Positions 1-35,314 of a stretch of 35,314 nt of DNA are shown in pieces (the stretch's first letter is position 1; each line of letters starts with the position of its first letter). The DNA is taken from contig JYFJ02004046.1 of assembly GCA_000934665.2 (NCBI GenBank), positions 1 to 35,314 on the forward strand, read 5' to 3'. The stretch comes from Catajapyx aquilonaris (taxonomy: Eukaryota). A program made the translations under genes and the position numbers. Under the pieces are notes generated by a model that did no database searches, was not told the DNA's origin, and saw only the letters and a program-made list of their open reading frames with translations.

Positions 1-1179
1 TGAAATTTTGTACAAATTGCAAAAGGACCATTTTTGTAATAAATACAGTACCATGCATTTCCTCTTCAGCACTGTTAGTCATCCCATTAGACAGTGTATA
101 TTTAGATAACTCTGTTCATGGATCATTCTGGGACTGATTAGGGCTTGGATTAGGGCCTATATTTGGCCCCATTGCGTACTTTCAAGGCGCACATGCGTTC
201 CTTCAAATGCAATTATTTTCCTTAAATCAAAAAACTCCTCCTGAGATTTTTTTCTATGTCAGGGAAAGGGTCTGAGTTACAACATATTTAAAAATCGGAT
301 TTTTAAATTAGGCGGATTTTTTTTTTAAAAAAAATTAAATTTTGAAAATAGGACAAAATTTTCAAAAAAGTCACAATACGAATTTTCAATCCTTAGTCAG
401 ATTGGGCTCTCGAATCTCTTCAAAGGGAGCGGTCTGCGACGTCTGTAGCTCAATTGGTTCACGAGATATGACCGATTTCTGAAACCCTACCTTCCGAAAA
501 GGACGTTTTTTTCGGTGGGCCTATCTCCGGGGAGGGGGGGTAAATCTCAAAACCGCGCAAATGGTATTTTTGAAAGACGTAATTAAAGCGATTCGCCGAT
601 TTTCGTCAAAATCTGACAACCCAAGGGTCAATTTTCCTTAAAAGCTCGGTTAATTGACATGGAATGACCCGAGTAAGATTTAAATTAACAACAAAACTGC
701 ATAAAAATTACTGAAGAGTATAATGCATGATATGATACCGTAGTTTAAACCATTTTGAATAAATTTAAACATGAAAGAGTATGTCAAATTAAATTTGAAT
801 TTTGATTACTATATTAATTTAGTTAAACATTTTTCTAAAAGGAAAATTATTTTTAAATGGGTCTACACAAATTGTAATGAATTTATTCATTCTTGATCTG
901 AAATAGGAATATTTGAAAATAACGTTTAATAACGAGACTAATGTTAATTTTATTAGTGATTAATAATATTAATCTAGCTTCTAGCATCAAGCATATTAGA
1001 AAATAGCTTATAAGTTTAAATGGCTTCAGACTGGTCTCGTATTTACCCAGATATGCCCTAATTATTTTTAAAGTCGTTTTATGAACAAATGAACTAACAT
1101 AAAAGACTGTACCAAATGGAAAAGTGTCCTATATATAGTACATCAGGCTTAATATTTGTGTTAATATATGAATATATTT

Positions 1180-1608
1180 AAAAATAATTTGATGTTAATT
1201 TCTGAAAAATAATTTGACGTTAATTTCAGAAAAATAATTTGATGTTAATTTCTGAAAAATAATTTGATGTTAATTTCTGAAAAATAATTTGATGTTAATT
1301 TCTGAAAAATAATTTTTGGTGTGAATAATACTGTATTTGGAAAATAATATATTTCGTGTTATTATTTGAACAATAATTTGGTGTTATTAATATTTGACAA
1401 ATACAGTAATTTGGCGTTATTAAAATTTGAAATTTAAAAATTTAAAATTTGGTGTTATTATTTGAAAAATAATTTTGTTAATATGTGAAAAATAATTTTA
1501 TGTTAATATGTGAAAAATAATTTTATGTTAATATTTGGAAAATAATATATTTGGTGTTATTATTATTTAAAAATTGGGTGTTAATATTTGAAAAAATAAT
1601 TTGGTCTT
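1180..1608. repeat. AT-rich 25-bp minisatellite (AAAAATAATTTGATGTTAATTTCTG), degenerating rightwards
   Basis: About 5 near-perfect copies at 1180-1315, then degenerate copies. Confidence 0.9.
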
Positions 1609-2172
1609 ATGCACGTAGCTAAATTTATTTAAATATTTACCTATTTAACCTGCACTGAAGCTATGGCTTCATTTCCTTACATGGCATCATAACATGTACA
1701 ACATTTACTGTGGGATCGATACAGTTCATCTGAACCGATGGCAAATTATCCCCAAAATATTGATGCCCCAACCCCCAATGTTTGCGTTAACCGAAAACGT
1801 CCGGTACCATACAGTATAGGGAAGTAAAAACGGCAAACAAGAGAATAATTAACAGGCGTAATCTTCCGCCAAACAGGGCTCGATACGGCCATTGTGTTTG
1901 ATTTCCATGTCGGCTCATGTTTAGATAAGACTTTTTTAGTGTATTATAAATACTCGAAATGATAACGATTGACGCATTAGCCCGGAATAATTAGATGAAT
2001 GAGGGTGTGTCCAGTTTTTTATGATAATTTTGGACCCGGTTTTTTGGGGAGCCTTGTTGGCATTTCCCGATTGGATGCAGTGAGTGTCATATTGGCTAAT
2101 CCTGGTGTCACGTTTGCGATGGATTAATTCAGAATCGGAACTAGATAGGCCCCTTTCTTCTATCTGACACTG

Positions 2173-3120
2173 AAAGATCGGATGACAGCCTACTACCTGT
2201 GATCTTACGAGAGACGCAGGGCGTGTGTCCCATTTAATGGGACACCATATGCGGCCCGGATCTCCATTAAATTAATGTGCAGTTAAAACCGTTTAAGAAA
2301 GATCGGATGGTACCTACTACCTGGGATCTTTCGGGACACGCAGGGAGTAGGGCGTGTGTCCCGTTAAATGGGACAAAAGATCGGATGGTGCTTACTACCT
2401 GGATCGTTCGGGACACGCAGGGAGTAAGGCGTGTGTCCAGTTTAATGGGACAAAAGATCGGATGGTACCTACTACCTAGATCTTTCGGGACACGCAGGGA
2501 GTATGGCGTGTGTCCCGTTTAACGGGACGATAGATCGGATGGTACCTACTACCTGGATCGTTCGGGACACGCAGGGAGTAGGGCGTGTGTCCCGTTAAAT
2601 GGGACAAAAGATCGGATGGTGCTTACTACCTGGATCGTTCGGGACACGCAGGGAGTAAGGCGTGTGTCCAGTTTAATGGGACAAAAGATCGGATGGTACC
2701 TACTACCTAGATCTTTCGGGACACGCAGGGAGTAGGGCGTGTGTCCAGTTTAATGGGACAAAAGATCGGATGGTACCTACTATCTGAATCTTCGGGACAC
2801 GCAGGGAGTAGGGCGTGTGTCCCGCTTAATGGGACAAAAGATCGATGGTACCTACTACCTGAATCTTTCGGGACACGCTGGGAGTAGGGCGTGTGTCCCG
2901 TTTAATGGGACAATAGATGGGATGGTACCTACTATCTGAATCTTCGGGACACACAGGGAGTAGGGTGTGTGTCCACTTTAATGGGACAAAAGATCGGATG
3001 GTACCTACTACCTAGATTTTTCGGGACACGTAGGGAGTAGGGCGTGTGTCCCGTTTAATGGGACACCAGATGCGGCGATTCAATTACGACGATATCCATT
3101 AAGTTAATGTACAGTTTTGA
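2173..3120. repeat. ~77-bp GC-rich minisatellite, 10 copies plus one diverged copy, with internal inverted repeats
   Basis: GATCGGATGGTACCTACTACC...GGGACAAAA units start at about 2301, 2379, 2456, 2533, 2610, 2687, 2764, 2840, 2916 and 2992. A diverged unit lies at about 2176. Confidence 0.95.
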
Positions 3121-3869
3121 AAGCGTACAGCTCACCACACTATACATAGAGGATTACCACGTAACAAGTGCGTGATACAGTGTCCTATTATTTTATAGTC
3201 CCATAGTTGCTCTATTCAATTGATCCTAGAAAAGCGAGGCATTGACAAGCTTTTTCCAGAATTTAATTAATACTAAAATCCACTCTAAAAATTGGAGAAG
3301 GTTTGTAATTAGGGAGTGGGACACGAAAGCTGTAACCAGCCATCTGTGCTGATTGTTACATGTAGCTATCTGTAACCACCCTATACTTACTACACACGCT
3401 TTGGACCGATGGCTGCGATAATTGTATGCAAACCCGGAGCGTTCAATCGCAAATATTGATCCCGTTCCACCTTTTTGGACATATACCCATTTCCATAGGG
3501 TGTGTGGACACACAATGGACGCTGACGGTTTTTTTTTTTTTGGGGGGGGGGGGGNGGGGGGGGGGGACGGTATGGAAGCCTAGGCCCGGATCTAATCAAA
3601 ACTCGATCTCTATGCATGCAAGTGTCGCCAATGTGATCACGTTTGTCGCGCTGTGCATGATTGCTTCTATTAGTATACAGAGAATGTGTTTTTTTGTAAT
3701 GTATTTTTTTAGACACCAGGTGGCGTTCTGGTGGATTTTTGGAGGATTTATTGTTGGAATGTTAAAGGTTGATTTGCTAGAGGTCACTTGTTGCATGGGT
3801 TTGCTGAGTAAACATTAGTTGTGCTAGTGACCGGTAGGAGCCAGAAAATTTGGGAAGATTGAAGATTTT

Positions 3870-4185
3870 TACTAGTTACGGCTCCCAACCACCAGAGGCG
3901 CTGCCTCTCCCTACACTCTTAACCATTTACCTTCTCTAGAGAGGGTAAATGGTTAAGAGTGTATTGCGCCGACGCAGAACGGGGACCAATCGGAAGCCTC
4001 ACACAAACACCATTAACATTTTTAAAAATCTTATCGAACGGCTCTGTTTGTCCGTCCGTCTGTCTGTGGACAGGTATCAATCCTCAAACCGCAAGATATA
4101 GCAAAAAACGGTTTCGGATTCGGATTCATCCTGACTCTATTGTCAACTTCCGGTGACCCACCATTTCCGGTTATCCGGGTTCACT
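3870..4185 (+). mobile_element. Helentron/DINE-1-like non-autonomous element fragment (interrupted by the 48-bp MITE)
   Basis: Its 5' block CCACCAGAGGCGCTGCCT...CCAATCGGAAGCCTC recurs four times at 20650-21710. It is followed by a GTCCGTCCGTCTGTCTGT microsatellite, as in DINE-1/HINE elements. Confidence 0.5.
3914..3961. mobile_element. 48-bp hairpin micro-MITE with TA TSD (copy 1)
   Basis: TA|CACTCTTAACCATTTACC-TTCTCTAGAGAG-GGTAAATGGTTAAGAGTG|TA. Exact reverse complement of 22482-22529. Confidence 0.88.
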
Positions 4186-4197
4186 CTATCCGCACTA

Positions 4198-4323
4198 TCG
4201 GGTTCAAATACTTTTGGCCACTTTATCCTGGTCAGCAACCCTTCGCACAGACCCCACGTTAAGAAGGTGTGTGAAGGGTTGCTTCAATACCAGGATAAAG
4301 TGGCCACAAGTATTTGAACCCGA
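4198..4323. mobile_element. 126-bp MITE, TA TSD (Tc1/mariner-type)
   Basis: TA|TCGGGTTCAAATACTTTTGGCCACTTTATCCTGGT...ACCAGGATAAAGTGGCCACAAGTATTTGAACCCGA|TA. Confidence 0.85.
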
Positions 4324-4337
4324 TATACATGCAGATT

Positions 4338-4545
4338 TTACTTTTATTTTATTTCATACCCCGTGCTACAGCATTTGGCTCCCTTAGGGGGGTGGATTAC
4401 CACCATTGAATGGGACCAGGGATAGGGAAGAAAGGAAGCGGCTGTGGCCTATTTTTACGGAAAAGACCCCGGAATTGTCCTGGGGGGACCATGGAAAACC
4501 ACAGAAAGTCGCTGGCCCCGGGATTCGAATCCAGGACCTCCCGAT
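4338..4545 (-). mobile_element. tRNA-derived SINE family A, 5'-truncated copy with TSD
   Basis: Homologous to 23363-23539, with a B-box remnant at about 4521-4531 and an A-rich tail on the minus strand. Flanked by the 19-bp direct repeat CCCGATATACATGCAGATT (4319-4337, 4540-4558). Confidence 0.85.
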
Positions 4546-5690
4546 ATACATGCAGATTATCGCTTAAATTGGGTTCCTTAACAAAGGGAAATGAGACTTA
4601 CAACAATCAATGTCATTGCTGTCATATTAGAATAGCAACGTGTCGTATCGGGTGTGCCAATCTTGCAGATAAGATAATGTTCCGTTACAAAATTTCGAAA
4701 GCGCCATCTACTGATTTCCTTGCCACCTTTTTTTGGAGAGTGTCGTGCGACGAACCTAGCTTGCTGGTTTATTTTTGCTTAAAAATTCACACTGTTATCA
4801 TTACTTTGATTTCCGGTATTTACGCTCCAAAAAATTTACATGCATCATTTAGACGCGTCGCTCAAAATCAGATCCTTTGATTACTGTTAACTATCATCAA
4901 TAATTTCGACGCTACGTTATTCTTATCATTTTTGGTTTCTGCTTCTGTGATATTAAAGCATGGTCCGCTAGAGATTGCAGACAATGTATTAGCTTTTATT
5001 TCTAGCCATTACTGTTTTCACAAGCAAAGTCAAGCGTGACCTGACCATTGTTTGAACGTTACCCATGCAGTAATGGAATCTTGGCCAAGCAGTGTTTACT
5101 CATGCAGGAACCTGCCTGGAACCAAGAGAGAAAAAAAAATCGATGTCCACTGGATGTCCATATAAATTGTAATGTGAGGGAAACTGGACCTAGGAAAACC
5201 CGGTTCTTGTTAGGAAATACAGAAAATTAGGGTCGCAAATTGCATGGTAAATAATTCTGTAAGAGTATCAGGAAACTCTCAGGCTGAATAAACATGCAAT
5301 CTCAATCATCATACATGTTTCGTAAGGGTCGAGAGAAAAAAAATGGCGGTCTAAAGTATGGCTATGAGTAACGAGCGTCCGTGTAAATAAAATACTCTTA
5401 AGGGGTCCGCTTTCGGATTAACAAAACGCTATTCGTACACAAACGAACTAATTTGCGATTTCCGCCACTCTGGTGACAAGTACTCGCAACCACGATTACG
5501 AGTCTAATCCTCTTGGGTTGTAAATTAAGGGTTGTCTCCATCGTACTTCCTTTCGTTACTTTAGTAGGTAACGGTATTGCACGCAATGTGACTTAAAGAA
5601 TCTGCAATGGTGACATACTTTAACTGACCCAACGCTAGATGGATCTGGCAAGAAAAAGGCAAAATATTTTTAGTAATGTAGACCTACGCT

Positions 5691-6130
5691 TAGGGCTGTG
5701 CGACATTTCGATACATCGACTGTCGATATGATATTTTCCTAATATCGAAGTTGCGTTATCCGACGCTTGGCATGAGGGATATATCGAATATCGCGATTTT
5801 TCGATGTCGATTTTCGATATTTTTCGATGTCTATTTTCGATATTTTTCGATGTCGGTTCTCGATGTCGGTTTTTTCGATTTTCGATATATCGACTTCGAT
5901 ACGATATTTTCCTAATATCGAAGTTGCGATATCCGACTCTTGGCATGAGCGATATATCGAATATCGCGATTTTTCGATGTCGGTTTTCGATATTGTCCGA
6001 TGTCGATTTTCGATATTTTTCGATGTCGGTTTTGGATGTCGGTTTTTCGATTTTCGATATATCGACTTCGATGCGATATTTTTTGAATCTCGAATGTCGA
6101 TATGCAATTTCGGATATCGCACAGCCCCTG
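5691..6130. mobile_element. hAT-type MITE with TCGA-rich internal repeats (copy 1, internally duplicated)
   Basis: TAGGGCTGTGCGA...TCGCACAGCCCCTG ends. 8-bp TSD CCTACGCT/CCTACACT. Confidence 0.9.
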
Positions 6131-6144
6131 CCTACACTGAAAAT

Positions 6145-7350
6145 CATGTACTGACTTGTAGACGGTATTTGACGTCCAAGTCGGTACATTGTAAAGCAGC
6201 CCATTGTTCAGATGGTACATCGTTTCGTCTACAAGTCAGTCATCGCAGACTGTAGCTACTTGTTAGCACATATAATACCACCTTCAAGTCAGTACATGAA
6301 TCGGTACATCGTGATGTATCATTTTAGAGTCAGCACATATTAACTACTGGGTGTCTACAAGTCAGTACTGCAGTAGCTGCTTGTTGATCACAAATTACCG
6401 TCTCCCTGTCGGTACATGAATCGGTACATTATTTACAGTGTAGTATGTCAGCCAGTAATTTGGATTGTCTCTAAACTGGCTGTATTATGGTATTGTAGTA
6501 GTATTAGAATAGTATTAAAGCATACACCACGATGTACCGATTCATGTACTGAATTGAAAATGATACATCACCATGTGCCGAATCATGTACCGACTTAGAG
6601 GTGATATTTTGTGATCAACAAGCAGCTACCGTCTCGTCTGCCGTACTGACTTGTAGGCAACTATTGTTCAGATGCACTGCACTGACTTGAAATTGGTACG
6701 TCACAATGTACCGATTCATGTACCGACCTGGACGTCAAATACGATCTACAGTACTGAATTGTAGACAGTACTGACTTGAATACAGCCCATCGTTCAGATT
6801 CACTGACTTGAAAATGGCACATCACGAAGTACCGATTCATGTACTGACATGAAAATGGCACATCACGATGTACCGATTCATGTACTGACTTGAAAATGGC
6901 ACATCACGATGTACCGATTCATGTACTGACTTGAAAATGGCACATCACGATGTACCGATTCATGTACTGACTTGAAAATGGCACATCACGATGTACCGAT
7001 TCATGTACTGACTTGGAAGTGGTATTATGTGCTAACAAGTAGCTACAGCCTACGATCAATGACTTGTAGTCGGTATTTGACGTCCAAAATGAATCGGTAC
7101 ATCGTGACGTACCATTTTCAGGTCAGTACATCTGAACAATAGTTGCCTACAAGTCAGTACCGCAGACAGTAGCTGCTTCTTGATCACAAAATACCACCTA
7201 CAAGTCAGTACTGCAGACAGTAGCTGCTTACTGATCACAAAATACCACCTCCAAGTCGGTACATGAATCGGTACATGATTTATAGTGTAGCATGTCAACA
7301 AGTGATGCAAGTGACTGTATTGTACTAGTATTAGCATAGTATTAAAGCGC
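6145..7350. repeat. Modular foldback-like repeat (forward/inverted/forward blocks) containing a 41-bp tandem array at 6805-7014
   Basis: Five copies of GACTTGAAAATGGCACATCACGATGTACCGATTCATGTACT. 6245-6330 is the reverse complement of about 6975-7053, and 6150-6522 resembles 7060-7350. Confidence 0.85.
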
Positions 7351-8160
7351 ATTCAAACCCTAAAAATATCGGTTATTGACACGCTTTCAGGGTAAATATA
7401 TGTTATCGATATGATTGGCAGGGCTTTGTCCCCCTATGCTATATATGCGTCAAATTATGCGAAACTCCACATATTGCACCAACAGCTGATGCAATTTCCA
7501 CGCTCCAAAATATTCTTAGTTGAAAGTACAGCCTATAATACTATAAAATCCAGCCGCTGTCAGATCCAGACCTCAACTTTCACATTGAGCATAGCAAAAG
7601 TTGGTGGTAATTCACAACCGGTACTAGGTCCTACTTAACGTATTGTCAATACACACCCTCTTTGTGGAGGCATATCGTAGGTTAAAGGTTGAATTTTTCA
7701 TGATCTAGGGTTACAGAAACGAACGAGCTCTAGCCCTGGGATGCTGAACAAACGGGTCGTTTATAGGACCTATGGGACTACAGGCGAATTCAATTTGACG
7801 ATATTACTTTTAATTCTGTAGACCCCCCCCCCCNCCCCCCCCTTTGAAGCGACCGTTTTTTTTTGTAACGGCTATTTTTTAGCAGGCTCATTCATGCTCG
7901 GTTGGATAGATAAGTTAGAAAACAATATGGTGGAAATTTTGGGCATTCCATAAACCTGCGGCAGTAGTCATAGACGTATCTATCATGGTTCATCGGTTTC
8001 CGATTCATGGGATGGAACAATAGAAGTGGCCATCTTGGACGGTCAATGACTAGTGTTAGAAATGAGACAATTGCAACCGTTGTTTGGATACAGTGTCGTA
8101 AATATGATATTGAATTTGAAATTTTAATTAATTAAATAGCATATTATGCTCTACAGACAG

Positions 8161-8680
8161 TCGTTAATTTCAATGGATCGTCGAACATCGATCCATTGTA
8201 GAATATCGTTAATTTCAGTCTATCGTCTAACATCGATCTATCGTAGAATGTCGTTAATTTCAGTCTATCGTCTAACATCGATCTATCGTAGAATATCGTT
8301 AATTTCAGTCTATCGTCGAACATCGATCTATCGTAGAATGTCGTTAATTTCAGTCTATCGTCTAACATCGATCTATCGTAGAATATCGTTAATTTCAGTC
8401 TATCGTCGAACATCGATCTATCGTAGAATGTCGTTAATTTCAGTCTATCGTCGAATATCGATAGTTTCGATCTATCATCGAACATCGAATTTCGTCTTGA
8501 TAATACTCGTGTTTAAAACAGTTTAAATTTTTTTGAGTTGAAATTGTGATTAAATTTTTATAGCAGACTTCTACGGACGAACGATCGTTAACTTTAATAT
8601 ATCGTCGAGCATCATTAACTTTGATCTATCGTCGAACATCGAATTTCGTCTTGATAATACGTTTGTAAAAACAGTTTAAA
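8161..8680. repeat. 45-bp minisatellite (about 7 copies, alternating variants) plus degenerate tail
   Basis: TCGTTAATTTCAGTCTATCGTC(T/G)AACATCGATCTATCGTAGAAT(A/G) at 8161, 8206, 8251, 8296, 8341, 8386 and 8431. Confidence 0.95.
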
Positions 8681-9509
8681 AAATTTTAAACCGCTATTTT
8701 TGGACTTCTTACAGTTACTTTTGCTGTAGAATGCTAATTTTAGCTTCTTAATATCCTTTGAAATGTAAATAATCACATGTAATACTAAATTTGAAAATAT
8801 ATTTTGTACAAATAATCATGTTCCCTCATCAAATGTTATCAGGCAAAATAAATGCAAATTTTTAGTTGACAATTTTTTGATAGTTCAGAAATACCGAGCT
8901 TGTATAGCTTACATTTAAAAAATCGGTGCCAAATATAGGTTTTAAACTTTCAGACTGGTCGGCGCCTCAGGACCGACAGTTGACAACCTATCAAAAGCTG
9001 GTTTTGGCAAATGTAGTTTTGCCAGCAGGTCCAGAAATAGCGGAAAGGAAGTTTGTGGGAGTTGGGATATATAGATTTTTATGTGAGTGTGACGAATAGG
9101 GTACACCTTGTGTAAGCACGTTCGTTACATCTGTTTCTCTGGACATGACTAATGCGAAAATTTCGTCAACGTGTCTTTGTTTACAGAAGTAAATCTCGTC
9201 CTTCCTGCCTGGCAGTGTGCAATGGTCGTTTGGATGATGGGACCGCTTTTTAAAGATAGGCTGAGTGTAGGTTCTAGCGGATATGGGTTCAAGGACTGCT
9301 GACCTATGGGTGCTAAATTGTAAGCTTAAAGCACACCTGCTGGCAGTAAGCAAGGGTTATACCGGAAGAGAGAATATTTAGGCTTATTTCCAACCGTAAA
9401 CTATTTTTTGCATGAATGGAGCGTTTTATAGTTTTTAAATCATAGCTTGGTTCTCCATGTAAATAAATTAATAATAAATGAATAAATATGTAAACCTCCT
9501 GGTATATAT

Positions 9510-10125
9510 GTACACCTGGTTATATATTCATCCGCCTAAGCCGCATGACAAAAGTAGTTCCTAATTAATACAGCGTTTCTACACTTTCTAATTCCCAGCT
9601 TTGTCCTGCATATAAATTAATTAATGAAATAATTAACATGTAGGCTCAATATATCAGGCTGGAACTACGATGGTTAAATAGGGATCCGGACTTTTAGCCC
9701 CGGCATATTGGCCCCCGTGACAATTTCGCCCGGGCGCATTCGCCCCCGTGACATATCCCACTTTGAAGCATTCAGCTGGGAATTTCTAGAGACGTGACCT
9801 GCTGGCCTTGTGTGTAGCCTGGCAACGGCGGGGGCGAAATTGTCACGGGGGCCAATATGCCGGGGGCTAAAGGTCCGGGGCGAAACGGCGGGGGCGAAAT
9901 GTCCGAGACTCGGTTAAATATCCATCCGCGTAGGCCTAGTCAGCATGACAAAAGTAGTTCTTAATGAACAGCGTTTCTACAAATTCTAACTCATTGTTTG
10001 GTCATCCATATTAATCAATCAATCAATTAATTAATTAATAATTAAATCAAATTGGCTAGGCTTGCACCTGATTAAAATATTCCTCCGCCTAGGCCTAGCA
10101 GCATGGCAAGTAGTTCCTAATTTCC
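9510..10125. repeat. Diverged tandem repeat (3 units); unit 2 is interrupted by a MULE MITE
   Basis: CATCCGC...GCATGACAAAAGTAGTTC motifs at about 9529, 9923 and 10082. Confidence 0.7.
9681..9911. mobile_element. Mutator/MULE-like (foldback) MITE
   Basis: Perfect 9-bp TSD GGTTAAATA (9672-9680, 9912-9920). G...C termini, with inverted subterminal TTTCGCCCC/GGGGCGAAA repeats. Confidence 0.85.
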
Positions 10126-10794
10126 TCATCAGATTGATGTAAATAACCCTAAATTTTAATTACTCCAGCCCACTTTTGGTACATTCCTATACTTAAAAAC
10201 ACTTCCATCTTGTTTACAGTACCAAAATTTCCAACAAATTTTTGTCTCGCATTTTTGTTCCGCTGAAAAGCCACGTGCACACAATAATCCAGGGCATGCC
10301 AAGCACCATGGCATTTCCAAAGCCCCCAAAATCCAGCAGTCATACTGTACAGGGCACACGTACCCACAACCGTACAGTCTAAGGCCTTTTGTCAGTAGTG
10401 AAATGCACAGGCATTGTTACAGGCTTCGATCAAGCCTTAATAAATGAAATGATTGTCCATGCGTCACAAAATATGGCGGTTTGGGAGGGTGGAAATTGAG
10501 GAGACGAATAAACTCCCAGCGTCGCACTAAATCCACGTCATTGCTAGAGGAAACAATGCAGGACGCCAAGCGTATATGACAGGCTGGTAGCTGCAATGTA
10601 CAGTAAGTGCACTCGATCCAAAGCGTGCTTCCATATTTGATGCTTTTGGTACGAAGATGAGGAAATTTTGGACGCAAAACTGAATGGCACGAAACTGTTC
10701 GCAAATTATTGTCGAGGATCCAATGTTACTGATTATTCTACCTTGAAGACTTGGCAATATTAGTATTGCTGTACTTTAGAGGGAACAGTTGTTC

Positions 10795-11040
10795 GTTAGA
10801 AACCGTTAGCAACCGTTAAAAACCGTTAGAAGCCGTCAGAAACCGTTAAAACCGTTAGAAACCCGGGAACCGTTAGAAGCCGTTAGAAACCGTTAAAACC
10901 GTTAGAAACCCGGGAACCGTTAGAAGTCGTTAGAAATCGTTAGAAACCGTTAAAACCCGTTAGAAACCGCTAAAACCGTTAGAAACCCGGGAACCGTTAG
11001 AAGTCGTTAGAAATCGTTAGAAACCGTTAGAAACGGTTAT
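10795..11040. repeat. 10-bp tandem repeat (GTTAGAAACC)n with CCCGGG variants
   Basis: Directly visible array. Confidence 0.95.
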
Positions 11041-11267
11041 GTATAGCAGGGTACGTGGGGTTTGTTTTTGGCTTGATTGATTGTCGGATCGATATGATCG
11101 ACAACAATAGTCATATTAATTTTTAAAATTCAATTATGCATATGGAACACTATGGAATTTTTGTTACTAGATGCATCAGATATCAATAGACATACCTGTA
11201 GCCTACTATAGTATAGAATATTATTATTTCAACAGACGCAAAGAATTCGTTACTTCACCCGAGTGTA

Positions 11268-11479
11268 CAGGGTGGTCCAGATTCGTGGGTCACTTTTTGA
11301 TAACTGATATCACCCGATAGCAGTTATTTTTGTAGCGTGTTGTGCCCCTAACCATATCCCCCATTCTATAATTACTGCTATAGAATGGAACACATGGTTA
11401 GGTGCACAAGCTACAAAAAATAACCGCTATCGGGCGATATCAGTTATCAAAACGTGGCCCACGAATCAGGACCACCCTG
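11268..11479. mobile_element. Tc1/mariner-type MITE (CAGGGTG ends, TA TSD), near-complete hairpin
   Basis: TA|CAGGGTGGTCCAGATTCGTGGG...CCCACGAATCAGGACCACCCTG|TA. Confidence 0.92.
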
Positions 11480-11766
11480 TAGAGTTAATTCAATAATTTC
11501 AATGATCACATTAATTTTTAAATTTCAATTATTATGAATACAGAATATGGAATTGTTGTTACTAGCTGCTCACTGGATATCAATAATATATCAGACATAC
11601 TTTTATTTCAACAGATTCAATAGTTAATTCGTATCAAATTGAAACTGCATTATTAAATCAACAGAGAGAAACTTTCAATAATAGTTTGTAAGGAATGTCT
11701 TAACAGAACATAAATGTTATATTTAAATGTCTGAAATTGAATCGGTTTTGGAAACAGTTATTTATA

Positions 11767-11962
11767 CAGGGGGTATTTTAATTATAGGAAATTATACTCG
11801 TAGCTGTTATATTTTTGTAGCTAGTTGCGCCCCTAACCAGATGTCCGTATAGAAACAGTTATAATATGACCACCTGGGGCAACTGGGGGCACAATAAGCT
11901 ACACTAATATAACTACTTTTGGTGATATAAGTGATAGCTAAAACCGAACTAGGAACACCCTG
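11767..11962. mobile_element. Old, diverged CAGGG-type MITE related to 11268-11479
   Basis: TA|CAGGGGG...CACCCTG|TA. Shares internal TTTTTGTAGC...GCCCCTAACCA and AAGCTACA motifs with 11268-11479. Confidence 0.7.
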
Positions 11963-12475
11963 TATAGAATTTAAAAATATTCATTGTCAATATCAATTCT
12001 AGGCTGCGTTAAACACTTACAGAAGCTTCGATTGCTATTAGTGTTGAAACTAATAGTTACCACTCTTTAATACATTTTTCTATGCAAATTAAAAAAAATC
12101 GCGGTTACCTCCACCTACAAAAAAAATCATGACAAAGCACCGCTTTCCGTCCCCAAGCACATTCCTCCAACCATGGCACTAAATTAATGACTGAAGTTTG
12201 TTACGAATTTGAATCGTCCATTATCAGCAGCTTGTCGGAGGGCCTGGGGCTTTGTGTCGACGTTTGTTGGAAAAGGGGGGGTATGGCGGGGAGGGAATCG
12301 AGGAGGTTGGGGAGGACTGGGGGGTACAAGCTGCTGTTGCTGCCACGATGATATCTCTCTAGCTCTCATAGGATTTGGTCTGAATCTATAGCTCTTAAGG
12401 ATTAACGTTTCTTCAGCTACGTTTGTTCAACAATAGTTTTTTTCTGAAAGGCATATGATTTTTGGCACACCCAGT

Positions 12476-12762
12476 TAGGGTTTAGAGACTCCCTGGAACC
12501 GGTGTACACCCTGATCAAGGAACCAGGTGGAACCTGCATGGAACCGGCATCGAACCGGCATCGAACCGCCGTCGAACCGCCATCAAACCGCCGTCGAACC
12601 GCCATCAAACCGCCGTCGAACCGCCATCGAACCGCCCTCGAACAGCCATCGAACCGCCGTCGAACCGCCGTCGAACCGCCATCGAACCGGCATGGAACCG
12701 GGTGGAACCTACCGGTTTCAGGGTCTGGTGTACACTTTTTTGAAGAGTTGAAAACCCCTTGA
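12476..12762. mobile_element. Probable hAT-like MITE with an internal 11-bp (ATCGAACCGCC) array
   Basis: TAGGGTTT left end and degenerate AAAACCCCTTG right end, with flanking CACCCAGT/TACCCAGT. Array at 12540-12700. Confidence 0.55.
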
Positions 12763-13234
12763 TACCCAGTACCAAAAAATGAAAATAGTAAAAATAGAAT
12801 CATATGGTTACGTTTATAAACCTCTGACAGGAAGTTTGGCAAAGTATTCCTGTTCTAGCATAGTACCCCCCCCCCCCCAAAAANAAAAAAAATTTGGGCT
12901 TGAGCCCAGGAGATTCCTAGTGCATTTTACATTCACTAGGGAGAACTTGCCCTGTTTACTTTGCCATTCTCACTGCCATTCACAACTGCCGCTCGACTCC
13001 TTTGGCCTTCTGCACCTGCTTTAATCTTCTCGCCTTCTTAACCATGGCGACAGGTGATGTAATTCCCACACCACCCACATGGGGCTGGAATATGCACAGG
13101 GTGGAACGAAATAAAACTGGCTTCCAAAATACTGTTGAAATGTAAGTTGGGGATATGATGTGTTGATATGTGGAACATATGGAATCAACAAAAGCTAAGA
13201 TGCGTATGTCATACATTTTGTTTTGAAATTTTGC

Positions 13235-14060
13235 AATGGTGGCACTGAAAATGTGTAAATTTTAAATTGGTGAAAATTACACTGCAGTGTGTGACGACCC
13301 CGGGTCTGCCCCGGGGCCAACCTCATGCTAGCTCTACCAAGGAAACACCTGGGTTCCATGGACACTGGTTTATTGGACTTATCCAGGTCACCACCCTAGT
13401 ACAGACTTTTCTCCAGACTCAATCGACTCTGGTTACTGATTCTCCCCTGGCCAAAGCCAGGGAAGCAGTGCGCATGCCCCACCCACATCACATGATCGGA
13501 AGGGGGAGGGCTCTCACAAGTGATATGAAGTTAATTTTAAATTAATTTCATACAGAATTCCAGTCCCACCAATTATGAAGTTACTTGTCATTTAAAATTA
13601 AAATTAAAATAGTAAAAATTACATTGTATGGTGGCACTGAAAATGTATATGAAATTAGTTTAAAATTAACTTCATGCACATTTTCAGTGCCACCGCTTGT
13701 GAGAGCCCGCTTTCTTCCGGTCATGTGATGTGGGTGGGGCATGCGCACTGCTTCCCTGGCTTTGGCCAGGGGAGAGTCACTTGGTAATCAGTGTACCATT
13801 TTAAGATTTAATTTTAAATTAACTTCATACACATTTCAGTGCCACCGCTTGTTAGAGCCCGCCCCCTTCCGGCCATGTGATGTGGGAAAGTATGCGCACT
13901 GCTTCCCTGGCTTTGGCCAGGGGAGAGTCACTTGGTAATCAGTGTACCTGTTTAAAATTTAATTTTAAATTAACTTCATACACATTTCAGTGCCACCACT
14001 GCACTCCAGTGTACTTTTTACAATTTTAAAATTTAATTTTAAATTCAGACACTGCAGTGT
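13235..14060. repeat. Inverted plus tandem ~150-bp module cluster, possibly one TIR element at 13280-14059
   Basis: 13433-13522 is the reverse complement of tandem units at about 13660-13810 and 13811-13965. TA|CACTGCAGTGTGTGA...TCAGACACTGCAGTG|TA is a 14/15 inverted match. Confidence 0.7.
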
Positions 14061-15323
14061 AAATTATAATTAAACAAAATTGGGCTTTTGAAATGAGAAT
14101 TTCTCGTAATTTTATCCATTCTATAAATAGCTTTAAAAGCATTTTAATTTGTGTGCATTTAACTTATCCGATGTTTAATTCAGACTGGACCAGTTCAGAC
14201 CTGTCCTATCAGGTTCTAACCTATCTGAACCTGTTCCAACATGTTTGAGCCTGTTTGGACCTGCTCGTTTCCCCTTTGTTCAGGACTATGATCACGTTTA
14301 GGCCTGATCTACCCCCCTCTGCTGCCCTCACAAAGCTCATGCATACCTTTTCCCACCCAGTCTACCCATCCGAGTACTGACACGTCTCTCACACGCTGTC
14401 CAGCCCAAATGTGAACCCCCAGTAAAATGTCAAGGCAGCCTCAATTAACAATTCAATTGACAAGTGAACTGAAGTGTTTATACACCTGGCCATTAAACCT
14501 TCTGACTGGGAAGCAAAGCAAACTGAAAGCTTTTTTGGAATCGATTCAGAGGGACTGGATCGAACCGCCTGCGACATGCACCACGTTCATACAGTGTCCA
14601 CTCAGTGTGTCCCGACTAGTACAAATGACACCCTCAACAATGACCTGGCTCTGATTCGACACTATTAAATCGAAGGAAGGCCCAACACTAGGATTAAATT
14701 GGGCAAGACAAATGAGCTCCAAATACTGAAAGACACCCCCTGTTTGTCCAAAGGTCCTATACTATTCCCCCCCCCCCCCCCAAAAAAAAACGGACATAGA
14801 TAGGATAGAGCGCGCAATTTGGTAGGATCAATACTGTAATTAGAAGAGACATGGGCCACTCAAAACGGGTCGAATGGTACTTGTGTCCTCTCTACCTATA
14901 CTGGCTGAATGGAGTTGGAGAGTCCTACGAGAGCCTAGAGTTGATGTTTACCCAGGACCAGCACTTTGGACACTGATCTGCCTGCCACTAATGGCACTGT
15001 GAATATGGTCTCAACCGACACCCAGGCTTTTGTCGGGATTATGCTATTAATGCTCCACAAATTGCCTCTACTACAAGTCAATTGTTGGGTCTGGCAATGA
15101 GGTGATTGCATGGTACTTGTACTCATATCTGATTAGTACACGTGTAAATATCAGGCATGTTTGGAAAAACAAGACCCTTAGATTAGGCTGAGTTGAAGGT
15201 CCAAATGTCAACAAACAACAAGTGATATAAACTATCAAATACTATTGATCTAACAATAAGTCAGCGAGTCAAAATTTTGCATTTTACAATCAAATGGAGC
15301 TATAGTTGAAGCCAAGTGGTTAA

Positions 15324-15444
15324 CCACTTCGGTACTCCGGTGTACACCTCCTGTAGTACTCCCAGGTAGCCTACTCCTTAGGTGCCTTACTCTTTGGTAC
15401 TCCTTGAATTTTGGTACTCCAGTGTACGCATTACGGTCGAGTGG
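15324..15444. mobile_element. piggyBac-like MITE (TTAA TSD), copy 1
   Basis: TTAA|CCACTTCGGTACTCC...GTCGAGTGG|TTAA. Homologous to 33690-33830. Confidence 0.78.
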
Positions 15445-16129
15445 TTAACCCTTGAAGGGTTAAATTCGTTCGATTCACAACATCAGGAAGCTACTAGATA
15501 ATTGTTAATTAGTTAATAATTGTGGTAAGAATTGTTGTACTCTCACATACTATTGATCTAACAGTAAGTCACAGAGTAAAAATTTCGCTTATATAAATTA
15601 AACCGAGCTATATTTTCAGCCTTAAATTTCGCTCAGTTCACAGCATCGCATTGTGTTAAAATTTGCTAAATTATTCTATTGTTAAATATTCTTTTAAACA
15701 TTGGATTGTACTCTCACATACTATTAAACTGACAGTAAGTCACAGAGTAAAAAATTCGCTAATAGAAATTAAATCTAACTCTATTTTGTACAATCAAATT
15801 TCGTTTAGTTCACATCATCGCATTGTGTTACATATTTGCTAAATTATTCCATTGTTAAAAATTCTTTTAAACATTGGATTGTACTCTCACATACTATTGT
15901 ACTGACAGTAAGTCACAGAGTAAAAAATTCGCTGATAGAAATTAAATCTAACTCTATTTTGTACCATCAAATTCGTTCGATTCACAACATCGTATTGTGT
16001 TAACAGTTGCTAAATTTCCAAATTGTTAATAATTGTGTTAAACATTGGATTGCACAGTTACATACTATTGATGTAACAGTAAGTCACACTGTAAAAATTT
16101 AGCTTATAAAAATTTAACCTAGCACTATA

Positions 16130-16340
16130 CAGGGTGTTTGAACTTTTTTGTCCGAACAGTTATCGGAAATATTGCACTAAGCTGCTACTTTGTAAGCAGT
16201 GTATGCCACTTCAACCTAAGATTCGCAGGGAATATTCCCCATTCTTCCGACAAACCGGTTGCAAGTCACTCCTTACAAAGTAGCAGCTTATAGTGCAATA
16301 TTTCTGATAACTGTTCGGACAAAAAAGTTGAAACACCCTG
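16130..16340. mobile_element. Tc1/mariner-type MITE (CAGGGTG ends, TA TSD)
   Basis: TA|CAGGGTGTTTGAACTTTTTTGTCCGAACAGTTATC...GATAACTGTTCGGACAAAAAAGTTGAAACACCCTG|TA. Confidence 0.92.
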
Positions 16341-17377
16341 TATGTTGCCCTAAATTCGTTCAGTTCATATAATAGCCATCGTGTTAAAAATTGCCGAATT
16401 GTTCAATTATTTATAATTCTTTTAACCATTCTCTCACATATACTATTGATGTAACAATTAGTCATAATGTAAAAATTAAAAATTAAGCATAGCTCTATTT
16501 TGTAGCCTATTTACAGAATCATGCTAACTGTTGCGTTCCCAGCATAAATTAGCTTCATATTATTTTTGAGCCGTTACAAAACAGAGCTAGCGAGTTAGTA
16601 ACGCACTCGCTTAACATAACGGTCGGTCTGTTGACTGTAGGCTAATAATCATTGCTGTGTACAGGAAATGTTGGAGTAACGCAGTTTCAGCTGTACTCAG
16701 CTGGAAGGACCAACCGCATTACTCATGTAGTGTCATGCTCTGATTCACTGTGGGGATCCAGACACGCCTCACGAGGTTTTCTCATATACAGAACCCCCCC
16801 CCCCCCATTTTTTTCAAAAGGCCCACAGAGTTACCAGAGCAAATTTTTACCTTTGTGTATTTTCCTTCCCCTGGTAACACTTGCTGGGTAACTCATTCAG
16901 GTATCATGGCGCCCTCTCTCGTGGGTGGAAGTCCTCTTAATAGAGTGTGTGCCTTGTGATAAATTAACCCAAGATTCCGGGGCGATTGTGCTTGTGGGGC
17001 GTGTTTGTCGGAATAAGAAACAAAGAGGAGGAAATAAATTTTACAACGTTTGTTCCCAAAGAAAGCCGTTAGACATTTATGGCGCTGCTTGTTGTTTCGA
17101 GCGGGGATTCTCTGAGTGCAGGTAGTTTGTGATGTAATTGAAGCTCTAGGACATAGAACGGAGAAAAGAAGTTAATAATGAAGTTTGGCAGCTATTCGTG
17201 CTATTTTTCAGGTTCTTTTGTGTTAAAATTCATTTAGCTTTCAATTGTTACTGCAAGATTGCTTTTTCTTCGAGGTTGTGAGGGGTTCAGGTCATTACTC
17301 TGACTCCGAAAGGTCACTCAGGGTCGTTTGTGGTCCAACAGGTTCGGAGCAATCCACTCTCCTAAAACGTGTACACC

Positions 17378-18170
17378 ATGATTACCCTTGATTACCCATA
17401 TTACTACTATGATTACACATCTGCTTACCTTGATTATCTTATTACCAATTGTACCAATTTGCCAATTACCAAAATTACCTTGCATTTACCCACATTACTC
17501 CTATGATAACCATATTACCTTCTGATTACCCAAATTACCTTATGATTACCCAAATTACCTTATGATTACCCTGATTACACCTCTGATTACCCAGATTACC
17601 TTGTGTTTACCCTCTGATTACCCTGATTATCTTATTACACCTCTGATTACCCTGATTACCTTATTACACCTCTGATGACCACAATTACCTTTCATTTACC
17701 CAGATTACTTTATGTTTACCCATATTACTCCTATGATAATCATATTACCTTATGATTACCCCTGGATTACCCATATAACATTATGATTACCCAAATTACC
17801 TTACGATTACCCTGATTACACTTCTGATTACTCGGATTACCTTGTGTGTACCCAGATTACCTTGTATTTACCCAGATTACCTTGTATTTACCCAGATTAC
17901 CTTGTATTTACCCAGATTACCTTGTATTTACCCAAATAACTCATATGATAAACATGGTAGTACCTTATGATTACCCAGATTACTGCAGATTACCTTGATA
18001 TTTCTTATCATTAATTACATACTTATGATTGCCCAGATTACCTTGATATTTCCTATTATTACATACTTATGATTACCCAGATTACCTTGATATTTACTCT
18101 TATTACATACTTATGATTACCCAGATTACCATATTTACTGTTATTACATATGACTACCCAGATTACCAAT
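17378..18170. repeat. Degenerate (GATTACC)-based low-complexity satellite
   Basis: Many 9-11-bp ATTACC units, with 20-bp higher-order copies of CCCAGATTACCTTGTATTTA. Confidence 0.92.
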
Positions 18171-19187
18171 TGAAGTGTACATCATATTACCAAAGTGGGT
18201 GATCCCTTGCAGCAACCTATATTTACGACCGCCTGCACCCAGGTTGTTTCACGACTCATCTGCCCACACCAAGCGTGTGGCCTCTAGCGAGAGACCCCGA
18301 CCTTCTAGTTTTCAATTAATTTTGTAACAATTGTGATTGTCATCACAACAGTTAAAAACACCAGCATACAGATTAGTAAATGACTTTTTCCTCCTATCCA
18401 AAGTGTGGAATGGCTAATTAAGAGCTAATGAACATCGCGGTGTTACTCTTGGGCAATAAAAGTTGGGGGNATGGATGCAGGGGGACTGTGGAGTTTATTA
18501 TACAGGCGATAGTGCCCGGGTTTGGGAGGTTGTAAATTGAGGTCGTGTGCTGACCAAACAATTGGTCTGATCAACGCGCCATGGGAATCCAAACTAACCA
18601 CGACGAATAGCGGCGACCCCTTCTGTGTTCGCAACGCATTAGAACACATTCAACTAATAAACAAGTGGTCAATACCCCTCGTTAGTGCTATGTTAGTTCG
18701 AGCTATTGCACTAGATTTGCCAAGTTTAATGTGGCGTGTCTGGAAAATACAATATTACAGGGGGCGGGGGGGAGGGGTGTCCCGACCTATAATTTGCAGG
18801 GCATATTGTAATTGATGCTATTATTTGTAACCATTGTTAGTAGCAGGGCTTTGTAGAATATTTTAGGGCGATTCGTCACAATGGGTTTTGTCCGAATTAT
18901 TTCTTTACATTGGATCCAAATGAAGCTTTTTGGACAAATCGACATGTTTAAATGTTTCCAGGTCGTTTGATGTCAATTTTCTACCATGGTTAATAACAAA
19001 TGAGGGGGTTTTATGCGTGATATGACTGGCAGCCTGACGCAAATTGTAATGCGGGAAAGAAGGGTGTCAAAAAACTTACTCTATTTTAATAGCTACGAAC
19101 GATTAATACTGGTCAATCACTCTGTGAGGGTCAGATTCGAATGGACTGAATTAGGTCAATTATTTCAAGAAAACTATAATTCATATA

Positions 19188-19552
19188 CAGGGTGATCAAA
19201 CTTTTTTGTCGCTTTAGTTATTGACAAATTCGGCCTAAGCTGCTTATATTGTAGGCCGTTACCTGGCAACCCTGTCCGGTGGGCCAATTCAAACATCGGC
19301 CCATGGAGAGCGCTTCCATTGTTGCCACTGTTTACAAATCGAGTGAGTTAGTGCGCAGGCAGAAGAGACCCATCGCTGGGTTGTCCGCGTCACTAACACG
19401 ATTTGTAAACAGTGGCAACAATGGAAGCGTTCTCCATGGGCCGATGTTTGAATTGGCCCACCGGACGGGGTTGCCAGGTCACGGGCTACAATATAAGCAG
19501 CTTAGGCCGAATTTGTCAATAACTAAAACGACAAAAATGTTTGATCACCCTG
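19188..19552. mobile_element. 365-bp Tc1/mariner-type MITE with ~165-bp arms
   Basis: TA|CAGGGTGATCAAAC...GTTTGATCACCCTG|TA, a near-perfect foldback. Confidence 0.93.
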
Positions 19553-19710
19553 TATTGTTAAAATTTCCGTGAAAAATCATTCACAATTTTGATTAAAAAA
19601 TATTAAAAAGAACTGATAGGATAAGGACTGCTTAATATTTAGCTAATATTGATGAAAAACACATTACACATTTTAAAAATAACCATGTAGCCTAACTGCT
19701 ATTTTAGATA

Positions 19711-19917
19711 CAGGGTGGTCCAAGTTCAAGTGTCGTTTTATAACGGCGATTAATAGCAGTGATTTTGCGATGACGTAGCAGCGACGCGTAAAATGTCCCA
19801 CTTCGGCGCATCTTCGGCGCAATCGAAGTGGGCAATTTTATACGTCGCTGCTACGTCATCGTTAAGCGCTTCTATTAATCGCCGTTATAAAACGACACTT
19901 GAACTTGGACCACCCTG
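19711..19917. mobile_element. Tc1/mariner-type MITE (CAGGGTG ends, TA TSD)
   Basis: TA|CAGGGTGGTCCAAGTTCAAGTGTCGTTTTATAACGGCG...CTTGAACTTGGACCACCCTG|TA. Confidence 0.93.
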
Positions 19918-20916
19918 TATATGTAAACAACTGACGTACGAGTATTTGTATTACTCGTAATTGTATTACAATTTAATTATTTTTTAAAAATCTTCATATA
20001 GCGGTAATTCACAGTCACAATTTTAATGGCAAATATTTAAAATGAACTTAATTTTAACTTAATGAAAAAAACTTACATAATTTTAAAAATAACCAACTAA
20101 TATAAGCAACTGTTATTTCACACATCTGTAAACAATTGAAATTTCATTTAAAAAATCTTGCATGACCTATGACCTAAGGTCAGGCCTAGGTCTCCAATTG
20201 AAAACATTCAACCGACATGGAAAATGCGCCAGAGCTCACAGGGTACAAATTATCAACTTTGTAACATTTTTTTGCGACCCCCCCCCCCCCGACCCCCATC
20301 AATTTTTTTTTTGTTTGTTCACTCGGGGGGTTTTTGTTCTTGTAGATGGCAACGGGCAGGCTTCCAAAGGGGCGAGGAAGAAGCCGAGAAGAATATTTAT
20401 GACAACGTGCCCAAATTGGATTACTTTCAAAAGAACCTTACAGTTAATTCTAGATGAGAGAAAACAGGCGGAGGTTTCTCTCTAGCTTGTGGACACATCC
20501 TCTTTAAAGGCTGGATCATATCCATCAAAGTCCGGTTAAGAATTGGCCAACCGTTAATTTGTTGACAAACGGGAATTCCTTGCATCGACCCAACGTCCGA
20601 TAAAATTGTTTGGTCCTTTACACGTTTATTTATTTATTTATTCAATAGTTCCTACTCCCATCCACCAGAGGCTCTACCTCCACCAATTGCTCATGCGTAG
20701 AACGGGGCTAATCAGAAGCCTCGGTTATACCACAAAATATTTTTCGAATATTTATTTACGGTATGTATTTAGTTAGTTAGTTAGCAGTTCCTCTTTCCAT
20801 CCACCAGAAGCGCTGCCTGCACCCATTGCGTATCTAATTGCGCATGGGCAGAGCGGGAGCCAATCGGAAGCGTCGCGCAAACAATATACGGCGGGCCAAT
20901 CGGTCCTACACGGAAT

Positions 20917-21153
20917 TAGGGCTGTGCGATATTTCGATACATCGACTGTCAATACGATATTTTCCTAATATCGAAGTTGCGATATCCGACGCTTGGCATG
21001 TGTGATATACTGTATTGAATATTGCCATGTCGGTTTGCGATATTTTGCGATATTTTTCGATGTCGGTTTTTCAATTTTCGATATATCGACTTCGATTCGA
21101 TATTTTTTGAGTATCGAAAGTCGATATGAAATTTCGTATATCGCACAGCCCTA
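20917..21153. mobile_element. hAT-type MITE, copy 2
   Basis: TAGGGCTGTGCGA...TCGCACAGCCCTA. TSD CACGGAAT/CACGAAAT. Confidence 0.9.
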
Positions 21154-21267
21154 CACGAAATCGTTTTAATATTTCTGTACTTATTTGTTTGGTTTTTTGC
21201 TTATTTATTAAATAGCAAGTTGTAAATAAATAAATTTTATTTATTTATTTACAACTTCCTACTTAAT

Positions 21268-21438
21268 GCTGTGCGATATACGAAATTTCATATCGACTTT
21301 CGATACTCAAAAAATATCGAATCGAAGTCGATATATCGAAAATCGAAAAACCGACATCGAAACGACATCGAAAAATATCGCAAAATATCGCAAAATATCG
21401 CAAAATATCGCAAACCGACATGGCGATATTCAATATAT
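21268..21438. mobile_element. Inverted partial copy of the hAT-type MITE
   Basis: Reverse complement of about 21010-21149. It lacks the terminal TAGG and a TSD. Confidence 0.85.
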
Positions 21439-22474
21439 AATAAATAAATTTTATTTATTTACTACTTCTTCCGACAACCACCAGAGGTGCTGCCTCCATA
21501 TATTGCGCAGGTGTAGAACGGGGGCCAATCGGAAGCCTCGGTCATACCACGAAGGATTTTAATATCAATTCATTAATTAATTTGTTTGTTTGTTTGTTTA
21601 CTACGAGTAGTTCTTCCTCCTACACATCAGAGGCGCAGCCTCCACCCATTGCGCAGGCCCAGAACGGGAGCCAATCAGAATCTTAGATCATACAACGAAG
21701 GATTTGAATTTTATTTATTTATTTCAAACAGTATTAGGCAAGATAGCAATAATAACTATGCAAAAATTACACATATGTACTTTTTGCATGGTAATTTGTT
21801 TAATTATTTACTTACTTATTTACTTAATACCAAGTAGTTTACATGGTGGTATCCCATCCCCCTAACAAGGGCCCAGGGCCCGATAATGGGGTACAGTTTT
21901 TTTTTAATACCACGTGGTCAGGTCTGATTACTCTTTCCTTCTAAGGCACATCTGCAATTAGCTTAATCGCTGAATCACAACTGTTATTTGGCCCATTGTT
22001 CCACCATACACTCCAGCAGCCATTTTATCATTCCTGGTGAAAACTAGGCCTAAGCTACAAGTAAAACTGTCCAATATAATACATAGGGAAAGCTTCACAT
22101 GTGGAGAGCGACATCCGGGGAAGATTAGCATGCTATCAAGCTGTCATTGTTATCCCGAGCAGCTTATGGGTCGCTAGGGGGAAAAGAGAGGCGGGTTTTG
22201 GTATGGGTACCGGTAAAAAAAATTGTTCGGAGTATCGCTTGACGTAATTTATGTGGCAGGATGAAGTGCCTTTTATGCCTGCGCCAATTCGGACGTGTCC
22301 CAGATGTTATTTTGGAACAGAGAGGACAGTTGCCATGGGGGATGTGGTTGGGACGCCCATTTCGAGGATAGTATCGATTCCTTTGTTGAATTGATATGTA
22401 AAAAAGGGGTGGTAACAATATAGACAAATCTCAGGACGGAAAGAATATACACTGATGTACCAAGAAAAAATGGT

Positions 22475-22629
22475 AAAACTACACTCTTAACCATTTACCC
22501 TCTCTAGAGAAGGTAAATGGTTAAGAGTGTAGTAAGGGTGAAAGTCGCATACATGTCCTGCACTAATCCCTACTGAGTCAGTATGGATTAGTGAAGGACA
22601 TGTATGCGACTTTCACCCTTACTAGTTTT
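22475..22629. mobile_element. ~105-bp near-perfect hairpin element with the 48-bp micro-MITE nested in its left arm
   Basis: AAAACTA[48-bp insert+TA]GTAAGGGTGAAAGTCGCATACATGTCC...GGACATGTATGCGACTTTCACCCTTACTAGTTTT. Confidence 0.8.
22482..22529. mobile_element. 48-bp hairpin micro-MITE with TA TSD (copy 2, opposite orientation)
   Basis: Exact reverse complement of 3914-3961. Confidence 0.88.
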
Positions 22630-23362
22630 GCACTATTTTCAGTTAGGGTGTTTCTTCTTAGAATGGCATTTGCTACGACTAGGCTTAATGGTGAAGAGTA
22701 GCGACACCTTTTGTGGAGGTGATTAAATATTCACAATGTCATTTAGGAGATGGAAGTTAGTGGTTCTAGCCCCTTAGTTCTTGCGGCCAAGGACCAGCAT
22801 CGTGTTTCAGATTAGATGAGTGCAAAGCAGTCTACTGCAGCTGTACAATCCTCAGGCAATACAGTAGAACATAATCTCTATTTCCACTTTGTCCACTCTG
22901 TCCACTCTGTATTGCTTTCCTAGGCTCTGTGGTCTGGAAAGCTTCCTCCTCAGGCTTGCACAGATCCACAGGGGAGTAATAAATCTCACTTAAGTTTCAT
23001 TACTGGCTAGGTTCATACTGCGCACTATTATTTTCTCATGAGGTTGTGGGCTATCTAATAGTTTTCGTGCTTTATCACATTGTTTTGGTCATAGTACTAT
23101 GAACATGTTGATAAGGAAATATGGCCAGTTCTATTCTGATTTTGTGTTCCTCCTCAACCATATTGGCACCATAAGGTCACTCAGGGTCCAACAATATACA
23201 CAACCCATTTATTACAAGCCCTACCCAACAGTCCACACCCAGCAGACGCCACTGCCCTCTGGAGGGGCGTTTCTTTAGACTCTAACAAGTTTGACGGCAA
23301 ATCTATCTACACCCTTTATAATTGATATTTAAGGAGGTTGGCCCAGCATTGCCTTTCAACCT

Positions 23363-23539
23363 CCAAGGATAGGGAAGGAAGGAAGCGGCTGTGGCCTATT
23401 ATACGGAAGCGACCCCGGAATTTTCCTAAAAAGACCGTGGAAAACCACAGAAAACCACGGTCACGGTTGCCGGCCCCGGGATTCGAACCCAGGACCTCCC
23501 GATTAGCAGTCTGACGCCCTATCCACTATGCCAACCTGC
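23363..23539 (-). mobile_element. tRNA-derived SINE family A with intact pol III head
   Basis: Minus strand A box TGGCATAGTGG (23533-23523) and B box GGTTCGAATCC (23489-23479). The body matches 4415-4545. Confidence 0.85.
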
Positions 23540-23564
23540 TTCGGTTACACTGTGGTAATACAGG

Positions 23565-23859
23565 TAGGGCTGTACGATAATTCGATACATCGATTGTCGA
23601 TACAATATTTTTCTAATATCGAAGTCGCGATATCTGACGCTTATGTGCGATGTATCGAATATCGCGATTTTTCGATGTCGCTTTTCGTTATTTTTTGATG
23701 CCGGTTCGATGTCGGTTCGATGCCGGTTCGATGTCGGTTCGATGCCGGTTCGATGTCGGTTCGATGTCGTTTCGATGTCGGTTTTTCGATACATCGACTC
23801 CGATTCGACATTTTTAGTATCGAAAGTCGATATGCAATTTCGAATATCGCACAGCCCTA
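23565..23859. mobile_element. hAT-type MITE, copy 3
   Basis: TAGGGCTGTACGA...TCGCACAGCCCTA. TSD AATACAGG/AATACATG, with an internal 11-bp TCGATG(C/T)CGGT array. Confidence 0.9.
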
Positions 23860-24978
23860 AATACATGTTCTAGGCCATGTTCTTTGCTTGATAGATTTTC
23901 AAAATAATTTTATTGGTCATCTGGACAAACCATTGGTGGTATGCACACCTTCACATTAAGCTGAGTCTGATCATAGAGTTTTTCTTTCGACTCTAACCAG
24001 TCTTAAGTCAAATTTTCTTGCACTGGTAAGACATGTTCTAATCCATGTTTATTGCTTAGTTTTTTTTAAAGAATTTCATTGGTCGCCTTGAGGAACACTA
24101 TCCAGCTTTACCCCAAACACTAGACAGGATCGTACCTGTATTTGCTAAGAGCAACACGATTCGACCTAGAAATGGTCCTAACCTGAAACCTTCTTTTACT
24201 TTATCCCTAGTTTTTAAGGATTCCAACCAGGAAATGTTATTCGAGCTTCTGAAGCTACGTATAGAGGGGGGGAGCTTGTATTTTGAATGGAAAAGGAGGA
24301 AAGGGAGGGTTTTTGGTGTGGAGGGGGAGGGGGTCTTACTGTGCCAAAGGAAGTTTGCTTCCGAGAACTTTGCACAAGAAGGGGGTGCCCTCAAGTTTCC
24401 CTAAAAGGGTGCTCTCTAATGAAGTTCGGGGGGGGGGGGGNGGCAAAGGAAGGCCCCCTTTCCCTCTACCCACTCTCCCAATCCCTCTCCCCACCACCTC
24501 TTTCACCGCCAGCCCCTCCCAAATGATACTGCTAGAGAAAGTTGGCGGTGAATTAGACTACTAGCGAACTGCATTTTCACCTAATTACTTTCAATTAAGT
24601 GCAATTCTTTAAGTCATAATGGCATCTGGGAGGGATTCGTTGAGACCGTTTGATTACCGTTAACTGCGTTCGGAAATAAAATGATTGATTGCTAATGAGT
24701 GGAGGGTGGCAGTTAACAAGTAAATAGTTCGTTGAAATGACGCCTGACAAAAAGGCAGGAGAGAGCAAATAATTGAGGTATTTAAAATTAACATTATATC
24801 ACGCCCATTGGTCTAATTAGGTACAGAAATATTCATTCGTGGGCAGATTTTAATAAGCAAATTAACAATGGATGAAAAATGTAATTAAGCGTGACTAGAA
24901 ATGGGCTCGTGTTTTTTTCACTAATGAGTAGTTAGCGAAAAAGTATTGAAATAACTCTCCAACTGCTGTTACGTATAA

Positions 24979-24984
24979 TTTATT
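24979..24984 (-). terminator. Candidate polyadenylation signal AATAAA of the minus-strand gene
   Basis: TTTATT on the + strand about 70 nt past the stop codon. Confidence 0.45.
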
Positions 24985-25052
24985 CCAAATCAGCATTATG
25001 ATGAGCAGATATTAATTTTTATAAGTCATATTGGTGCACATTTAGTGTTGCT

Positions 25053-25149
25053 CTAGAAGCTATCAGGGTCATCTCGACGAAAGTCCCGACTCATTGGACG
25101 ATGACGTGACATATACTTATTTCGTGTCAGCAGTCCTCTTGTGGAGAAC
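25053..25149 (-). CDS. Exon 9, terminal (FSTRGLLTRNKYMSRHRPMSRDFRRDDPDSF*)
   Basis: Acceptor TTTTCAAAATAG|, phase 2, TAG stop, AATAAA about 70 nt downstream. Confidence 0.6.
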
Positions 25150-27382
25150 CTATTTTGAAAATAGTGTACTCATAAATCTAAAATTGCCAAAGTGAATCAC
25201 TCAGTCACACAGTCACACAATCACACAGTCACACAGTCACACAATCACACAGTCACACAGTGAATCATTCCCAAGTGAATCACACTTACAGTGATGATTG
25301 GTCAACACTAGGGCTACTTCGGGAGTATGGACGCACCAATTCCATATCGATGTTGTGATTGGTTGAACTAGGAGTACTATTGCTAGAATGACCCTCAGAA
25401 AATTCTAGTAGAGACGTATGTCTATCTGGTATGCTTCTAGATTGGGCCCTCCATGTTGGCTTCCAGGAAAGTGCTGCGTCGAACAACCTTCGACTTTCAA
25501 TGTCCAATATACTGTTCTGAAATCTTCGAGTTGTTAGAACCATGTTAAGTTATAAGACAAGTTTTTACCTCATGATTTTCAGGATGACGTGTTCTTTGAG
25601 GCATTTGAGGGGACTGGTACGATGCTGGGTACATGCCGGATATGGGATATTCTTCAGGATGAGTATTGAGATTAGGTTTCTCTATGGTCCATCTGAGGAA
25701 ACATAAGTTAACAACAATAGAATTTTTAAGTCAAATGCATGCGTACGTTTGTTTGGAGTAGAACTTGGCAATTTCTTCGTTAACAGGAGTGTCATCATGC
25801 AAATTCCATCCCATCTCTGCAATGATGTCCTTAGCATCTTCGTTGTCTTTCCTTAAAGACTCAGCAACCACCTCAAACTGATTGAAATGTGACACCATAT
25901 TGTCCAGCACTTGAGTTGACATACGAATCGCCTCCAGAGTGTCACTCCAATTGGTGACAATAATTTTTTCCATCACTGTGCTCTTTTTCATCCACTTAAA
26001 TTCTTGCAACAGAATTGGTGAGGCCACATGGGCTTTCCTAGATGAGTACAATTGATGGTAGAATCAAAATAAATTGTGAGACTGAGAATGGTATGACGTC
26101 ACGTTCAGCCACCCGCATGCTCAGCGCAGCGGAGTGATTCGGGGCCTTGATTGGCCGGAGTGGAGGCGGGTGGCTGAACGTAACGTCATACCATTCTGTA
26201 GTTTACAAAATGGAAGTGTACTGAACTGTTTCAGGATCCATGCTTCTTTCTGGAGGTTCATGAGGAAATTCAGAGTATTTCTGACCTTGATTGAAGGCAC
26301 ATTTGCACTGTTGAAAAATATTGTTAAAATATGACAAATTAAATTTGACCCCATATTTACCTGAGGTAACTTAAGAAGCGATACACATCATCATTCGGCT
26401 TGTATTGTTGCCATAGTCGTAACAACCAGTGGTACAAATTTCGGATACTGATCAGATGCTTCTGCGCATCATGATGACACAAATGTAATTCGTCAATCAA
26501 CTCCTGTTGTTCTGCAGTTACACCAGGCATGCCATGAGCTGTCAGTATGTTGATCATCAACACATGTGCGTTTCCAAAGTTCAGAGTGTGACTGTGATGC
26601 CATGCGATACACCGACGTATGCACTTCATCAGACCTTCTTCTTTCCTACATAAAAAGTACGTTGTTACACCCAAATTTGTACAACTGATACTGACTTACT
26701 TCACAAGTTTGACAACTTCCTTCATGAAGAGACGAGTTAGCGTAGTAGATTCGAGGTCACTATGAACTCTAGAGGTCGCCACTGACGATTGGCGACCAGG
26801 AAGAAGTCGTCCACTCATAGAACGATCTGATACATACTTCTTAGGTAACAAGTGGCGAATTCTTACTGAAGAATTCTCATTGACCTGATTGGAAGCTGAG
26901 AGGACAACAATAAAATATATGCTAACTACAATCAGAATTGTTTACATACCACAATGTGATTCGAATGTCTCTGGAGGCTTGGTATAATTGCGAGCCTTTT
27001 GTTGGCTGGGATCTCCATCACTGTTATGCTATTGGGGGATATTAATATTAACATTGAACCATGTTTTAAGTATGTAGCATAGTACCTGGCAGTTATTTGA
27101 TGTACTGGGTTTACTATCAGGGATTTCCAACGATTTGCCTTCATCTAGTTCTAAAACTGACAACAATATTTTTTGGAGTTCAGAACCCATATTCGACTCC
27201 TTTTGTTCTATAAGTTCTTTCACTTTGTTCTCAAGAGTCGCGATTTTTAAGTCTACATATCGCAAAGTGTCCTGGCAGTTGCAACTTGTCCTCTCTGTCA
27301 CTTGAGTACTTTCATCATCAGGTTCTTCTGAAGTGTTGTTATTATCGGTAGCATCCCATGGAAGACCTTCATCAGCCTCCAT
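25053..27382 (-). CDS. Spliced 9-exon gene model, uncharacterised protein of about 563-565 aa (possibly transposon-borne, or recently frameshifted)
   Basis: Exons 27382-27086, 27028-26950, 26895-26700, 26645-26361, 26307-26207, 26037(or 26032)-25747, 25692-25569, 25516-25290, 25149-25053. GT-AG introns of 57, 54, 54, 53, 169(174), 54, 52 and 140 nt. Phases match at 7 of 8 junctions and splicing removes the in-frame stops. ATG at 27382, TAG ending 25053, AATAAA at 24984-24979. Confidence 0.8.
25190..25285. repeat. (CAGTCACA)n microsatellite inside intron 8
   Basis: 8-bp units bracketed by AAGTGAATCAC at 25190 and 25273. Confidence 0.9.
25290..25516 (-). CDS. Exon 8 (NSILDIESRRLFDAALSW...SVDQSS)
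   Basis: Acceptor ATTTCAG|, donor CT|GTAAGT. If unspliced, it ends at TAA 25288-25286. Confidence 0.75.
25569..25692 (-). CDS. Exon 7 (WTIEKPNLNTHPEEYPISGMYPASYQSPQMPQRTRHPENHE)
   Basis: Acceptor TTTCCTCAG|, donor GAG|GTAAAA, 124 nt, phase 2 to 0. Confidence 0.75.
25747..26037 (-). CDS. Exon 6 (KAHVASPILLQEFKWMKK...EIAKFYSKQT)
   Basis: Acceptor CATCTAG| (or AAAG| 5 nt later), donor AC|GTACGC. Matches ORF 25731..26051. Confidence 0.78.
26085..26197. mobile_element. 113-bp GC-rich MITE inserted in intron 5
   Basis: AGAATGGTATGACGTCACGTTCAGCCACCCGC...GCGGGTGGCTGAACGTAACGTCATACCATTCT (32-bp inverted repeat, 1 mismatch). TSD unclear. Confidence 0.82.
26207..26307 (-). CDS. Exon 5 (SANVPSIKVRNTLNFLMNLQKEAWILKQFSTLPF)
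   Basis: Acceptor TTTTTCAACAG|, donor T|GTAAAC. The phase of the downstream junction is ambiguous, and a second frame is also open here. Confidence 0.62.
26361..26645 (-). CDS. Exon 4 (KEEGLMKCIRRCIAWHH...VYRFLSYL)
   Basis: Acceptor TTTTTATGTAG|, donor AG|GTAAAT, 285 nt open. Matches ORF 26357..26674. Confidence 0.8.
26700..26895 (-). CDS. Exon 3 (ASNQVNENSSVRIRHLLPKKY...LFMKEVVKLV)
   Basis: Acceptor TTGTCCTCTCAG|, donor AA|GTAAGT, 196 nt open, phase 1 to 2. Confidence 0.78.
26950..27028 (-). CDS. Exon 2 (HNSDGDPSQQKARNYTKPPETFESHC)
   Basis: Acceptor CAATAG|, donor G|GTATGT, 79 nt, phase 0 to 1. Confidence 0.75.
27086..27382 (-). CDS. Exon 1 (MEADEGLPW...PSTSNNCQ), acidic N-terminus plus probable coiled coil
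   Basis: 297 nt from ATG to CAG|GTACTA donor. LRYVDLKIATLENKVKELIEQ has a heptad-like pattern. Confidence 0.78.
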
Positions 27383-28099
27383 TGTTAATTTTTTTAACTA
27401 ATTTGGTTGGCAACTACAATAAGTGACAAATATTTTAACATTAGATCACCAGTATTGATAACTTATTTAAAAATGGTACCAACAATGAAACCATAACAAA
27501 ATAGGTTAGGTATCACTGCAAATAGTAGAGCTCTTGATTTTACTTTCCTCAACAGAATGAATTATTCATTGTTGCTTTTTCTCATCATAAAAATGAACAC
27601 TAGTTGAAATGTTGTTGCATACGGTTCGAATGAGCACATTTCCGGAAATAACACCAAACTGAGTTAATTTTCATACCATATGTGATGCATGCTTTAAGCA
27701 CGCAACTATGCTTCGTAAAATGTAAAAATAAATACACATACCTTAATTTTGATTAATGTTTGACGATCGTAAAATTTTGACCTGCCGAAGTTCCGCCAAA
27801 TTTTGGCAATAATAACATGTTTAACTTGAGTTTCCTAGGCAATCTTACAACAATGGTGTACACTGTGGCCAGATTCAATGTGGCAACACTGCTGGTTGCC
27901 ATGGAGCTATGTACTGTACGGCTACTATTACATGCTCTAGTATTTTCACATCTGACAGTATTGATAAAACTATAACATATAAAGTGTACGATTTTATCCA
28001 CTATTTTTATTAAATTTACATTGTTGATTCTAACATGACCTCACGTACCTCAATAATTGGAGCAAGGTAAATCCACACTCAAATTCCGCCTCTCTAGCG

Positions 28100-28400
28100 A
28101 TGATATGCTAACCATTTTGCCTCCCAAACAACTCATTTGAATTTCGCCCCACAAAATGGCTGCACATGCAAACCGCGTTACGGCATTTACCCACCATTGT
28201 ATACTGTATAGTATACAGCATAGAGAGCAAGCTTTGGTTTGAGAATTACATCCGAGCTCCCCCCTCCCTCCCCCACCCCACCCTACACACTACATTAATA
28301 TTACAACTAACCCTTCATTAGCCGGATTGGGCCTGGCCACTTAGAATATCCGCCATTTTGGGAATACTGATAGGACTGCATTGTAGTGTAATTATCCTCG
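28100..28400 (-). promoter_or_regulatory. Candidate promoter of the minus-strand gene
   Basis: YY1-type CAAAATGGCGG (28360-28350, minus strand), a second AAAATGGCTG at about 28153, a CCAAT at about 28326-28330 (minus) and a C-rich box at about 28260-28283. Motif inference only. Confidence 0.3.
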
Positions 28401-28468
28401 TTACGCGTGCCATTCGAGTGCTCGCTGTTTTGCGGTCTGGTAAAACCCGTCTATGTCAAAAGGCTACC

Positions 28469-29520
28469 AATCACAATAAATTTGGTCAGGATTAGGACCA
28501 CCTCCTTCACTCATAAAGGCGCTGTTAATAAATTTAACTCATTTGCCAGCACTTAATAACTTTAACATATTTGCTACACCATGTAATACCCACAAGTACC
28601 AAAATTAGTCCGACTATTGCACGCATATGGGAAAGTCCAACCGTTAACTGTTCTGTTCATCTCTGGCAGCCTACGGTTAACGGTTTTCGTCAATATTAAC
28701 CCTGTTAATAAATTTACCCTGTTTGCCAGCGCGTAATAGCTTTTGTATATTTGATACACCCTGTAATACCCGCAGGTACCAAAATTAGTCAGATTATTGC
28801 ACGCATCTGGGAAAGAACCAACCGTTAACTGTTGCGTCCATCTTGGAAGCCCAACCGTTAACCGTTAACGAATCATCTTCCTTTAACAAAGCATATTTAA
28901 GCGAAGTAGATGGGAAAACGACCAATCAAAATAAATTTGGTCAAGATTAGTGCCACTTCCTTCACTCATAAAGGGGCTGTTAATAAATTTAACAAATTTT
29001 TAACAATATTTAACTTCAACCCATTTCCTACACCCTGTAATACCTGCATGTACCAAAATTAGTCATAAAATTGCACTCATCTGGGAAACAACGACCGTTA
29101 ACTGTTTTCTGGAAGCCCAACGGTTAACTGTTAACGGTTTTCCAGCTCTTAATAACATCAACACATTTGTTACACCTTGTAATACCCGCAAGTACCAAAA
29201 TTAGTAAGATCATTGCACTCATCTGTGATAGAGCGACCGTTAACTGCTTGCTGGAAGCCCAACGGTTAACGGTTTTCGTCCGTCTTAGCCCTGTTAATAA
29301 CTTCAACATGTTTGCTACACCTTGTAATACCCGCAGGTACCAGAATTAGTCATAAAATTGCACTCATCTGGGAAAGAACGACCGTTAACTGTTTTCTGGC
29401 AGCCCAACGGTTAACGGTTAACGGTTTTCGTTCATCTTTGGCCCTTCCGACCATGCGCCACGATCTTCCTTCCTTTAACGAAGCATATTTAAGCGAAGTA
29501 GATGGCAAAGTTGCTTTATG
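28469..29520. repeat. Complex higher-order tandem repeat (143-180-bp core units rich in CCGTTAAC), possibly Helitron-derived
   Basis: TACACC.TGTAATACCCGCAGGTACCAAAATTAGT cores at about 28575, 28755, 29029, 29172 and 29316. Flanking blocks are duplicated at 28469/28921 and 28876/29468. Confidence 0.85.
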
Positions 29521-30095
29521 CAAAACCAGAATGCAGACCATCTGTCGCGACTTGGCCCCGACGGCCATATTTCCTCCCGGGGACTTCCCCGTTATTATCT
29601 CTTCCTCTCGAAGTTTGGTCGGCCTCCGGATAAAAGATGTGGCTTCTTGGTAACCGCCAGCACCACCCCGAAAGCAAATCCGGCGGCCCCCTTCTCCATT
29701 TATAACAGTAGAAAATTGGACAGTGGCTTGCCTAAGGAGAAACAAAGACGGGTTGGCAGGGGGTGGGAGGGACAAGGGGGCAGTAAAACATGGCGGAGCT
29801 TCCGGGTGATGTACGAGGAGTTTGAAGTGGAAGCCATGGCCAATTAAAGTTATCCGGGTCAGTTTGATTTTGCTTTTGTTTCCCTTAGGTCAGGGTTGAT
29901 TAGAATGCTCAGGAAGTTCCAGAATATATTGCGTAGAGCTAGTGCACTACAGTGTAGATTGAATAGCACTATACAAAATTGGGAAGGAACTTGTAATCTG
30001 TTTCATATTATATTGTGCATATTACATTTGGTAGAAAGAGTTAATCATGATAGTACAGTGTTCTAATGCATAGGATTAACATAATCCAACTTCAA

Positions 30096-30511
30096 AGGGA
30101 CACTCCACTCAAAAAACAAGTTTCGCTCTAAAAATCGGGCAAAAAATCCTGAATCCGAAGGTGCAATCCGTTTTTCGCTACGCGGAACGGTAATCCCAGT
30201 GCCAGGGGTCAAAGTGGGGAAATTCAAATAGTGCGCTATATAAGCTGGCCGTCCGCCAGTGACGCCCTCGGGACCTTGGGAACTGGAGGGCTGCTCCCGC
30301 CTGCCCGCGCGCTTAGGCCCATACCAGAGCGGTGCAGCCCTCCAGTTCCCCTGCTCCCCGCGTGGCGGCGCCGCTCATTAGCAGACGACACGCTTTGACC
30401 CATCGCCCTGGGATTACCATTCCGCGTAGCGAAAAACTAATTGCACCGTCGGATTCAGGATTTTTTGCCCGATTTTTAGAAACAAACTTGTTTTTTGAGT
30501 GGAGTGTCTCT
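30096..30511. mobile_element. Kolobok-like MITE (AGG termini, TTAA-type TSD), ~105-bp TIRs, GC-rich core
   Basis: TCAA|AGGGACACTCCACTCAAAAAACAAGTTT...AAACTTGTTTTTTGAGTGGAGTGTCTCT|TTAA. Confidence 0.82.
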
Positions 30512-30749
30512 TTAAGTACAAAGGGCAGTTACTGACTGTTAACTGAGTAAGTCACATTTGAGCCAACAACTGATACTTTGACTAAATTACAACTGGTAAA
30601 GCACTCGTAATTTATCTAAAATAATGTGGGTGAGACGAAAATTATTTTCGTCCCACTGCAGCTACTGTACAGCTAACTTAGCAGTAACCATTCCCAACAC
30701 TGGCACTGCTTAGAAGTAACTAGCAGTGGGGCGAATATTCCACCCTGAA

Positions 30750-31875
30750 TCTAGAGTCTAGAATGTTTGCACCCGAATATTTGCACTAGATCGTTTGTAC
30801 TTAAACATTTGCTCTCATCATTTTCACAACTAGAGCAAATGTTACTGATTCTAGTAAAAATGATGAGAGCAAATGTTTAAGTACAAACTATCTAGAGTCC
30901 AGATCGTTTGTACTAAAACATATATTTCTTGCTACCCCGTGATAAAGCTCGTGGCCCTCTTAGGGGGGAAGGGGAAGTTCCCAAGGGAGGGCGCCGTGCG
31001 ATAGTCATTTCTGACATTCTTTAACACCAGGCCTTTTCTCCTGGCCCCGAGCAGAGAAGGGAGTGCAATTATTCTGCTCCGGCATGTCGGGTGAAAATCG
31101 GAAAAAGACCCGGCCAAGCAGAGGTGACGGGGACGGGATTTGAACCCCGGCCTCCCGCTTCGCTGGCCAGCGGCGTAACCACTAGACCCCCCCCCCCCCC
31201 ATTTTTGCTATATAATATCTCAAATCATTTGTACTAGAAATCTAGAGCAAATGTCGTAGTACTCTACAAACGATCTAGAGCAAATGTCGTAGACTCGTAT
31301 TACTGTACAAACGATCTAGAGCAAATGTCGTAGACTCGTATTACTGTACAAACGATCTAGAGCAAATGTCGTAGACTCGTATTACTGTACAAACGATCTA
31401 GAGCAAATGTCGTAGACTCGTATTACTGTACAAACGATCTAGAGCAAATGTCGTATTACTGTACAAACGATCTAGAGCAAATGTCGTAGTACTGTAACTT
31501 ACAAACGATTTAGAGCAAATTTTCTAGTAAGCCTACAAACGATCTAGAAGAGTCTATATCGTCTGTAGGCCTACAAACGATCTACAGTCTTTATCGTCTG
31601 GAGGCCTACAAACGATCTAGAGTCTTTATCGTCTGGAGGCCTACAAACGATCTGAGTCTTTATCGTCTGGAGGCCTACTAGGCTTCTAGAAATTTGCTCT
31701 AAATAGTTTGTAGGTTATTAGGACATATGCTCTGACCGTTTGTACTAAAACATTTATTATAGATCGTTTGTACTGAAACATTTGCTCTAGATCGTTAGTA
31801 GGCCTACTAGAACATTTGCTCCGACCCTTCGTACCGAAACATTTTCGGTCACCATTTGTACCAGAAAATTTGCTA
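30750..31875. repeat. TCTAGA-rich satellite in both orientations (41-bp and ~35-bp units), interrupted by a SINE
   Basis: TACAAACGATCTAGAGCAAATGTCGTAGACTCGTATTACTG x4-5 at 31266-31470. Inverted copies at 30786-30920 and 31690-31870. Confidence 0.88.
30933..31190 (-). mobile_element. tRNA-derived SINE family B
   Basis: Minus strand GGTCTAGTGG (A box) and GGTTCAAATCC (B box). Its 3' end resembles the family A tail. Confidence 0.78.
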
Positions 31876-32984
31876 AGGTTTAACACGTACTTCGTCCAAC
31901 ATTATTTTCCTGACAACGTAATTTCGTATGACGCGGTATTTCACACACGCTTTATTGTGTTGCATACCCTGCATTTGAATTCGTCCCATCCATTGTACAC
32001 TCCCAAAACAACTTTTTTGCATTGTCATTATGATGATGGACAGCGTTTTGTCCGCGTCGACAGTTTAATATCAATTTTGCAGGCCTCTCTTGGCTTTAAA
32101 TTTAACGTCCCCCTGCAATTCCTGAACACCATATGATTTCACGCAACAGCATAAACCATCAACAATGTATCATAAACCCTGAGGCGTGACTAGCCCGTCG
32201 TTTCCTAGCTTTTTATAAAGAGCCTATAAGGAGGTAGGGTGCCTGTAAAACTTTATGATGTTGTTACAGGAAGCGATGGGAGGGACTTTATGTCGTCAAA
32301 TAGCCGCTATGTTGTTAGACCCTGATGGCAGATTAATACGTGACTTATTGTCGCTATCTCAACGATAAAGACTCTAAAGGGACCTTTGCAACACCCGATA
32401 CATAACTTGTACTTGGATGTTTATGTAAATCAAGATGGTGGCTCTTCAAGACTCGACAGGACCCTGTAAGAGTCGATTGGAAAGCATGAGTGTCGTCAGG
32501 TCGTCATCGACATGGAAACGAAAACCATTTCCAACCACCGGAACCTTTCCCAGAGCAGTAACGACTACGACACCGACGGCGAAAATGGACGAGAGGATTT
32601 GAGCCAATCGTCGCTCATTGCTTCTCAACGATGGGGCTTAGGAAATAACCGTTTATCCAACGATTTTTTTTTCTGGACTAAAGATGGCGCCAGGATGAGA
32701 TTATACGAAATGAAAAATATATCGTCATCAGCTGTTCCATTACAAATGGAGAGCAATCGTAAAATGCTGAATGCATGTCAACAGCAACCGTGATCGACAC
32801 TCAGTTCGAGTTGATGCCATCTTCATCATATGGAGTGGTACTCTAAAGTCGGCCATGTCTGGTCCGGATATGTACAGGGTGCTATTTGAATAATATATAC
32901 TGAAACCTGTGAAGTTGGACATTTTTCGTTGAACCGTCAGTGTCCAACATAGACAGGTTTCACTGTATAGGCTAGTGCATAATA

Positions 32985-33208
32985 TGTTATGCGCAAACCT
33001 CGAAAACGGTCAATGAGCGAAAAAACGAGCATTTCGCGGTATGCGCACTTTAAAACAGACAGATCGCGAAATGCTCACTTTAAAACAGACAGATCGCGAA
33101 ATCCTCACTTTAAAATGGGAAAATCGCGAAATGGATGGTTTGAAAAGAGAATTTAGCGAAATGCTGTTTTTTTCGCTCAATGGCCGTTTTCGTGGTTTGA
33201 GCCTAACA
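32985..33208. mobile_element. MITE with ~55-bp TIRs, TA flanks and an internal 30-bp tandem repeat
   Basis: TA|TGTTATGCGCAAACCTCGAAAACGG...CCGTTTTCGTGGTTTGAGCCTAACA|TA. Confidence 0.8.
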
Positions 33209-33277
33209 TATACAGTGAGACCTGTAAAGATGGACACCTCCCTATGTTGGACATTTTGTCGTGTAACTATCAAAATA

Positions 33278-33655
33278 CAGTGAAAACTATCTATGTTGGA
33301 CACTGACCCGCCAGTAGCAGTATTGGTTTTCTTTTTACGAGCACAGTCCGGATGTAGTAGACCTTTTACAGCCACACTTCGGATATAGTAGACGAAAGTA
33401 CCACGCCAGATGATCCATGCCGTTATTTTAACGACTTTTAACGTCAATTTTATGTCAAATAACGACTATTGTACCGTTAAGACGATAGTTTGACGTGAAA
33501 CTGACGTTAAAAGTCGTTAAAATAGCGTCAGGGATAATCTGCCGTGACATTCTGGTCTACTATATCTGAAGTGTACCCGTAAAAAGGTCTACTATATCCG
33601 GACTGTACCCGTAAAAAGAAAACCAATATTACTGTCAGTGTCCAGCATATGCCTA
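33278..33655. mobile_element. pogo/Tigger-like MITE (TA|CAGTGAAA end), long hairpin; related remnants at 32899-32968, 33213-33270 and 33855-33900
   Basis: TATGTTGGACACTGAC...TATTGGTTTTCTTTTTACG is mirrored by CGTAAAAAGAAAACCAATA...GTCAGTGTCCAGCATA. The right terminus is diverged. Confidence 0.72.
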
Positions 33656-33689
33656 CGGTTAAACCGAACACTTGTCACCAAGTGGTTAA

Positions 33690-33830
33690 CCACTTCGGTA
33701 CTCCAGTGTACACCTGCAGTGGTACTCCCAGGTACTCCTTAGGTACCTTACTCTTTGGTACTTCTTGGTACCACTTGAATTTGGTGCCGTACTCCTTGGG
33801 TACTCCAGTGTACACATTACAGTCGAGTGG
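33690..33830. mobile_element. piggyBac-like MITE (TTAA TSD), copy 2
   Basis: TTAA|CCACTTCGGTACTCC...GTCGAGTGG|TTAA. Confidence 0.78.
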
Positions 33831-34819
33831 TTAACACCTTGCTTGTCACTTCCAGGAAGTTGGACTCCCCCCCCCCCCCTATGTTGGACATTTTTCATGG
33901 AACCAAATATTGCAAAGCAAACCTGTCGGCCACAAATGGATTTAAATTCGGATCACATCGACGATAATTGGTTGAAAATGTGCACGCTGTTGACTCGCTG
34001 ATTTGCGGGAGCAATCAGCAAATGAACACCGATTGGTTCTAACCAACATACATGTCTACGAATACTATGCTGTCCCTTTTGACGGCAAAGGGACGTCCTC
34101 CAAAATCCTCAGAGTGGCCCAAGTGGCGTCCTGCATTATGCATGGGACAATATGCAAAATGGCGGTGGGTTGGAGAGAAAAGGAGTAGGAATGTGAGAAA
34201 TGGAACCACTCTTCCCTTCCAAATGCGTCTGCAATCCCATTATTCCTTTTGCGGCCAGGCTTGCCACTACTATACGACTCTACGAATTTTTAGAGCAGTA
34301 CTATTCTCATATTTAATAAATATTTTTTGATAGATCGATAACTGTCATACTGTATATTGGGATCATGAATTTGTCAGTGGTACTTGACTTGCTATTCTTT
34401 TATTCATCACACTACCCCCGCTGGAACATGGCCAACCAATGCGTTTTGGTGCGTATGAGCAAATTTCACGGCAATCTGAAAGAAAAATAGTGGGAAATTG
34501 GCGTGCACAAATCGGCATCCACTAGTGTAATTTTCAGGGGAATTTGCGCTACGATGAATTTTAGTGGGTAGTTACTCTTGATTTTTTTTTTATTAAAAAA
34601 GGATAGGTAGTACTTCCTCTGTGTATATGTATTATAGCAGAACTATTTGGTCATAACATCACACTTTTGTATAATAGTGAACTGTGCCTTCCACATGTAA
34701 TATTGAAGCGCCAGGAATTTAATATTGCTTAATAGACACTACTAATTGCTACTACGATGCAATGCCTGAATATTTTTTTTAAATTTTTATAAAATTTTTA
34801 TGAGCAAATGAAGAACTAA

Positions 34820-35310
34820 CCGCTACTAAATATCTAACTACTGCACGCTGCACTAGTAGCTATACTGATAAAATCTAACTATGCTGTAATAGCAGCTACC
34901 ACTAAAAAGCTAACTATCGTACTAGTAGCAACTACTGAAGATTTACTACAGTACAAGTAGCAACTACTAAAAATTTACTACTATACAAGTAGCAACTACG
35001 GAAGATTTACTACAGTACAAGTAGCAACTACTGAAGATTTACTACAGTACAAGTAGCAACTACTGAAGATTTACTACTATACAAGTAGCTATTACTAAAA
35101 ATCTACTTCCGGTACTAGTAGCTACTACTAAAATTTTAACTTCTGTACTAGTATATACTACTAAAAATCTAATACTGCACAAGTAGCTGCTACTAAAATT
35201 TTAACTACTGTACTAGTATATACTACTAAAAATCTAATACTGCACAAGTAGCTACTACTAAAAATCTGCTATTGTACTAGTGGCTACTATTTAAAATCTA
35301 CCTACTATAC
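34820..35310. repeat. 32-bp minisatellite (ACTACAGTACAAGTAGCAACTACTGAAGATTT) running to the window end
   Basis: GAAGATTTACTAC recurs at 32-bp spacing (e.g. 35001, 35033), with degenerate flanking copies. Confidence 0.92.
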
Positions 35311-35314
35311 GTGT

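Follow-up and report, generated by a model that had tools for sequence, protein, structure and literature searches.

Gene model and introns

The stretch of arthropod DNA analysed here, referred to below as the window, is 35,314 nucleotides long. A single reading frame of 1692 nt, or 563 codons from ATG to TAG, can be assembled on its minus strand from nine exons running from position 27382 to position 25053. The first-pass annotation had proposed that scattered minus-strand open reading frames join through eight GT-AG introns into one frame of about 563–565 amino acids, and this is the frame that we found. Exon 1 (27086–27382, 297 nt) begins with the ATG at 27382–27380 and encodes an acidic N-terminal region along with a short stretch of heptad-like character. 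It is followed by exon 2 (26950–27028, 79 nt), exon 3 (26700–26895, 196 nt), which encodes a Ser/Arg-rich linker, and exon 4 (26361–26645, 285 nt), whose product is predicted at low confidence to be all-helical. Exon 5 (26207–26307, 101 nt) is the least certain of the nine. The product of exon 6 (25747–26032, 286 nt) is predicted to form a single long helix, that of exon 7 (25569–25692, 124 nt) is Pro/Gln-rich, exon 8 (25290–25516, 227 nt) encodes a Ser-rich tail, and exon 9 (25053–25149, 97 nt) encodes a basic C-terminus and ends with the TAG at 25055–25053. As had been reported, an AATAAA polyadenylation-type signal follows on the same strand, 68 nt past the stop (24984–24979).

Upstream of the exon 1 ATG there is an in-frame TAG at 27400–27398. 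The same region holds an unsupported candidate 5' extension, which starts with an ATG near 27494, continues through a 52-nt GT-AG intron (27449–27398) and is in frame.

The eight introns, in order, measure 57, 54, 54, 53, 174, 54, 52 and 140 nt, and six of them fall in the reported range of 52–57 nt. These six are intron 1 (27029–27085, GTACTA...AATAG, GC 0.30), intron 2 (26896–26949, GTATGT...CTCAG, GC 0.30), intron 3 (26646–26699, GTAAGT...TGTAG, GC 0.33), intron 4 (26308–26360, GTAAAT...AACAG, GC 0.23), intron 6 (25693–25746, GTACGC...CTCAG, GC 0.31) and intron 7 (25517–25568, GTAAAA...TTCAG, with CTAAC 17 nt before its end), all on the minus strand. All eight are GT-AG introns with an A at position +3, and a YAG acceptor is present in seven. 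The in-frame stops noted earlier also proved general, as reading through from the upstream frame meets a stop codon in every intron. YTRAY branch-like motifs are located 13–38 nt from the 3' end in six of the eight.

The two longer introns had been suggested to be members of the same class enlarged by inserted sequence. For intron 8 (25150–25289, minus strand, 140 nt, GTAAGT...AATAG) the suggestion holds. It contains an 8-nt microsatellite of 8.1 copies (25197–25261) flanked by two copies of GTGATTCACTT; the copies are 83 nt apart, so that removal of one duplicated 83-nt unit leaves 57 nt. Intron 5 is less straightforward and is treated separately below.

Intron lengths in Drosophila have a mode of approximately 60 nt. 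According to Haddrill et al. 2005 (PMC1273634), it is normal for Drosophila to have short introns whose lengths cluster near a minimum, and the minimal-intron concept in general also appears in PMC3060096. Against that background, presenting the uniform 52–57-nt introns as remarkable was an overstatement. The present locus resembles the Drosophila minimal-intron class in having many short introns near one minimal length, and its introns are AT-rich, of the GT-AG type and equipped with branch-like motifs near the 3' end. It differs in that the host is another arthropod and in that the class assignment is drawn from this one locus.

Evidence for a spliced gene beyond chance

Open frames in non-coding DNA can sometimes be joined by chance into a long spliced frame, and the statistical properties of the locus bear directly on this explanation. 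We used a strict dynamic programming search that allowed only introns of 48–62 nt of the form GT(A/G)...YAG. This unbiased search independently recovered introns 1–4 and 6–7 of the earlier model, with a coding length of 1121 nt in the first half and 671 nt in the second half. Among 1000 simulated sequences of 3 kb, generated with a first-order Markov model, the strict coding length had a mean of 362 nt, a standard deviation of 97 and a maximum of 812, and none reached 1121 nt. For the second half the simulations were counted at 637 nt, the combined length of exons 6–8 of the model, and not at 671 nt; 21 of the 1000 reached this length. Under the strict model, the locus contains more than chance would produce.

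The outcome is different when introns of 48–180 nt are permitted. With this permissive model the gene extends to 1748 nt, compared with a mean of 1165 and a maximum of 1670 in the simulations, and the same model reaches 1790 nt elsewhere in the window. Because permissive splicing yields equally long chance frames, it is the short-intron model and the quality of the splice sites that carry the significance of the result.

Splice-site quality was scored against a general splice-site consensus. The six short introns have a mean donor match of 3.17 of 5 and an acceptor pyrimidine score of 9.0, compared with 1.34 and 6.45, respectively, for the 3109 other GT..AG pairs of 48–62 nt in the window; no random set of six such pairs among 20000 matched the observed mean. 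Codon periodicity points in the same direction. The chi-square for the coding sequence is 41.0 (p = 3e-7), which exceeds the value of every one of 500 control concatenates built from 160 other open reading frames of the window (mean 10.9, standard deviation 5.2, maximum 32.2). The exons also differ from the six short introns in base composition, with GC contents of 0.40–0.47 and 0.23–0.33, respectively.

The behavior of the permissive model and the failure of the homology searches (below) to find a homologue of the exon pieces are both compatible with a chance frame. Strict-model length, periodicity, splice-site quality and the GC contrast all argue against it, and so does the arrangement of three open reading frames of 110–122 aa in series on one strand, whereas the other long open reading frames of the window lie within tandem repeats. 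We consider it very improbable that the locus is not a gene. The intrinsic evidence for the proposed real or recently real spliced gene, from the strict search, periodicity and splice sites, is strong.

Intron 5 and the reading frame at junction 5

Intron 5 (26033–26206, minus strand, GTAAAC...GGAAAG) is 174 nt long with a GC content of 0.49, and its splice sites are the weakest of the eight (donor match 2 of 5, acceptor score 6). Wholly inside it lies a 113-nt hairpin element (26085–26197, GC 0.58), whose 32-nt inverted arms are 97% complementary. Inverted repeats and small size agree with the earlier description of this element as a MITE. The flanks of the hairpin (...AACTAC and CAGTCT... 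on the minus strand) show no direct repeat that could represent a target-site duplication, and no further copy exists in the 35-kb window, where the only matches are the two arms of the one copy. The MITE assignment is consequently unproven.

Without the hairpin element intron 5 measures 61 nt. The 56 nt claimed for it could not be upheld, as this length requires the acceptor TAG at 26038 in place of the weak AAG at 26033 that serves as the in-frame acceptor. The TAG, 5 nt upstream of the AAG, is the better acceptor of the two; used together with exon 5 it produces a frameshift and a stop at codon 320. The frame is kept, with a product of 531 aa, if exon 5 is skipped and the TAG acceptor is used.

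One way to read this junction is that the gene is a young pseudogene, or that its principal transcript carries a frameshift at junction 5 and is degraded, the rest of the gene being intact because too little time has elapsed. None of the three good phase-1 donors (26221, 26206 and 26191) is in frame with the stronger TAG acceptor, and this, together with the weakness of the intron 5 sites and the presence of an insertion or expansion in two introns, would fit such a scenario. However, the remaining eight exons are free of stops and frameshifts, in a frame of 1692 nt of AT-rich DNA; two in-frame solutions are available at junction 5, one through the AAG acceptor and the other through skipping of exon 5; and the hairpin, being wholly intronic, is unable to shift the frame by itself. 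If the assembly were wrong by one base in the T-run that precedes the donor, the result would, moreover, look identical to damage of this kind. Decay of the gene at junction 5 appears rather unlikely to us.

The two in-frame solutions also raise the possibility that exon 5 is a regulated cassette, included when the AAG at 26033 is used and skipped when the TAG at 26038 is used. Since both pairings are in frame, the choice of exon 5 and the choice of acceptor would have to be coupled. In its full form this proposal makes the locus the founding member of an unannotated, lineage-confined family with a new helical domain, which arose de novo or diverged beyond recognition. We regard it as an unlikely but not implausible extension of the gene model. 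A junction that is in frame only by way of an unusual acceptor or exon skipping is of modest value, as is the observation that two minimal introns of one gene, introns 5 and 8, tolerated a hairpin insertion and a microsatellite duplication, respectively.

The rest of the window

The window is repeat-rich, with 51 tandem-repeat rows and many hairpins. Among its 73 other open reading frames of at least 75 aa, none reached the Pfam cut-off. The next-best spliced path (28864–27753, minus strand, 848 nt, chi-square 24.5) was rejected as a repeat artefact: it crosses tandem repeats of 145 nt, its splice sites are poor, and it can be built only with an exon of 10 nt. The nine-exon gene is, as the first-pass annotation had it, the only credible coding locus in these 35 kb.

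Such surroundings might suggest that, instead of a single-copy host gene, the frame is a gene or cargo of a mobile element or a piece recently duplicated from a parent gene at another place in the genome; passenger genes of mobile elements are typically orphans. Nevertheless, no long terminal, direct or inverted repeats bracket the interval 24900–27500, and transposase, integrase or viral family matches are absent both from the six exon pieces that were searched and, at the Pfam cut-off, from the 73 other open reading frames. Eight spliceosomal introns would also be unusual for transposon cargo. A mobile origin is in our judgement very unlikely.

Homology searches

The sequence and structure searches proposed for the spliced protein were run exon by exon, with pieces of 75–99 aa. 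Three of the protein searches were word-based, and the search was exhaustive only for the exon 6 piece; with short pieces and mostly word-based searches, distant relatives can be missed. Within this scope no relative of the searched exon pieces was found in protein libraries, Pfam, the PDB or metagenomes, and the family is as unrecognizable as it had appeared at first; to the extent that searches with single exons can tell, the protein is an orphan.

The word-based protein searches, made against longer proteins, returned 39 candidates for exon 4, 108 for exon 1 and 63 for exon 8, none of which scored. Pfam, PHROGs and NCBIfam gave nothing at cut-off for six exon pieces. Nine Pfam families (Thioredoxin_8, RPW8, IstB_IS21, DUF7795, GvpD_bR2, EntA_Immun, KIF21A, DUF6108 and MCM_C) appeared below the gathering cut-off, with 12–18.4 bits against cut-offs of 22.1–30.4 bits, and were rejected; they are mutually unrelated, as expected for helical low-information pieces. 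Two sequence searches of the PDB yielded one and two rows with E-values of 0.78–0.95. In the ESM Atlas the best matches of the exon 4 piece were unnamed bacterial clusters (0.91, low recognition); for the exon 6 piece no usable match was obtained. Of 67 pattern matches in metagenomes two passed, both representing the same seeded 8-residue word in a 747-aa bacterial-type open reading frame in which no other exon matched, and these were rejected as well. None of 18 pattern matches in viral contigs was confirmed.

The exhaustive phmmer search with the exon 6 piece gave three matches, P0001, P0002 and P0003. P0001, a 1731-aa bacterial ResIII/DEAD helicase-like protein, and P0003 have one repeated C-terminal module in common. 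Residues 50–90 of the exon 6 piece share with this module a motif of 29–41 residues (NEDAK-x-I-x4-GW ... EIA) at 37–45% identity, whereas no other part of either protein matches. The library E-value of 1.5e-14 is a sum over six near-identical repeats, a single repeat contributing about 27 bits, which we estimate to fall well short of significance for a library of 2.4e11 residues. Both proteins were rejected as relatives, the match being a chance one inflated by repeats. P0002 is a repetitive protein without any single matched stretch and was likewise rejected.

According to Wissler et al. 2013 (PMC3590893), orphan genes as a rule account for 10% to 30% of the genes of a genome. The present gene resembles insect and other arthropod orphan genes in combining an ordinary gene structure with no detectable similarity outside its lineage; it differs in that its orphan status derives solely from searches made exon by exon.

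Predicted protein

The N-terminal 35 residues are acidic (pI 4.1), in agreement with the earlier description of an acidic, coiled-coil N-terminus. The coiled coil did not stand up equally well: a crude heptad scan flagged only residues 30–65, with a score of 0.77, and 14 of 200 shuffled sequences scored as high. The helical core and the Ser/Pro-rich tail described at the same time are both borne out by prediction and composition. Residues 181–415 are 46% hydrophobic. The exon 4 piece is predicted to be all-helical with a pLDDT of 48, and in the AlphaFold2 model of the 94-aa exon 6 piece residues 5–78 form one helix of 74 residues (pLDDT 82); a Foldseek search of the PDB with this model returned no matches. 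Residues 416–563 contain 17% Ser and 9% Pro.

The absence of any catalytic or known-domain signature makes a non-enzymatic helical scaffold or adaptor the most likely kind of protein, and we tentatively suggest this as a possible role. The core could then serve protein–protein contacts, while the flexible Ser-rich parts may be regulated, for example by phosphorylation.

Interpretation

These results lead us to conclude that the locus is probably a real nuclear, protein-coding arthropod gene, spliced essentially as modelled. On the best reading, the gene is lineage-restricted or evolving too fast to trace, and it is either still intact or has been damaged only very recently, at junction 5. A minus-strand transcript would be processed by the ordinary U2-type spliceosome, with removal of the eight GT-AG introns, and would end at the AATAAA signal. 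The six introns of 52–57 nt would represent the minimal-intron class of the species, and introns 5 and 8 may belong to the same class, having been enlarged by the hairpin element and the microsatellite duplication, respectively, with the exons left untouched. The product would be a protein of about 563 aa, or of 531 aa without exon 5. Its N-terminus would be acidic and be followed by a Ser-rich linker, then by a helical core of about 235 residues, and last by a tail rich in Ser and Pro.

No long-standing question is opened by this locus; arthropods are expected to have orphan genes as well as short introns of uniform length. If the gene is real, it would add one gene to a repeat-rich and otherwise gene-empty 35 kb of an arthropod genome, and would provide another example of a taxonomically restricted gene, of which there are many.

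Predicted gene structure at the locus

Enumeration of GT..AG pairs resulted in one gene model, with nine exons on the minus strand leading from an ATG at 27382 to a TAG at 25055–25053. The exons, numbered 5' to 3', occupy positions 27382–27086, 27028–26950, 26895–26700, 26645–26361, 26307–26207, 26032–25747, 25692–25569, 25516–25290, and 25149–25053, and the spliced coding sequence (CDS) amounts to 1692 nt, or 563 codons. Introns 1 to 8 measure 57, 54, 54, 53, 174, 54, 52, and 140 nt, respectively. All are GT-AG introns with A at position +3 (donors include GTAAGT, GTATGT, and GTAAAT); YAG acceptors are found in seven of the eight, with a pyrimidine-rich tract before most, and six of the eight contain a YTRAY branch-like motif 13–38 nt from the 3' end. 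Read-through in the upstream frame meets a stop in every intron. The GC content of the exons is 0.40–0.47, compared to 0.23–0.33 in the six short introns (introns 1–4, 6, and 7). A TAG is located in frame upstream of the ATG at 27382, and an AATAAA follows 68 nt beyond the stop of the gene. The frame, GT-AG boundaries, intron stops, and AATAAA described in the first-pass annotation are largely correct, one detail, the reduction of intron 5, being wrong. The locus is built like a standard arthropod gene with minimal introns.

A possible 5' extension at 27398–27512 on the minus strand would start at an ATG near 27494 and add 15 codons, with a 52-nt GT-AG interval at 27449–27398 giving an in-frame join 15 nt upstream of the ATG at 27382. 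This extension is unsupported.

Comparison with chance expectation

The open frames could have arisen by chance, and a permissive search (introns of 48–180 nt, minimal splice site rules) leaves room for this reading: the gene yields 1748 nt, which is not above chance, as spliced frames average 1165 nt with a maximum of 1670 nt in simulated sequence and reach 1790 nt in the rest of the window. A strict search, limited to introns of 48–62 nt with GT[A/G]...YAG, the class actually used by the model, is unbiased and finds introns 1–4 and 6–7 exactly, with 1121 and 671 coding nt in the two halves of the gene. In 1000 first-order Markov simulations of 3 kb, the same search gave a mean of 362 nt (sd 97, maximum 812); none reached 1121 nt, and 21 reached 637 nt, the length of the model's exons 6–8, at which this count was taken rather than at 671 nt. 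An earlier run of 200 simulations agrees with this result. The three-base periodicity of the CDS (chi-square 41.0, p = 3e-7) compares with a mean of 10.9 and a maximum of 32.2 in 500 concatenates of the window's 160 other open reading frames (ORFs). The window contains 3109 other GT..AG pairs in this length range, and none of 20000 random samples of six of them equals the six short introns in splice-site quality, scored against a consensus. The gene signal is clearly above chance under the strict short-intron class, though not under permissive rules, and we consider a chance origin very improbable.

The long introns and junction 5

Introns 5 and 8 depart from the short class. An 8-nt microsatellite occupies 25197–25261 in intron 8, and an 11-nt word occurs on either side of it at a spacing of 83 nt; taking one unit out leaves 57 nt, as had been proposed. 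Intron 5 contains a 113-nt hairpin element at 26085–26197 with 58% GC and 32-nt arms. This element had been called a MITE; the hairpin is present, but no target-site duplication was found at its flanks and no second copy within the window, which makes the name a reasonable but unproven guess.

The proposed 56-nt form of intron 5 fails, as it needs the TAG acceptor at 26038, which is out of frame with exon 5 and leads to a stop at codon 320. The good donors of this intron (26221, 26206, and 26191) are all in phase 1 and compatible only with two AAG acceptors, a weak one at 26033 and one more downstream at 26003. With the acceptor at 26033 the intron is 174 nt long, or 61 nt without the hairpin element. 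An in-frame alternative of 531 codons joins exon 4 directly to the TAG acceptor at 26038, leaving out exon 5. We kept exon 5 because its GC content (0.40) is exon-like and the preceding intron 4 is a textbook 53-nt intron. The join of exons 5 and 6 is the sole real blemish of the gene model. A very young pseudogene, broken at this junction, is an unlikely explanation, although not a negligible one; the exon 5 join with the AAG at 26033 and the exon-skipping join both keep the frame open.

The predicted protein

The composition of the predicted protein supports the previously suggested layout. Residues 1–35 are acidic (pI 4.1), residues 86–180 Ser-rich and basic, residues 181–415 46% hydrophobic, and residues 416–563 contain 17% Ser and 9% Pro. 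A coiled coil, also suggested, is not significant, a crude heptad scan being matched by 14 of 200 shuffles. Single-sequence AlphaFold2 predicted five helices for the exon 4 piece (pLDDT 48) and a 74-residue helix with a short helix for the exon 6 piece (pLDDT 82).

All protein searches used unspliced single-exon pieces. No piece reached the Pfam cut-off (nine sub-threshold rows involve unrelated families), and there were no hits in PHROGs or NCBIfam. For the exon 4, 1, and 8 pieces, word-based searches among 5.8 billion proteins, covering longer proteins only, scored nothing. No usable match came from the PDB (searched by sequence), ESM Atlas, viral contigs, or Foldseek. An exhaustive phmmer search of 1.84 billion representatives with the exon 6 piece produced three matches. 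Two of these, P0001 (a bacterial ResIII/DEAD helicase-like protein) and P0003, have one repeated module in common, C-terminal in P0001, to which the piece aligns over a 29–41-residue motif; we treated this relationship as chance, each repeat contributing ~27 bits and the score adding up as many as six near-identical copies. The third match, without any single matched stretch, was also rejected, as were two metagenome loci with only the seeded 8-residue word within a 747-aa bacterial-type ORF and the other exons absent.

Other features of the window

The window has a GC content of ~41% and is repeat-rich, with 51 tandem-repeat rows, many hairpins, and one tRNA-like element. Three of the 25 ORFs of at least 110 codons are arranged serially on the minus strand at 25731–27397, and the remaining ones are mostly inside tandem repeats. 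No Pfam match at cut-off was obtained for the 73 other ORFs of at least 75 aa, the one sub-threshold row being located in a tandem array. The next-best strict short-intron path, just upstream of the gene (27753–28864, minus strand; 848-nt spliced frame, periodicity chi-square 24.5), was judged an artefact because it crosses 145-nt tandem repeats, depends on an exon of 10 nt, and uses weak splice sites. Within these tests, the locus is the only credible coding locus in the 35 kb, as first stated. In such repeat-rich DNA the gene could be mobile-element cargo or a copy of a parent gene located elsewhere; the repeat search of the window found no long repeat pairs bracketing the locus, and we regard this origin as improbable.

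The tRNA-Ser(GCT)-like sequence (23468–23539, minus strand) scores barely above the Rfam gathering score (31.8 versus 29 bits) and adjoins both a repeat unit also found at 20917–20994 (90%) and an 11-nt microsatellite at 23697–23783 (flanks to 23870). This sequence may represent a SINE head of tRNA origin and not a functional tRNA gene. Ten 77-nt units in tandem, 90% alike, occupy 2298–3065 within the GC-richest kilobase (GC 0.50). Two large hairpins at 30094–30513 and 21055–21362, whose arms measure 121 nt (91%) and 95 nt (99%), look like foldback or MITE-type elements. A C run and a G run (20271–20299 and 24419–24447), 83% complementary, 4.1 kb apart, and one of them with an N, may be assembly-prone homopolymers.

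Interpretation

The locus probably represents a genuine but unannotated orphan gene. Such a gene would be transcribed and spliced by intron definition, introns 5 and 8 having presumably been enlarged, harmlessly, by insertion and duplication. Its product would have a helical core flanked by flexible Ser-rich arms, without an enzyme or domain signature, and would most likely act as a scaffold or adaptor with regulated arms. Short introns in Drosophila are described as clustering around a minimal length (PMC1273634), the optimal range of minimal introns in general is described as narrow (PMC3060096), and orphan genes are reported to account for typically 10% to 30% of the genes in a genome (PMC3590893). 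Neither short uniform introns nor orphan status is unusual, and the general interest of the locus is low; the uniformity of the introns is the mark of a genuine gene, not a curiosity, and the earlier observation is a sound gene finding.
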